A stretch of DNA of 54,776 nucleotides, from positions 1-54,776 of the forward strand of contig CAKKRO010000170.1 in assembly GCA_919902625.1 (NCBI GenBank). Reading direction: 5' to 3'. Positions 1 through 54,776 of the stretch are shown here, one piece after another. The notes beneath the pieces were generated by a model that saw nothing but the letters and a program-made list of their open reading frames with translations, was not told where the DNA came from and ran no database searches. Source of the stretch: Nitrosomonadaceae bacterium (lineage in GTDB: Bacteria; Pseudomonadota; Gammaproteobacteria; Burkholderiales; Nitrosomonadaceae). A program made the translations under genes and the position numbers. Within the stretch, counting starts at the first letter, position 1. Each line of letters starts with the position of its first letter.

Positions 1-110
1 GGAAGCTCTGATTAAGTCCTTCGACAGGCTCAGGACGAACGGTAATATATTGATTGCGTTCGTGGTGAGCTTGTCGAACCATGAATGTAATCAACTTAAT
101 TAGAGCTTCC
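1..110. mobile_element. 110-bp MITE-like palindromic element (family A) with 17-bp terminal inverted repeats and an internal REP-like hairpin
   Basis: TIRs GGAAGCTCTGATTAAGT (1-17) and ACTTAATTAGAGCTTCC (94-110) match with 1 mismatch. Internal arms 20-41 and 57-78 pair at 19/22. A related inverted partial copy lies at ~49599-49668. The element abuts the mutL stop codon. Confidence 0.75.
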
Positions 111-111
111 T

Positions 112-1905
112 TTACTTTCCCCGCATAAACAGCTTATCCAGATCAGCCAGACTGATCTCAAACCAGGTGGGTCTGCCGTGATTGCATTGGTCTGCGCGTT
201 CGGTGACTTCCATTTCGCGCAGCAGCGCATTCATTTCTTCGATGGTCAGCTTGCGGTTGGCGCGGATTGCGCCGTGGCAGGCCATGGTGGCCAGTATTTC
301 ATTGCGTTTGGCGGTTAAAATCTGGCTGGCGCCGTATTCGCGGATTTCCCGCAGGATATCGCAGGCCAGTTGCGCGATGTCGGCGTGCTGCAGCGTGGCT
401 GGAACTGCGCGCACGGCCAGCGTGGTGGGTGAAAGTACCGCAATTTCAAATCCCAGTTGATCCAGCGTTGTTTGATTCTCTTCCACCACGGCCACTTCCA
501 GGCTGTCGGCATGAAAAGTGACCGGAATCAGCAGCGGCTGCAGCGGCATGGCCTGAAGATCCAGCGCTTGCTTGAGCTTCTCGTACATCATCCGTTCATG
601 CGCCGCATGCATGTCGACAACCACCAGTCCCCGTGTGTTCTGCGCCAGAATATAGATGCCATGCAGTTGCCCCAAGGCAAAACCCAGCGGATGGATGTCC
701 TTTGCTTCTTCCGCCACATTGGGTTGATCAGATTCTTCCACTTGCGCGACAGATATCATGTTGATTGGCGCTGTGAGGCGTGACGGGATTTCCGTACCAA
801 ACAGCGTGCGGTAGAAACTTGCCGGTTGCGCCACGGCATGGGGTTGTGCATGGCCAGTTCCGGGATAGGCAGGCAATGGCCGGGGCATTTGTTCAACTGC
901 GTCTGCTTTCATTTCCCTATTGGGTGAAGCCAGCACTTTGTTGATGGCATGAAAAATAAATTGATGCAACGCGCGTGATTCACGGAAACGGACTTCTGTC
1001 TTGGTCGGATGTACATTCACATCCACACTTTCCGGATTGATTTCAAGAAACAAGACAAAAGCCGGGTGCCTGTCCAGGTGCAACACATCCCGGTAGGCTT
1101 CGCGTAGGGCGTGCGCAACCAGTTTGTCGCTGACATAACGATTATTGACAAAAAAGTATTGCGTATCCCGTGATGAACGCGCATAGGCCGGCAGCGCCAC
1201 CATGCCATGCAGATGGATATCCGCTGATTGTTCATCAACCCGCGCGGCGGTTTGACTGAATTCCTCACCCAATACTGACAGGATTCTCTGCGATGAATTC
1301 CCTGCGCGTAATTGACGGCGCACTTTCCCGTTATGCTGCAAAACAAATTCAATACCGGATTGAGCCAATGCAATCCGTTTGAAGATTTCATCGCAATGAG
1401 CAAACTCGGTGGCTTCCGTCTTTAAGAATTTACGCCTGGCGGGGATATTAAAATATAAATCGTTGACATCCAGAGTGGTTCCCATCGTCAGTGAAGAAGG
1501 TTCTGGTTGTGAGATAGACTTGCCCTCGACCTGTATCTGCCAGGCATGATCTTGCTCAACCCGGCGGCTGATTAACGTGAGCCTTGACACCGCCGCGATA
1601 CTGGCCAGCGCTTCACCCCGGAAACCCAAGCTGGTGATTCTGTGCAAATCTTCCAGTGTGCTGATTTTGCTGGTGCTATGACGGGTCAAGGCTAACAACA
1701 ATTCATCTTTGGCGATGCCCGTTCCATCATCTGTCACGCGAATCTGCTTGACGCCCCCTTGCTGGAGTTGCACGGCAATCTTCTTGGCACCCGCATCCAC
1801 GCTATTTTCCAATATCTCCTTGAGCGCCGAGGCAGGCCGTTCCACGACTTCACCAGCGGCTATCTGATTGATCAATAACTCAGGAAGGGGTTTAATCGTA
1901 GCCAT
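112..1905 (-). CDS. mutL: DNA mismatch repair endonuclease MutL
   Basis: NQIAAGEVVERPAS, GFRGEALASI, DVNVHPTK, and the C-terminal endonuclease motifs DMHAAHER, ACH and CNHGRP. Confidence 0.98.
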   Translation of the reverse strand: MATIKPLPELLINQIAAGEVVERPASALKEILENSVDAGAKKIAVQLQQGGVKQIRVTDDGTGIAKDELLLALTRHSTSKISTLEDLHRITSLGFRGEALASIAAVSRLTLISRRVEQDHAWQIQVEGKSISQPEPSSLTMGTTLDVNDLYFNIPARRKFLKTEATEFAHCDEIFKRIALAQSGIEFVLQHNGKVRRQLRAGNSSQRILSVLGEEFSQTAARVDEQSADIHLHGMVALPAYARSSRDTQYFFVNNRYVSDKLVAHALREAYRDVLHLDRHPAFVLFLEINPESVDVNVHPTKTEVRFRESRALHQFIFHAINKVLASPNREMKADAVEQMPRPLPAYPGTGHAQPHAVAQPASFYRTLFGTEIPSRLTAPINMISVAQVEESDQPNVAEEAKDIHPLGFALGQLHGIYILAQNTRGLVVVDMHAAHERMMYEKLKQALDLQAMPLQPLLIPVTFHADSLEVAVVEENQTTLDQLGFEIAVLSPTTLAVRAVPATLQHADIAQLACDILREIREYGASQILTAKRNEILATMACHGAIRANRKLTIEEMNALLREMEVTERADQCNHGRPTWFEISLADLDKLFMRGK

Positions 1906-2135
1906 AAATGAAGATGAAAAATGGAGATTTAGAAATTGCCATTATAATGCAGAAGCTTATGCTTCGGCTGTATCCTGGCCATGCACACTGAAACAGGATT
2001 GTTCTGCTTATCTCATAAGGACATGCAAAAATTGGCATTCCAAATTTTATATTCGAAGCATAGAAGCATTGTTTAAATTAACAGATAACGCTATCCTGAT
2101 AAGCGATATTAATTTTTTGTCAACATAAGGGCATA

Positions 2136-2795
2136 ATGACACAAGACGAACAAAAACGCGCAGCCGCAGAGGCTGCAATCCAACATATTCCAGTGGATTG
2201 TATTGTTGGAGTAGGCACAGGCTCTACGGCTAATTACTTTATTGATGCATTAGCCAAAATCAAACATAAAATTGAAGGCGCTGTCGCTAGCTCGGATGCG
2301 ACGGCACAACGCCTCAAGAGTCACGGTATAGAAGTCTTCGATCTCAATAATGTCGTTGATCTACCCGTATATATCGATGGTGCAGATGAAATTACCGAAC
2401 ATTTGCATATGATCAAAGGAGGGGGCGGTGCTTTAACCCGGGAAAAAATCGTTGCCGCTGTCGCGCGGAAATTTATCTGCATCACGGATCAGAGCAAACT
2501 GGTGAATATTCTCGGCAACTTCCCGCTCCCCATTGAAGTCATACCCATGGCACGCAGCTATATTGCACGTGAAATCGTGCAATTGGGAGGACAACCGGCC
2601 TTGCGTCAGGGGTTTATCACTGATAATGGCAACGTAATTCTTGACGTGCATGGCTTGCAAATCATGAATCCGGTTGAACTGGAAGGGATACTGAATCAAA
2701 TCACAGGCGTGGTAACCAATGGTCTTTTTGCCCGGCGCTCAGCCGATCTATTATTATTGGGAACAGACCAGGGTGTACGAACAGTTACCCTATGA
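2136..2795 (+). CDS. rpiA: Ribose-5-phosphate isomerase A
   Basis: GVGTGST, DGADE and [12 protein letters not shown] motifs. Confidence 0.98.
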
Positions 2796-2875
2796 TTTTT
2801 GACACTGATCCTTAATAGCCACAACAAACACCCACAGCATAATACTCACACTTCCATACTAATCAAAGGCATACC

Positions 2876-3583
2876 ATGGTAAACAAAGAACATATTTCCA
2901 AGCAATTTGATGCTGATCTTGAAGAAGTGCGCACACGGGTATTGCAGATGGGTGGCTTTGTTGAAGAACAGATTGAATATGCGATTGAAGCACTGACTAC
3001 CGGCAATGAAGAATTGATTGATCAGGTCATCACTCGCGACCATCGCGTCAACGCCATGGAAGTATCCATTGATGAAATCTGCAATCAGATTATTGCACGC
3101 AGGCAGCCGACTGCCAGTGATCTACGCATGATCATGATGGTGATTAAAACCATTACTGATCTGGAGCGCATTGGCGACGAAGCGGCGAAAATCGCGCGGA
3201 TGGCGAAGTTGATTTATTCGACAGATCGTATGCACATTCCACGCTTTAATGAGATCAAGCATGTCGCCAGTATCGCTATGGATATGTTGCATAAGGCGCT
3301 TGATTCCTTTGCCCGGTTAGACTTGAATGCGGCCGCACAAATTGTGCGGCAGGACGAATTCGTGGATGAAGAATTCCGCTCTATTTTGCGTCAATTGATT
3401 ACGTTCATGATGGAAGATCCAAGAAAAATCTCCACTTGCCTGGAAATCGTGTTTGTCGCCAAAGCCATCGAACGCATTGGAGATCACGCAAAAAACATGT
3501 CTGAATACGTGGTTTATATGGTAAAGGGCAAGGATGTACGCCATGTTACAGCGGATCAAATTGAGCAGGAAATCAGGGAGTGA
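2876..3583 (+). CDS. phoU: Phosphate signalling complex protein PhoU
   Basis: HISKQFD N-terminus and two PhoU repeats (QPTASDLR...DLERIGD; AIERIGDHAKN). Confidence 0.97.
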   Translation: MVNKEHISKQFDADLEEVRTRVLQMGGFVEEQIEYAIEALTTGNEELIDQVITRDHRVNAMEVSIDEICNQIIARRQPTASDLRMIMMVIKTITDLERIGDEAAKIARMAKLIYSTDRMHIPRFNEIKHVASIAMDMLHKALDSFARLDLNAAAQIVRQDEFVDEEFRSILRQLITFMMEDPRKISTCLEIVFVAKAIERIGDHAKNMSEYVVYMVKGKDVRHVTADQIEQEIRE

Positions 3584-3635
3584 GTTTTTCCGTCAGGTTA
3601 TTTTCAGGCTTGGCTTATCAGGAAATGTTTTCAAA

Positions 3636-4196
3636 TCATGAGCAAGTAGTAATCTTGGCAATACGTGATCTGCCGCTGCTGCTCAATATGATTTCGCGCC
3701 CATTACCGGCTACTGCTGGTGCTGCAGGGCACAATGTCATCGTGCCGGACTGAAACCCACCACTGGTAAGCTTCGTCATTCCTAGTGCATCATAAGAAAT
3801 ATAGCTACTGACATGGGTATTGCCGGAAAAACTGAAACCCGTTGATAAAGCAGGCATTGCGGTAATGATTTGTTCACCTCCATTGATGCTGCCACTATTG
3901 TCCAGATCGGCAAATACGATCCAACCCTGATTCCAATTGCCCGAACCGGCACAAGTTGAGCCATCCGGGCTTTTGCAAATAACCACCCGGGTATTACGTT
4001 TGATGGCTTCCGATCTGGCTAGCGCCAAGTGTGAAAACATGGTATTGGCATAGCTATTCAAGCGGGTATTCGCAGTAAACTGACTGAAAGACGGCACGCC
4101 CACTGCCAATAAAACAGTGAGCACCGACATGGCCACCAGCAATTCGATCAAAGTAACGCCACGGCAACCTGGAAGTTTTTTATGGGTATTATGCAT
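3636..4196 (-). CDS. fimT: GspH/FimT family minor pilin
   Basis: Prepilin motif G|VTLIELLV, then ARSEAIKRN...VICKS...WNQGWIVF typical of FimT/FimU. Confidence 0.85.
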   Translation of the reverse strand: MHNTHKKLPGCRGVTLIELLVAMSVLTVLLAVGVPSFSQFTANTRLNSYANTMFSHLALARSEAIKRNTRVVICKSPDGSTCAGSGNWNQGWIVFADLDNSGSINGGEQIITAMPALSTGFSFSGNTHVSSYISYDALGMTKLTSGGFQSGTMTLCPAAPAVAGNGREIILSSSGRSRIAKITTCS

Positions 4197-4220
4197 AATC
4201 CCTGATCAAGCCATTCCGTA

Positions 4221-7200
4221 TCAATGCTGAAGATACCAATAAGTCCGTGTTTTATATCTGGCCGGGGTTACGATTGGATCAGGCGACACCCCTTCTAAAG
4301 GAGAATCACCGCTGGCTCCGATTATAAATGGCGCTGTGATATTTTCACCCGTAACCGGATGCTCCACCGTCACCATTCCGGCCACTGGCGACGGTGGCAG
4401 TCCACCGCCTGTTATCGGCACAAATCTTGCTGTACCGACAGGCCGTCCATCCATAAATCCGAGGTTATAAACACGCGCCAATCCCAGATTGGAACCGCAA
4501 CTGTTTGGATCCGTTGGAATCGGCGTATGCGTACTGAAGGTAACCACCCCCATGACGGCAATTGCCGCTGTCACTACCTGCTCTTTATCATGATTGCCTG
4601 TGCCGAAAGGCATATACCAGCCTTTCTTAGCATTTAATTGCGCTTCTGTCGGCAAAATCGTGCTATCTGGATCTATCGCCAACAATGAAGTAATGCATGC
4701 CAGCGCCAGCGATTGGCAGTTACCCATTTCTGATGACCACCAGGTGGCATTCGAGGGTTTATCTTTAAGCATGAAAAATGCATTATCCACGCTGGTGGTG
4801 GCCGTATGGCTCAGGAGGGGATGTTCGCGATCACCCGAGCCGATTAAAATGATATTGTAACCGGGCATTACAACCACTTCAGGCGCAAACAGAAACTTGC
4901 GGTTGGCGACACCGCCCGGGCAATCGGTTGTAGCGCATCCCAGCGAAGCAATTTTCGTGATTGTCCAACTTGCAGGCAGGGCAGACCCAATCGTAATACG
5001 ATAAATATTGCCGCCAGTATCGGCTGCATAGGCGTAATCAGCCAATCCGGTAATCGTGTTGGGCACCACCGTCACATCGCCCGCCACACTCCGGTCGGTT
5101 GAAAATGTTTTCAGTAATGCGCCGCTATTGGCATCCAGCACAAAAATCTTGTTTCCTTTGGGGGCGGTACAGGTATTCAAATCACTCCCGCCTTGCCCAT
5201 CCTCACAGGTATCGTAACCACCTCCAAGGATAAGCATGGGCAGCGGTGTTGATCCTGAAACATAGCCGGATGACTTTAAACTGATAGCTGCAGACCAGGT
5301 CTGTCCAATACCACTGAAATCGGCTGAAGTACATCCTGTGTCATCAGCTGAATGAGGGCAACCCTGACGCCATTTTAAGCTTGGGCTGGTGGGAGTACTG
5401 GCATCAAAAGCATAAACCATTCGCCCGCCGCGCCGTTGCGTCGCATAAACCCAAACCGTGCTGCCATCTTTATAGGCTGTTATACGTCCATCAAAGAAAT
5501 AAGGTTTTGCTGTCGCATCACCCACACTGGGTAATGTAAGGGCCGGGCTGTTGTCATAAATGCGTTTAATCCGGTCATAGTGCTCTGGCGCCACAAATGA
5601 CCACAATTCACTGCCCGGCGCATAAGTGCCAATGCTGGTTGACTGATTGCCATTAATGGCGTGCAGCATGCCGCCACCGGCACCATAAAATACAACCACT
5701 CCCGTGTTTCCGCCATAATCAACAGCGACGGGCCGGGAATGCACAATATCTCCATGCGCCGATGGCCGCATCTCGGCAGTATTTCCATTAATATTCTCGT
5801 CTTTTACATCCATCCCTCGCACCCAATTAATTAGATTGGTGCGTTCGGTACTATTGGCCGCATTCAGTAATACCTGCGTAATTGAAGTATTGGCATCATC
5901 AAAATTGGTAAATCCACTACAACTGGCCGGATCACAGGTTTTAACGGCGCGTAATGCAGGATCAATGGCTCTCAGCATAAAGCCTGCCGCACCTTTTTCT
6001 ACAATATCGCCATCCGGCGTATTGGATTGTTCTGAATCAGCAATTGCCACACATAAGCCTTGAGGTGAGAAAGACCAGTAAGTGTCCATATTCGCTGTAC
6101 TGGGCGTCCAGAAACTGCGAGCGCACTGTGTAAGAAATCCAGTGTTTTTATTGATTGCCAGAACATCATCAGCATCCACCAGATTTAATTCCAGTTTGTT
6201 GTTCGTCAGACTCGCTTTAAATTGATATTGCTTAAGATTACCCGTCCACCGGGGACTCGCATTGACATCCGGGCGAAACATGCCCACAAATACCTGATTA
6301 AGATAAGTGCCTTGCGTATTAACGCTCACCGGGAGGCTTGTGGAAGCGAATACGCTGTTCACCGCCTGTATTTCAGAAAAAATATGATTCAGTGCTTCCG
6401 AAATCTGTGATCCATTGTTGACTGAAGAATTAACTGAAAAATATTTGCCCTTACCCTGCGTCGCCATACTTTTTAACAATGCAGTAAACCCAGGCCCCTG
6501 CCCCGTAGTAATCGGGTCGACATCGACCGTGTAAGTGGTTATCTTGGGATAACTGGAAGCCGCCATAAAACGCGCCCATTCATCCCCGGCTCCCGATTGC
6601 GAACCGCTGGGGGATAGTGCAATTTCCGATACTTTCCCTCCTGCAGCAGCCAGCTTTGTATTCGCTAAAGCCGTATCAGAGCTGTTATCCTGTACAGGGC
6701 CATTACTGATATAAATAATAAAATTCTTCTGGCAACCCGAATTCACCGGACTTTCATAAGCGGTATCGCTCGCTGACGACAATGCGTTGCCACTTAACGC
6801 ATAAACCGCATTGGATGCTGAAGTCCCTGATGTATTACCGGCATAATCCCGTTCGGCTTTATTGTGTCCTGCATAAGCACTCTGACCGGCAAAATAGTAA
6901 TATGCTTCCGCCATCGTCAGGCCCAGCTTGCCGTTATTTGATTTATCTCCCAGCACATTCAAACTGTTCACCAGATTCTGATAAGCCGGTTTGCTGGTGG
7001 CATCCATCAAACGGAGTGCGGCACGCACATAGCCGCCATCCGGATTCCCATTCCCTGACCCGGTTTCGCTGAACATCATTAAACCCACTCTAAACTTGTT
7101 GACGGTCAAGCTATTGATTACCGAAGATAAAGCCGCTATCTCATTAACAAATGCATTATTCCAGTTTGCAGTATTATCCAATATAATTAATACATTAGGA

Positions 7201-7322
7201 ACATCCGTAGAATCGGGAGGAGTAGCCCCGGTAAACAGATCAATATCTTCTGCTGTTGAAGTTGTACTCATAGCCGCTAGAATTATGGCGGCTAACAGAT
7301 ATTTCCTTAACGATATCAACAT
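4221..7322 (-). CDS. pilY1: Type IV pilus tip adhesin PilY1/PilC
   Basis: Signal peptide, vWA-like N-terminal region (ILDNTAN), WTGNLKQY, GDIVHSRP, GMLHA and AYAADTGG of the PilC beta-propeller, and position in the minor pilin operon. Confidence 0.9.
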   Translation of the reverse strand: MLISLRKYLLAAIILAAMSTTSTAEDIDLFTGATPPDSTDVPNVLIILDNTANWNNAFVNEIAALSSVINSLTVNKFRVGLMMFSETGSGNGNPDGGYVRAALRLMDATSKPAYQNLVNSLNVLGDKSNNGKLGLTMAEAYYYFAGQSAYAGHNKAERDYAGNTSGTSASNAVYALSGNALSSASDTAYESPVNSGCQKNFIIYISNGPVQDNSSDTALANTKLAAAGGKVSEIALSPSGSQSGAGDEWARFMAASSYPKITTYTVDVDPITTGQGPGFTALLKSMATQGKGKYFSVNSSVNNGSQISEALNHIFSEIQAVNSVFASTSLPVSVNTQGTYLNQVFVGMFRPDVNASPRWTGNLKQYQFKASLTNNKLELNLVDADDVLAINKNTGFLTQCARSFWTPSTANMDTYWSFSPQGLCVAIADSEQSNTPDGDIVEKGAAGFMLRAIDPALRAVKTCDPASCSGFTNFDDANTSITQVLLNAANSTERTNLINWVRGMDVKDENINGNTAEMRPSAHGDIVHSRPVAVDYGGNTGVVVFYGAGGGMLHAINGNQSTSIGTYAPGSELWSFVAPEHYDRIKRIYDNSPALTLPSVGDATAKPYFFDGRITAYKDGSTVWVYATQRRGGRMVYAFDASTPTSPSLKWRQGCPHSADDTGCTSADFSGIGQTWSAAISLKSSGYVSGSTPLPMLILGGGYDTCEDGQGGSDLNTCTAPKGNKIFVLDANSGALLKTFSTDRSVAGDVTVVPNTITGLADYAYAADTGGNIYRITIGSALPASWTITKIASLGCATTDCPGGVANRKFLFAPEVVVMPGYNIILIGSGDREHPLLSHTATTSVDNAFFMLKDKPSNATWWSSEMGNCQSLALACITSLLAIDPDSTILPTEAQLNAKKGWYMPFGTGNHDKEQVVTAAIAVMGVVTFSTHTPIPTDPNSCGSNLGLARVYNLGFMDGRPVGTARFVPITGGGLPPSPVAGMVTVEHPVTGENITAPFIIGASGDSPLEGVSPDPIVTPARYKTRTYWYLQH

Positions 7323-7350
7323 TTATCCTCCTGTCCTGGAATCTTGACGT

Positions 7351-7851
7351 TTAGCATGTGGATAATAGATACTCACTCAGCGTCAACTGCTTGCTGATCC
7401 CTTGCTTGGCCATTACCGATGCCCCTGTTGCCTGACTCTGAGCTGTCGCCTCAATTTCCCATAACGTCAGATAATCTGACGAATTGGCTACGGTGGAATT
7501 CACGCCGCTACTAGCCAGAGGATCAACCGGCGCTAACGTAGCCTTCAAACATAAAGGCGCCTTAATTGTCACCACATAGTCCGTTGTATTATCTTGATCA
7601 ATATCGATATTTACAGTTGCGGGATAGTTTGCCGGATCAATCGCTGCAAAGTTGATATTGATAGTCTGCTCAATAGCCATATTGGCCGCCGCGATGGCTT
7701 CATTTCGAAATTGCATGTTGCCAACCACTTTCAGATTCCCGCCACTGAGCGAAAAAGCGGATATCATCAGCAAAGTGACAGCCACCAGTATAATGAGCCC
7801 AACCACTAAAGTAGCGCCCCTTTGCTTTGAAAGCATACTTTCATTTCTCAT
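7351..7851 (-). CDS. pilX: Type IV minor pilin PilX
   Basis: QRG|ATLVVGLIIL prepilin leader lacking Glu5, as is typical of PilX. Its start overlaps the pilW stop (ATGA). Confidence 0.85.
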   Translation of the reverse strand: MRNESMLSKQRGATLVVGLIILVAVTLLMISAFSLSGGNLKVVGNMQFRNEAIAAANMAIEQTININFAAIDPANYPATVNIDIDQDNTTDYVVTIKAPLCLKATLAPVDPLASSGVNSTVANSSDYLTLWEIEATAQSQATGASVMAKQGISKQLTLSEYLLSTC

Positions 7852-8924
7852 GGCCTTTCCCTCCTGCCTGCGGGATTCACCAAATGAACATAACTGGTAT
7901 AAGCATGCCGCATGAAACCATCATTAAAAGGCCCTAATGCCGTTGCCCCAAGCTGATAGGTTTTATTCTCAACGTAACCTGAAGAAGGTTCCAGGTTACG
8001 GGCCAGCACATGCATTCGCACCGCCACGACATTCGCCCAATCTAATGCGGCACAAGATGAACAATCATCAAAAATATCGGCGGTACCATCTTCATCAGTA
8101 TCTTGCCCATATTCAAATTTGATACTTTGAATGCCCTCTATGACCGGTTGTGCTGATTGCATGACGACACTCCCGCCACTCAAATCCAGATCAGCACGCA
8201 TGAGGGTTGGAATACCGTCATTTGAAGCTGCAGAATAATTCCGCACATAAAAAATAGATGTTATTAATTTCCGGCGATCGGCGGGTGTCATACAGTCTTT
8301 TTTATATACTACTGTAGCTCCAGATATATCCAGTACAGGCGCAGATTCCGCACTCACCACATAATTGCCATGACCCGTATCTCCACAAGTCTGGGTTTGT
8401 AAATACAGTTTACCTGCACTATAGTTTTCACAATTTGCCGCGCCAGCGGCACAGGTTGCGGCATACCGGACTATCAATACATCAGAATTTGGCTGTCGAT
8501 TGGTCACAATACCGGAACACTCGGTGGGCAAAGAAGCGCCTGCTGCATAGCCTTGGACTGGAATAGGGTATAAATTGGCAATATAAGCGGCATCCCAACT
8601 GGAAAATCCGATGCAAGGATTAGGTATTGCGGTGGGGGGAGTGATTGATGGCAAAGGAGGCATATAAATATCCCAGAAACCTGCGCGCCATAGCTCTTGC
8701 TGCAAGAGCTGCAAGGTGAACCGTCCATTTTCAATCTGCCGGTTCATTTTCGCCAGCTCGGCATTGCTCCTGGATAAATCCAGATATAGCGCAAGCACAC
8801 CGGTCATGATCAACAACCCTAGCGTAATTGAGACCATTAATTCAATCAGAGAAAAACCACCTTGCTGTTTACGTATCCGGCAACCCGGTCTGACAACAGT
8901 CAGCTTTGCGCTATGCCCGCTCAT
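7848..8924 (-). CDS. pilW: Type IV minor pilin PilW
   Basis: G|FSLIELMV, ENGRF...RAGF, and C-terminal IEGIQSIKFEYGQD...WANVVAVR. Confidence 0.9.
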   Translation of the reverse strand: MSGHSAKLTVVRPGCRIRKQQGGFSLIELMVSITLGLLIMTGVLALYLDLSRSNAELAKMNRQIENGRFTLQLLQQELWRAGFWDIYMPPLPSITPPTAIPNPCIGFSSWDAAYIANLYPIPVQGYAAGASLPTECSGIVTNRQPNSDVLIVRYAATCAAGAANCENYSAGKLYLQTQTCGDTGHGNYVVSAESAPVLDISGATVVYKKDCMTPADRRKLITSIFYVRNYSAASNDGIPTLMRADLDLSGGSVVMQSAQPVIEGIQSIKFEYGQDTDEDGTADIFDDCSSCAALDWANVVAVRMHVLARNLEPSSGYVENKTYQLGATALGPFNDGFMRHAYTSYVHLVNPAGRRERP

Positions 8925-9514
8925 GGTGATGCCAGGTTAGCGACACTTATAATCGTACTCATGGTACGCCGGCACAAATCATCAACACATTTTGTTCCTG
9001 CATCATCATAAAGCCCGGCGCCACAATTTGAAGCCGGGGCTGAAATCGGAGTCAGGCTCTGCCAAACCACTGTAATCATGAATTGATCACCTGTTCCAAG
9101 ATCCTCAACACAACCGCGGGCCCCTATCATTGCACCTACATTTCCTGAGGATGATTGTTCGCTGACACCCTTTAGCGCATTGCTCCATTGGCAGGCATCA
9201 AGGCTCTGTCCATTACCCGCACATGAAGCCGGCTGGCCATCTCCCGTTCCCAAAGGATCTGATGCGGTAACGTATGCTGCCGCATTCTTACGGTTGGCAG
9301 ACAACCTGCCGGCCATATCGTCAAGCAGGATCAATGCATGTGTACGTTGATAGGATTCGATTTCGGATGCTTGCAGGCGCATTTGCAAACCGGCCAATCC
9401 CAATAATCCGATGGCCAGAATAACCATGGTAACAAGAACCTCAATCAGCGACACACCACGCATTAAAGGCATAGCATTTGGATAGGATAAAAGATCTGTT
9501 GCTTCGTTTACCAT
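8921..9514 (-). CDS. pilV: Type IV pilus modification protein PilV
   Basis: G|VSLIEVLVTMVILAIGLLGLAGLQ. Its start overlaps the pilE stop, suggesting translational coupling. Confidence 0.9.
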   Translation of the reverse strand: MVNEATDLLSYPNAMPLMRGVSLIEVLVTMVILAIGLLGLAGLQMRLQASEIESYQRTHALILLDDMAGRLSANRKNAAAYVTASDPLGTGDGQPASCAGNGQSLDACQWSNALKGVSEQSSSGNVGAMIGARGCVEDLGTGDQFMITVVWQSLTPISAPASNCGAGLYDDAGTKCVDDLCRRTMSTIISVANLASP

Positions 9515-9924
9515 TTATCAGCGGGAGTCTTGACTCCCTCGCTGTTAATCACCAGATTCCCATCACTTGCCTGTGATCCGCCGGGTGTGAACGTGAGCGT
9601 ATAAGAAGGTACTGCCCCGGCTCCAACAACAATCGCATAGCTGTATTTACTGCTGACATCAGAAGGAAGCGCATAACCGCTCGCTTCCAAAGTTGCCTTG
9701 CTGGCATAGCTTCTATTAGCCAGCAAAAACTGTTGCTGCCGGTTAGCGATATCCATCATCTCTGCCTGAGCTGCCGTCCGATTGGCTCTTATCATGTATT
9801 GCGTATAGGAGGGATAAGCGATAGCCGCCAGAATGCCAATAATGGCTACTGTGATCATCAACTCAATCAGTGTAAAGCCATGCTGACTTAGTCTCTTTCT
9901 TTCTATAACCGGCTTCTTTTCCAT
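9508..9924 (-). CDS. pilE: Type IV minor pilin PilE
   Basis: G|FTLIELMITVAIIGILAAIAYPSY...RANR. Start moved to the ATG at 9924. Confidence 0.9.
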   Translation of the reverse strand: MEKKPVIERKRLSQHGFTLIELMITVAIIGILAAIAYPSYTQYMIRANRTAAQAEMMDIANRQQQFLLANRSYASKATLEASGYALPSDVSSKYSYAIVVGAGAVPSYTLTFTPGGSQASDGNLVINSEGVKTPADKW

Positions 9925-10153
9925 ATAAAATTCCAAAGAAATTCATTCTTGATTCTAATCGACCTCATTGGGCTTTAACAAAAACGGCCACTATGCCCGT
10001 TAACTTTAGCGTTGAAATGCAATTTGTCTCTTCATACGGCTTTCTGATTCAACGCAAACCTTTATATGAACGGCTTGAGTTACAATCAGACCTATCAATT
10101 AGAAAAGCCTTCCTCAATACTTTATAAGCACCCAAACAGGTAATCAGTCCATC

Positions 10154-11260
10154 ATGAAACAGGATGTGATCGTAATTGGCGCAGGAATCATTGGGCTTGC
10201 GACAGCGGAGCGCCTTTTAATGCAAGGTGCAAAAGTGACAATACTCGAGCGTAATAAAACGGGGCAAGAATCTTCCTGGGCAGGTGGAGGTATTCTTTCT
10301 CCGCTTTGTCCATGGGATTATTCTGATGAGGTCACACGTCTCACAAGTTACAGTGCTGATCAATTCCCAGCCTGGGTCTCAGTTTTGCACAACATGTCTG
10401 GAATTGATCCGGAATACGAAATATCCGGCATGCGGATACTGCCGCCTTACAACATGGAAATTGCGCAGCAGTGGTGTTCAGCGCGAGGAATTAAAATAGG
10501 GCAGGATGCAATTTCCGGCACTGTTTCAGCCAGAAGCAACCTCGAAATTCATACCAACGAGGCGCACAGCCATGCTTTGTTCATGCCGGATATTGCCCAA
10601 GTCCGTAATCCAAGATTATTACGCGCATTACAGCGCCGGGTGATGCAATTGGGCGGGGAAATTATGGAAAATTGCATGGTCAATCGCCTTAAAACCGTGC
10701 ATCAGCGAATACAAGCCATCACTTCGTCCTGCGGTGAACTGGTTGCTGATCACTATATTGTTAGTGCAGGAGCCTGGAGCAAAGAAATATTGGGAGCACA
10801 TGCCCCCAAACTGGATATCAAGCCGATCAGAGGGCAAATGCTGTTATTCAAGTTTGAAACACCGCCAGCACACAATATCCTGATTAAAAATGATTTATAT
10901 ATCATCCCTCGTCGGGATGGCCATCTGCTCATTGGCAGCACATTAGAAGATGTGGGATTTGACAAACAAACAACGGCATCAGCGCGTGATCATCTGTTGA
11001 CGCGTGCACAGGCAATTCTGCCGTCACTCTACAAAATACCTATCAAGCGACACTGGTCAGGACTACGCCCGGCTTCACCGGACAATATACCCACTATGGG
11101 TCAACATCCGATTATTCGCAACTTATGGATCAATAGTGGCCATTTTCGCTATGGCGTCACCATGGCACCAGCCAGTGCTGAAATTCTGGTGAATGAAATG
11201 ACTGGAGCGCCTCAACCATTGGATATCACTCCGTATCAAACGGGATGGAATACTGATTAG
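10154..11260 (+). CDS. thiO: Glycine oxidase ThiO-like FAD-dependent oxidoreductase (DAO family)
   Basis: GAGIIG Rossmann motif, SSWAGGGIL, PIRGQM, WSGLRP and GHFRYG. Confidence 0.8.
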   Translation: MKQDVIVIGAGIIGLATAERLLMQGAKVTILERNKTGQESSWAGGGILSPLCPWDYSDEVTRLTSYSADQFPAWVSVLHNMSGIDPEYEISGMRILPPYNMEIAQQWCSARGIKIGQDAISGTVSARSNLEIHTNEAHSHALFMPDIAQVRNPRLLRALQRRVMQLGGEIMENCMVNRLKTVHQRIQAITSSCGELVADHYIVSAGAWSKEILGAHAPKLDIKPIRGQMLLFKFETPPAHNILIKNDLYIIPRRDGHLLIGSTLEDVGFDKQTTASARDHLLTRAQAILPSLYKIPIKRHWSGLRPASPDNIPTMGQHPIIRNLWINSGHFRYGVTMAPASAEILVNEMTGAPQPLDITPYQTGWNTD

Positions 11261-11264
11261 GTAA

Positions 11265-12209
11265 TCAAGCCTTGGGCAATGGAAACACAACCGATTCAAC
11301 CACACCACTTAACTCCTCTATCATCACATCTTCACCAATTTGCTCGGCTCCGATTTGTTTGAGACGTGATATCACTTGCTGCACCAGTATTTCCGGAGCG
11401 GAAGCACCCGCAGTGATGCCAATGATTTTCTTTCCGGCAAACCACTCTTCTTGTAATTGTGCAGCGCGATCCACCATATAGGCTTCCACATTGGCATTTC
11501 TCGCCACTTCGCATAACCGGTTAGAATTCGAGCTGTTGGGGGATCCCACAACAATCACTAAGTCACATTGATTCACCATTTGCTTGACAGCATCTTGACG
11601 ATTCTGTGTGGCATAGCAAATATCATCTTTCTTGGGGCCGGTAATCATGGGAAAGCGCCGCTTCAATGCGTTGACAATGCGTGCGGCATCATCAACTGAC
11701 AGGGTTGTTTGTGTCACATAAGCCAAATTAGTGACATCTTTAACTTTTAAGGTTTCAACATCCATCTCGGTTTCAACAAGATACATGCCTTTGTCTTCAC
11801 CTTCAATCTGCCCCATCGTGCCTTCAACCTCCGGGTGTCCCTGGTGGCCGATCATAATAATTTCTTTTCCATCCTTGCGCATCTTGGCTACTTCTACATG
11901 AACCTTGGTAACCAGCGGGCAGGTTGCATCAAACACTTTCAATTTACGGTCTGCCGCTTCGCGCCGTACTGCATGAGATACGCCATGCGCACTGAAAATC
12001 AAGATACTGTCTTGAGGCACTTCATCCAGATTTTCTACAAAAACGGCTCCCTTCTTCTCCAGATTCTCAACTACAAAACGGTTATGCACAACTTCATGAC
12101 GCACATAAATGGGCGCGCCATGCATGGTCAGCGCCCGTTCAACAATTTCTATCGCACGATCCACACCGGCACAGAAGCCTCTTGGATTTGAAAGTAGTAC
12201 TTTGATCAT
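11265..12209 (-). CDS. ispH: 4-hydroxy-3-methylbut-2-enyl diphosphate reductase
   Basis: [24 protein letters not shown] and SSNS. Confidence 0.98.
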
Positions 12210-12313
12210 TTATTTATTCTCCAACAATGGGTATTTTGCTTATACTCAATTCAGTGATCAAACATTTCGTACCCAACTTTACAAACAGCAGGTACTGAAA
12301 TCTTGACAGCGTT

Positions 12314-13432
12314 TTATGCTTCCCGATAACGTTCAGCCAATGCAACACGTTTCTCATAAGCTTCTCGTGCAATCTGGATATCTTCCAGAAATTGCGGCAG
12401 CTCTTTCATCAGCAGCGCTTGCGGGCCATCAACCAGCGCTTTGTTCGGTGCCGGATGGAAGTCGGCCAATACCATATTGGCGCCAGCAACGATGCCCTGC
12501 GCTGTCACATGCATAATATCCAGGATGCCATCCGCCGAGCTTGCACGAGTCCCCACTGAATGCGAAGGATCAATACAAACGGGCATGCGGGTCAAACGTT
12601 TGACAACAGGCACATGCGAGAAATCGACAAAATTACGATGCGGATCGCCCATATTTGTCTTCATGCCGCGCAACCCAAAAACCACTTTGCGATTTCCCTC
12701 TGAAGCCAGATATTCTGCAGCATTCAGAGATTCATCCAGAGTAATGCCAAAACCTCGTTTGATCAGTACCGGGAAGTTCTGCTGACGTCCTACAATTTTC
12801 AACAATTCAAAATTCTGTGTATTCCTTGTTCCAATCTGCAGCATGACGCCGGTTGCGTTTCCCGTTTGATACAGCGCATTGCGTATTTCTTCCAGATGGG
12901 ATTCATGCGTTATCTCCATGGCGATCACTTTGATACCGTATTTCCCTGCCAGATCGAATACATAAGGAAGGCAGGTTTTACCATGTCCTTGAAATGAATA
13001 AGGGCTGGTTCGCGGCTTGTACGCGCCCATGCGCGTACAAACCTGCCCGTGGTCGCGCAACGCCTTCATCATCATTTCAACATGTTCAATGGTATCTACT
13101 GCACACAGCCCGGCGAATACATTCAATGTGTCCTGACCAAAACGAACGCCGTTATAATCAAAAAAAGTTGGACGGTCATCATTCTTATGCCGCCCTAAAA
13201 CACGATATTCTTCAGAAACCCGCACAACCCGATCCACACAAGGAAGGGAGCTGGCATCTTCAATTGACAATATTTTCGTGTTACCAATCAAGTAGATCTC
13301 TGTCAACGTTTGTTCAGCGCCAATCTCAGTATGTACGCGCGTTGATATGCCTGAGAAATTGGCTAAATGCGCCAACAACTGTTTATATTCCGGGCTGTCA
13401 AGCCCGGTATTCGGAACAAGGATAAGAATCAT
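12314..13432 (-). CDS. Type I-beta DAHP synthase (3-deoxy-7-phosphoheptulonate synthase) with N-terminal ferredoxin-like/ACT-like domain
   Basis: AGLC, GAYKPRTSPYSFQG, QIGTRNTQNF, KRG and DPSH motifs. Confidence 0.85.
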   Translation of the reverse strand: MILILVPNTGLDSPEYKQLLAHLANFSGISTRVHTEIGAEQTLTEIYLIGNTKILSIEDASSLPCVDRVVRVSEEYRVLGRHKNDDRPTFFDYNGVRFGQDTLNVFAGLCAVDTIEHVEMMMKALRDHGQVCTRMGAYKPRTSPYSFQGHGKTCLPYVFDLAGKYGIKVIAMEITHESHLEEIRNALYQTGNATGVMLQIGTRNTQNFELLKIVGRQQNFPVLIKRGFGITLDESLNAAEYLASEGNRKVVFGLRGMKTNMGDPHRNFVDFSHVPVVKRLTRMPVCIDPSHSVGTRASSADGILDIMHVTAQGIVAGANMVLADFHPAPNKALVDGPQALLMKELPQFLEDIQIAREAYEKRVALAERYREA

Positions 13433-13611
13433 AAAATAATTTCAAAAAGATAATGCTAATTCATTGGCATAAGATAAAATGGCTCACGATTCTAACCGAA
13501 AAAACTGTCAGTGACCATGATTCCGGCAAATGTTCATTCCGACGTTTCTATCACAGACCAGACTTTCCCGCATAAAATGATTTTGCTATTTTAATGCTAC
13601 TCAACTAACCC

Positions 13612-13628
13612 TGAGACAATTTGTCGCA
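13612..13628. promoter_or_regulatory. Putative RegA/PrrA/RegR binding box upstream of regBA
   Basis: TGAGACAATTTGTCGCA is an imperfect palindrome matching the RegR box GNGRCRTTNNGNCGC with one mismatch. It lies ~70 bp upstream of regB. Confidence 0.6.
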
Positions 13629-13700
13629 TAGCCATACAAGAAAATTTAAGTTAACGTTCTACAGGAAAATCAACTGAAAAATTTACAGCAACCCTTCATA

Positions 13701-14960
13701 ATGTTTAGCGACCTCAGTCAATCGCCGCTCAGTAAAAATTTACAACGCCTATTTCTGCTCCGAAACATTGCCATCGTTGCCCAATGCCTGACTTTTGCTT
13801 TAGTGTACTGGACCATTGACATTGTCATTCCATGGACTCAGATGATTTTGGTTGTTGCACTACTCGCCCTGTTAAACCTGCTGACATGGCTACGACTGCA
13901 CCGCAAATGGCCGGTATCCCACACGGAGTTTTTTTTGCAGCTACTGATAGACGTCCTGGCACTCAGCACGTTATTGTATTTCAGCGGCGGATCAACCAAT
14001 CCATTTATTTCATTATTTTTACTGCCCCTGACCATCGCTGCCGCCACATTGCCTTGGCGTTATACATGGGTCATGGCTATCATCACGATTGGCTGTTATA
14101 CGCTGTTATTATTCAACTATGTGCCATTACCTCACGATCACAACAATCATCTGATTGAATTTACGTTACATGTTTCGGGCATGTGGCTGGCATTCGTATT
14201 AAGTACCGTCATCATCGCATGGTTTGTCGTCAGAATGAGTTCCTCTATTCGAGATCGGGACCGGGATCTGGCCAAAGCACGGGAACACGCATTGCGCAAT
14301 GAACAGATTATTGCCTTGGGAACACTGGCAGCCGGTGCTGCACATGAACTCGGCACACCGCTTTCAACCATGGCGGTTGTCGCGGGAGAATTACAACAAG
14401 AATACACACACGATGTTGAATTCCAGAATAATATCCATATCCTGCGTGATCAGATTGCCCATTGCAAACAAACCTTAACCCAATTACTGGCAAAAGCGGG
14501 GCAAGCCCGGGCTGAGCACGGCAGTGAACTCCCCGTCGATGAGTTTCTTCATCAAGTTCTGGATAAATGGAAACTGATACGCCCTTCCGTTAAATTTACG
14601 TATCAAGGTGCAGGCACACAACCTGCGCCCAGAATTATGGATAATCAATTATTGAGCCAATCCTTGCTCAATTTGCTCAATAACGCTGCAGATGCATCCT
14701 CAGAATGCATTGAGATCAAGAGTAACTGGGATAATCTGGCACTACATCTTGAAATCATTGATGACGGCAAAGGACTATCTGCGGAAGCGTTGCAACGCGC
14801 AGGTGAAGCTTTCTTTTCCAGTAAAGCGCCAGGACAGGGTTTCGGAATCGGCTTGTTTCTGGCCAATGCAAACATTGAGCGGTTTGGCGGCAGTGTTCGT
14901 TTGTTTAATCTTGAAAATGGCGGTGCCTGCACACAGGTTTTTTTACCATTGATAGGATAG
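13701..14960 (+). CDS. regB: RegB/PrrB family redox sensor histidine kinase
   Basis: Multiple TM helices, quinone-binding GGSTNPF, H-box AAAHELGTPL-like (AGAAHELGTPL), redox Cys (AHCK), and HATPase N/G boxes. Confidence 0.92.
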   Translation: MFSDLSQSPLSKNLQRLFLLRNIAIVAQCLTFALVYWTIDIVIPWTQMILVVALLALLNLLTWLRLHRKWPVSHTEFFLQLLIDVLALSTLLYFSGGSTNPFISLFLLPLTIAAATLPWRYTWVMAIITIGCYTLLLFNYVPLPHDHNNHLIEFTLHVSGMWLAFVLSTVIIAWFVVRMSSSIRDRDRDLAKAREHALRNEQIIALGTLAAGAAHELGTPLSTMAVVAGELQQEYTHDVEFQNNIHILRDQIAHCKQTLTQLLAKAGQARAEHGSELPVDEFLHQVLDKWKLIRPSVKFTYQGAGTQPAPRIMDNQLLSQSLLNLLNNAADASSECIEIKSNWDNLALHLEIIDDGKGLSAEALQRAGEAFFSSKAPGQGFGIGLFLANANIERFGGSVRLFNLENGGACTQVFLPLIG

Positions 14961-14965
14961 GTGCC

Positions 14966-15526
14966 ATGACTGAATCTTTGACAACGGATACTAACGAATA
15001 TCCCAGTTTACTCATTGTCGATGACGATACCGTCTTTTGTGATGTGCTGGCCAAAGCAATGACAAAACGCGGTTTCAGTGTAGCCTGCGCACACACTATT
15101 GAAAATGCATTAAAACTGGCTGAAGCTTCAACACCTGAATATGCCATTGTTGACCTGAAATTATCCAGTGAGTCCGGGTTGGTTCTGGTTGAGCAATTGA
15201 AAACCCTCGATCCTGGCACCCGGATCGTTATGTTGACCGGTTATGCCAGTATTGCCACAGCGGTTGAAGCCATCAAACTCGGCGCTACGCACTACCTCGC
15301 AAAACCAGTCGATGCTGATGAGATCATGGCTGCTTTTGAACGCACCATGGGTGAATCCGGCATACCCATCAGCGCACATCCTTTATCGGTAGGCCGGCTT
15401 GAATGGGAGTACATTCATCGCATCCTCACTGAGAACGACAATAATATCTCGGTCACTGCAAGAATACTCAACATGCATCGCCGCACATTACAGCGCAAGC
15501 TTGCTAAGAAACCCCATCGCGAATAA
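14966..15526 (+). CDS. regA: RegA/PrrA family response regulator
   Basis: Receiver domain with LTGYASIATAVEAIKLGA and Fis-type HTH EWEYI...NISVTARILNMHRRTLQRKLAK. Confidence 0.95.
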   Translation: MTESLTTDTNEYPSLLIVDDDTVFCDVLAKAMTKRGFSVACAHTIENALKLAEASTPEYAIVDLKLSSESGLVLVEQLKTLDPGTRIVMLTGYASIATAVEAIKLGATHYLAKPVDADEIMAAFERTMGESGIPISAHPLSVGRLEWEYIHRILTENDNNISVTARILNMHRRTLQRKLAKKPHRE

Positions 15527-15537
15527 AGCATACGATC

Positions 15538-16626
15538 TTATAGACACTTTGCAATCACCCGGATATCTCGCCCGATCATGCGTAAATCCATAATTTCAAG
15601 TGCTTTCTTTTGCTCAAGATTAACTAATTCCGGCAATTTAATCATCCCTTGCGCATCGTCACCGAGTAAATGAGGCGCAAGAAAAATAATCATCTCATCG
15701 ACCAGTCCGGCTTTAACTAAAGCGCCATTCAGTCCACATCCGGCTTCTACCAATAACTCGTTCATTCCAAGATTAGCCAGCACTGTCATCATTTCCCCCA
15801 AGTCAACAGCACCTACTGCAACGGGTAAAACAATGACCTGAGCACCCATTCTACTGAGCGCTGCTTTTTTCTCCTGATTTTCAGTATTGGCCGTAAAAAT
15901 AAATACTTCTTCACCTTGCAGTAATCGAGCATCCAATGGAATAGCCAAATGACTGTCCACGACTATTTTTTTCGGCTGACGGTGTGTTGCGACATGACGT
16001 ACTGTCAATTGAGGATTATCTGATTTTACTGTACCGATACCTGTTAGGATGGCGCATGATCGTGCCCGCCACCGATGTCCGTCCTGCCGTGCGGCTTCGC
16101 CCGTAATCCACTGACTGGTTCCGTTATTCAACGCGGTTTTACCATCCAGGCTTGCTGCAGTTTTTAGCCTGACCCATGGCCTGTTATGAATCATACGGGT
16201 GACAAAACCCACATTCAGCGCATGCGCTTCTGTTTGTAATAAACCGGTTTGTACTGTAATACCCGCCCGTTCCAATAATGCGCAACCACGGCCTGATACC
16301 ATTGGATTGGGATCTTCCATGGCGATAATGACCTTGGCAATACCCGCATCAATCAAAGCATCCGCACAAGGCGGCGTACGTCCATAATGACTACAGGGTT
16401 CCAATGTGACATAGGCTGTCGCTCCACGCGCCGCCTCACCCGCTAAGTTCAATGCGTTAATCTCCGCATGCGGCTGCCCTGCCCGCTCATGCCAGCCACT
16501 TCCAACGATCTGCTCATTTTGCGTAATCACACAACCAACACGCGGGTTCGGTGCCGTGCTATAGAGCCCTTTCTCAGCCAAACGCAAAGCGGTTGACATG
16601 AAAGCATAATCAGCCGGAGAAAACAT
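15538..16626 (-). CDS. ribD: Bifunctional riboflavin deaminase/reductase RibD
   Basis: PNPRVGC, HAE, LEPCSHYGRTPPC and ASLDGKTA. Start moved to the ATG at 16626. Confidence 0.97.
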   Translation of the reverse strand: MFSPADYAFMSTALRLAEKGLYSTAPNPRVGCVITQNEQIVGSGWHERAGQPHAEINALNLAGEAARGATAYVTLEPCSHYGRTPPCADALIDAGIAKVIIAMEDPNPMVSGRGCALLERAGITVQTGLLQTEAHALNVGFVTRMIHNRPWVRLKTAASLDGKTALNNGTSQWITGEAARQDGHRWRARSCAILTGIGTVKSDNPQLTVRHVATHRQPKKIVVDSHLAIPLDARLLQGEEVFIFTANTENQEKKAALSRMGAQVIVLPVAVGAVDLGEMMTVLANLGMNELLVEAGCGLNGALVKAGLVDEMIIFLAPHLLGDDAQGMIKLPELVNLEQKKALEIMDLRMIGRDIRVIAKCL

Positions 16627-16715
16627 ATAGATAAAGCTTAATATAGATTCAGAGAGTCTACCTGGCATCGGCTAGGCTATACAGCCGTCGATAAAACAAC
16701 GATCAGGTTTACCTC

Positions 16716-17192
16716 CTAAGATACTTTCTTTGATTGCGGTTGTTGATGTGGTTTTTGCACTTCCTTGATAGCATCGCGAAAATCATCCACATCCTGGAAG
16801 CTTTTATAAACCGATGCAAAACGAATGTAGGCCACTTCATCAAGTTTATAAAGCTCTTGCATAACACTCTCACCGATACTACGTGATGAAACCTCACGCT
16901 CCCCCATAAATTTTTGCACGATACGGTCTATTGCTGCATCCACGTAACTGGTGGGGACAGGGCGTTTATGAAGCGCACGCTTAAAGCCTGTCAGCAATTT
17001 ATTGCGGTCAAACTCGGTCCGGCTGCCATCATGTTTAACAACTTGAGGCAATCGTAATTCGACTGTTTCATACGTCGTGAAACGTTTATCACAAGCTTGG
17101 CAACGCCGGCGACGCCGTATTTTGTGACCGTCCTCACTCACACGAGAATCCATCACGCTGGTATCATCGGCATTGCAAAAAGGACATTTCAT
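16716..17192 (-). CDS. nrdR: Transcriptional repressor NrdR
   Basis: MKCPFC...DSR...[14 protein letters not shown] zinc ribbon, ATP cone and [10 protein letters not shown]. Confidence 0.98.
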
Positions 17193-17261
17193 ACTGGCTT
17201 AAAATTGCGTTAATTAAACTAACCGGATGAATATGTTTAATATCCACCCGGTTTGAAGAAT

Positions 17262-18509
17262 CTATCCATACACCGGAAATTTTGCACACAACCGTTTTGC
17301 CTCAGTAGCCACACGTGACAAAACAGCCGAATCCAAAGGTGCGGCCAATACATCGGCGATCAAATTGGCCAGTTGTTCCGTTTCCAGTTCTTTGAAACCA
17401 CGCGTGGTTATTGCTGGTGAGCCGACACGAATACCGCTGGTAACAAATGGTTTCTGCGGATCATTGGGAATGGCATTCTTGTTAACTGTAATATGCGCCA
17501 GCTCAAGCGATTCTTCCGCTTGCTTACCCGTCAGATTCATTGCGCGCAAATCGACCAGAAACATATGGCAATCCGTTTGCCCCGACACTATCCGTAATCC
17601 GCGTTGCTGCAATACCTTTGCCATTACACGGGCATTCTCAATGACTTGTTCCTGATAATCCTTGAATTCCTTAGTGGCAGCTTCCTTAAATGCGACCGCT
17701 TTAGCTGCAATCACATGCATCAGAGGCCCCCCTTGAGTCTGGGGGAAAATGGCCGAGTTCAGTGCTTTCTCATGTTCCGGTTTGGCCATGATGATGCCGC
17801 CACGCGGTCCACGTAACGTTTTATGTGTGGTGCTCGTAACGAAATCCGCTATTCCAACGGGATTAGGATAAAACCCGGCAGCTACCAGTCCGGCATAATG
17901 AGCCATATCGACAAATAAATACGCGCCAACTGCATCGGCGATCTTGCGGAAACGTTTCCAATCGATGACTCGCGCATAAGAGGAAGCGCCCGCAACAATC
18001 ATTTTTGGCTTATGTTCATGAGCTAATCGCTCCACCTCGTCATAATCCAGTACTTCAGTGTCCGGATGCAAACCATAAGAAATCGAATTAAAAATCTTTC
18101 CGCTCATATTAACGCTAGAACCATGTGTTAAATGACCTCCGTGCGCTAAAGACATTCCCAGCAGGGTGTCACCAGGCTTTAATGCTGAGAGATAAACTGC
18201 GGCATTGGCTTGGGAACCTGAATGCGGTTGTACATTGACATACTCCGCACCAAAGAGCGCTTTTAATCGATCGATAGCCAGTTGCTCGACCTTGTCGGCA
18301 TACATGCAACCACCGTAATAGCGTTTGGCCGGATAACCTTCTGCATATTTGTTGGTTAGAACGGAACCCTGAGCCTGCATCACAGCCGGACTTGCATAAT
18401 TCTCTGATGCGATTAATTCGATATATTCTTCCTGGCGTTGTATCTCACCCTTAATGGCTTGCCATAATTCCGGATCGACACTTTCTATTGTTTGTTTCTG
18501 AGAATACAT
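17262..18509 (-). CDS. glyA: Serine hydroxymethyltransferase
   Basis: [22 protein letters not shown] and [12 protein letters not shown]. Confidence 0.99.
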
Positions 18510-18625
18510 GGTGATACCAGTCCTTTGAAATTTTTAGAAACTGAGAAAATGCGTATATTACCATTACCTGCTGGAGCACCGATAGCTGATCACAAAACAG
18601 TGGAATGAAAGAAAAAAATCCTAGT

Positions 18626-18796
18626 CTAGGAGACGCTGTCGGACTCAAGTGGTCGTAGCGAGCAAAATAGGAGAGGGAGAGCAGATTGGCCGGATTTTGA
18701 AGCACATATTCATTTCATGCAACGAAAAATCGGAGTAATATGAACCCGCCTCTCCCATTTGCACGGCCGATCAACCTTGAGTCCAGCCGATTCCAG
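18626..18796 (+). mobile_element. Degenerate copy of the ~168-bp MITE-like element (family B)
   Basis: Begins CTAGGAGACGCTGTCGGACTCAAG and aligns with 33768-33935 (shared TGCAACGAAAAAT and AATATGAACC). GGACTCAAG (18641-18649) and CTTGAGTCC (18776-18784) form a perfect inverted pair. Confidence 0.7.
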
Positions 18797-18805
18797 GAAT
18801 CGGCT
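18785..18805. terminator. 21-bp palindrome just downstream of the clpA stop (possible terminator)
   Basis: AGCCGATTCC-A-GGAATCGGCT. No clear U tract. Confidence 0.4.
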
Positions 18806-18810
18806 ATCCA

Positions 18811-21066
18811 TCAAATGACTACAGCTTCTTCCTCAAACAAAAGAATAACTTTGTCATTACTGTCTATATCAACAGTTACCTTGCCGCCATTGACCAGACG
18901 CCCGAATAGCAATTCATCGGCTAATGCGCTACGAATGGTATCCTGGATGAGACGCTCCATAGGGCGCGCGCCCATCAGTGGATCAAAACCATTCTTTGCC
19001 AGATAATTATGCAATTCTTCAGTAAATGTTGCTTCAACTTTCTTTTCATGCAGTTGTGTTTCGAGTTGAATCAGGAACTTATCAGTTACCCGCAGAATAA
19101 CTTCCCGATCTAAAGGAGCAAATGAAATCATCGCATCCAGCCGGTTACGAAATTCGGGAGTGAATAATTTTTTGATATCAGCCAGTTCATCACCTGCAAA
19201 TTTTGCTTGTGTAAATCCAATCGAAGCCTTGGTGAGAGATTCAGCGCCTGCATTTGTTGTCATGATAATGATTACATTACGAAAATCTGCTTTGCGTCCA
19301 TTATTGTCTGTCAGCGTGCCGTAATCCATGACCTGTAACAGAATATTAAAAATATCGGTGTGCGCTTTTTCAATTTCATCCAGTAATAAAACTGAGTAAG
19401 GATGTTTAATCACTGTTTCCGTCAATAATCCACCCTGATCATAACCCACATACCCTGGCGGTGCGCCAATCAAGCGGGACACCGCGTGGCGTTCCATATA
19501 TTCAGACATATCGAAGCGATGCAAGTGAATACCCAATGCATAAGCCAACTGTTTCGCAACTTCCGTTTTCCCAACTCCTGTTGGGCCTGAAAAAAGAAAA
19601 GAACCCACCGGTTTTTGTGGATTGCCTAACCCGCTTCTCGCCATTTTGATGGCTGCAGTCAGTGAATTAATTGCATTATCCTGCCCAAAAACAATGGCTT
19701 TCATATCACGGCCCAGTGTTTTCAACTTGTTGCGATCATCCGTGGAAATATTCTGTGGAGGAATTCGTGCAATCTTGGCGACTACATTCTCAATTTCACT
19801 TTTACCAATAATTTTACGTTTCTTCGATTTTGGCAATATGCGCTGAGCAGCGCCCGCCTCATCCAGCACGTCAATTGCCTTGTCTGGTAAATGCCTATCA
19901 TTAATATAACGCTCTGATAATTCTGCCGCAGAGATCAGTGCACTGGCCGTATATTTAACTTTATGATGCTGCTCATAGCGTGACTTCAGGCCGCGTAAAA
20001 TAGCTATCGTTTCATCCACGCTGGGTTCGTTAACTTCAATCTGCTGAAAACGCCTTGACAAGGCATGATCTTTTTCAAAGATCCCGCGATATTCACTAAA
20101 AGTGGTTGCGCCAATACATCTTAATTGCCCAGTACTCAGAACCGGCTTCAAAAGATTTGACGCATCCAGAACACCACCCGAGGCAGCTCCAGCACCAATC
20201 AATGTATGAATTTCATCGATAAACAGAATAGCTGATGGATTATCAGCTAATTGTTTTAATAGTGTTTTTAAACGTTGCTCAAAATCTCCCCGATATTTGG
20301 TACCAGCCAGCAATGCCCCCATATCCAGCGCATAAATCTGATGCTTCAACAGTAATTCAGGGACATCTTCTTCCACAATGCGTTTTGCCAAACCTTCTGC
20401 AATTGCAGTTTTCCCGACACCCGCTTCACCAACCAACAAGGGGTTATTTTTACGCCGCCGGCATAAGGTTTGTATAACACGCTCAATCTCCTTTTCACGG
20501 CCTACCAAAGGATCAATTTTATTATTCAGTGCCAAGTGATTAAGATTTACCGTGTAATTCTCGAGCAGGCCACCAGAATTGGATTCTGGTTCACCATCCC
20601 CTTCATTTCCGGTTTTGGCATCATTTTCGTGCGGCACTTTCCGGATATTATGGGAAATATAGTTCACCACATCCAGCCGCGTTACACCCCGCTGATTCAG
20701 GAAATAAACTGCGTGCGAGTCTTTCTCACCAAATATTGATACCAGCACATTAGCACCAGTAACTTCTTTCTTTCCTGAGGACTGAACATGCAATATGGCT
20801 CGCTGAATAACGCGTTGAAAACCTAATGTCGGCTGTGTATCAACTTCTTCATGACCATTAATCACCGGTGTATGGTGCGCTATATGGTCCAGTAATACGG
20901 ATCGCAAATCTTCGATATCCACCAAGCAAGCATTTAACACTTCAGCAGCACTTGCGTTATCGAGCATTGCCAACAGTAAGTGCTCTACTGTAATGAATTC
21001 ATAGCGTTTTTGTCTGGACTCCACAAATGCCATATGCAAACTGACTTCTAAATCTGGAGCAATCAT
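18811..21066 (-). CDS. clpA: ATP-dependent Clp protease ATP-binding subunit ClpA
   Basis: Two AAA+ modules (GEAGVGKT; GPTGVGKT), [12 protein letters not shown] and the IGF loop. Confidence 0.98.
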
Positions 21067-21067
21067 T

Positions 21068-21382
21068 TCAGTTTTCCTCCATTACACACCTGAGCGGGTG
21101 CTGATTTATTCGCGCAAACTTAACTACCTGACTAACCTTGGTATTTGCAATATCACTCGGGTATATACCACACACACCGACTCCCTCCGTATGCACTTTT
21201 AACATTATTCGTGTTGCCTGTTCTTGATTCATGGAAAAAAATATCTTTAACACCTCAATAACAAATTCCATCGGTGTAAAATCATCATTCAATAATAAGA
21301 TTTTATACATTGGAGGAGATTTCTGCTTAATCTTCTCCTGCGTGAGAATAACGGCCTCTGAGCCACTTTTAGTCATCACCAT
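21068..21382 (-). CDS. clpS: Clp protease adaptor ClpS
   Basis: [19 protein letters not shown]...MLKVH...HPLRC, directly upstream of clpA. Confidence 0.97.
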
Positions 21383-21523
21383 TTTCCCTACTACTATCTA
21401 TTCATAAAACCATATTAATACAGAATACTCTCTCTGCTATCGACATATTTGACGATTACGACAAAATTTTCAAGTATCTTGAGGCAATTACTCAATTCTT
21501 GCATACAAATATAGTGTAACCGC

Positions 21524-21552
21524 TTGACTTTAACCCCGGATTTGCGTAAAAC
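21524..21552 (+). promoter_or_regulatory. Putative sigma70 promoter of the csp gene
   Basis: TTGACT-N17-TAAAAC, which would give a ~110-nt 5'UTR as is typical of csp genes. Confidence 0.5.
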
Positions 21553-21666
21553 AGTATGTGGCGTTTGGCTTCAAGTTCTCTGCGGTACCAGTTTTATCCG
21601 TTAATGGTCTTGAAATTCAAATAGTGTTAGGGTTTCCGGCCCAGTTTCTTAATATAGGAAGTAGAA

Positions 21667-21870
21667 ATGGCAACAGGTACAGTAAAATGGTTCAATGATT
21701 CCAAAGGTTTTGGTTTTATTACTCCTGACGATGGTAGCGAAGATTTATTTGCACACTTTTCGGCAATCAACATGTCTGGATTTAAAACCCTTAAAGAAGG
21801 TCAAAAAGTGAGCTTTGATGTCACTCAAGGCCCGAAAGGAAAACAAGCCTCTAATATCCAATCCGCTTAA
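21667..21870 (+). CDS. Cold-shock domain protein (CspA family; cspD-like position divergent from clpS)
   Basis: [30 protein letters not shown] (RNP1/RNP2). Confidence 0.97.
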
Positions 21871-21938
21871 CTGTTTGTTCAGAAAACTGGCGTAGACTTA
21901 TTGACACAGTAAGATCATAAAGATATATAGCAGTCTAT

Positions 21939-21967
21939 ACCCCTTGTCACCACGACAAGGGGTTTTT
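21939..21967 (+). terminator. Rho-independent terminator of csp
   Basis: ACCCCTTGTC-ACCAC-GACAAGGGGT followed by a T run. Confidence 0.8.
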
Positions 21968-21977
21968 GTGTTTCTTA

Positions 21978-23228
21978 TCAATTCAAGCGCTCAATCATTG
22001 CATTGCCAAACATAGAGCAAGAAACTTGCTTGGCATCAGTCATTTGTCGTGCAAAATCATAAGTGACTATCTTGTCTTGGATAGTTACCTCCATTGCCCT
22101 GATAATCATGTCGGCCGCCTCCACCCAGCCCAAATGCCGCAACATCATCTCTGCCGACAAAATAATTGAACCTGGATTTACCTGATCTTTTCCGGCGTAT
22201 TTAGGTGCTGTACCATGGGTTGCTTCAAAGATTGCAACAGAATCACTCAGATTAGCTCCTGGTGCAATCCCTATCCCACCAACTTGTGCCGCCAGCGCAT
22301 CAGAAATGTAATCGCCATTCAAGTTCAAAGTCGCCACTACATCATATTCTTCCGGGCGTAGTAAAATTTGCTGTAAGAAAGCATCAGCAATTACATCTTT
22401 AATAATAACCCCGCCATTTTCTACCGGCAATTTCATCCAGGGGCCTCCATCCAGCAGCTCCGCCCCGAATTCCCCAGCAGCTAAAGCATAACCCCATTTC
22501 TTGAATGCCCCTTCAGTAAACTTCATGATATTACCTTTATGCACCAAAGTAACCGATTGACGCTGATTATCTATTGCATATTGAATTGCCTTCCGAACTA
22601 AACGCTCCGTACCCTCTTTTGAAACCGGTTTGATACCAATACCAGCAGTTTGAGGAAAGCGTATACTGGTTACTCCCATATCTTTAATCAGAAAATCAAT
22701 TACTTTCCTGGCAGATTCTGACTCCGCTTCCCACTCTATACCTGCATAGATATCCTCAGAATTTTCCCGGAAAATCACCATATCCGTTTTCTCTGGACTC
22801 TTTACCGGACTTGGCACACCGCTAAAATAACGCACGGGACGCAAACAAATATATAAATCCAGTTGCTGACGTAGCGCTACGTTAATCGAACGAATACCAC
22901 CACCAACCGGTGTTGTTAAAGGACCTTTAATTGAAACCACAAACTCTTTGGCTGCTTGCAAAGTCTCTTCCGGCAGCCATACATCAGGCCCGTAAATCTG
23001 TGTTGCTTTCTCACCTGCATAGATCTCCATCCATGAAATCCTGCGCCGCCCTCCATAAGCCTTCTCAACCGCCGAATCGACAACTCTCTGCATTACCGGA
23101 GTAATGTCAATACCAATACCATCCCCTTCAATAAAAGGAATAATGGGGTTATCGGGCACCTTTAATGAACGATCATCCTTGACCTGAATTTTCTTACCAT
23201 CAGGGGGTATTCTTATATGCTGATACAT
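21978..23228 (-). CDS. icd: Isocitrate dehydrogenase (E. coli-type dimeric, probably NADP-dependent)
   Basis: [36 protein letters not shown] and [12 protein letters not shown]. Confidence 0.97.
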
Positions 23229-23759
23229 GGCAGCTCCAACTGTTGGAATATCAAATGCAATTTATAAAACATAACTGGTTTATTTCAACTCCTACTGACT
23301 GATACAGACTGATTAATATTAATTCAAACTTCCATACTGCAGTATGAGCCAGTAAAACCGAGTAATTATCCTCTAATTCGAGAAAAACAGAGAACGGCAG
23401 AACCCGCTAAACCTCCGTGAAAGCTATATCACATTGAGAAATTACGACGCATAGTCTCTCTAGCCAGAACATCCTGCACAAGCATTATTATGAAAAAGCG
23501 GTATCTTCCCTCGCTCATTACAAGATGAATCATCTCAACCTGAAATAAACTTCAGATATTTCTAATTATATTATTATACGTACAAATAGGATGTCTTTCC
23601 ATGATGACCGGTAAGCTCGCCAATTACTGTTTGCCTGTTCAATCAAATATTAAAAACACGAACATGATTATTTAACCAGGAAATTCTTGAGCTGCATAAC
23701 GTAAACTGTAATATTGCATTTCATTTAATTGCCAGAATCACTTATATAGTAGCCGCATT

Positions 23760-24809
23760 ATGACAATGAATTTAAGTCTTCTCATTCCCGATCTATTTTG
23801 GCCTGATATATCACAATCAGAAATTTATAATAATCTATCGATGCCATCTTTAGAAATACTGTTATCAAAAAGTATTTCTACCCGGAATCAGTCACAAGAC
23901 ATGGAATCATGGCTATGCAACGCATTTAATGTAGCAAAACAACAAAATAACTGGCCTATCGCACCCATAATGTTACATGCCGACGGATCCGGCCTGATGA
24001 GAGCCGGTAAAGATTTCTGGATGCGTGCCGATCCCGTGCATCTGCGCATTGAACAAAACCATATCATGTTAGCTGACAGTCAAGCTTTTCCGATTTCCAG
24101 AGAAGAAGCCGAACTCATCGTGCAAGATCTGAATCTTAATTTAAGCGATTACAATTTATCTTTCTTGCCATTATGCTCTGATCGCTGGTATATCCAAATG
24201 CCCAGAGCGCCGGAAATACAGACACACACACTCAGTCAGGTTACGTGCATGAACATTAATCATTTCTTGCCAACCGGCAATGAAAGCGTTATTTGGCATA
24301 AAATTTTTAATGAAATTCAGATGTTACTTCATGAACACCCAGTTAACCAAGCGCGTGAATCTCGTGGAGAATTGGCTATCAATAGTGTTTGGTTCTGGGG
24401 GGGCGGGAATATGCCCCAATTTATACAATCCCCGTATACCCATGTATGGAGCAATGATGACCTGTCTCGCTCACTGACATTAGCCAACAACACAAATCAT
24501 TCAAAGCTCCCTCTCAACGCTAATGAATGGCTACAAACTGAATTATCTGGAAATCATCTTGTGGTATTGGATGCATTACCTGGGAAAGCCAAATATAGAA
24601 ATGCCTATGGCTGGCGTGAAACACTGAAGGACATGGAACACAGTTGGTTCTCTCCGCTCCATGCGGCACTTAAAAAAGGGGAAATCAATCAACTGACCCT
24701 TACAATTCTCAATGAAACTTCATCTCAGGATTTTGTGATCACGCGCTCTAACTTATGGAAATTCTGGCTAGTCACGAAATCGCTTTCTTCTTATGCAATA
24801 AAACACTAG
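23760..24809 (+). CDS. Conserved protein, RpfE-type/phosphoglycerate-mutase-like family
   Basis: WMRADPVHL and NEIQMLLHEHPVNQARESRGELAINSVWFWGGG, recognised from memory of this family. Confidence 0.7.
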   Translation: MTMNLSLLIPDLFWPDISQSEIYNNLSMPSLEILLSKSISTRNQSQDMESWLCNAFNVAKQQNNWPIAPIMLHADGSGLMRAGKDFWMRADPVHLRIEQNHIMLADSQAFPISREEAELIVQDLNLNLSDYNLSFLPLCSDRWYIQMPRAPEIQTHTLSQVTCMNINHFLPTGNESVIWHKIFNEIQMLLHEHPVNQARESRGELAINSVWFWGGGNMPQFIQSPYTHVWSNDDLSRSLTLANNTNHSKLPLNANEWLQTELSGNHLVVLDALPGKAKYRNAYGWRETLKDMEHSWFSPLHAALKKGEINQLTLTILNETSSQDFVITRSNLWKFWLVTKSLSSYAIKH

Positions 24810-24894
24810 CCGAATGAACAAACATCACAATGTTATTTTATGTACGACAATGACGCACATTAAGAATCTCAGATATCAGGAATAAGGAATCATC

Positions 24895-26385
24895 GTGCAA
24901 AAAACATCTCTGTTCAATATTGTCAAACCTTATCTGGCAGCTTGTATTGCTCTAATACTTGCACTTACTCTCATAGCTGACAGATATTTTGTCAGTGGAA
25001 TCGCATTACACTGGTTAGCCGTATTAGAGCTTTCCTTAATCTCTGCACTGCTACTCACCATTATCCAAATAGCGCGTACAGAAAAAAATATCAAAAGCTA
25101 CTCGGATCAATTATCAGTTAGCAAGGAAAGGCTTGCAAATGAGATTAAACATCGGTTATGGGCTGAGAAAACAACCTCTGAAAGCAAAGTAAAATCACAG
25201 TTTATCGATGAAAATATTCCCGTCATGCTGGCCTATTTTAATATTGATCTACGTTGCCGTTACCATAATCGAATATTTCGTCGATGGTTTGGATTAAAGC
25301 CAGACCAGATAGATGGGCAATTTCTAAAAGAATTCTCAAGCGAAGAATTTTCTTCTGGTATTGAAGATTGTGTCGAAGATGTCCTGGCTGGAAAAACAGT
25401 ACATAACGAACGCATTCTTAAATCGACCAAAGGCTTCCCCTATATTTTCACGGAGCAATATATTCCACATCTCGACAACAAGGGGAAAACTATCGGCTTC
25501 TATACGCTACACACTCCTCGCGCACAAGAAAAGAACCGTCTCTCATCAAAAAATAAAGCGGCGAACCCGGTTAAACCAGAGCCTCAGAAACAAAACGAAA
25601 CATCTGCTACAAACCTCCGGGGTGTCCAGGCATCGAAAGCAGGAGTTACAGCCGCACGTATTGTGCAAGCAATTGAAGGGGGGGAATTTAATCTTTACTG
25701 CCAGAAAATAAGCCCTATTAAATCTACCGCCATCTCATCCTCGTATTATGAGATTCTGATTCGCATGAATGAAGAAGAAAACAACCTGATGCCCCCAGGT
25801 TCATTCTTACCCTTCGTCGATCAATTCAAAATGATGCCGCAACTGGATCGATGGGTAGTCAATCATATCGCACAATGGCTATCAGTTCGCCCAAGAGCTG
25901 ATTCGATATTTTGTCTTAATGTAGCCAGAGACACTTTAAGTGATCATACCTTCCCTGGTTTTATTCAAGATCAATTACAGAAATTGAATGTAGCTGCTTC
26001 AAATCTTTGCTTTGAGGTCGAAGCTTCGGATGCGGAAACCAATCCGGCAGACACTCTTATTTTCACGCAAAAGATTCGTGAACTAGGCTGCCTGGTCTCA
26101 TTATGCAGCTTTAGTCATAGCCCTGGCTCATTAGACCTGCTCGATAAAATGAGAATGGATTACTTGAAGATTGATGGAAGTCTGATTTGCAATATTCTTC
26201 GTGATGAAGATGACCTGGAAAAAGTAACAACCCTCAATCAACTGGCCCACAAAGCTAAGATTAAAACAATCGCTGAATTAGTTGAAACTGACGATATCAT
26301 CGCAAAATTACATGAGATCGGCGTCGATTATGCCCAAGGTTTTGGTATTGCAAAACCTCATCCGCTTAAAGAGCTCGAGTTATAA
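24895..26385 (+). CDS. Membrane-anchored PAS-EAL domain protein (degenerate EAL)
   Basis: Two N-terminal TM segments, PAS (NIPVMLAYFNIDLRCRYHN), and EAL domain (YEILIR, LKIDGS, AELVE, AQGF) in which DDFGTG is replaced by CSFSHS. Confidence 0.85.
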   Translation: MQKTSLFNIVKPYLAACIALILALTLIADRYFVSGIALHWLAVLELSLISALLLTIIQIARTEKNIKSYSDQLSVSKERLANEIKHRLWAEKTTSESKVKSQFIDENIPVMLAYFNIDLRCRYHNRIFRRWFGLKPDQIDGQFLKEFSSEEFSSGIEDCVEDVLAGKTVHNERILKSTKGFPYIFTEQYIPHLDNKGKTIGFYTLHTPRAQEKNRLSSKNKAANPVKPEPQKQNETSATNLRGVQASKAGVTAARIVQAIEGGEFNLYCQKISPIKSTAISSSYYEILIRMNEEENNLMPPGSFLPFVDQFKMMPQLDRWVVNHIAQWLSVRPRADSIFCLNVARDTLSDHTFPGFIQDQLQKLNVAASNLCFEVEASDAETNPADTLIFTQKIRELGCLVSLCSFSHSPGSLDLLDKMRMDYLKIDGSLICNILRDEDDLEKVTTLNQLAHKAKIKTIAELVETDDIIAKLHEIGVDYAQGFGIAKPHPLKELEL

Positions 26386-26407
26386 ATCACATCAATCCAT
26401 ACTCAAT

Positions 26408-26447
26408 AAAAAAAGAAGCAATCTCTTTAAATAATTGCTTCTTTTTT
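26408..26447. terminator. Bidirectional Rho-independent terminator between the convergent EAL gene and pntB
   Basis: AAAAAAAGAAGCAAT-N11-ATTGCTTCTTTTTT. Confidence 0.7.
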
Positions 26448-26481
26448 CAGAACCTGCCTGCAAATCTAACCGATCATCGTG

Positions 26482-27861
26482 TCATAGCGCTTTGACCATA
26501 TGTTCAACGACCTTCTTGGCATCTCCAAATATCATCATGGTCTTATCCATATAGAACAAATCATTATCCAGACCAGCGTAGCCAACGGCCATACTGCGTT
26601 TAACCACCATCACCGTACGCGCCTTATGCGCATCCAGTATAGGCATGCCATAGATTGGACTACCGGGAACATTGGCTGCCGGATTCACCACATCATTTGC
26701 ACCCAATACCAACACCACATCAGTATTCGAAAAGTCACTGTTGATCTCTTCCATTTCCAGAACTTGTTCATAAGGAATCTCGGCTTCTGCCAACAACACA
26801 TTCATGTGCCCTGGCATACGCCCGGCTACCGGATGAATCGCAAAACGCACATTAACCCCTTTTTCATGCAATAACTCAGCCAATTCTTTGACAGCATGTT
26901 GCGCCCTGGCTACCGCCAGACCATATCCTGGAACAATAATGACACTATCGGCATTACCCATCAAGAAAGCAGCATCTTCGGCACTCCCGCTACGGTATGT
27001 CTTCTGCACACCATCATCTACAACCGCCGTACCACCATCACTGCCAAAGCCGCCCAGTATGACGGATAGAAAGGGCCGATTCATGGCTTTACACATAATA
27101 TAGGAAAGAATTGCACCCGAACTGCCCACCAATGATCCCGCGATAATCAGCATCGGATTACCCAATGAGAAACCAATACCAGCCGCAGCCCAGCCAGAAT
27201 ATGAGTTAAGCATGGATATCACTACCGGCATATCGGCACCGCCAATAGGAATAATAATCAGGAATCCCAGGATGAAAGCGATGGCAGTCATTGCAATAAA
27301 TGCAGTCCAGTTTGTTGTTTCACTGAAGAAAAACCACAAACCAAATCCAACCATGAAGACTGCCAACAACAGATTAATCATATGCTGACCACTAAAAACT
27401 ATCGGCGTACCGCTCATACGTCCGGATAATTTCAAAAACGCAATGACTGAACCCGACCATGTCATGGCACCGATAAAGGTACCCAGGAATAACTCCAGCT
27501 TACTGCCTGCCGGTAGAATCTCCGGCAGACCGAATGAAACCGGATTATTAACCGCTGCAATCGCAATAAATACGGCGGCCAAACCCACCAGTGAATGCAT
27601 GAACGCCACCAGCTCCGGCATTGCTGTCATTTGCACACGTTGCGCAACCAGTGCGCCTATAACGCCACCCACCGCGATACAACCCAGAATCAACGGCCAG
27701 TTCACGGTAAGTGTCAGGGTTGTGGCGACAGCAATCGCCATACCCACCATCCCGAACAAATTTCCACGGCGCGCAGATTCGGGAGAGCTTAGGCCCTTTA
27801 GTGCCAGTATAAAAAATACTGAAGCCACTAAATATGCAAGTGCTACCATATTTGCTGACAT
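26482..27861 (-). CDS. pntB: NAD(P) transhydrogenase subunit beta
   Basis: MTAMPELVA, IGGADMPVVISMLNSYSG, VPGYG and HPVAGRMPGHMNVLLAEA. Confidence 0.98.
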   Translation of the reverse strand: MSANMVALAYLVASVFFILALKGLSSPESARRGNLFGMVGMAIAVATTLTLTVNWPLILGCIAVGGVIGALVAQRVQMTAMPELVAFMHSLVGLAAVFIAIAAVNNPVSFGLPEILPAGSKLELFLGTFIGAMTWSGSVIAFLKLSGRMSGTPIVFSGQHMINLLLAVFMVGFGLWFFFSETTNWTAFIAMTAIAFILGFLIIIPIGGADMPVVISMLNSYSGWAAAGIGFSLGNPMLIIAGSLVGSSGAILSYIMCKAMNRPFLSVILGGFGSDGGTAVVDDGVQKTYRSGSAEDAAFLMGNADSVIIVPGYGLAVARAQHAVKELAELLHEKGVNVRFAIHPVAGRMPGHMNVLLAEAEIPYEQVLEMEEINSDFSNTDVVLVLGANDVVNPAANVPGSPIYGMPILDAHKARTVMVVKRSMAVGYAGLDNDLFYMDKTMMIFGDAKKVVEHMVKAL

Positions 27862-28170
27862 TTACGCATTTCCTTTTTTTTCTTTTTTCTTGAACATTTC
27901 CAGCATACGCTGACTCACCAGAAATCCACCAAAAACATTAATCGCGGCCAGTGTGACTGCAACAGCACCTAACCAGACTCCCCAGTCCGTTTCAGCCGGA
28001 CCGGCCGCTAACATCGCACCTACAAGAATAATGCCGGAAATTGCATTAGTCACTGACATCAAAGGTGTGTGCAAAGCGGGCGTAACATTCCATACGACAT
28101 GATAGCCAACAAAAATTGCCAGCACAAAAACTGTTAGATTGATAATAACTGGATCAATTTCACCAATCAT
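27862..28170 (-). CDS. pntAB: NAD(P) transhydrogenase subunit alpha, part 2 (membrane)
   Basis: [18 protein letters not shown]...NVFGGF..QRMLEMF. Confidence 0.95.
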
Positions 28171-28253
28171 GATTACTCCTTTAAAATTCGTTAGCTGTCC
28201 GTTCTAAACGTAACAATTGAATAGCACGATATTTTGCTTAAACTTGCCGTCAA

Positions 28254-29375
28254 TTATGATTGACTGACAATTTCCCCGCCCGTGCAAACCAATGTTCCGG
28301 CAACAATCTCATCTCCATGGTCTACTTTCAATTCACCACTTTCTGGATCAAGCATCAAGTTGAGAAAATTCATCAAATTTCGCGCATACAGCGTACTGGA
28401 ATCTGCTGCCACCAGCCCTGGAATATTTGCAATACCAACCAGATGCACGCCATGTTTAACCACAGTTTTGTTCAACTCTGATAAAGGACAGTTACCACCC
28501 GCTTCAACCGCCATGTCTACAATCACCGAGCCCGGTTTCATCGCCTGTACGGTTTCCTCTTTGATCAAAACAGGCGCCGGACGCCCAGGAATTAAAGCGG
28601 TAGTAATAATGATATCTGCTGCGATTGCACGCTCATGCACCAGTTCGCCCTGACGACGCTTGTAATCATCCGACATTTCAGTCGCGTACCCACCCGCTGT
28701 TTCAGCTTTTGCCTTTTCTTCATCACTGAGAGGCACTTCCACAAATTTAGCCCCCAGACTTTCTACCTGTTCTTTTGCCGCTGGCCGCACATCAAACGCT
28801 TCGACTACAGCGCCCAGTCTTTTCGCTGTCGCAATCGCTTGCAATCCAGCAACACCTGCGCCCAGGACCAGAACTCGCGCTGCTTTCACAGTGCCTGCTG
28901 CCGTCATCAGCATGGGGAAGAATCTTTGATAAACGTTTGCGGCCATAATCACAGCTTTATAGCCCGCAATATTCGCTTGTGATGACAGAACATCCATATT
29001 CTGCGCTCGAGAAATACGCGGCAGCTTCTCCATTGCAAATGCAGTTAGCCCATGCTGAGCTAATGTTGCTATGCCATCTTTCTGATGGGGTGACAGCAGG
29101 CCCAGCAACACCGCATCCTTACGCATCATCGCTAATTCACTGGATTCTGGACCTCGCACCTTGAGCACAATTTCTGATTGCGCATACAACTCAGCCACAT
29201 CAGTGACTATCATCGCACCTGCCTCTTGATATGCTGAATCCGGTATACTGGCGCCTGCACCCGCTCCTGACTGTACTGATACTTGATGCTTAACAGCAAA
29301 TTTCTTCACAGTCTCCGGTGTAGCAGCTACGCGCGTTTCTCCCCCGCGAATCTCTGCGGGTATGCCTATATGCAT
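28254..29375 (-). CDS. pntAA: NAD(P) transhydrogenase subunit alpha, part 1 (NAD-binding)
   Basis: ETRVAATP, RISRAQNMDVLSS, GAGVAGLQA and TALIPGRPAP. Start moved to ATG 29375, downstream of a GGAG RBS. Confidence 0.97.
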   Translation of the reverse strand: MHIGIPAEIRGGETRVAATPETVKKFAVKHQVSVQSGAGAGASIPDSAYQEAGAMIVTDVAELYAQSEIVLKVRGPESSELAMMRKDAVLLGLLSPHQKDGIATLAQHGLTAFAMEKLPRISRAQNMDVLSSQANIAGYKAVIMAANVYQRFFPMLMTAAGTVKAARVLVLGAGVAGLQAIATAKRLGAVVEAFDVRPAAKEQVESLGAKFVEVPLSDEEKAKAETAGGYATEMSDDYKRRQGELVHERAIAADIIITTALIPGRPAPVLIKEETVQAMKPGSVIVDMAVEAGGNCPLSELNKTVVKHGVHLVGIANIPGLVAADSSTLYARNLMNFLNLMLDPESGELKVDHGDEIVAGTLVCTGGEIVSQS

Positions 29376-29572
29376 TGATGATCTCCCTTTTCTTGCCAAC
29401 CTGCTTGCAAATAAAAATAAAAGTTGTACTACACTTCATTCTTTTAATGAACTGTGAATTATAAATCAATTTGCACGCAATGCATTATCTGGTTCAGGAA
29501 AAACTTGATCCGGCTTGATTTTCTGACTGCGTGAGCAATCAATTAAGCTGGTAATGTCCATTCTGACTATAA

Positions 29573-29680
29573 CCAGGAGCCTGCCGGATTAAGGCTGATC
29601 GACTGTGCAAATGGGAGAAGCGGGTCCATATTACCTTGATTTTTCATTGCATAATACGTATTGATTTCAACCCGACAGGC
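29573..29680 (-). mobile_element. Partial, inverted copy of MITE family B
   Basis: CCAGGAGCCTGCCGGATTAAG...ATGGGAG...CATATT...TTTTTCATTGCATA matches the reverse complement of the right half of 33768-33935. It ends in a possible degenerate TIR, CCGACAGGC. Confidence 0.7.
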
Positions 29681-29747
29681 AAATCCCCTGATTCGGGCAT
29701 ATGATTATTGCCCTACTTTCCGGTTAGTCATAATTCAGTACGCTCAT

Positions 29748-30143
29748 TCAATGATCTTGACTATCCATTTGCACAAACTCTTTCTCTAACTGCCGCGCGA
29801 TCTGTTCCAATACCGCCGGAATCACTACCAGCAATGATTCTGCATCAGACCAGTTATTGTTGATACCGGCTCTCTCAAGATCTTCACATAAATCAGCAAA
29901 ACCCAAGGCACCAATTGTTCTGGCAGAAGATTTTAATTTATGGCCTAAACGACCCAGCTCTGGCAGAGCTTTATCAGCTTGCGCAGCTCTCATTTCTGCC
30001 ACTGTATCAGTGGCAACTTCAATAAATTTAAGTCCGAATTTACGCACCAAGGCCGTATTGTTAGGAAACATTTGCTGCAGAATTGCGATATCAACCGGCA
30101 ACGGCTCATCCGGTAACGATCCTTTTCCTACATCCCTAATCAC
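29748..30143 (-). CDS. Stand-alone Hpt (histidine phosphotransfer) domain protein
   Basis: LGHKLKSSARTIGA..FADLCEDLE is the Hpt signature. Confidence 0.88.
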   Translation of the reverse strand: MIRDVGKGSLPDEPLPVDIAILQQMFPNNTALVRKFGLKFIEVATDTVAEMRAAQADKALPELGRLGHKLKSSARTIGALGFADLCEDLERAGINNNWSDAESLLVVIPAVLEQIARQLEKEFVQMDSQDH

Positions 30144-30149
30144 TTTTGT

Positions 30150-33100
30150 TCATACTCCGGTTTTTAAACAACGATCAATCCAACGGCTTGTCAATTTTTC
30201 TTGCACAGTATTCTGGCGCAAACGGGTTGCCAAGCCGGCAAAATCAACCTGATCCAGCGGCTGATCCTGATTAAAACAGGAAAATACATAAGTGACTTTT
30301 CCGGTTTCCGGGTCCTGGTGCGGTTGCAGGCACTGCGCGCAGATTTCCTTCATCATGCATTGCATCGGAGAGTTAATCGAACCAATGGCAAAATGATCTG
30401 CTTTTAAATAAGATTTCAGTTGGTTATGGCGAGCCACACCCACAGCGGCCATCATACGGTCTGAACCAATCGCAATAATATGATCCGCATCCGCCAATGC
30501 AACGGGCTGAGCGCCGAGTTCACCGCTGGCATAAGCCACCATGGCTTGCACGATATTCCCCACATAGCTTTTATCCTGCGGGCGCGTGGCTGCAAAGCCC
30601 GGCGATTCATCACAACACCACACCACGATATCTGCGGCTGCCTCAATTTCTGCCACTTTGTAGCGGTCCACCAATTTTTTATAGCCTGCAAAATACAAGA
30701 CTCTGGATCCGGCTGCACGCGCCGCCGCACCGATAGAAAACAGCACCGCGTTGCCCAAACCTCCGCCCGCCAGCACCACTGTTTCACCGGAGGGAATCTC
30801 TGTCGGCGCTCCAGTGGGACCCATCAGCACAACCGGTTCACCCGGTTTCAGCATCGCGCACAGATTAGAAGATCCGCCCATTTCCAGAACAATGAGTGAA
30901 ACCAATCCACGCGCGATATCCACTGATGCGCCGGTTAACGCGAGCCCTTCCATGGCTAACCGGGTATCCCCGGCAGTTGTGGCCAGGGTTGCATAATTCT
31001 GGAAACGGTAAAACTGGCCCGGTTGAAAATGTTCTGCGGCCATCGGAGCATGTACAACCACTTCGATAATATTAGGGGCCAGTCTTTCCACTTTATAGAC
31101 GGTTGGACGCAGTTGATTGTTCAGGCCTGCAAAAAACTGCTGCGCCGGCTGATCCGATTTTGGCTTAACACGTTCCAGAACCCGGTTCACCACGGGATAG
31201 CCCTGCTTGGCACTGGACATCGCTTTTACCACGTTACCTGAATAAGATGGATGCAGGTCGCCAAAGAAGCTGATGAAACGGCCATCCTGACTATCCTTGT
31301 AACGGCTGAGCAGCACCATCGCCGTGTCCGGTTTTGGATTGGCATATGGGGGTTGCACCGGATTGCCTTCTTCGTCGCAAGCCGTAAAATAACGGCCATT
31401 GAGTTTAAACAGTTTCTCGTCCTCTCGCGCCAGCACTGTATTGGGCTGAGTGCCTGCAGCAACCAGCAAAGCGCGCGCGGATAATTCAACTTCACCGGCA
31501 TCCTGCCATTGCCCGGTTTCATCCTGTTTTTGTACCGCAAATTTTACCGATCGGATATGCTCCCATGGATCAACATTGACGCGCACAGGCGTCAAGCCTT
31601 CGGCAAACCAGATGCCTTCTTCCAACGCCTTTTCAACTTCTTCATGATTCAGCGTATAAGAGGGGCTGTCTGCCAGACGCTTACGATAAGCGATGGTTGC
31701 CCCACCCCAGGATTGCAATAACCCAATGATGCGCGGAGCACGTTCTTCCCGCTCAGCAGCCTGACGTTCTGCGCGGATTGCGCGCGCATGACCAAGAAAC
31801 TCATCGGCGATCTCTTTTTCTTCCTCATCCCATACTTCACGGACGGCAGCCTCCCCTTGCACAGCGGTGAGAATTTCATACCGCTTTAAAAACTTTTCAA
31901 CCTGTACCGGGTAATAGGCCAATGCTTCGGTCGCCGTATCAATGGCTGTCAATCCGCCGCCAATCACGACCACGGGTAGACGCAACTGCATATTCGCAAT
32001 GGAATCACTCTGCGCCGCGCCGGTTAATTGCAATGCCATCAGGAAATCAGAGGCCGCACGCACCCCGCGTGCCAATCCATTCGGTAAATTCAGCACGGTA
32101 GGGCGTCCGGCGCCTGCTGCCAGAGCTACATGATCAAACCCTATGGCAAATGCATCATCGGTCGTCAATGTGCCGCCAAAACGCACGCCCCCAAACAAAG
32201 CAAACTCTTCTCTGCGCTCCAATAACAGGCGAATCAGTTTCAGGAAGTTTTTATTCCAGCGTACAGTGATGCCATATTCCGCTACGCCCCCGAAACCGGC
32301 CGGCATACGCTGATTCAGATTTTCTTCCAACTCACTGGCAAGTCGAATCGCTTTAAAGGGCACCCGCTCACCCTGCTGATTCACGCCCGAAATCTCTTCC
32401 GGCAGAGGTTCGATCTTAAGTCCATCAATGCCCACTACTGTGTGGCCTTCATTCATCAAATGATGCGCCAGTGTATAGCCAGCCGGTCCCATACCCACCA
32501 CCAACACCTTACGCCCGGATGCTGGTTTCGGGACAGGCCGGCGCAGATTCAATGGATTCCAACGCGTCAGTAGGCTATAAATCTCAAATCCCCAAGGGAG
32601 CGCCAATACATCTTTCAGAGTCCGTGTCTCGGCTTGAGGGATATCCACAGGCTCCTGTTTCTGATAAATGCAGGATTTCATGCAGTCATTACAAATCCGG
32701 TGCCCGGTGCCCGCACACATCGGATTATCCAGCGCGATCATCGCCAGACTGCCCACTGCGACACCTTGCGTTTTGAGTTTATGAAATTCGGAAATACGTT
32801 CTTCCAGTGGGCAGCCTGTCAACAGAGCACCCAATTCACTTTTCTTGAATGTGAGTGGCTCATCCGGTAACTTGGATTTCTGTATCATGCCTTTTGAGCA
32901 TGAGTCCTTGCCCTGCTCATGACACCAGATACAATAGTTGGCTTCGTCCAATGCGCCCATCAGGTCGGTTCCCGCATCGGTCAGCTCAAAACCATTACGC
33001 TCCCGCAAATGCCCAAGCCGATGCACGGGGTATCCTGCGGAATCATCGGTATCGAGTGTCAATAAATGCTGGAAATCCAGTTTGGCGGGCGACTTGAATA

Positions 33101-33704
33101 AAATACCCTGCTGCGTATGTTGCTGTCCGGCAGGCGTTCTCAATGCCCAGGCCGCATAGTGCAACGCCTTGTTCAGGCGTGATTCATTTTCTGCTTCCGC
33201 TTCCATCCATTGCGTCACTTTAGTGGCAAAAACCAGTTCAGAGAAAGCTTCATCAAATTCCGCCGCCAATTCTTTTTCAAGCCTCAGGCCATCAATTGTG
33301 TCCAATTCTGCATCCCTGACTTTTCCTTTGGCCCGGCGCTGGACAAATTGCCGCTTGCAGAAATAAAGCGGGGCCAGCTCATGATGCCTTGCAGCCAATT
33401 GCTGCACTTCATTTTCAATATTGAATAGCCGGGCAATAAAATCTTCCAGCCAGGGTGCAATCTCAATCAATAGCGCAGAATCATCTTTGGCCGGCAATTC
33501 ATCAGGATACGCACGCGCGTGCTCGAGCCTTTTACACAGCACCTCATCGCCGGTACGGAGAAAATCCAGAAATATCTGATCCAGTTTAACCAAACCACTG
33601 CGACGATAGAGATCGGTAATTGTGAGCCCGAAATTAAAATCCGGTGAAGCGGTCATTGCTTCTTGTTGAACGTACAACGTTTTATCCAAGTTTTTCATAA
33701 TCAA
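30150..33704 (-). CDS. Fused GltD/NfnB-like plus PyrK/NfnA-like flavo-iron-sulfur oxidoreductase
   Basis: CIWCH...C...GCP...C..TGHRICNDCMKSC (two 4Fe-4S, GltD-type), VGMGPAG (FAD) and IGGGLTAID (NAD(P)). C-terminal PGQF, MGPTG, AGGGLG and MQCMMKEICAQC...SC (FNR-like plus 2Fe-2S). Confidence 0.85.
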   Translation of the reverse strand: MIMKNLDKTLYVQQEAMTASPDFNFGLTITDLYRRSGLVKLDQIFLDFLRTGDEVLCKRLEHARAYPDELPAKDDSALLIEIAPWLEDFIARLFNIENEVQQLAARHHELAPLYFCKRQFVQRRAKGKVRDAELDTIDGLRLEKELAAEFDEAFSELVFATKVTQWMEAEAENESRLNKALHYAAWALRTPAGQQHTQQGILFKSPAKLDFQHLLTLDTDDSAGYPVHRLGHLRERNGFELTDAGTDLMGALDEANYCIWCHEQGKDSCSKGMIQKSKLPDEPLTFKKSELGALLTGCPLEERISEFHKLKTQGVAVGSLAMIALDNPMCAGTGHRICNDCMKSCIYQKQEPVDIPQAETRTLKDVLALPWGFEIYSLLTRWNPLNLRRPVPKPASGRKVLVVGMGPAGYTLAHHLMNEGHTVVGIDGLKIEPLPEEISGVNQQGERVPFKAIRLASELEENLNQRMPAGFGGVAEYGITVRWNKNFLKLIRLLLERREEFALFGGVRFGGTLTTDDAFAIGFDHVALAAGAGRPTVLNLPNGLARGVRAASDFLMALQLTGAAQSDSIANMQLRLPVVVIGGGLTAIDTATEALAYYPVQVEKFLKRYEILTAVQGEAAVREVWDEEEKEIADEFLGHARAIRAERQAAEREERAPRIIGLLQSWGGATIAYRKRLADSPSYTLNHEEVEKALEEGIWFAEGLTPVRVNVDPWEHIRSVKFAVQKQDETGQWQDAGEVELSARALLVAAGTQPNTVLAREDEKLFKLNGRYFTACDEEGNPVQPPYANPKPDTAMVLLSRYKDSQDGRFISFFGDLHPSYSGNVVKAMSSAKQGYPVVNRVLERVKPKSDQPAQQFFAGLNNQLRPTVYKVERLAPNIIEVVVHAPMAAEHFQPGQFYRFQNYATLATTAGDTRLAMEGLALTGASVDIARGLVSLIVLEMGGSSNLCAMLKPGEPVVLMGPTGAPTEIPSGETVVLAGGGLGNAVLFSIGAAARAAGSRVLYFAGYKKLVDRYKVAEIEAAADIVVWCCDESPGFAATRPQDKSYVGNIVQAMVAYASGELGAQPVALADADHIIAIGSDRMMAAVGVARHNQLKSYLKADHFAIGSINSPMQCMMKEICAQCLQPHQDPETGKVTYVFSCFNQDQPLDQVDFAGLATRLRQNTVQEKLTSRWIDRCLKTGV

Positions 33705-33767
33705 TTATTTATTTAACGTTTTATTATTCTGCATAACTATCTGATACACAATCAATGATACCCTGCG

Positions 33768-33935
33768 CTAGGAGCCTGCCGGACTTAAGCAATCGTCACG
33801 AGCCAAGTGGGAGAACGAGTACGGATTTTCTTAATTTTGAGGCGCATAGCTAGACTATGCAACGAAAAATTGAGGAAATATGAACCGTTATCCCATTGGT
33901 GCGGTAGATTAGTCTTAATTCCGGCAGGCTCCTAG
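33768..33935. mobile_element. 168-bp MITE-like element (family B), most intact copy
   Basis: Ends are CTAGGAGCCTGCCGGACTTAAG and CTTAATTCCGGCAGGCTCCTAG (21/22 match), with CTAG at both termini. It contains nested internal inverted repeats and has no ORF. Confidence 0.85.
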
Positions 33936-33950
33936 TTCCAAAAATACTCA

Positions 33951-35153
33951 TTACTGATTCTTCTCATAATCAGATAACCACTGGACAAATTCATCAGGCA
34001 GCATGGGTTTTGCAATAAAATACCCCTGTATTTCATCGCACCCAAGCTCTGCGGCCAATTCGTAGTCTGCCTGAGTTTCAATACCTTCTACGACTACATT
34101 CAGGCCAAAAACCTTGCCTAATTTTATACTCAACTCAAGAATTGCACGAGCGGATGCGTCCTTGGTAGCCCCGTGCGCAAAGATCCGGTCTATTTTGAGT
34201 TCAGTAAACGGCATATATTTGAGTGTTTCCATGGTCGCATAACCTGTGCCAAAATCATCAATGGATAATCCAAATCCTTTAAGCCTTATTCGCGTCAAAA
34301 TGTCCAAGCTTCTTGCAAAATCTTCCCCCAATTTACTTTCAGTAATTTCCAGAATGACCCGGTCAATTGGTACATTACAGCCGCGCACCGCTTCTTCATA
34401 AATTTCCGGCAAATTAAACCGATCCAGATTCTGCATTGAAACATTGACGGAAATTTTCAAATCCAATCCCTGCTGTAACCATAAATCCAACTGTTGCGCG
34501 GATTTTTTTAAAATATTCCGTGTAAAATCATTGATCAAACCACTTTGTTCGATAATTGAAATAAAATTGTCAGGAGAAATATAACCATATTGCGCATGCC
34601 GCCAACGCGCCAAACATTCAACACTCGTTACACGAGCGCTGGCAGCGGAAATTTTGGGTTGATAGAACATATCGATGTGGTCATCAATCAGCGCTTGCCT
34701 GATTTCTTCCACATCAAAAATTTGTCTTATTCTGGAAGGATCCACATTTGCTCGAATCGGCAACGAAAGCTGCTCCAGTATCGCCGCCAGAGCGCCGACC
34801 GTAACAGGCTTCGCCAATGTTCCAATGACATTCAATCCACGTACAACGGCCAACCGTTCGGTTGCTTTGAGCAAACCAGCATCCACACCTGAGAATAATA
34901 CAATTTTGCCACCATATTTTTGGTCCGCAATATTACGCAGAAACTCAATGCCATCCATACCCGGCATTTCAATATCAAAGATCAGCAGATCCACAATGGC
35001 GACTTGAGCAGACAACACAAACAAACCCGCTTTACCATCTTCGGCAACAAGCACTTCACTGACACCCAGCTCCCTGAGCAAATGACTGACAAAATTAAGC
35101 ATAAATTTGTCGTCATCGAGCACCAGTACACGTATATTTCTTTCTTTGTTCAT
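33951..35153 (-). CDS. Response regulator with EAL (c-di-GMP phosphodiesterase) output domain
   Basis: Receiver (LDDD, DIEMPGMDG, KP) plus EAL with intact ECL, NVS, EITE, DDFGTGY, KID, EGIE and QGY. Confidence 0.92.
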   Translation of the reverse strand: MNKERNIRVLVLDDDKFMLNFVSHLLRELGVSEVLVAEDGKAGLFVLSAQVAIVDLLIFDIEMPGMDGIEFLRNIADQKYGGKIVLFSGVDAGLLKATERLAVVRGLNVIGTLAKPVTVGALAAILEQLSLPIRANVDPSRIRQIFDVEEIRQALIDDHIDMFYQPKISAASARVTSVECLARWRHAQYGYISPDNFISIIEQSGLINDFTRNILKKSAQQLDLWLQQGLDLKISVNVSMQNLDRFNLPEIYEEAVRGCNVPIDRVILEITESKLGEDFARSLDILTRIRLKGFGLSIDDFGTGYATMETLKYMPFTELKIDRIFAHGATKDASARAILELSIKLGKVFGLNVVVEGIETQADYELAAELGCDEIQGYFIAKPMLPDEFVQWLSDYEKNQ

Positions 35154-35309
35154 CCGGGCAATTTAATCAAACACTCGTATATAACATCATCAACTGGTTC
35201 GGAGAATTACCCGTTCATTATAAAAACAGCAGCTTATATTAACGTGTTTTAAGAAAAACAGGTGCCGGTCTCGTAATCAGAAGTCTTCTCGCAACTCCAA
35301 TTATCTTAT

Positions 35310-35561
35310 TTATTCCGGATTGATTTCTGTTGCCTGTTTTATGGGTATCAACCATTTCAGAATAGTATTGACCAGCAAATCAGGATCAACCGGTTTAGCT
35401 AGAAAATCGTTCATACCCGCAGTTTCTTTTCCATGCTGAACCATAGCGGCAACAGCACCTGAGCATTCCAGAATTTCCTTGACAACCTGCTGATTCATTT
35501 CATTATCCTCAGCCACCAGAATAATAATCCCTTTTAGTTCCTGATGATTATTTCGCATCAA
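35310..35561 (-). pseudogene. Internally deleted receiver domain (remnant of a hybrid-kinase-type REC)
   Basis: ILVAEDNEMNQQVVKEILE...HGKE joins directly to AGMNDFLAKPVD. The segment carrying the phosphoacceptor Asp (MDxxMP) is missing. Confidence 0.7.
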
Positions 35562-35595
35562 AGTTTAACTATCCTGCCGTTTCCTGGATTCTCGT

Positions 35596-36879
35596 TTATT
35601 CCTCAGCAGGGGAAATCATACCGGCTGCCACCGTATTATTACTGCTTTCATCAATGACAATAAAGCACCCGGTTGAACGGTTGCGTGCATAGTCGTCACA
35701 TACAAGGGGCTGCTGCACTTTCAATCCGACATGGGCTATATCATTCATTTTCAATGTATTTGTTGCCTCATGAGCCATAGTATTGACATCGACTCGATAA
35801 TCAATGCGGCTTATGACCGCTTTGACCATGCGGGTCGATTGCTTGATCAGGTACTTCCGGTTAGGATCGAGTGGTTGCTCAGAAAGCCAGCACAACATCG
35901 CATCAAATGCTTTGGTAACCCGTGGGGTTTCACCGGTCTTTACCAGCACATCCCCTCGGGAAATATCCAGATGATCTTCAATGGTCAACGTGACGGATTG
36001 TGGAGCGATCGCTTCATTAATGGGGCCTTCATACAGGATAATCTCCTTGATGCGCGAGGTCAGACCCGATGGGAGCACCGTAATATTGTCTCCAACGTGT
36101 ATGGAACCGGATTCAATACGTCCCATGTATCCACGAAAATCATGCAGTTCCTTGGTTTGTGGCCGGCACACCCATTGCACAGGAAAACGAAAGTCCTCAT
36201 GATTAATATCATCTTCAATGGAGACATTTTCCAGCAAATCTATCAGGGTGGAACCTTGATACCAGTTAAGCTGATCCCCACGCTCGACCACCATGTCCCC
36301 ATTGAGCGCAGACATCGGAATATATTCGATATTACGTAGATTAAGCTTTTCTGCAAAAGCCGCGAAATCCTGACAGATCTTTTCAAAAACCGGCTGCGAA
36401 TAATCCACCAGATCCATTTTGTTGACCGCCACTACCAGATGAGGAATACCCACCAGACTTGCCAGATAAGCGTGACGGCGTGATTGTGTGAGCACGCCCT
36501 TGCGCGCATCAATCAAAATAATCGCCAGATTGGCGGTCGATGCACCTGTGACCATATTGCGCGTATATTGCTCATGGCCCGGTGTATCCGCAATAATAAA
36601 TTTGCGCTTGGGTGTGGCGAAATAACGATACGCCACATCAATAGTAATCCCCTGCTCGCGCTCAGCTTGCAATCCATCTGTCAGCAAGGACAGATCCACG
36701 CCTTGCATACCGCGCTTACGTGTCGTGTTGGTAATCGACGTTAATTGATCCTCAAAAATAGACTTTGAGTCATGCAGCAGGCGACCAATCAAAGTGCTTT
36801 TGCCGTCATCCACACTGCCTGCGGTAATGAAGCGTAATAACCCGGTTTGATCAAACGAAATTTTTTCAATTGCCGACAT
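35596..36879 (-). CDS. cysN: Sulfate adenylyltransferase subunit 1
   Basis: AGSVDDGKSTLIGRLL, EREQGITIDVAYRYF, DTPGHEQYTRNM and NKMD. No fused APS kinase. Confidence 0.97.
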   Translation of the reverse strand: MSAIEKISFDQTGLLRFITAGSVDDGKSTLIGRLLHDSKSIFEDQLTSITNTTRKRGMQGVDLSLLTDGLQAEREQGITIDVAYRYFATPKRKFIIADTPGHEQYTRNMVTGASTANLAIILIDARKGVLTQSRRHAYLASLVGIPHLVVAVNKMDLVDYSQPVFEKICQDFAAFAEKLNLRNIEYIPMSALNGDMVVERGDQLNWYQGSTLIDLLENVSIEDDINHEDFRFPVQWVCRPQTKELHDFRGYMGRIESGSIHVGDNITVLPSGLTSRIKEIILYEGPINEAIAPQSVTLTIEDHLDISRGDVLVKTGETPRVTKAFDAMLCWLSEQPLDPNRKYLIKQSTRMVKAVISRIDYRVDVNTMAHEATNTLKMNDIAHVGLKVQQPLVCDDYARNRSTGCFIVIDESSNNTVAAGMISPAEE

Positions 36880-37011
36880 CTGGAAACCTTTTGGAAATTC
36901 GTATCACCGCAAAATTTAGAAGCAAATTGTTAGGAATGGGCAGAGGCAGGATTTATTCCCCTGACTGAATGCGGTGTTTACTCAGTCATTTTCACTGCTC
37001 ATGCATTCATT

Positions 37012-37917
37012 TTAGAAATAGCCTTCTTTCTTGCGTAGCTCCATGGAAGCATCCGATGTTTGGTCATCCATACGAGTGGCGCCTCTTTCAGTAATACGCG
37101 TCATGGCAGTTTCAGCAATGATTTCTTCAACATTGGCTGCATCTGATTCCACCGGACAGGTGCAACTCATATCCCCTACCGTTCGGAAGCGCACAATCAT
37201 TTGCTCCATTTTCTCGCCCTCTTGCGGCTGCACCAGATGAGAAACCGGCAGCAAACCCGCAGCACGGCGAATCACGGCACGCTGATGCGCGAAATAGATC
37301 CTGGGTACTTCCAGTTTCTCGCGCGCGATATATTCCCAAACATCCAACTCAGTCCAATTACTGATTGGAAATACACGGATATTCTCGCCAGGATGTGTCC
37401 GGGTATTATAAATATCCCATAATTCCGGGCGCTGATTTTTTGGATCCCATTGCCCGAATTCATCGCGGAAAGAAAAAATCCGCTCTTTGGCGCGCGCTTT
37501 TTCCTCATCCCGGCGTGCGCCACCGATACAGGCATCAAATTTGAATTCTGCAATGGCATCCAGCAGCGTCACTGATTGGAAAGCATTACGGCTCTGATTC
37601 TCCGAGCGCAGCACCACTCTGCCTTTTTTGATGGAATCTTCCATACTGCGCACGATCAATCGCTCACCCAATTCCTTGACGCGTTGATCACGAAACTCGA
37701 TCACCTCGGGAAAGTTATGCTCCGTATCAATATGCATGAGTGGAAATGGAAAGCGCCCGGGGCGGAATGCCTTCTCAGCCAAGCGCAGTAAAACGATCGA
37801 ATCCTTACCACCGGAGAACAGCAGAACCGGATTGGCGCATTCCGCCGCCACTTCGCGCATAATATGGATCGCTTCACTTTCCAGCGCATCGAGATGGGTA
37901 AAGGGAGGGTTATTCAT
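37012..37917 (-). CDS. cysD: Sulfate adenylyltransferase subunit 2
   Basis: LFSGGKDS, GGARRDEEKARAKER and RFRTVGD. Start moved to ATG 37917. Confidence 0.97.
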   Translation of the reverse strand: MNNPPFTHLDALESEAIHIMREVAAECANPVLLFSGGKDSIVLLRLAEKAFRPGRFPFPLMHIDTEHNFPEVIEFRDQRVKELGERLIVRSMEDSIKKGRVVLRSENQSRNAFQSVTLLDAIAEFKFDACIGGARRDEEKARAKERIFSFRDEFGQWDPKNQRPELWDIYNTRTHPGENIRVFPISNWTELDVWEYIAREKLEVPRIYFAHQRAVIRRAAGLLPVSHLVQPQEGEKMEQMIVRFRTVGDMSCTCPVESDAANVEEIIAETAMTRITERGATRMDDQTSDASMELRKKEGYF

Positions 37918-38005
37918 TTTCTTTCTCTCAACATACAAAAAATTAAGCAAGCCTCGAACAGGCCGCTTCCAAAAAAATTACGGGTGGCATTGCTATCAAT
38001 AGCAT

Positions 38006-38704
38006 CTATTTTAGCGGGATGATCTTGCCGGTATGCAACCCGCATTCTTTAGTTTCCGGCGCTTCCCACCACCAACGTCCGGAGCGGATATCTTCTCCCG
38101 GTGTAACTGCACGCGTGCAGGGTGCACAACCGATACTGGGGTAAAATCTATCATGCAGCTTGTTATAAGGCACTTCATATTGTTTAAGGTAGCTCCAAAC
38201 TTCTGTATTGGACCATTCAAGCAGCGGATTAACCTTCTGCATGCGATTGCCCATATCGTAAGCAGACACTTTCAAATCCAACCGGGTGGATGCCTGCTCA
38301 CGCCTTATTCCTGTTACCCAAGCGCGTTTGCCATATAAGGCGCGGCGTAATGGTTCCACTTTACGGATATGGCAACACTCCTTGCGCAAATCAATGCTTG
38401 CATAAAAACCATTGACGCCATTCTTGGCCACATAGGCCTCAATCTGTTTCACATTGGGAAAATAAATGCGTAATGGCGTTTTGTACCGCTCCCTCACCGT
38501 CTGCATCAAGTCATAGGTTTCTTGAGGCAAGCGTCCGGTATCCAGACTGAACATATCAATATTAAGCAGGTAACGGTCGATGATATCGGTCAACACCATA
38601 TCTTCGGCACCCAGGCTGTTGGCAAATGTAACCGGCGCATAATCACGTATTGTTTCGACCAGAATAGTGACAACCTGCTCAATTTTTTCTTGCAGTTCAC
38701 TCAT
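38006..38704 (-). CDS. cysH: Adenosine 5'-phosphosulfate (APS) reductase, 4Fe-4S type
   Basis: LDTGRL, ECCHIRKVEPL, SIGCAPCT and KECGLH. The CC...CxxC cluster ligands indicate APS specificity. Confidence 0.93.
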   Translation of the reverse strand: MSELQEKIEQVVTILVETIRDYAPVTFANSLGAEDMVLTDIIDRYLLNIDMFSLDTGRLPQETYDLMQTVRERYKTPLRIYFPNVKQIEAYVAKNGVNGFYASIDLRKECCHIRKVEPLRRALYGKRAWVTGIRREQASTRLDLKVSAYDMGNRMQKVNPLLEWSNTEVWSYLKQYEVPYNKLHDRFYPSIGCAPCTRAVTPGEDIRSGRWWWEAPETKECGLHTGKIIPLK

Positions 38705-39230
38705 TGATTAAACCTGCTGTCGAATTTCCCTTGCGCGGCGCCCGCCGGAATAATGGCAGTTTTTGATCAAAAGAAGCCTGATAAACTTCAGAGAAATCCG
38801 TTAATGCTTTTAAAGCGTCCCCAATTTTACGATCCGGGCGTGGTGCAAAGGCATCAAAACCCACGCGCTGCATATAGAATAACTGATCACGCAATACGTC
38901 GCCGATCGCGCGCAGTTCTCCGGTATAACCCAGGCGCGCGCGCAAGTTATAGGCAATGGAATAACCCCGGCCATCCGAGAATTTCGGAAAATCAACCGCG
39001 ATCACAGAAAATTTATGGATATCGCCTTGCAAATCCTCCGGGCGCTCATCACTGGCCAGCCATACGCCTATTTCAGTACGTTGTTGCAATGCATCGCGTT
39101 GTGCCAGCCATACTTTCAGAGGAACAATCATTTTACCTGCTGCAACAACTACGTTCCCGGCGGATTCCTGCTCATTTAATCGCAGAACAGTCCAGTCATC
39201 CTCAATGATCGCTTTATTTTTTATAATCAT
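38697..39230 (-). CDS. DUF934 family protein (sulfite reductase partner)
   Basis: FPKFSDGRGYSIA..LR.RLGYTGELRAIGDVLRDQLFYMQRVGFD, directly downstream of cysI. Confidence 0.9.
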   Translation of the reverse strand: MIIKNKAIIEDDWTVLRLNEQESAGNVVVAAGKMIVPLKVWLAQRDALQQRTEIGVWLASDERPEDLQGDIHKFSVIAVDFPKFSDGRGYSIAYNLRARLGYTGELRAIGDVLRDQLFYMQRVGFDAFAPRPDRKIGDALKALTDFSEVYQASFDQKLPLFRRAPRKGNSTAGLINE

Positions 39231-39235
39231 CTTGA

Positions 39236-40978
39236 TTAGAACCTTGGAGAATAATAAGGAACCGAATATTGCGCAGGAATGACAGCATGCTTGTCGACGG
39301 ACTCTTCTTCCTCTCCATCAAAATCTGTTGCATACACATGTTCCTTAAAGGGCGTATGACCCATGCGGCGTACCGTATCAATAAAACTTTCGGCTTCTAT
39401 CCGTTCACGCAAATAAACCTGTAACAGGCGATTGATCACTTCAGGTACCTGATTAAAAGTAAAGGACGGGCCGATAATCTTGCCGATCGCACTGTGATTG
39501 CCTTCAGCGCCACCCAATGATACCTGATACCATTCATCATGATCCTTTTTCTCAACCCCGGTAATGCCGATATTGCCGATATGATGTTGCCCGCATGCAT
39601 TCACACACCCTGAGATATTGATGTCGATTTCACCGATATCGTGCTGAAAATCCAGATCCTCAAAGCGCTTGGCAATGGATATTGCCAGCGGTATGGAACG
39701 CGCATTGGCCAAAGTGCAGAATTCCGCGCCAGGGCAACTGATCATGTCTGTCAACAAACCAATATTGGGTGCAGTCAACTCATGTGCAGTCGCTTCCTGC
39801 CATAAACGAATCAGATCTTTCTGCCTGACATCAGCCAACACCAGATTCTGTTTATGGGTAACGCGTAATTCTCCCAAACTATAACGATCAGCCAAATCCG
39901 CAACTACCTCCATTTGCTCAGCCGTCGCATCGCCCGGTGCATTGCCCGGTTTCTTCAATGACAAAACGACAATCGCATAACCGGGAACACGATGCGGTTT
40001 AACATTGCGCGACATCCAGTTGGAAAATGAACGGCTATCCGCTTGGAATGCATTCAGTTGCGAATCATGATCCGCCAGTATTTCATAGGCTGGATCCGTA
40101 AAGAAACTGGCCACGCGATTGACTTCTTCAACGGTTAAAGTGCCTGGACCGTCCTTAAGATCCGCCCAATCGGCTTCAACCTGACGCCTGAACTCATCAA
40201 TCCCCAGAGCTTTTACCAGTATCTTGATACGCGCTTTATATTTATTATCACGGCGGCCATACTGGTTATAGACTCGCAGTATGGACTCCACATAGGTCAA
40301 AACATGCTGCCAGGGCAGGAATTCGCATATTTCACTGCCAATGATGGGGGTACGTCCCAGCCCGCCTCCCACCAGAACACGAAAACCGGTTTTGCCTTGG
40401 GCATTTTTAGTCACCGACAAGCCGATATCATGTGCGCTGATAGCGGCGCGATCTTCCTTGCCCCCGCTGATTGCGATCTTGAATTTACGCGGCAAATAGG
40501 CAAACTCCGGATGAAAAGTGCTCCATTGACGCAAAATCTCGGCATAGGGACGCGGATCAACCACTTCATCCCATGCAACACCGGCGAATTCATCCGATGT
40601 AATATTGCGCACACAGTTACCGGATGTCTGGATGGCGTGCATCTCGACCGAAGCCAGATCAGCCAGGATATCCGGCGTTTCTTCCAACTTAAGCCAATTA
40701 AACTGAATGTTCTGTCGTGTCGTAAAATGACCATAACCACGATCATATTTCCGCGCAATATGCGCAAACATGCGCATCTGCCTTGAAGATATCAGACCAT
40801 AGGGCACGGCAATGCGTAACATATACCCATGTATTTGCATATACAAGCCATTTTGCAAACGCAGAGGCAGAAATTCCTCTTCCGTCAATTCACCGGAAAG
40901 ACGCCGACGTACCTGATCACGGTACTGCTTCACACGCTCATCCACTATTTGCTGATCATATTCATCATAGCGATACAT
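39236..40978 (-). CDS. cysI: Siroheme sulfite reductase hemoprotein (ferredoxin-dependent type)
   Basis: RLQNGLY, TTRQNIQ, QTSGNCVRN, LPRKFK, CPGAEFC and SGCVNACG. Start moved to ATG 40978. Confidence 0.93.
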   Translation of the reverse strand: MYRYDEYDQQIVDERVKQYRDQVRRRLSGELTEEEFLPLRLQNGLYMQIHGYMLRIAVPYGLISSRQMRMFAHIARKYDRGYGHFTTRQNIQFNWLKLEETPDILADLASVEMHAIQTSGNCVRNITSDEFAGVAWDEVVDPRPYAEILRQWSTFHPEFAYLPRKFKIAISGGKEDRAAISAHDIGLSVTKNAQGKTGFRVLVGGGLGRTPIIGSEICEFLPWQHVLTYVESILRVYNQYGRRDNKYKARIKILVKALGIDEFRRQVEADWADLKDGPGTLTVEEVNRVASFFTDPAYEILADHDSQLNAFQADSRSFSNWMSRNVKPHRVPGYAIVVLSLKKPGNAPGDATAEQMEVVADLADRYSLGELRVTHKQNLVLADVRQKDLIRLWQEATAHELTAPNIGLLTDMISCPGAEFCTLANARSIPLAISIAKRFEDLDFQHDIGEIDINISGCVNACGQHHIGNIGITGVEKKDHDEWYQVSLGGAEGNHSAIGKIIGPSFTFNQVPEVINRLLQVYLRERIEAESFIDTVRRMGHTPFKEHVYATDFDGEEEESVDKHAVIPAQYSVPYYSPRF

Positions 40979-41085
40979 ATTTAATTTCCCCGCACACTCA
41001 TTCAACGATGCTCAGTATGATATGCAATAAATTCAATGATATTGGACTATCTTTATTAACCAGAAATTCAACCTGTCTAAATACT

Positions 41086-41316
41086 CTAAGATTCCGTCTT
41101 GCTATAAAATTTCGATACCGGCAATAATAATGCAGCATCCAGCGGAAATTTGGCGCCATACTGCATAATATGATTGACATCAGCATCTTCGTCATGCCTT
41201 AAGGCCATACCGATATAGGCATGTTCACCGCTCTCGCCCACCACAATCCCAATGCGTCCTCCACAACCATTAAACCACGTGACCTGTTTCGGCTTATTCT
41301 CAATATTTGTACTCAT
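41086..41316 (-). CDS. Small hypothetical protein upstream of cysI
   Basis: 76-aa ORF with an AAGGA RBS, on the same strand as the cys operon, with protein-like composition. Confidence 0.7.
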   Translation of the reverse strand: MSTNIENKPKQVTWFNGCGGRIGIVVGESGEHAYIGMALRHDEDADVNHIMQYGAKFPLDAALLLPVSKFYSKTES

Positions 41317-41793
41317 CAATCAATCCTTTGTTTCATTACCGGAAAATTACTGAAACCTGTCAATGAATCAGCAAGTTACCATCACAGCTATTTATCATCG
41401 TGGCATACAGAACAATTGCTTCATTGTCGCCTTAAATGTATTGCCCATTCAGTATACTGCCCGGCTTTTGTTTGAACACTTAAAAATCAGTTTGATACAT
41501 GCCATTACTGTTGCCGGTAGCATATCGCAATCTCGCTATTCTACCAAAAAACCAAACGGTGATCGTCGCATGCGCACTAACCACATATGAAACACAATAC
41601 ATTCATTCCATACAAAAAAGATCAACGCAAGACGGTATCGCCAGAGAAACTGGCAAGTCATACCTTGCAATTGATTCCATTTATTTTTTTGTTTGGCTTT
41701 TTTAGCTGGCGGCATCATAGCAATACATTTTTATAATTCAAAATAATATTATGTTAGATTTATATAACCATTTATTATTAGCAGGTGTTATTT

Positions 41794-42723
41794 ATGAAAC
41801 TGCAACAACTTCGCTATTTATGTGAAACCGCCTATCAGGATATGAATTTATCCAAAGCGGCAAAAAATCTGCACACCTCTCAGCCCGCCATCAGCAAACA
41901 GATACAGATGCTTGAGGATGAATTGGGTGTGGATGTTTTTGTACGCAATGGTAAACGCATTGTACAGGTGACTCCGCCCGGGAAAATGATCATAAAAATT
42001 GCTGCCCGGATGCTTCGCGATGCCGATAATCTCAAAAAAATTGCCCAGGAATTTACCAATGAAGCCGGCGGCACGCTGACCATCGCCACGACGCATACAC
42101 AGGCACGATACGCCCTGCCTCCTGTAATCAAACGCTTTACCGAACGCTACCCAAAAGTCAAACTCATCCTGCGGCAAGGCAGTCCAACGCAAATCTCAGC
42201 CTTAGTCACTTCGGGTGAAGCGGATATTGCTATCGCCACTGAAGCGATCGAGCAATTTCAGGAGCTGATCATGTTGCCGTGTTATCAGTGGAACCGATGC
42301 GTCGTTGTACCACCTAAGCACCCGCTCCTGAAATTAAAAAAACTGACATTGGAAGCGATTAACCAGTATCCCATCATTACTTATGATTTTGCTTTTACCG
42401 GCCGTTCAAAAATCAATCAGGCATTTGAAAACCGGGGGCTGGAGCCTAACGTGGTACTGACCGCAATAGATTCTGATGTGATAAAAACTTATGTGGAACT
42501 GGGATTAGGAGTCGGCATACTGGCAAACATGGCTTTTGATGCCAAACGAGACAAGAATCTTCGGTCCATCGATGCCGGTCATTTGTTTGAACCCAGCACG
42601 ACACGCATTGGCATCAGCCGCAACAGTTATTTACGCGGCTACATATTTGATTTTATAGAAATGTTTGCACCGCATCTTGATCAAGCAAGTGTCCAGGCCA
42701 AGCTGGAAAGCAGCAAAATGTGA
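41794..42723 (+). CDS. cysB: CysB/Cbl family LysR transcriptional regulator
   Basis: MKLQQLRY...LHTSQP, IATTHTQARYALP and DSDVIKTYVELGLGVGI. Divergent from the cys operon. Confidence 0.95.
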   Translation: MKLQQLRYLCETAYQDMNLSKAAKNLHTSQPAISKQIQMLEDELGVDVFVRNGKRIVQVTPPGKMIIKIAARMLRDADNLKKIAQEFTNEAGGTLTIATTHTQARYALPPVIKRFTERYPKVKLILRQGSPTQISALVTSGEADIAIATEAIEQFQELIMLPCYQWNRCVVVPPKHPLLKLKKLTLEAINQYPIITYDFAFTGRSKINQAFENRGLEPNVVLTAIDSDVIKTYVELGLGVGILANMAFDAKRDKNLRSIDAGHLFEPSTTRIGISRNSYLRGYIFDFIEMFAPHLDQASVQAKLESSKM

Positions 42724-42832
42724 GGATTCAAAAATGTAAATTGATTCCCTCTCAAATTAAAAGTACCATGGCACGGTAAACTCGTTACTTATCATTGAAG
42801 GTAAAAACCAAATCATTTGTTGAGGCCGGAAA

Positions 42833-43384
42833 ATGAAAAAGATCTTCAGTCTGTTATTGGTGTCATTCATACTGGTAGTCATCGCTCTCGGATCCGGCGC
42901 TTACAATATGGCAGCTACGGAAAAACACTGGATTATCACTGAAAAGATCATCGAATGGGTGCGTGAGAGCTCCATTGAAGCACGCGCCAAGGATCTGGAG
43001 GTACCTCCACTGGATGGCGCAGAACTGCTCTTGAAAGGCGCCCACCACTACCATGCCATGTGCACGGCTTGCCATTTAGCTCCCGGTCTGGAACCGACAG
43101 AACTCTCGATAGGTCTTTATCCACAAGCGCCGGTATTCTATCAACGGAAACCAGATAACGATCACACCGAAAAATTGAACCGTGCCAAAGCCTATTTCTG
43201 GGTTATCAAAAATGGCTTGAAAATGACTGCCATGCCAGCCTGGGGTCTGAGTCACGATGACAATACTATCTGGGCCATGGTGGCCTTTGTCCTCAATATG
43301 GGCAATATGACACCTGAGCAATATGAGAATCTCACCCATTCAAGCAAAAATCACACACATGGCCATGAACAAAGCGATCATTAA
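42833..43384 (+). CDS. Membrane-anchored monoheme cytochrome c
   Basis: N-terminal TM, single CTACH heme site, distal Met in GLKMTAMPAW, and a His-rich tail. Confidence 0.85.
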   Translation: MKKIFSLLLVSFILVVIALGSGAYNMAATEKHWIITEKIIEWVRESSIEARAKDLEVPPLDGAELLLKGAHHYHAMCTACHLAPGLEPTELSIGLYPQAPVFYQRKPDNDHTEKLNRAKAYFWVIKNGLKMTAMPAWGLSHDDNTIWAMVAFVLNMGNMTPEQYENLTHSSKNHTHGHEQSDH

Positions 43385-43444
43385 TTTGCTCGAGATTCAA
43401 ATGACTCTATTTCCAGAAGATACTGTTTACTAAGGAATGATTGT

Positions 43445-43873
43445 TTGATCCAATCAACCCTCTCTGAAAATCTTGTTACCAGTTACCTCGGCGCAAATTA
43501 TCAGATCGGCACCGACACCGGCTCAATTTCCTTGCAAATCAATCAATACTCAGAACCGCTGGCAAGACTTCTAACCGCATCAAAACAACCTTGCGCTGCA
43601 ATTATCAGCGCATATAATCCATTCAGCCGACTTCTGAACGATAAAGAAAATCGGGCCTTACACGAATCACTCATGCATTTCTTAAGTAGTTGTTCATACG
43701 CAATGATTGAAAGCTTAAATACTGATTCAGCCGAAGTATGGCCTGCAGAAAAAAGTTTTTTTGTGCTTGGTCTGGATCTGAATACCTCCAAATCGTTGGG
43801 GCAGCGATTTAATCAGAACGCCATTGTGTGGATAGATAACGATGCGATCCCCCGACTGATCTTGCTGCGCTAA
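43445..43873 (+). CDS. DUF3293 family protein
   Basis: AIISAYNPFS...EN...WPAEKSF...LGQRFNQNAIVW. Confidence 0.75.
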   Translation: MIQSTLSENLVTSYLGANYQIGTDTGSISLQINQYSEPLARLLTASKQPCAAIISAYNPFSRLLNDKENRALHESLMHFLSSCSYAMIESLNTDSAEVWPAEKSFFVLGLDLNTSKSLGQRFNQNAIVWIDNDAIPRLILLR

Positions 43874-43990
43874 ATACATAGCAGAAACTGACGCGAATCA
43901 TTCAAGATATTTCTGCTAAAAATTCAATATAGCTGCCAACGCAAACCCAATGCTATACTTAATAATTTAACAACAGGTTGGGAGACGACT

Positions 43991-44851
43991 ATGAAGAAAA
44001 CACTTATCCTTCTGACTTTAGCTATCTTCAGCTTTGGATTGATTGCCTTTGATGCAGATGCCAAGCGTATGGGTGGCGGCAAGAATATCGGCAAGCAACG
44101 CCCATCGGTTAACCAGCAAGCCGCGCCTAATCCACAACAATCACCTTCCGCTGCACCCGCGCCGGCATCTGCAGGTGGAAGCAAATGGGCCGGACCACTG
44201 GCCGGCCTTGCAGCCGGTGGCTTACTGGCCGCCCTGTTTATGGGCGGTGCATTTGAAAATATCAACATGATGGATATTGTCATCCTGGTATTACTCATGG
44301 GCGCTGTTTTCTTTGTCATCCGCATGCTGCGAAAACCTCGACCCGGAGAATCCATGCCTTCCATGCAATATTCCGGCGCAAATACAGGCACTCAGAATCG
44401 ATTTAACACACCACCCTTTACCAATAATACCGCATCAACTGACAACAGCGGCACAGCCTATCGTCAACCCAATATCCCGGCAGATTTCAAGGTAGAACCC
44501 TTTATACGCAATGCAAAGGTTTCATTCATACGTTTGCAAGCCGCGCACGATGCGGGTGATATTAACGATATCCGCGAATACACTACGCCGGAAATGCTAG
44601 CAGAAATCAGTATGCAGATTAATGAACGCGGCAACACCCAGCAAAAAACGGAAGTTATGTTCATTGATGCAAACCTGTTGGATATTGAAACCACCGATGA
44701 GATGGCGATAGCAAGTGTGCGCTTTACCGGTCAACTACGCGATGCCCCCGATGGTACGCCGGAAGCATTTGATGAAATCTGGCATGTCCAGAAAAATCTT
44801 AAGGATCCTGATGCCACTTGGTTATTGGCTGGCATCCAGCAAACTTCCTGA
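43991..44851 (+). CDS. Tim44-like domain protein
   Basis: ADAKRMGGG, GLAAGGLLAAL, FIRLQAA...YTTPEM, SVRFTG, FDEIWH and WLLAGIQQ. Confidence 0.88.
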   Translation: MKKTLILLTLAIFSFGLIAFDADAKRMGGGKNIGKQRPSVNQQAAPNPQQSPSAAPAPASAGGSKWAGPLAGLAAGGLLAALFMGGAFENINMMDIVILVLLMGAVFFVIRMLRKPRPGESMPSMQYSGANTGTQNRFNTPPFTNNTASTDNSGTAYRQPNIPADFKVEPFIRNAKVSFIRLQAAHDAGDINDIREYTTPEMLAEISMQINERGNTQQKTEVMFIDANLLDIETTDEMAIASVRFTGQLRDAPDGTPEAFDEIWHVQKNLKDPDATWLLAGIQQTS

Positions 44852-44956
44852 TCCTCTATTACATCATCAGTCCGGCCTGAACCTTAGAACTTTGCCAAAC
44901 GATCAGGCTGGACGCTAAACGTACCATCAGAAGCTCTTCTTTTTATCCCGTTGATC

Positions 44957-45451
44957 ATGTATACGCGATTATCAAAAGTTGTATTAGTCCTGGCTATCGC
45001 TCTTTATACCTCACTAGTGGCATTCAACAACCTGACCGACTACGACTCAAATTTCACAATCGTCAATCATGTCCTTAAGATGGATACCACTTTTCCCGAT
45101 AACAAAGGACTCTGGCGAGCCATTGAGTCTCCAGTGATTCATCATATGATTTATGGTTTGATTATTTTTATTGAAATCGTTATTGCAGCGCTCTGCTGGC
45201 TGGGTGGCTTTCATTTATACAGAAACATCAAATATCCCGCACAATTCAATCAAGCAAAAAGAATGGCAATTCTGGGATTAACACTCGGTTTTATACTATG
45301 GTTTACAGGATTTATGACCGTTGGTGGAGAATGGTTCTTGATGTGGCAATCGGAAATCGCCAATGGACAGCAAGCAGCATTCCGGTTAGTCATGATTATT
45401 GGCATTATTCTCATCTATCTGGCACAAACTGATGAGGAAAAACATGCCTGA
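44957..45451 (+). CDS. DUF2165 family small integral membrane protein
   Basis: FNNLTDYDSNF..VNHVLKMDTTF...WRAI and GFMTVGGEWFLMWQS. Confidence 0.85.
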   Translation: MYTRLSKVVLVLAIALYTSLVAFNNLTDYDSNFTIVNHVLKMDTTFPDNKGLWRAIESPVIHHMIYGLIIFIEIVIAALCWLGGFHLYRNIKYPAQFNQAKRMAILGLTLGFILWFTGFMTVGGEWFLMWQSEIANGQQAAFRLVMIIGIILIYLAQTDEEKHA

Positions 45452-45492
45452 TTGCACCCTTACAATCACCCGAATATAAATCAACCGTTACC

Positions 45493-45530
45493 GCTATCAG
45501 GATAGCCACGCTCCAAGCTATCCCAATAGC
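45493..45530. terminator. Hairpin between convergent genes (possible terminator)
   Basis: GCTATCAGGATAGC-N10-GCTATCCCAATAGC, 12/14 complementary. Confidence 0.4.
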
Positions 45531-45554
45531 CATATAAATTCTTAACAATCAGAT

Positions 45555-46991
45555 TCAAACGAATTGAGACAAATCAAGAGCGATTGGTGTGCCCACTATA
45601 GATGCGATTTCATTGGTATTGAGTTCGTTCAGGGCTGCGAAAGCAAACAAATCCCCTTGTGTCGCGAATGTCTTGCCCGGACCGATGAGCGCATTGAATG
45701 CATCCACATCAGCCTGTGATGGGGTAGTGCCAACAACAGTCTGGAATAAGTGTGTAATCAAGACCTCATTTGAAACACCCGGTGCATAGGTGTTGATCAT
45801 CTCCTGGGCTAAAGTCGCCAGATTTTTCCCATCCATTCCTTCCTTAACCCACTCACTGAGCAGACTGGCAGAAGGCGCTGCATTGAATGCAGCCTCCAAT
45901 AAGGCATAAATATTATAGGTTGCATCACCCACATTGGTATTGAACGCGAACAGATCATTATCAAACAATCCAAATTCTATATCGACAAGACTGTCTTTTC
46001 CATCAGTACCTGAAATCGTATTGTCGGTAAACAATTTGCTGAAATCATAAGTAGAAAAATTCCCGCTGAAGATAGCCGCATCAAATCCATCACCGCCATC
46101 CAAAACATCATCGCCCTTGCCACCAAATACATTATCGTTACCGCCGCCCAGATCAAAGAATTCATTAAAATCGAAACCTTGAACCAAGGGATCATCCGAT
46201 TCAGAACCTTTAGTATCCAGCGCCAACCCTGATCCGGAAAATGCTACGGCATGCAAATCCCCAATGAAAAGTCCCGAGTCGTAAATCTGATCCCCTGTAT
46301 CTGAAATGGCAACCTTGATCTTATTGACACCCACGTTTACCGGTGCAATAACCGTCAGCAAATTGGAGATGCCATCATATTCAAGAGATACAGTGCCGCC
46401 TGCATTATCCCTGAAATTTCCGGCCGCCAAATTAGCGCTTAGAATACTCAGCGGCTGATCAGCCCGGTTATTGAACAATGCATAGTTGACACCATTGATA
46501 TACACACCGGCAATATCGACAAAGCTGCTATCTTTAAACTCAGGAAATTCATCGGATCCAAAGACAAGATTAAATTTGACACTGGTTAAAGCCGGATCAC
46601 TGACGGTAAAACTGAACTCAAGCACAGTGGCATCCTCAACATCACCCGCCGCTGAAAAAGCACCATGAACCGTTGTATTCAGATCGGAATCCGTCTCAGA
46701 AGGCGTCAGCGATACGCCATAGCTGCCGGCGGTATTGGTTACCGGAGGATCTCCATCGCCTGAGGTAAGAAAAAGACCGGAGCCGATTCCAAGACCCGGA
46801 ATAGTGCCGTCATAGAAAGCAATGGATGAAGTGCTCGTTGTTGTACCACCTGAAGAAAAATCGGAGCTGGTTCCATATTTCAGCGTGATAGAACCCGCGC
46901 TGATTGTGACGCCTGATGCTGCCGATAACAAGGCTGAAGCCAAGCTTGAGGTCGTATGTGTTGGTGGATTGTATAAAGTAAAAGCTGACAT
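45555..46991 (-). CDS. Secreted/surface protein: choice-of-anchor L-like domain, RTX Ca-binding repeats and DUF4214-like C-terminus
   Basis: LFLTSG, DATVLEFSF, VFGSDEFPEF, EYDG and IKVAISDTGDQIYDSGLFI. GGGND/GGKGDD/GGDGFD nonapeptides. No N-terminal signal peptide. Confidence 0.72.
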   Translation of the reverse strand: MSAFTLYNPPTHTTSSLASALLSAASGVTISAGSITLKYGTSSDFSSGGTTTSTSSIAFYDGTIPGLGIGSGLFLTSGDGDPPVTNTAGSYGVSLTPSETDSDLNTTVHGAFSAAGDVEDATVLEFSFTVSDPALTSVKFNLVFGSDEFPEFKDSSFVDIAGVYINGVNYALFNNRADQPLSILSANLAAGNFRDNAGGTVSLEYDGISNLLTVIAPVNVGVNKIKVAISDTGDQIYDSGLFIGDLHAVAFSGSGLALDTKGSESDDPLVQGFDFNEFFDLGGGNDNVFGGKGDDVLDGGDGFDAAIFSGNFSTYDFSKLFTDNTISGTDGKDSLVDIEFGLFDNDLFAFNTNVGDATYNIYALLEAAFNAAPSASLLSEWVKEGMDGKNLATLAQEMINTYAPGVSNEVLITHLFQTVVGTTPSQADVDAFNALIGPGKTFATQGDLFAFAALNELNTNEIASIVGTPIALDLSQFV

Positions 46992-47088
46992 TTGTGTACC
47001 CTCCGTTTCTAGTATTTAAGTTTTCAACGCTGTTAACTCACGGTAAATAAAGCATCATAAAACTACAACTGACTTGAGATACTCAGGT

Positions 47089-47496
47089 TTAAGCTACCCA
47101 TGCATCAATGCCGGCCTGGGCAATCTGCGCATCCTGAAATGACCGTACACCACTGACGCCAATTGCGCCGACAAATTGATTGCTCACCGTAATCGGCAAC
47201 CCTCCTTCAATGGGCAATGTACCCGGCAAATTCAAATAACGCATGCGTCCTTCTGCGATATTCTCTTCCCATATCTTGGTCGGGCGGCGAAAAGCAATCG
47301 CGGCACGCGCCTTCTCAATCGCCACATTGATACTACCGAACTGGGCGTTATCAAGGCGTTGCAGGTAGAGCAAATGCCCGCCATCATCCACAATTACAAT
47401 GACAACCGGCCACCCATTCCGATACGCTTCAGCCTCCGCACCCACAGCGATTTTCTTGGCATCATCCAACGTAAGAATTATTTTGTTAATAGTCAT
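47089..47496 (-). CDS. GlcG/HbpS family heme-binding protein
   Basis: IVDDGGHL..LQRLD, AIEKARAA, GGLPI and GAIGVSG. Start moved to ATG 47496, downstream of GAGG. Confidence 0.9.
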   Translation of the reverse strand: MTINKIILTLDDAKKIAVGAEAEAYRNGWPVVIVIVDDGGHLLYLQRLDNAQFGSINVAIEKARAAIAFRRPTKIWEENIAEGRMRYLNLPGTLPIEGGLPITVSNQFVGAIGVSGVRSFQDAQIAQAGIDAWVA

Positions 47497-47636
47497 AGCC
47501 ACCTCATCAAACAAACTAACACTTTTCAAATAATGCCATGTCTTGATCCGCTCTGTACAACTTAAATTTATAACCTATTTTTAAACATATCAAGAAATCG
47601 GATGAATCCATTTGATCCATAACAATGTTATATCAA

Positions 47637-48587
47637 TTAAATCCCGGCGCCACCTTCAAACATTTCCTGGCGCATCTGCGCCTGTGAAATATTACTACCG
47701 GGAGGTACGCTGCGTGTCAACCACACATTACCGCCGATCGTCGATCCCCGTCCGATGGTAATGCGCCCCAATATCGTTGCCCCTGCGTAGATCACCACAT
47801 CGTCTTCTACAATGGGATGACGCAAATTACCCTTCACCAGCGTGCCATTCTCATCCACCGGGAAACGTTTGGCGCCCAGGGTAACGGCTTGGTAGAGGCG
47901 TACATTCTGGCCAATCACGGCCGTTTCACCAATCACCACGCCAGTGCCATGATCAATGAAGAAACTGCCGCCGATCTGCGCCCCCGGATGGATTTCTATC
48001 CCGGTTGCTGAATGTGCAATTTCTGAAATCATGCGCGCTATCAGCGGTACGCCCAATCCATGCAGAACATGCGCCAGCCGGTAGTGCGTAATGGCCATGA
48101 TGCCCGGATAACAAACCAGCACCTCATCCACATTACGCGCCGCCGGATCACCCTCATAAGCCGCAATAATATCGCTTTCCAGCAGGCTTCTGACTTCCGG
48201 CAAACGTTTGGCGAACGCCTGGGTAATGACTACCGATTGCTCACGATCCTCATTACTGAGCGTCTCCAGCCCGGAGTTATAATGCAATTCATGCTGAATC
48301 TGCACCATCAACTCCCGCAATGTCATATTCAGCGTATGCCCGACGTAATGATCAATGCCCTCATCCGCCAATTCCGACGAACCCAGCCGGTTAGGAAACA
48401 ACGCCGCACTCAAGCCTTCAGCCACTCCAGCCAGAATCCTGCGTGACGGCAGTTTGGGCGGCCTGTCATGCCGATTGCGGCTCTCCAGCGAAGCTACGCG
48501 TAAAGCACGCAACTCATCCACAATGCTATCCACATCCAGAAAAGTGCTGCGCAAAAGAAGGTCTCTTGTTCTTTTGGTATTGTTCAC
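47637..48587 (-). CDS. cysE: Serine O-acetyltransferase (EpsC/CysE type)
   Basis: [27 protein letters not shown] and RHP hexapeptide repeats. GTG start overlaps the cysK stop. Confidence 0.93.
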
Positions 48588-49564
48588 TCTATTGTCAAAC
48601 CCTGTTCATCAAACAATCCTTCAAAAAGAATACTGCTCAGATAACGCTCAGCGGAATCCGGCAAAATAACCACAATGGTTTTTCCTGTATTCTCCGGCCT
48701 TTTGGCCTGGCGCACCGCAGCCGCAACCGCTGCGCCGCAGGAAATACCCGCCAGAATGCCTTCTTCCCGCGCCAGTCGCCGCGCATAAAGAATCGCTTCT
48801 TCATTACTGATTTGCTCGACTTCATCCACCAATGCAAGATCCAGATTATCGGGTACAAAGCCTGCGCCAATGCCTTGTATTTTATGCGGCCCGGGTGTCA
48901 GTGACACACCGGCACGTTTCTGTGACAGCACCGGACTGGCCGCCGGTTCAACCGCCACCGAGGTGATGGCCTTGCCCTTGGTTTGCTTGATATAACGGGA
49001 AACTCCCGTAATTGTGCCGCCTGTTCCCACGCCGGCTACAAAAATATCGATGGCTCCGTCCGTATCATCCCAGATTTCCGGCCCGGTGGTTTTTTCATGT
49101 ATCGCCGGATTGGACGGGTTCTTGAACTGTTGCAGCAGCACATAGCGCCCCGGATCGGAAGCAACAATCTCTTCCGCCTTGGCCAATGCCCCGTTCATGC
49201 CGCGCGCCCCTTCGGTTAATTCCAGCTTGGCACCCAATGCCGCCAGTAATTTACGCCGTTCCAGACTCATCGTTTCCGGCATCGTCAAGGTCAGCGGAAT
49301 CCCTCTGGCTGCCGCCACAAAAGCCAGCGCAATGCCGGTATTACCGCTGGTCGGCTCGACAATCTCTTTTCCGGGCCCAAGCAATCCTCTGCGCTCAGCA
49401 TCGTCGATCATCGCCACGCCAATGCGGCACTTCACCGAATACGCCGGATTACGTCCTTCAATTTTTCCCAATACCAGTGCCGCTGCTCCATCAGTCACCC
49501 GATTAAGCCGCACCAGTGGAGTATGTCCAATCGATAACGAATTATCTTCAAACCAATTTGCCAT
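48584..49564 (-). CDS. cysK: Cysteine synthase A
   Basis: [16 protein letters not shown] (PLP Lys), PTSGNTG, GVGTGGT and HKIQGIG. Confidence 0.98.
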
Positions 49565-49598
49565 GAATTTTCCTTTTTGTGTGTGATGCTTGTTTCAG

Positions 49599-49668
49599 GC
49601 GCGCCACGAACGTAATCAACACACTGCCGTCCGTTCTGAGCTTGTCGAAAGGCTTAATCAGCGCCTCC
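49599..49668 (-). repeat. Partial inverted copy of MITE family A
   Basis: GCGCGCCACGAACGTAATCAAC...CCGTCCGTTCTGAGCTTGTCGAAAGGCTTAATCAGCGCCTCC aligns with the reverse complement of positions 1-70 and is followed by TTAA. Confidence 0.72.
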
Positions 49669-50189
49669 TTAACCAAATGTCACGCCAGAACCTGAAGATT
49701 TCACTATAGCGCATTCATTCCCAAGCTGAAAGTGTATATATCGGAATCTCATAAATTCAGGGGCTCACATTAAAATTAACCACTTGCTTCGTACAATTTC
49801 CAGGCACTACTGTCTTATCCCGCAGTTTAGTTTTACCGCAAAGTCTCTGAACGAAAAATCAAAGCAAAGGAACAAGTCTCGATTGCTCGCATTCTTCAAA
49901 TTCATTTGATCACGCTAAAATAAAATCTAAATCCCGCAGAGTAATCGAGTCTGAACATCCCGCTAGAATTTTCAAGTATTTTTGTTACTACCTAATCGAA
50001 TTTCATAGACACAATTCTGCTTAAGCATTCTGAATATGAAACGTTAAACTCCATATTTGAAAGCACATCTCAGATATAGAAACTGATATTCTTCATAGAA
50101 TCCACCAATTAACTTTATATTTTAATAAATCTGGTCGACGATAATCTTACATTTTCTTATCATGTTGATTTATAGATTGGATATTTATA

Positions 50190-52412
50190 ATGATTACCGA
50201 ATTCAAAAAAATTGATTCTCTCTCGCCGTCTGACTTTGAATTTTTTGTCCGCGATGTGTTTGTTGCCGCTGGCTGGAGTGATGCCATCATTACAAAAATC
50301 GGACAAGAATTTCAGCACGGTGACGGCGGTGTTGATATTTTTGCCTATAAAAATAAACGCAAATTTGCTATCGAAGTTAAACAAAGAACAGCGGGAACAA
50401 CAGTTGATGTTAAAGCCTTAAATCAGTTAGTCACGGGTGCAAAACTCACTAATGTCGTCAATATGATTTTAGTGACCAATTCGTATTTCACCTCTGAGGT
50501 GAAAGTACGAGCGTTAAGACTTGGAGTCGAGCTACTTGATCGTGACGGTTTACAGAACTTGTGGATTGAAAAGCATTCTGAAATCGGACGGCAAATCCAG
50601 CCCAGAACATACCAAGAAACCGTTATTCAAGACAGCTTGACGCGCTTTAACGCAGGGCAGATTCGTTTGTTAATCGAAATGGCAACAGGGTTGGGGAAAA
50701 CCTACACCGTTGCCCATTTGTTAAAGCAGATATTGCAACAGGGCAAAGTTAAGCGTGTGCTGTTCTTGGCGCATCAGGTCGAAATACTATTGCAATCGGT
50801 TACCGCCTTCAAAAACGTTTTGGGTATTGGCACTTACTCGTTTTCGGCCTGTTTTGGTGGGGCTGACCCAGAGCAAACCGATTTTGTGTTTGGAAGTTTC
50901 GATACGCTATTTAGCAAAATCTCCACGCTGGAAAAAGAAACTTTTGACGTGATAGTAGTTGATGAAGCTCATCACACCCCAGCCAGAACTTATGCCACAG
51001 TCGTCGAGCATTTTCATCCAAAATTATTGATAGGCCTGACCGCAACGCCATTTCGTGAGGATAACAAAGACGTACTAGCATTTTTTGGTGGTGCAGCAGG
51101 GCATGTGGGCAAGTATGATTTAGCATGGGCATTGCGCCATAACAAACTGGCATTTCCAAAGTATTTGGTTTTGCTCGATGACTTGGATCAATCGCGTATA
51201 GACCAACTGAATCATGGCATGTCGATTAGCGATTTAGACCAACGACTTTTTCTGCATAAAAAAGATGAAGAGGTTGTCCGCATCATAGAAAAAACTGTAC
51301 ACGACAAACAAATCCCCAATCTCAAGGGTATTGTTTTTTGTCGCAGCATCCAACACATAACTTATCTGATCCAGTTTTTCCCGCCGGGCAGCGCGACTTT
51401 TGTGCATTCTCAAATGAGTGATTCACAACGCTGGCAAAACATCCGCGATTTTCGTGAAGGAAATTATCGTTATATTCTGGTGCGAGATTTATTCAACGAA
51501 GGTATTGATATTCCAGAAACCAATCTGCTGGTTTTTATGCGCTACACGGGATCACATACGATATGGTTGCAACAACTAGGCCGGGGGCTACGCAAAACAC
51601 CCAACAAAGATTACGTTCATGTATTGGATTTTGTTGGTTCATTGGAGCGTCTAAACGAAGTGCATCAACTCAGCAAAAGCGTAAAGCACATTCCCATTGA
51701 AAAAGAAAATTGGGAGCCGCGCGATAAAAAAGAAACCGTGCATAACTCTTCGTTGGAAGTGAGCTATAGCCAATCTGCCGCGCAAGTTTTGCAACTTATA
51801 GAAGAGTTGCAATATCGATTGAAATCACGAATGCAGGTAATTGAGGTGCTACGAAGATACTACGAGGAAAACAATCGTATCCCCGAATTGAATGAGATAG
51901 AGAGCGCATTGATTGATGTTACCGCTGACCAAATCGCTACACATTTTGATTCGTATTTTGGCTATTTGGAATCAGCATTAACTGGTCAATATGATCAAGG
52001 GGAATTTCGTGCCTTATGCTTGGATTACGCGCGACATTTTTATCAACAAGATCGCATCTGCCCCAGCTATCGAGCGATTAGCTTTGCCAAGCAGCATAAC
52101 GGCTTGCTTGCCTGCACCGAGGCTGAAATTAAATTTTTGTTGGGCGACGAAAGAAAGTTGGAAAGTCTTTTATCCCAAAATACCATTCACCACGATCAAC
52201 AAGCCGCATCCAAACTTGCCGATACAATGCTGACCATTAACGCACCGCTTGCTGAAATCAATGAAGAATCATTACTCATTGATAAATATGTCAACATTGT
52301 TAAAACGCGACAAGATTTATTGAGCCTTTCTCCTGAAGAGCGGGCAGAAATTAAACGTATATTTAATTCAGAATTTCGTTTTCTCAGTTGTTTGCAAAAA
52401 ACAGCAAAGTAA
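50190..52412 (+). CDS. Mrr-like PD-(D/E)xK nuclease fused to an SF2 (ResIII/DEAH) helicase; putative defence effector
   Basis: N-terminal LSPSDFE...GDGGVDI...EVKQR...LVTNSYFT...ELLD (Mrr_cat-like). Helicase motifs PRTYQ, MATGLGKT, DEAHH, TATP, FNEGIDIP and QQLGRGLR. Confidence 0.88.
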   Translation: MITEFKKIDSLSPSDFEFFVRDVFVAAGWSDAIITKIGQEFQHGDGGVDIFAYKNKRKFAIEVKQRTAGTTVDVKALNQLVTGAKLTNVVNMILVTNSYFTSEVKVRALRLGVELLDRDGLQNLWIEKHSEIGRQIQPRTYQETVIQDSLTRFNAGQIRLLIEMATGLGKTYTVAHLLKQILQQGKVKRVLFLAHQVEILLQSVTAFKNVLGIGTYSFSACFGGADPEQTDFVFGSFDTLFSKISTLEKETFDVIVVDEAHHTPARTYATVVEHFHPKLLIGLTATPFREDNKDVLAFFGGAAGHVGKYDLAWALRHNKLAFPKYLVLLDDLDQSRIDQLNHGMSISDLDQRLFLHKKDEEVVRIIEKTVHDKQIPNLKGIVFCRSIQHITYLIQFFPPGSATFVHSQMSDSQRWQNIRDFREGNYRYILVRDLFNEGIDIPETNLLVFMRYTGSHTIWLQQLGRGLRKTPNKDYVHVLDFVGSLERLNEVHQLSKSVKHIPIEKENWEPRDKKETVHNSSLEVSYSQSAAQVLQLIEELQYRLKSRMQVIEVLRRYYEENNRIPELNEIESALIDVTADQIATHFDSYFGYLESALTGQYDQGEFRALCLDYARHFYQQDRICPSYRAISFAKQHNGLLACTEAEIKFLLGDERKLESLLSQNTIHHDQQAASKLADTMLTINAPLAEINEESLLIDKYVNIVKTRQDLLSLSPEERAEIKRIFNSEFRFLSCLQKTAK

Positions 52413-52427
52413 TTTAGATCAACGCAA

Positions 52428-54563
52428 ATGAATGATGATCCCGAAGTAGATATTTCAGAATATACCGAAGTGCTTCTGTCCAGTCTCATTCTGCCAGATC
52501 ATTACGTAAAACTGATTAAGCGAATGAACAGTGCTTTCAACTACTCAGGATATGCAGGCGCTTCTTTTACGGTAGAAACAGTGGGGAATATTTTGCAACT
52601 TGCACCGCATCAAGTTGCAAAATATCCGGGGGTCGGGAAAAAATACGTTGATACATTGATTGCGTTTAAAAAAGAATTGCCATCGTTTCTGAACATCACA
52701 AAACAAAAGGCAGCGATTATAGAATTGCCCCCGTTAATTACGCTTTTACCAACACAACTAGAAACACCAATAGCACAGTTGGCGTTTCCAGCACAATATC
52801 AAAAGCTCATAAAAAGAATTTCAGTGGTAGCAGTCCACGTAGTCACGGTTCAAGACCTCATTAACCTCGACCCAACTAGCTTTGCAGAATTACCTACTGT
52901 AGGTAAGCTCTATGTTCAGAATTTGATTGAGCTGAAAAAACAATTACCTGACCTGTTGCGGGCGCAAGCGAAAAAATTCGAATCATTCAACTCAATTGAA
53001 TTGAATGAGATAGACAATATCCTCATTGAAGATATTGAAAGGTATTTATGGACATTAGATGAAAGGAAAATAGACATTGCGCTTTCTCGCTGGGGATTTA
53101 ATCACAAACATGAGACCCTCCAAGAAGTGGCCAACCGATATGACATCGAAAGGGAGCGAATACGCCAAATCGAAAAGCCTATTAATACCCAATTGGCACT
53201 GCATTTGACAATACAGCCTAAAGCTTTATGGGCAAATATCCGTGCAAATATGGCCGAAGATTTAACAATGTTGTTGCCTAACTTAGCCAAATGTTTTGCT
53301 ACAGATAAACTATTCTACGCCTTTATTGAATTATGTTGCCAAGTTGAAGCAGGCAGCATTAGCAAGATATTCCTTACCAAAATTCGTTCTGAAATTATCG
53401 ACTTGCTGTTTTGCTCTACTCCTTCCCCTGTTGCACAAGAAATTATCATCAATGAACTGATGTCGAATTACGGATACGACAAGGCATCGGCAATACACGG
53501 CATTAAGCAACTCGAGAAATCCAAGAACATTAAGGTAACCGAACAAGGCATTTATCCAATGAAACTTGCTAGAGCCGAGGCCGTGGCTCATATCTTAGCT
53601 TCTCATCCCGAAGGTTTGCCTTGGAAAGATATTGCCAAAATAGTCAATGCAAAGGGATGCTCATCAACACAAATGGATGAGACAAGATCAACTCATGGGT
53701 TCAATGATTCCGAATATATTTATCTATGTGCAAAGGGGACATACCGAAATCTACTCTTTCTTAACCTTGAACAGTTTGACATCCTTGAAATCATGCAACA
53801 TCTGATTGATTATTTACAACAGAAACAAATAACTGCTTCGCATTTGCACGATTATTACTATCAAACAAAAGGTCAACGCTGCGAAATAGAATACTTTACC
53901 TTGCGTCATCTTGTCAGAACGTATGGCGAAGAGTACGGAATCTACTTTGAGGGTAAATCAAATGTGGATAGTGTAAGCCTTGATCCTGATTCAAGCCATA
54001 TCACCCAAGCCGATGTCATTATCAAAGTGCTTAATGAATCCAAAGTAGCCATGACCAAGCAAGAAATAGCTGAGCGCTTAAAGAGCAAAAGCGTGGGACA
54101 TGCCAGTTTCTACCTAAACAATTTGAGAGAAGAAGGCAAGGTAGTACGCGTTGATAAAATGGTCTACACCACACCTGAAAAAGCCTTCAGCAATATCGAC
54201 ACCAATGCAGTCATGCAGGTTATACGGGAGATTTTAAACGTAAAGAATGTCATCGTTGAGGCAGACGTATTTCGGGAATACGTCAATATGGAACTGAATT
54301 TAAGCTACTCAAAATACATCTATGCCGCCCTACTCGACACCCAGTTAAAAGAATTGGGATGGTATCGCCATAACATGTTATTCAGCAAAAGCCCGATACC
54401 ATACAAAAACTTGTTGGATATGTGTAAACAATTATGTAATCCGAAGTTGCCCAATGACGAGAACGCTAAAATTCTTCAACAAGCAGTGTGGTTGAGTGAT
54501 GCAGTAACCACAACGGTAATTCAACAGTGGAGACGGCATTTAATGACACATGTACCAGATTGA
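52428..54563 (+). CDS. Multi-domain protein: two RNAP alpha-CTD-like repeats, sigma70 region-4-like HTH and winged helices
   Basis: Repeats aa ~13-85 and ~110-174 (TVxD/NxxxL...PGVGKK / PTVGKL). aa ~207-256 LDERKIDIALSRWG...ETLQEVANRYDIERERIRQIEK resembles sigma70 r4. Later wHTH-like segments. It starts 15 bp after the helicase stop. Confidence 0.8.
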   Translation: MNDDPEVDISEYTEVLLSSLILPDHYVKLIKRMNSAFNYSGYAGASFTVETVGNILQLAPHQVAKYPGVGKKYVDTLIAFKKELPSFLNITKQKAAIIELPPLITLLPTQLETPIAQLAFPAQYQKLIKRISVVAVHVVTVQDLINLDPTSFAELPTVGKLYVQNLIELKKQLPDLLRAQAKKFESFNSIELNEIDNILIEDIERYLWTLDERKIDIALSRWGFNHKHETLQEVANRYDIERERIRQIEKPINTQLALHLTIQPKALWANIRANMAEDLTMLLPNLAKCFATDKLFYAFIELCCQVEAGSISKIFLTKIRSEIIDLLFCSTPSPVAQEIIINELMSNYGYDKASAIHGIKQLEKSKNIKVTEQGIYPMKLARAEAVAHILASHPEGLPWKDIAKIVNAKGCSSTQMDETRSTHGFNDSEYIYLCAKGTYRNLLFLNLEQFDILEIMQHLIDYLQQKQITASHLHDYYYQTKGQRCEIEYFTLRHLVRTYGEEYGIYFEGKSNVDSVSLDPDSSHITQADVIIKVLNESKVAMTKQEIAERLKSKSVGHASFYLNNLREEGKVVRVDKMVYTTPEKAFSNIDTNAVMQVIREILNVKNVIVEADVFREYVNMELNLSYSKYIYAALLDTQLKELGWYRHNMLFSKSPIPYKNLLDMCKQLCNPKLPNDENAKILQQAVWLSDAVTTTVIQQWRRHLMTHVPD

Positions 54564-54776
54564 TTTTGAGCCTGTCGTAGCCGAAAGTGTCAGTTTCGAT
54601 TTTAAATTTCCTGCGTCTGACATCTACCCATTTTTGCCAGTCTCAAAGTTAAGATACCAATCTTACCTAGTAAGCCGTTATGTTATAAAGCATCAAAGGA
54701 GCATCAAAACTGTCAGATTCGATTGATTTACAAGATTCCGCCACCTTTCATCTCATCAAACAAACGAGAAGAGTGA

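Follow-up and report, generated by a model that had tools for sequence, protein, structure and literature searches.

A candidate two-gene defence unit: an Mrr-type nuclease-translocase and a partner with RNA polymerase-like domains in a Nitrosomonadaceae bacterium

The window analysed here is an entire contig of 54,776 nucleotides (CAKKRO010000170.1, assembly GCA_919902625.1) from a Nitrosomonadaceae bacterium. Two co-oriented genes, referred to as gene 1 and gene 2 (Table 1), lie near its end with a spacing of 15 bp, and are separated by 625 bp from the start of the divergent cysK gene at position 49564. An earlier note on this DNA, made from the sequence alone, had described this arrangement correctly, with a gap of about 620 bp. 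The AT-richness that it also reported is real but modest: the GC content of the pair was 41.0% compared with a genome mean of 46.0%, and 30 of 474 tiles of 4.4 kb were equally low. Promoter-like matches in the leader upstream of gene 1 were at chance level (3 versus 2.2 expected), and no PADLOC-matched neighbour was present beside the window copy. A metagenome contig (L036), identical to the window over 4328 bp, runs 10 kb further, and the next ORFs of at least 130 aa beyond the pair form a halogenase/LodA/tyrosinase cluster on the opposite strand. A third subunit past the contig end was thereby ruled out, and the subunit set extending beyond the window that the earlier note had considered was not seen on this extension.

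Table 1. Coordinates of the two genes, their domains and the upstream leader in the window
Feature	Position	Strand	Remarks
Intergenic leader	49565..50189	.	36.6% GC, AT-rich
Gene 1, Mrr-type PD-(D/E)xK nuclease, SauUSI-like SF2 (DEAH) translocase and helical C-terminal region	50190..52412	+	740 aa
Mrr_cat nuclease domain (E17, D49, E62-x-K64-Q65)	50211..50561	+	Pfam E 1.2e-16; residues invariant
SF2 ATPase: Walker A K170, DEAH 258-261, motif VI Q461-R468	50595..51593	+	Nearest solved structure SauUSI 7CLG, E 4e-49
Three small helical units	51825..52403	+	Stand where SauUSI has the rest of its coupler and its SRA reader
Gene 2, two alpha-CTD-like repeats, sigma70 region 4, helical linker, predicted winged-helix array	52428..54563	+	711 aa
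Alpha-CTD-like HhH repeat 1, His at Arg265 position	52467..52694	+	Alignment
Alpha-CTD-like HhH repeat 2, Gln at Arg265 position	52758..52958	+	Alignment
Sigma70 region 4-like HTH, recognition helix intact (RERIRQ)	53013..53204	+	Sigma70_r4 match
About five alpha/beta winged-helix-like units	53379..54392	+	AlphaFold secondary structure

As previously proposed, gene 1 encodes a nuclease-helicase, with Pfam matches to Mrr_cat (residues 8-124), ResIII (136-289) and Helicase_C (370-468). Its catalytic and motor residues were invariant in all homologues compared (58/58). Residues 131-597 aligned by sequence profile to residues 216-667 of SauUSI (PDB 7CLG; PMC7913695; E-value in Table 1), which was also the top Foldseek match when folds were compared; RadD was the second-best structural relative (E 3e-30). 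Gene 1 resembles SauUSI, as described in that source, in having an N-terminal nuclease, an SF2 ATPase of the same subfamily and the beginning of a helical coupler, and neither has a cognate methyltransferase. However, the N-terminus of SauUSI is a PLD (HKD) nuclease whereas that of gene 1 is of the Mrr type, SauUSI ends in an SRA target-recognition domain (residues 806-953; PMC7913695) that gene 1 lacks, and only the pair has a conserved second gene downstream. At the C-terminus of gene 1 no SRA-type Pfam match was found, the alignment stops at SauUSI residue 667, and the model is helical. The first helical unit aligned to the first coupler subdomain of SauUSI and weakly to HNH_repeat, and the helical units were the least conserved part of the protein (55-69% versus 84-86%). 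Both genes are under purifying selection, with a dN/dS of 0.04-0.18 for every domain across 5-6 pairs that are not independent of each other.

Gene 2 contains no recognised catalytic domain, and its AlphaFold model had a mean pLDDT of 80. The Sigma70_r4 match (residues 210-250, E 3e-6) was over the cut-off. The alpha-CTD-like repeats are diverged, with 22-24% identity to the E. coli alpha-CTD and only a sub-cut-off Pfam match to HHH_5; RNA_pol_A_CTD was matched by 17 of 65 gene-2 homologues. With this divergence noted, the combination of alpha-CTD-like and sigma70 region 4-like (sigma4) domains claimed in the earlier note was borne out. The C-terminal 450 aa, on which that note was silent, form a predicted winged-helix array, and the five columns that are invariant in the wide family alignment (Y489, R493, F507, G509 and D514) all fall within it. 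The unit at residues 525-588 matched the winged helix of SelB (Z 10.5, rmsd 1.5, 63 aligned); this unit filled the structure-match list (VIA) and is the only one confirmed structurally, the others being barely sampled. A Foldseek search with the whole of gene 2 returned nothing at E<=0.001. A HARE-HTH match at residues 383-419 was weak and below the Pfam cut-off (E 0.0045), 24 of the 65 homologues matched HARE-HTH when E<=0.05 was allowed, the best of them with E 4.7e-5, and the Atlas gave only leads under 0.9, with HARE-HTH at 0.85. Apart from this one weak match, no modification-reader fold was identified in gene 2. Database annotators label it a sigma factor-like HTH protein.

Gene 1 and gene 2 make up a unit that is conserved, mobile and inherited jointly. 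Gene 1 was directly upstream of gene 2 in 20 of the 23 informative loci. Of 301 genomes drawn once from a single family, 16 carried both genes, which taken singly were present in 17 and 19; about 1 would be expected to carry both if the genes were independent, kin not being independent samples. The co-occurrence check suggested in the earlier note therefore found the two genes linked. Relatives of gene 2 without gene 1 were seen at three loci (L097, which is divergent, L005 and L038). No third gene was conserved beside the pair, and the absence of a methyltransferase noted for the window extended to the scanned loci, none being conserved there. The only type I M/S genes seen were those within a broken copy (L004) and a fragment on the opposite strand (L093). 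A type I restriction-modification system was rejected, as HsdM/HsdS were not linked and EcoAI-type HsdR scored 132 bits against a cut-off of 550.

Outside G000, full-length gene 2 was found in 0/400 genomes of the phylum, where other matches covered sigma4 only, and in 0/399 genomes of the class (one further genome was not scored). It was also absent from 100 relatives; for genomes of the same genus the count was 0 of 60. An orthologous pair is present in approximately 1.4% of E. coli genomes, with 59% (gene 1) and 31% (gene 2) identity and the genes 1 bp apart; an intact version consists of WP_124072017.1 or WP_001530084.1 with WP_000410983.1. Gene 2 was found in 3 plasmid records and in none of the viral contigs searched. 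The insertion sites were many and unrelated. IS elements and frameshifts had often inactivated the copies, and neither terminal repeats nor a target-site duplication were conspicuous around the pair.

PADLOC profiles matched 23 of 92 neighbouring ORFs compared with 2 of 76 control ORFs, with a matched neighbour in 12 of the 25 scanned loci and none in 13. In addition, the full gene-2 module was found fused to catalytically eroded BREX PglX, DndH, GmrSD and HEPN proteins. Among the listed representatives of at least 940 aa, 11 of 15 had the module joined to a PADLOC-matched protein (four PglX, two DndH, one GmrSD/HEC-05, three HEPN-like and one IetA-like AAA). The four fused PglX copies lack the NPPY motif, and RxxxxH was present in 3 of 4 HEPN fusions. 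The pair itself had no full-length match among PADLOC and NCBIfam profiles, in agreement with the earlier view that it is not a named system. No description of it was found in the literature, where the HARE-HTH work of Aravind and Iyer (2012) and the supplements of PMC12839542 may mention the module; the E. coli protein accessions did not appear in the supplements of PMC13092281 and PMC13069673. The pair is thus likely an apparently unnamed candidate defence system. Co-occurrence and the fusions to defence proteins support the earlier proposal of a two-gene unit that is conserved and likely to act in defence, a role that we predict from sequence as very probable. It is highly improbable that gene 2 is instead a transcription regulator, or a DNA-repair or maintenance partner of a RadD-like helicase. 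The structural rank of RadD, the annotators' name for gene 2 and the 13 loci without a matched neighbour would fit such a function, but the patchy distribution (0/60 in the genus), the unrelated insertion sites, the frequent inactivation, the Mrr nuclease and the fusions argue against it. The candidate system is compact, and its intact E. coli form would allow tests with standard coliphages.

Parts of gene 2 recur in known systems. PglW of BREX type 2, as described in PMC12839542, also has an alpha-CTD-like domain followed by winged helices, but its PADLOC match was weak and confined to a 140-aa stretch (gene 2 residues 109-250), and the PglW NERD nuclease, kinases, inactive STAND domain and multi-gene BREX locus have no counterpart in the pair; no BREX genes were found among the scanned neighbours. 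A long DndH variant has a sigma-factor-related HTH inserted between its REase and HerA/FtsK domains (PMC10853773). One fusion protein (P0290) carries the whole gene-2 module (residues 1325-2007) in the same place, and this is therefore likely the same insert. However, the main text of PMC10853773 gives a sigma-HTH inside DndH, rather than a portable module of about 700 aa, and gives no stand-alone partner of a helicase-nuclease. MzaA likewise contains a sigma70 region 4-like domain, matching gene 2 residues 198-252 only, but it has no similarity outside sigma4 (32.7 bits versus a cut-off of 800), and no MzaB-E genes were found in any locus scanned. CglI and NgoAVII also divide ATP-dependent restriction over two subunits, one with a target-recognition domain (PMC7913695); there the B3 reader accompanies the nuclease and the helicase is a different subunit, whereas the pair has its nuclease on the same protein as the motor and its predicted reader on the other. 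BREX, Dnd, GmrSD and HEPN proteins thus share a polymerase-derived module of about 700 aa, and its target, once known, would explain the recurrence of alpha-CTD and sigma4 in PglW, MzaA and DndH.

The reading that we favour, at about an even chance, is that gene 2 is a separate DNA target-recognition subunit for gene 1, likely reading a modification. The gene-2 protein would bind the DNA of an invader and there load the nuclease-motor, which may translocate on ATP and then cut, as SauUSI does. Gene 2 would replace the lost SRA reader in trans, through the helical C-terminus of gene 1, with the HhH repeats and the sigma4 helix gripping DNA and the conserved winged helices supplying specificity. 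Since no methyltransferase protects the host, the most probable signal would be a DNA modification or some other feature by which the invader differs, much as in type IV restriction, which the pair, known here from its sequence, resembles in having no conserved cognate methyltransferase. The fusions to HEPN RNases and eroded methyltransferases are as compatible with a sensor or bait role as with DNA reading.

The earlier note had proposed gene 2 as a decoy or sensor for phage transcription take-over factors, with those of T4 as examples, or as a promoter-scanning loader. T4 Alt and ModA modify alpha Arg265 (PMC2988021), a position occupied by Arg in only 41 of 483 family repeats, of which 12 are near-canonical copies, whereas the HhH glycine was present in 466 of 483. 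MotA needs sigma70 helix S5 (F610, L611) and basic S4 residues (PMC6755090); gene 2 has no counterpart of S5, and the basic patch is not conserved across the family. For AsiA, which the earlier note also named as a binder of sigma70 region 4, the observation was that helices S1-S4 are present in gene 2. The recognition helix was retained across a set of 77 diverse homologues (R 70, E 70, R 69, R 70, Q 72). Because the Arg265 and MotA surfaces are missing and the DNA-reading helix is kept, decoys for Alt/ModA and for MotA fit poorly and both were weakened, whereas the loader fits better.

A bait role was retained as a reading because of the near-canonical alpha-CTDs in some relatives. In 12 close homologues these are 51-58% identical to the E. 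coli domain, with R265, G296, K298 and S299; their carriers are scattered on a quick core tree (8 changes, at least 4 forced), and similar copies occur in three distant proteins. The alpha-CTD repeats are also the fastest-changing part of gene 2 (44-49% versus 62-84%) and vary in number from 1 to 4. Gene 2 might then mimic RNA polymerase surfaces (alpha-CTD, sigma4), or the DNA-binding targets of phage DNA mimics, and a phage protein that bound or modified it would free gene 1 to degrade DNA, with abortive infection as the outcome; this was the principal idea of the earlier note. The fusions to HEPN domains and to PglX without NPPY would suit such a guard, as would the targeting of BREX by the DNA mimic Ocr (PMC12839542). 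Nevertheless it appears unlikely, given the mostly missing R265 and MotA-binding surface, no positive selection detected in repeat 2 (dN/dS 0.18), and invariant residues that lie in the winged-helix array and never in the polymerase-like parts.

Gene 2 also places both promoter-reading modules of RNA polymerase side by side, and about 70 of 77 homologues conserve helix S4, which reads the -35 box (PMC6755090). It could accordingly recognise the UP element (alpha-CTD) and -35 box (sigma4) on polymerase-free incoming DNA, with gene 1 cutting close to early phage promoters that are strong; those of T4 serve the host polymerase as excellent sites (PMC2988021). We consider this quite improbable, as host promoters would be targeted too and no protective mark is encoded, R265, the UP-element residue, is mostly lost, and the helix conservation could be structural. 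More broadly, and tentatively, gene 2 might be a portable immune sensor built from the promoter-reading parts of RNA polymerase, detecting phage transcription take-over either as bait for proteins that target polymerase or mimic DNA or as a direct reader of phage promoters, renewing its bait by the recapture of canonical alpha-CTDs and serving many effectors. If so, its effectors would comprise the nuclease-motor, HEPN RNases, GmrSD, DndH and dead PglX, in the manner of an integrated decoy. Identifying the module's target might uncover a modification reader of a new kind or a sensor that responds to transcription hijacking. The profile used for the repeats had been built from an RpoA seed, and its RpoA match therefore adds no independent support; the near-canonical alpha-CTDs were equally similar to the genome's own RpoA and to E. 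coli RpoA.

The earlier note had placed two co-oriented open reading frames (ORFs) in AT-rich DNA near the end of the window, and their coordinates, the 15-bp spacing and the 625-bp gap to the divergent cysK were all confirmed. The GC content of the pair was 41.0%, against 46.0% for the genome; 30 of 474 tiles reached a value this low, and the AT-richness is thus modest. The window is the entire contig C170, and the note had allowed that the pair might belong to a subunit set extending beyond it. The twin locus L036 shares 4328 identical bp with the window and then runs on past the window end, where the next ORFs of at least 130 aa are those of a halogenase/LodA/tyrosinase cluster on the opposite strand; therefore, the contig end hides no further subunit. 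This downstream region (L036:5028-12872; FAD halogenase-like, LodA-like and tyrosinase genes) matched contig C70 of the window genome. A Ser/Thr-rich protein encoded elsewhere in the window, with a weak RTX calcium-binding repeat match (E 5e-4, below the cut-off), is likely to be secreted or surface-associated.

ORFs of the window discussed in the text
Feature	Position	Strand	Product
Gene 1	50190-52412	+	740 aa
Gene 2	52428-54563	+	711 aa
Ser/Thr-rich protein gene	45555-46991	-	478 aa

Gene 1 contains the Pfam domains Mrr_cat, ResIII and Helicase_C. The nuclease residues E17, D49, E62 and K64 and the motor residues K170, DEAH and QQxxRxxR were invariant in 58 of 58 homologues. The closest solved structure was the ATP-dependent type IV restriction endonuclease SauUSI (PDB 7CLG), both by profile (E 4e-49, residues 131-597 versus SauUSI 216-667) and by fold (gene-1 model pLDDT 71, pTM 0.41). 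PMC7913695 lays out SauUSI as a PLD nuclease, an ATPase (221-617), a coupler (618-805) and an SRA reader (806-953). From these limits and the alignment, gene 1 therefore retains the motor and the first coupler subdomain, without the SRA; it differs in having an Mrr-type nuclease instead of PLD, and small helical units at the C-terminus where SauUSI has the SRA. The pair is a candidate variant of ATP-dependent restriction, and in the favoured reading, with about even chances, it is a SauUSI-like enzyme with the reader as a separate subunit. Beyond anatomy, conservation and linkage, we infer that gene 2 would bind invader DNA and load gene 1 onto it, and that gene 1 would then translocate and cut. 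As no methyltransferase is encoded, the signal would most likely be a modification or other non-self feature of invader DNA.

In the gene-2 model (pLDDT 80, pTM 0.53), a pair of four-helix repeats is followed by a sigma4-like HTH and then by approximately five alpha/beta units. The unit at residues 525-588 matched the SelB winged helix (Z 10.5); the remaining units were called winged-helix from secondary structure alone. The repeats were 22-24% identical to the E. coli alphaCTD, RNA_pol_A_CTD matches were obtained in 17 of 65 gene-2 homologues, and on this indirect sequence basis the window repeats are probably alphaCTD-like. Both genes were under purifying selection (dN/dS 0.04-0.18 in 5-6 non-independent pairs).

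It had been proposed that gene 2 is a decoy for phage factors such as T4 Alt, ModA and MotA. Alt and ModA target Arg265 of alpha (PMC2988021); this position is His in window repeat 1 and Gln in repeat 2, and Arg in 41 of 483 family repeats, the HhH glycine being present in 466. MotA contacts sigma70 S5 (F610, L611) and basic residues of S4, which reads the -35 box (PMC6755090). Among 77 diverse gene-2 homologues, the TRERIRQ helix was kept in about 70, K or R was a minority at the columns mapped by eye to K593, R596, K597 and R599, and no S5 counterpart was found. The repeats vary in copy number and are the fastest-evolving part; in 12 close homologues, a near-canonical alphaCTD has taken over the position of the first repeat. 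These homologues are scattered on a quick tree, which calls for 8 such changes, 4 or more of them forced, and three similar cases were present in distant proteins. A bait role would therefore be less likely for the window copy, but may apply elsewhere in the family. Against these features stand the loss of Arg265 from most repeats, the missing S5 and the five invariant gene-2 columns, all within the third winged-helix unit, and we consider bait-triggered abortive infection via gene 2 rather unlikely. Promoter-reading restriction by the pair is a doubtful alternative.

The association of the two genes, which the earlier note had asked to see tested, was maintained elsewhere. Gene 1 was immediately upstream of gene 2 in 20 of 23 informative loci, a count that takes in the L036 twin and near-duplicates (29 loci were inspected, 6 of which start inside gene 2). 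Gene 1 was absent from two, L038 (gene 2 5'-truncated) and L005 (IS1 upstream), and in L004 the pair was interrupted by type I M/S genes. There (L004:798-5830), genes for methyltransferase and specificity subunits stand in place of its central part, and what is left of the pair is the gene-1 5' end and the gene-2 3' end. When 301 genomes were drawn once from the family to which genome G402 belongs, gene 2 was present in 17, gene 1 in 19 and both in 16, versus about 1 expected under independence, an excess inflated by kinship. Of the three genomes with gene 1 alone, two had a truncated copy and the third a divergent one at the end of a contig; the only genome with gene 2 alone encoded a divergent 989-aa protein. 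A divergent relative of this length without gene 1 (L097:6032-9891) overlaps a 298-aa unknown gene downstream, in IS-flanked surroundings of plasmid-like look. Two homologue tables (120 and 104 rows) apparently had 31 contigs in common, matched indirectly by size.

The unit is rare and patchy across genomes. It was not found in samples of 400 phylum, 399 class and 100 related genomes (60 congeners). An orthologous E. coli pair (59% identity for gene 1, 31% for gene 2; 1 bp apart) adjoins ydeT and IS scars; in this species gene 2 matched in 83 of 5426 genomes (73 across 80% of length) and gene 1 in 105 (82 across 80%). Insertion points were many unrelated chromosomal sites, and broken copies were frequent (G402, G404, G868, G883, L047, L059, NCTC122). 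NCTC122 is presumably E. coli C, the phage-permissive indicator strain. Its gene 1 carries an IS3-family element and its gene 2 is cut after ~620 bp (L104:5001-9020, NZ_LT906474.1); WG5 records are broken likewise. There is a hint that the pair extends outside Proteobacteria. Distant gene-2 (cluster P0230, which takes in a Phycisphaerae record) and gene-1 (P0220) homologues have the same 33,324-bp longest contig.

PADLOC matches (E<=1e-15) were obtained for 23 of 92 ORFs near the pair (80 of 120 listed plus 12 others, more distal ORFs and IS genes being omitted), or 23 of 132 with the 40 omitted ORFs scored as misses. Control ORFs gave 2 of 76, both housekeeping-like. The matched neighbours were Septu, SauUSI-like enzymes, ThsB, HEC-01, AbiH and type I RM, and one housekeeping RecD. 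They were spread over 12 of 25 loci, and no PADLOC-matched neighbour was found beside the window's own copy. A non-defence role for the pair appears improbable. At L001:2026-15833, the pair lies among defence genes (AbiH, PDC-S64 matches) with two transposase-like ORFs flanking. PADLOC and NCBIfam matches to gene 1 were confined to its helicase or nuclease part, and no published description was found in literature and supplement searches, whose scope excluded most subscription papers. Within this scope the pair did not correspond to a named system, nor had the earlier note recognised it as one; it is a real, unnamed candidate system, open to direct testing.

The gene-2 module, a domain set of ~700 aa, is apparently portable. 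The gene-2 profile search yielded 222 representatives (E<=1e-30); among the 150 listed, 15 proteins of at least 940 aa had essentially the whole module, joined in 11 to a PADLOC-matched protein: PglX (4), HEPN-like PDC-M34B (3), DndH (2), GmrSD/HEC-05 (1) and, by a generic match, an IetA-like AAA ATPase (1). One of the other four carried DUF6339 and three had no assigned partner; two shorter proteins were a fourth HEPN-like fusion and a HerA fusion. The fusions are predicted from gene calls, and three have more full-length cluster members. In P0312, the unassigned N-terminal domain joined to the module (residues 1-230) has a YKPFWLWAI stretch reminiscent of the winged helix with which phosphorothioate-dependent nucleases bind sulfur. 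The NPPY catalytic motif was missing from all four fused PglX parts. P0285, P0294, P0298 and P0329 are BREX PglX-like with an eroded motif IV, sited behind the module, and are possibly dead-methyltransferase readers or decoys. In P0290, the module comes after the nuclease region of DndH and before HerA, the same place as the sigma-related HTH insert between the REase and HerA/FtsK domains of a DndH variant described in PMC10853773.

Follow-up and report, generated by a model that had tools for sequence, protein, structure and literature searches.

Why would a protein with features of the RNA polymerase alpha subunit and of a sigma factor be encoded immediately behind a nuclease-helicase? The question is raised by a stretch of DNA of 54,776 nucleotides (hereafter, the window) from a Nitrosomonadaceae bacterium (contig CAKKRO010000170.1). 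An original prediction, made from the letters alone, had pointed to two tandem alpha-CTD-like repeats and a sigma70 region 4 (sigma4) within one non-sigma chain, and had suggested mimicry of the RNA polymerase holoenzyme or binding to strong phage promoters. The answer that we favour, while giving it slightly less than an even chance, is that the product of this gene would guide a restriction system of two genes to its DNA, as a targeting subunit that anchors at a -35-like sequence; that the cassette serves defence of some kind is, in our judgement, probable.

A nuclease-helicase gene and its multi-domain partner

The two genes and their regions are as follows.

50190..52412, plus strand: gene 1, 740 aa, with Pfam matches Mrr_cat, ResIII and Helicase_C (aa 8-124, Mrr-type PD-(D/E)xK nuclease; aa 135-498, SauUSI-like SF2 ATPase; aa 499-740, unassigned C-terminal region)
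52428..54563, plus strand: gene 2, 711 aa, multi-domain predicted DNA-binding protein
52467..52691, plus strand: repeat 1 of gene 2 (aa 14-88), putative degenerate alpha-CTD/HhH domain in a slot exchanged among relatives
52761..52958, plus strand: repeat 2 of gene 2 (aa 112-177), putative degenerate alpha-CTD/HhH domain
53010..53195, plus strand: sigma70 region-4 helix-turn-helix of gene 2 (aa 195-256), with an RpoD-type recognition helix
53382..54392, plus strand: about five predicted winged-helix domains of gene 2 (aa 319-655, from the secondary-structure pattern of the AF2 model), the second of them HARE-HTH-like

The nuclease and motor motifs of gene 1 are intact: D49, E62 and K64, the Walker A and DEAH motifs and motif VI are invariant in 70 aligned rows. 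The closest solved structure of the motor is that of SauUSI (7CLG, E 3.6e-39, aa 135-498), and in PADLOC the motor matches mREase_IV best, with E 7e-55 and across its ATPase alone; the motor likewise resembles RadD and XPB. In SauUSI, a target-recognition domain activates the ATPase, with translocation and shredding of DNA (PMC7913695). Gene 1 shares with SauUSI the order of an N-terminal nuclease followed by an SF2 ATPase, and the lack of a cognate methylase. It differs in that an Mrr PD-(D/E)xK domain replaces the N-terminal PLD nuclease, that Pfam finds neither an SRA domain nor DUF3427 in it, and that a separate predicted DNA-binding partner of 711 aa accompanies it. The C-terminal region of gene 1 might itself carry target recognition, its resemblance to the clusters of DUF8090/DUF3427, the C-terminal families of SauUSI, having an Atlas score of 0.82, which is below the reliable range.

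Gene 2 starts 15 bases after the stop codon of gene 1 and has 177 relatives of similar length. All three peptides quoted in the original prediction are present in its reading frame (52428-54563); the span noted there, aa 13-256, is about the first third of the protein and leaves aa 257-711 outside, and the nuclease-helicase gene next to it goes unmentioned there. The full chain runs from two degenerate repeats through a sigma70 region 4 to about five predicted winged helices, and a survey of conserved columns made no catalytic residue set evident. The AF2 model of the whole protein has a mean pLDDT of 79.8 and a pTM of 0.48, with no Foldseek match at E <= 0.001.

A complex prediction for aa 185-711 of gene 2 with aa 330-740 of gene 1 scored 0.56 against 0.00 for the best control, with a contact agreement between runs of at least 86% and a partner pLDDT of at least 65. 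Of 157 solved pairs, 18 fall in this band, as do both of the mismatches that passed among 215; the prediction tentatively suggests that the two products may be in physical contact.

Where sigma4 is conserved

The sigma-like helix-turn-helix was recognised correctly at the outset: Sigma70_r4 matches aa 210-250 above its Pfam cut-off (27.1 vs 24.1 bits), and sigma factors in the PDB match the segment at E 4e-5. The accompanying claim that gene 2 does not encode a sigma factor holds as well. Pfam finds region 4 only, with no family match to sigma region 2 or 3 at E <= 1, and the sigma matches of NCBIfam are confined to aa 178-261, all below their cut-offs; a functional sigma factor was rejected as a candidate because region 2 is absent from both.

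Residues R242, E243, R246 and Q247 of the window copy are the equivalents of R584, E585, R588 and Q589 of RpoD (E. coli numbering), which we take to be its -35 contacts, while T583 is replaced by E241. Among 129 distant relatives, R584, E585, R586, R588 and Q589 match the host RpoD in 115-118, whereas K593, R596, K597, R599, H600 and P601 do so in only 0-39; these residues after the helix (593-601, E. coli numbering) presumably form the activator- and flap-side contacts. Of the 30 columns that are conserved to at least 85% in 114 of the 146 distant relatives (median identity 31%), 8 lie in sigma4. Its helix for reading the -35 element shows about 90% conservation, with 31% identity overall. 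We read this pattern as selection retaining the DNA-reading helix of sigma4 and not its protein-contact tail.

Degenerate repeats of probable alpha-CTD origin

That the N-terminal part of gene 2 contains two internal repeats is clear. They are identical at 28 of 75 positions, with a local alignment score of 107; 5000 shuffles averaged 23 and never exceeded 49, and a chance repeat was rejected on this basis. Their likeness to alpha-CTD is accepted as to descent, but it does not extend to a sequence match. The window's repeats have no Pfam match to RNA_pol_A_CTD (PF03118) and only one to HHH_5 below its cut-off, a 39-row repeat profile matched no alpha-CTD among PDB sequences, and the hhalign probability is 5.9%; proof at sequence level therefore failed.

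Compared by structure, alpha-CTD does fill the top ranks, with weak scores. The AlphaFold model of repeat 2 (pLDDT 88.6) has RNA polymerase alpha chains as its four best VIA matches (Z 6.7, 6.5, 6.3 and 5.7), the first with an rmsd of 2.5 over 64 aligned residues, which is weak in absolute terms, and the runners-up are the N-domain of RAD51C (Z 5.7, within 1 Z of the alpha chains) and SAM domains (about 5). In Foldseek, the top nine rows for repeat 2 all belong to RNA polymerase or alpha-CTD (E 0.04-0.37, weak alone), and no match to the repeat model reaches E <= 0.001.

The position of the repeats is stronger evidence of an alpha-CTD origin than these scores. In 12 of 120 close relatives the first slot is occupied by a near-canonical alpha-CTD above the Pfam cut-off (five of the 12, when rescanned, gave E 1e-18 to 1e-22), and one such recaptured domain is 63% identical to the host RpoA over 49 aa. 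A third alpha-CTD-like type was found in 5 of 22 further N-termini inspected, two with sub-threshold Pfam matches there, and four distant relatives carry one or two canonical copies; the number of repeats in relatives ranges from 1 to 4. On the weak structure matches together with these true alpha-CTDs in the same slot, the window's repeats probably have the alpha-CTD fold.

A likeness of fold is not a likeness of DNA contacts. We take R265, N268, N294, G296, K298 and S299 (E. coli numbering) to be the UP-element contacts of alpha-CTD. In a collinear alignment anchored on the host RpoA (P 0.006), the equivalents of R265, N268, N294 and S299 are replaced in both window repeats; the HhH glycine G296 is retained in both, and K298 in repeat 1 only. 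With these contact residues lost, the window copy is unlikely to read UP elements in the manner of alpha-CTD, and the suggestion that this copy reproduces the UP-element face of the holoenzyme is not supported. Compared with alpha-CTD and sigma70 region 4 of the holoenzyme on UP/-35 DNA (PDB 3N97), gene 2 has both module types and the sigma4 recognition helix, but it lacks sigma regions 2-3, the UP-contact residues and the post-helix activator-contact residues. With both the UP-contact and the activator/flap residues gone, the case for mimicry of the whole holoenzyme is weak.

Repeated exchange of the first slot

In a quick tree built from the C-terminal core of gene 2 (128 rows), all 12 canonical alpha-CTD forms belong to a single clade of 34 rows, of which the window is also a member (SH-aLRT 96). 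They are scattered inside it: 10 changes are counted, of which well-supported branches require at least 6, and shuffling gives a mean of 11.6; the count of changes is somewhat high, three N-terminally truncated rows having been scored as non-canonical. This scatter indicates that the N-terminal module has been exchanged or lost repeatedly, with three alpha-CTD types alternating in slot 1 across one clade. The repeats are also the fastest-changing part of the cassette: their median identity to the window is 48% (16 loci), against 90% for the nuclease, 92% for the motor, 74% for the gene 1 tail and about 70% for the gene 2 core (17 loci). The repeated swapping of an rpoA-like alpha-CTD slot is what the present analysis contributes beyond a known class of architecture.

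Such rapid change invites another explanation. Phages encode proteins that attack the host RNA polymerase, such as AsiA-like anti-sigmas and alpha ADP-ribosylases, and the alpha-CTD and sigma4 modules could be an integrated bait for them, whose binding or modification would release the nuclease-motor. The pace of the repeats relative to the rest of the cassette, the alternation of three types, the closeness of the recaptured one to host RpoA and the variable repeat number would all suit a decoy. The conservation of sigma4, on the other hand, is centred on the helix that reads DNA, with residues 593-601 lost, and five winged helices point to DNA as the main ligand. Moreover, in E. coli 162.2 a near-identical, intact gene 1 stands beside a gene 2 truncated at aa 232; provided that the genes are expressed there, gene 2 does not act as an indispensable restraint. 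We consider a decoy improbable.

A predicted array of winged helices

The DNA-targeting reading draws on the C-terminal part of gene 2 as well, where aa 526-585 match winged helices (Z 9.9; rmsd 1.1 for 55 aa) and the longer segment aa 525-645 matches the tandem winged helices of SelB (Z 9.5; rmsd 5.2 for 114 aa). HARE-HTH is detected in the window copy below its cut-off (E 0.0045, 17.8 vs 25.9 bits), and in the relative P0047 above it (26.2 bits).

The most conserved motif of the family lies in the third predicted winged helix, at aa 489-514 (53892-53969), where the columns Y489, R493, G500, G504, F507, G509, S511 and D514 are 93-100% conserved.

A modification-dependent (type IV) system, in which the winged-helix/HARE-HTH array would read a modified base or backbone of phage DNA and sigma4 would be a general anchor only, seems to us rather unlikely, though several observations speak for it. 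The best PADLOC match of the motor, over its ATPase, is to mREase_IV, a cognate methylase is absent, relatives are fused to GmrSD and DndH, and the third winged helix carries the invariant patch Y489/R493/F507/G509/S511/D514. Winged-helix domains are able to sense 6mA, and HARE-HTH has been proposed as a sensor of modified cytosine (PMC11037411). What this explanation leaves unaccounted for is the RpoD-type reading helix, conserved at about 90%, and the recapture of a true alpha-CTD; the HARE-HTH match, moreover, stays under its cut-off in the window copy.

Linkage, breakage and patchy distribution

The two genes are tightly linked. Gene 1 lies upstream of gene 2 in 28 of 33 loci, a set whose members are not independent (L005 does not differ from the window, and there are several near-duplicates); among the other five, four have no upstream DNA and one (L021) is a 5'-truncated relic. 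The E. coli pair (WP_001530084 and WP_000410983), with its genes one base apart, is 59% and 31% identical to the window pair. Gene 2 was matched in 83 of 5426 E. coli genomes and the whole pair in 72, and in the named records examined the cassette sits at ydeT-yneK, except for one beside fimA.

Several copies are rearranged. At L004, counted among the 28 linked loci, a type I restriction-modification set with an HsdR N-domain, a methylase and HsdS has a 5' fragment of gene 1 on one side and a 3' fragment of gene 2 on the other (L004:798-5830), so that one defence system seems to have taken the place of another's central part. In E. coli C, a classic phage host (NZ_CP020543.1, L067:3617-7636), the cassette is broken twice: an IS3-family element separates nuclease from helicase, and gene 2 ends after about 207 aa. 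On the IncHI1A plasmid NZ_CP070915.1 (L064:8269-11494), gene 2 occurs without the helicase, with IS1 directly upstream, and adjoins a DMSO/selenate reductase cluster; the same protein was matched on two Salmonella plasmids.

Strains with an intact gene 1 and a broken gene 2, such as E. coli 162.2, argue against an essential antitoxin role for gene 2, which was rejected as unsupported, and fit a role as activator.

The plasmid copies of the E. coli gene 2 without gene 1 bear on a further explanation, that of a transcription regulator or blocker acting on strong promoters (phage early ones, or that of its own operon) independently of the nuclease. It would also agree with the intact sigma4 helix and with a protein in which no catalytic residue set is evident. 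No shared motif, however, is visible by eye upstream of gene 1 in 20 aligned regions, promoter-like sites occur at chance level (3 vs 2.3), and no autoregulatory operator was seen; in addition, gene 2 is the second of the pair and its relatives are fused directly to nucleases. We judge a regulator quite improbable.

The occurrence of the cassette is rare and patchy. Among 400 other genomes of the phylum, sampled with a first-look filter that may miss distant members, no full-length relative of gene 2 was found, the matches listed being short and of the sigma4 region only; the tail of gene 1 was found in 0 of 300 genomes of the class. The cassette has a GC content of 41% against 46% for the genome. 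No copy of gene 2 was matched in phage or viral collections, a result that is uninformative on the target.

This rarity, together with frequent breakage by IS elements and frameshifts, weighs against a role outside defence, in which a mobile helicase for repair or recombination would be loaded on DNA by its partner, as do the intact Mrr nuclease and the fusions of relatives to defence domains. The resemblance of the motor to RadD and XPB is what favours such a role, which we hold to be very unlikely.

A module shared with other defence systems

Representatives matching gene 2 at E <= 0.001 number 382, and its ESM Atlas neighbours, from several phyla, carry PF03118, PF04545 and PF05066 (scores 0.92-0.97). 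Among 24 relatives chosen for length, several are fused to GmrSD, HerA (one with DndH), Eco57I/MmeI methylase, HEPN or AAA domains, and others show sigma4 alone or no domain. The module of alpha-CTD, sigma4 and winged helices thus recurs as a non-catalytic DNA-binding part of DNA-directed defence systems.

Its placement varies: between DndH and HerA in P0192 (2422 aa), after a GmrSD/HEC-05 nuclease in P0240 (1223 aa), and ahead of type IIG-like methylase domains in P0197 and P0203 (about 2000 aa). On the Ruegeria plasmid NZ_CP045388.1 (L065:1-13396), an alpha-CTD-like/sigma4 protein of 1026 aa is encoded between dndCDE and the gene of a phosphorothioation restriction enzyme.

The class of architecture is already known; the two-gene pair is unnamed. 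Aravind and Iyer reportedly described, in 2012, bacterial proteins that join features of the RNA polymerase alpha subunit and of sigma factors with HARE-HTH. Gene 2 resembles them in combining alpha-CTD/HhH, sigma4 and a tentatively HARE-HTH-like winged helix in one non-sigma chain, but its alpha-CTDs are degenerate and its partner is a specific Mrr-SF2 gene. In BREX type 2, the C-terminal half of PglW carries three winged helices behind an alpha-CTD-like domain (PMC12839542). Profiles of PglW and MzaA match gene 2 weakly, at aa 109-257 and aa 198-252 respectively, but with scores far under their cut-offs (17 vs 990 for PglW, 32.7 vs 800 bits for MzaA); gene 2 also lacks their NERD nuclease, kinases and STAND domain, and no BREX or MZA genes lie nearby. 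No PADLOC 2023 model covers gene 1 or gene 2 as a whole, and a search of openly accessible full-text articles, E. coli accessions included, found no description of the pair.

A possible targeting mechanism

Mechanistically, the restriction reading would proceed as follows. The gene 2 product would dock on the neighbouring Mrr nuclease-helicase, and its sigma4 helix would anchor on a -35-like sequence while the winged helices and HhH repeats grip the flanking DNA and supply a second signal separating invader from host. By analogy with SauUSI, target recognition would then trigger the motor, with ATP-driven translocation and cleavage of the invading DNA. The fast-changing alpha-CTD slot could tune specificity, and the outcome would presumably be anti-phage activity.

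The second signal matters, since promoter binding alone cannot tell self from non-self: the host genome has 1127 TTGACA sites and the cassette has no methylase of its own, so a -35 reader needs a second discriminator. A bolder version goes further. The restriction system would find invaders by means of stolen RNA polymerase parts, with sigma4 reading promoter DNA and the alpha-CTD of the host repeatedly re-captured as a swappable sensor. That sensor would either single out strong, AT-rich promoters of phages or lure phage proteins that hijack RNA polymerase, and the SauUSI-like motor nuclease would then be launched; taken as a whole, we consider this version rather doubtful.

The restriction reading, if correct, would add a class of restriction enzymes that derive their specificity subunit from the parts with which RNA polymerase reads promoters. 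The alpha-CTD/sigma4/winged-helix module, which recurs in PglW and in proteins linked to Dnd, GmrSD and methylases, would thereby gain its first function. Since 72 E. coli genomes hold the pair intact, the matter is open to direct experiment.

Genomic surroundings

In the window, the cassette lies beside cysK and an oxidase cluster, outside any defence island, which counts against the restriction reading. Past the window end, in what is apparently the same genome, genes for a LodA-like oxidase, a flavoprotein and a tyrosinase-domain protein follow downstream (L005:5028-11105). Neighbours at other loci, in a non-random set of 32 hand-picked ORFs, include, in its favour, AbiH, toxin-antitoxin pairs, type I restriction-modification, TIR and an integrase. 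At L001, two Cys-containing ORFs that look related, each some 610-630 aa long and without a Pfam match, flank the cassette/AbiH island (L001:2026-3906 and 14007-15833). Upstream in the window, at 45555-46991, lies a gene for a Ser/Thr/Gly-rich protein of 478 aa, probably secreted and located at the cell surface, in which repeats resembling the calcium-binding ones of RTX proteins are seen by eye.
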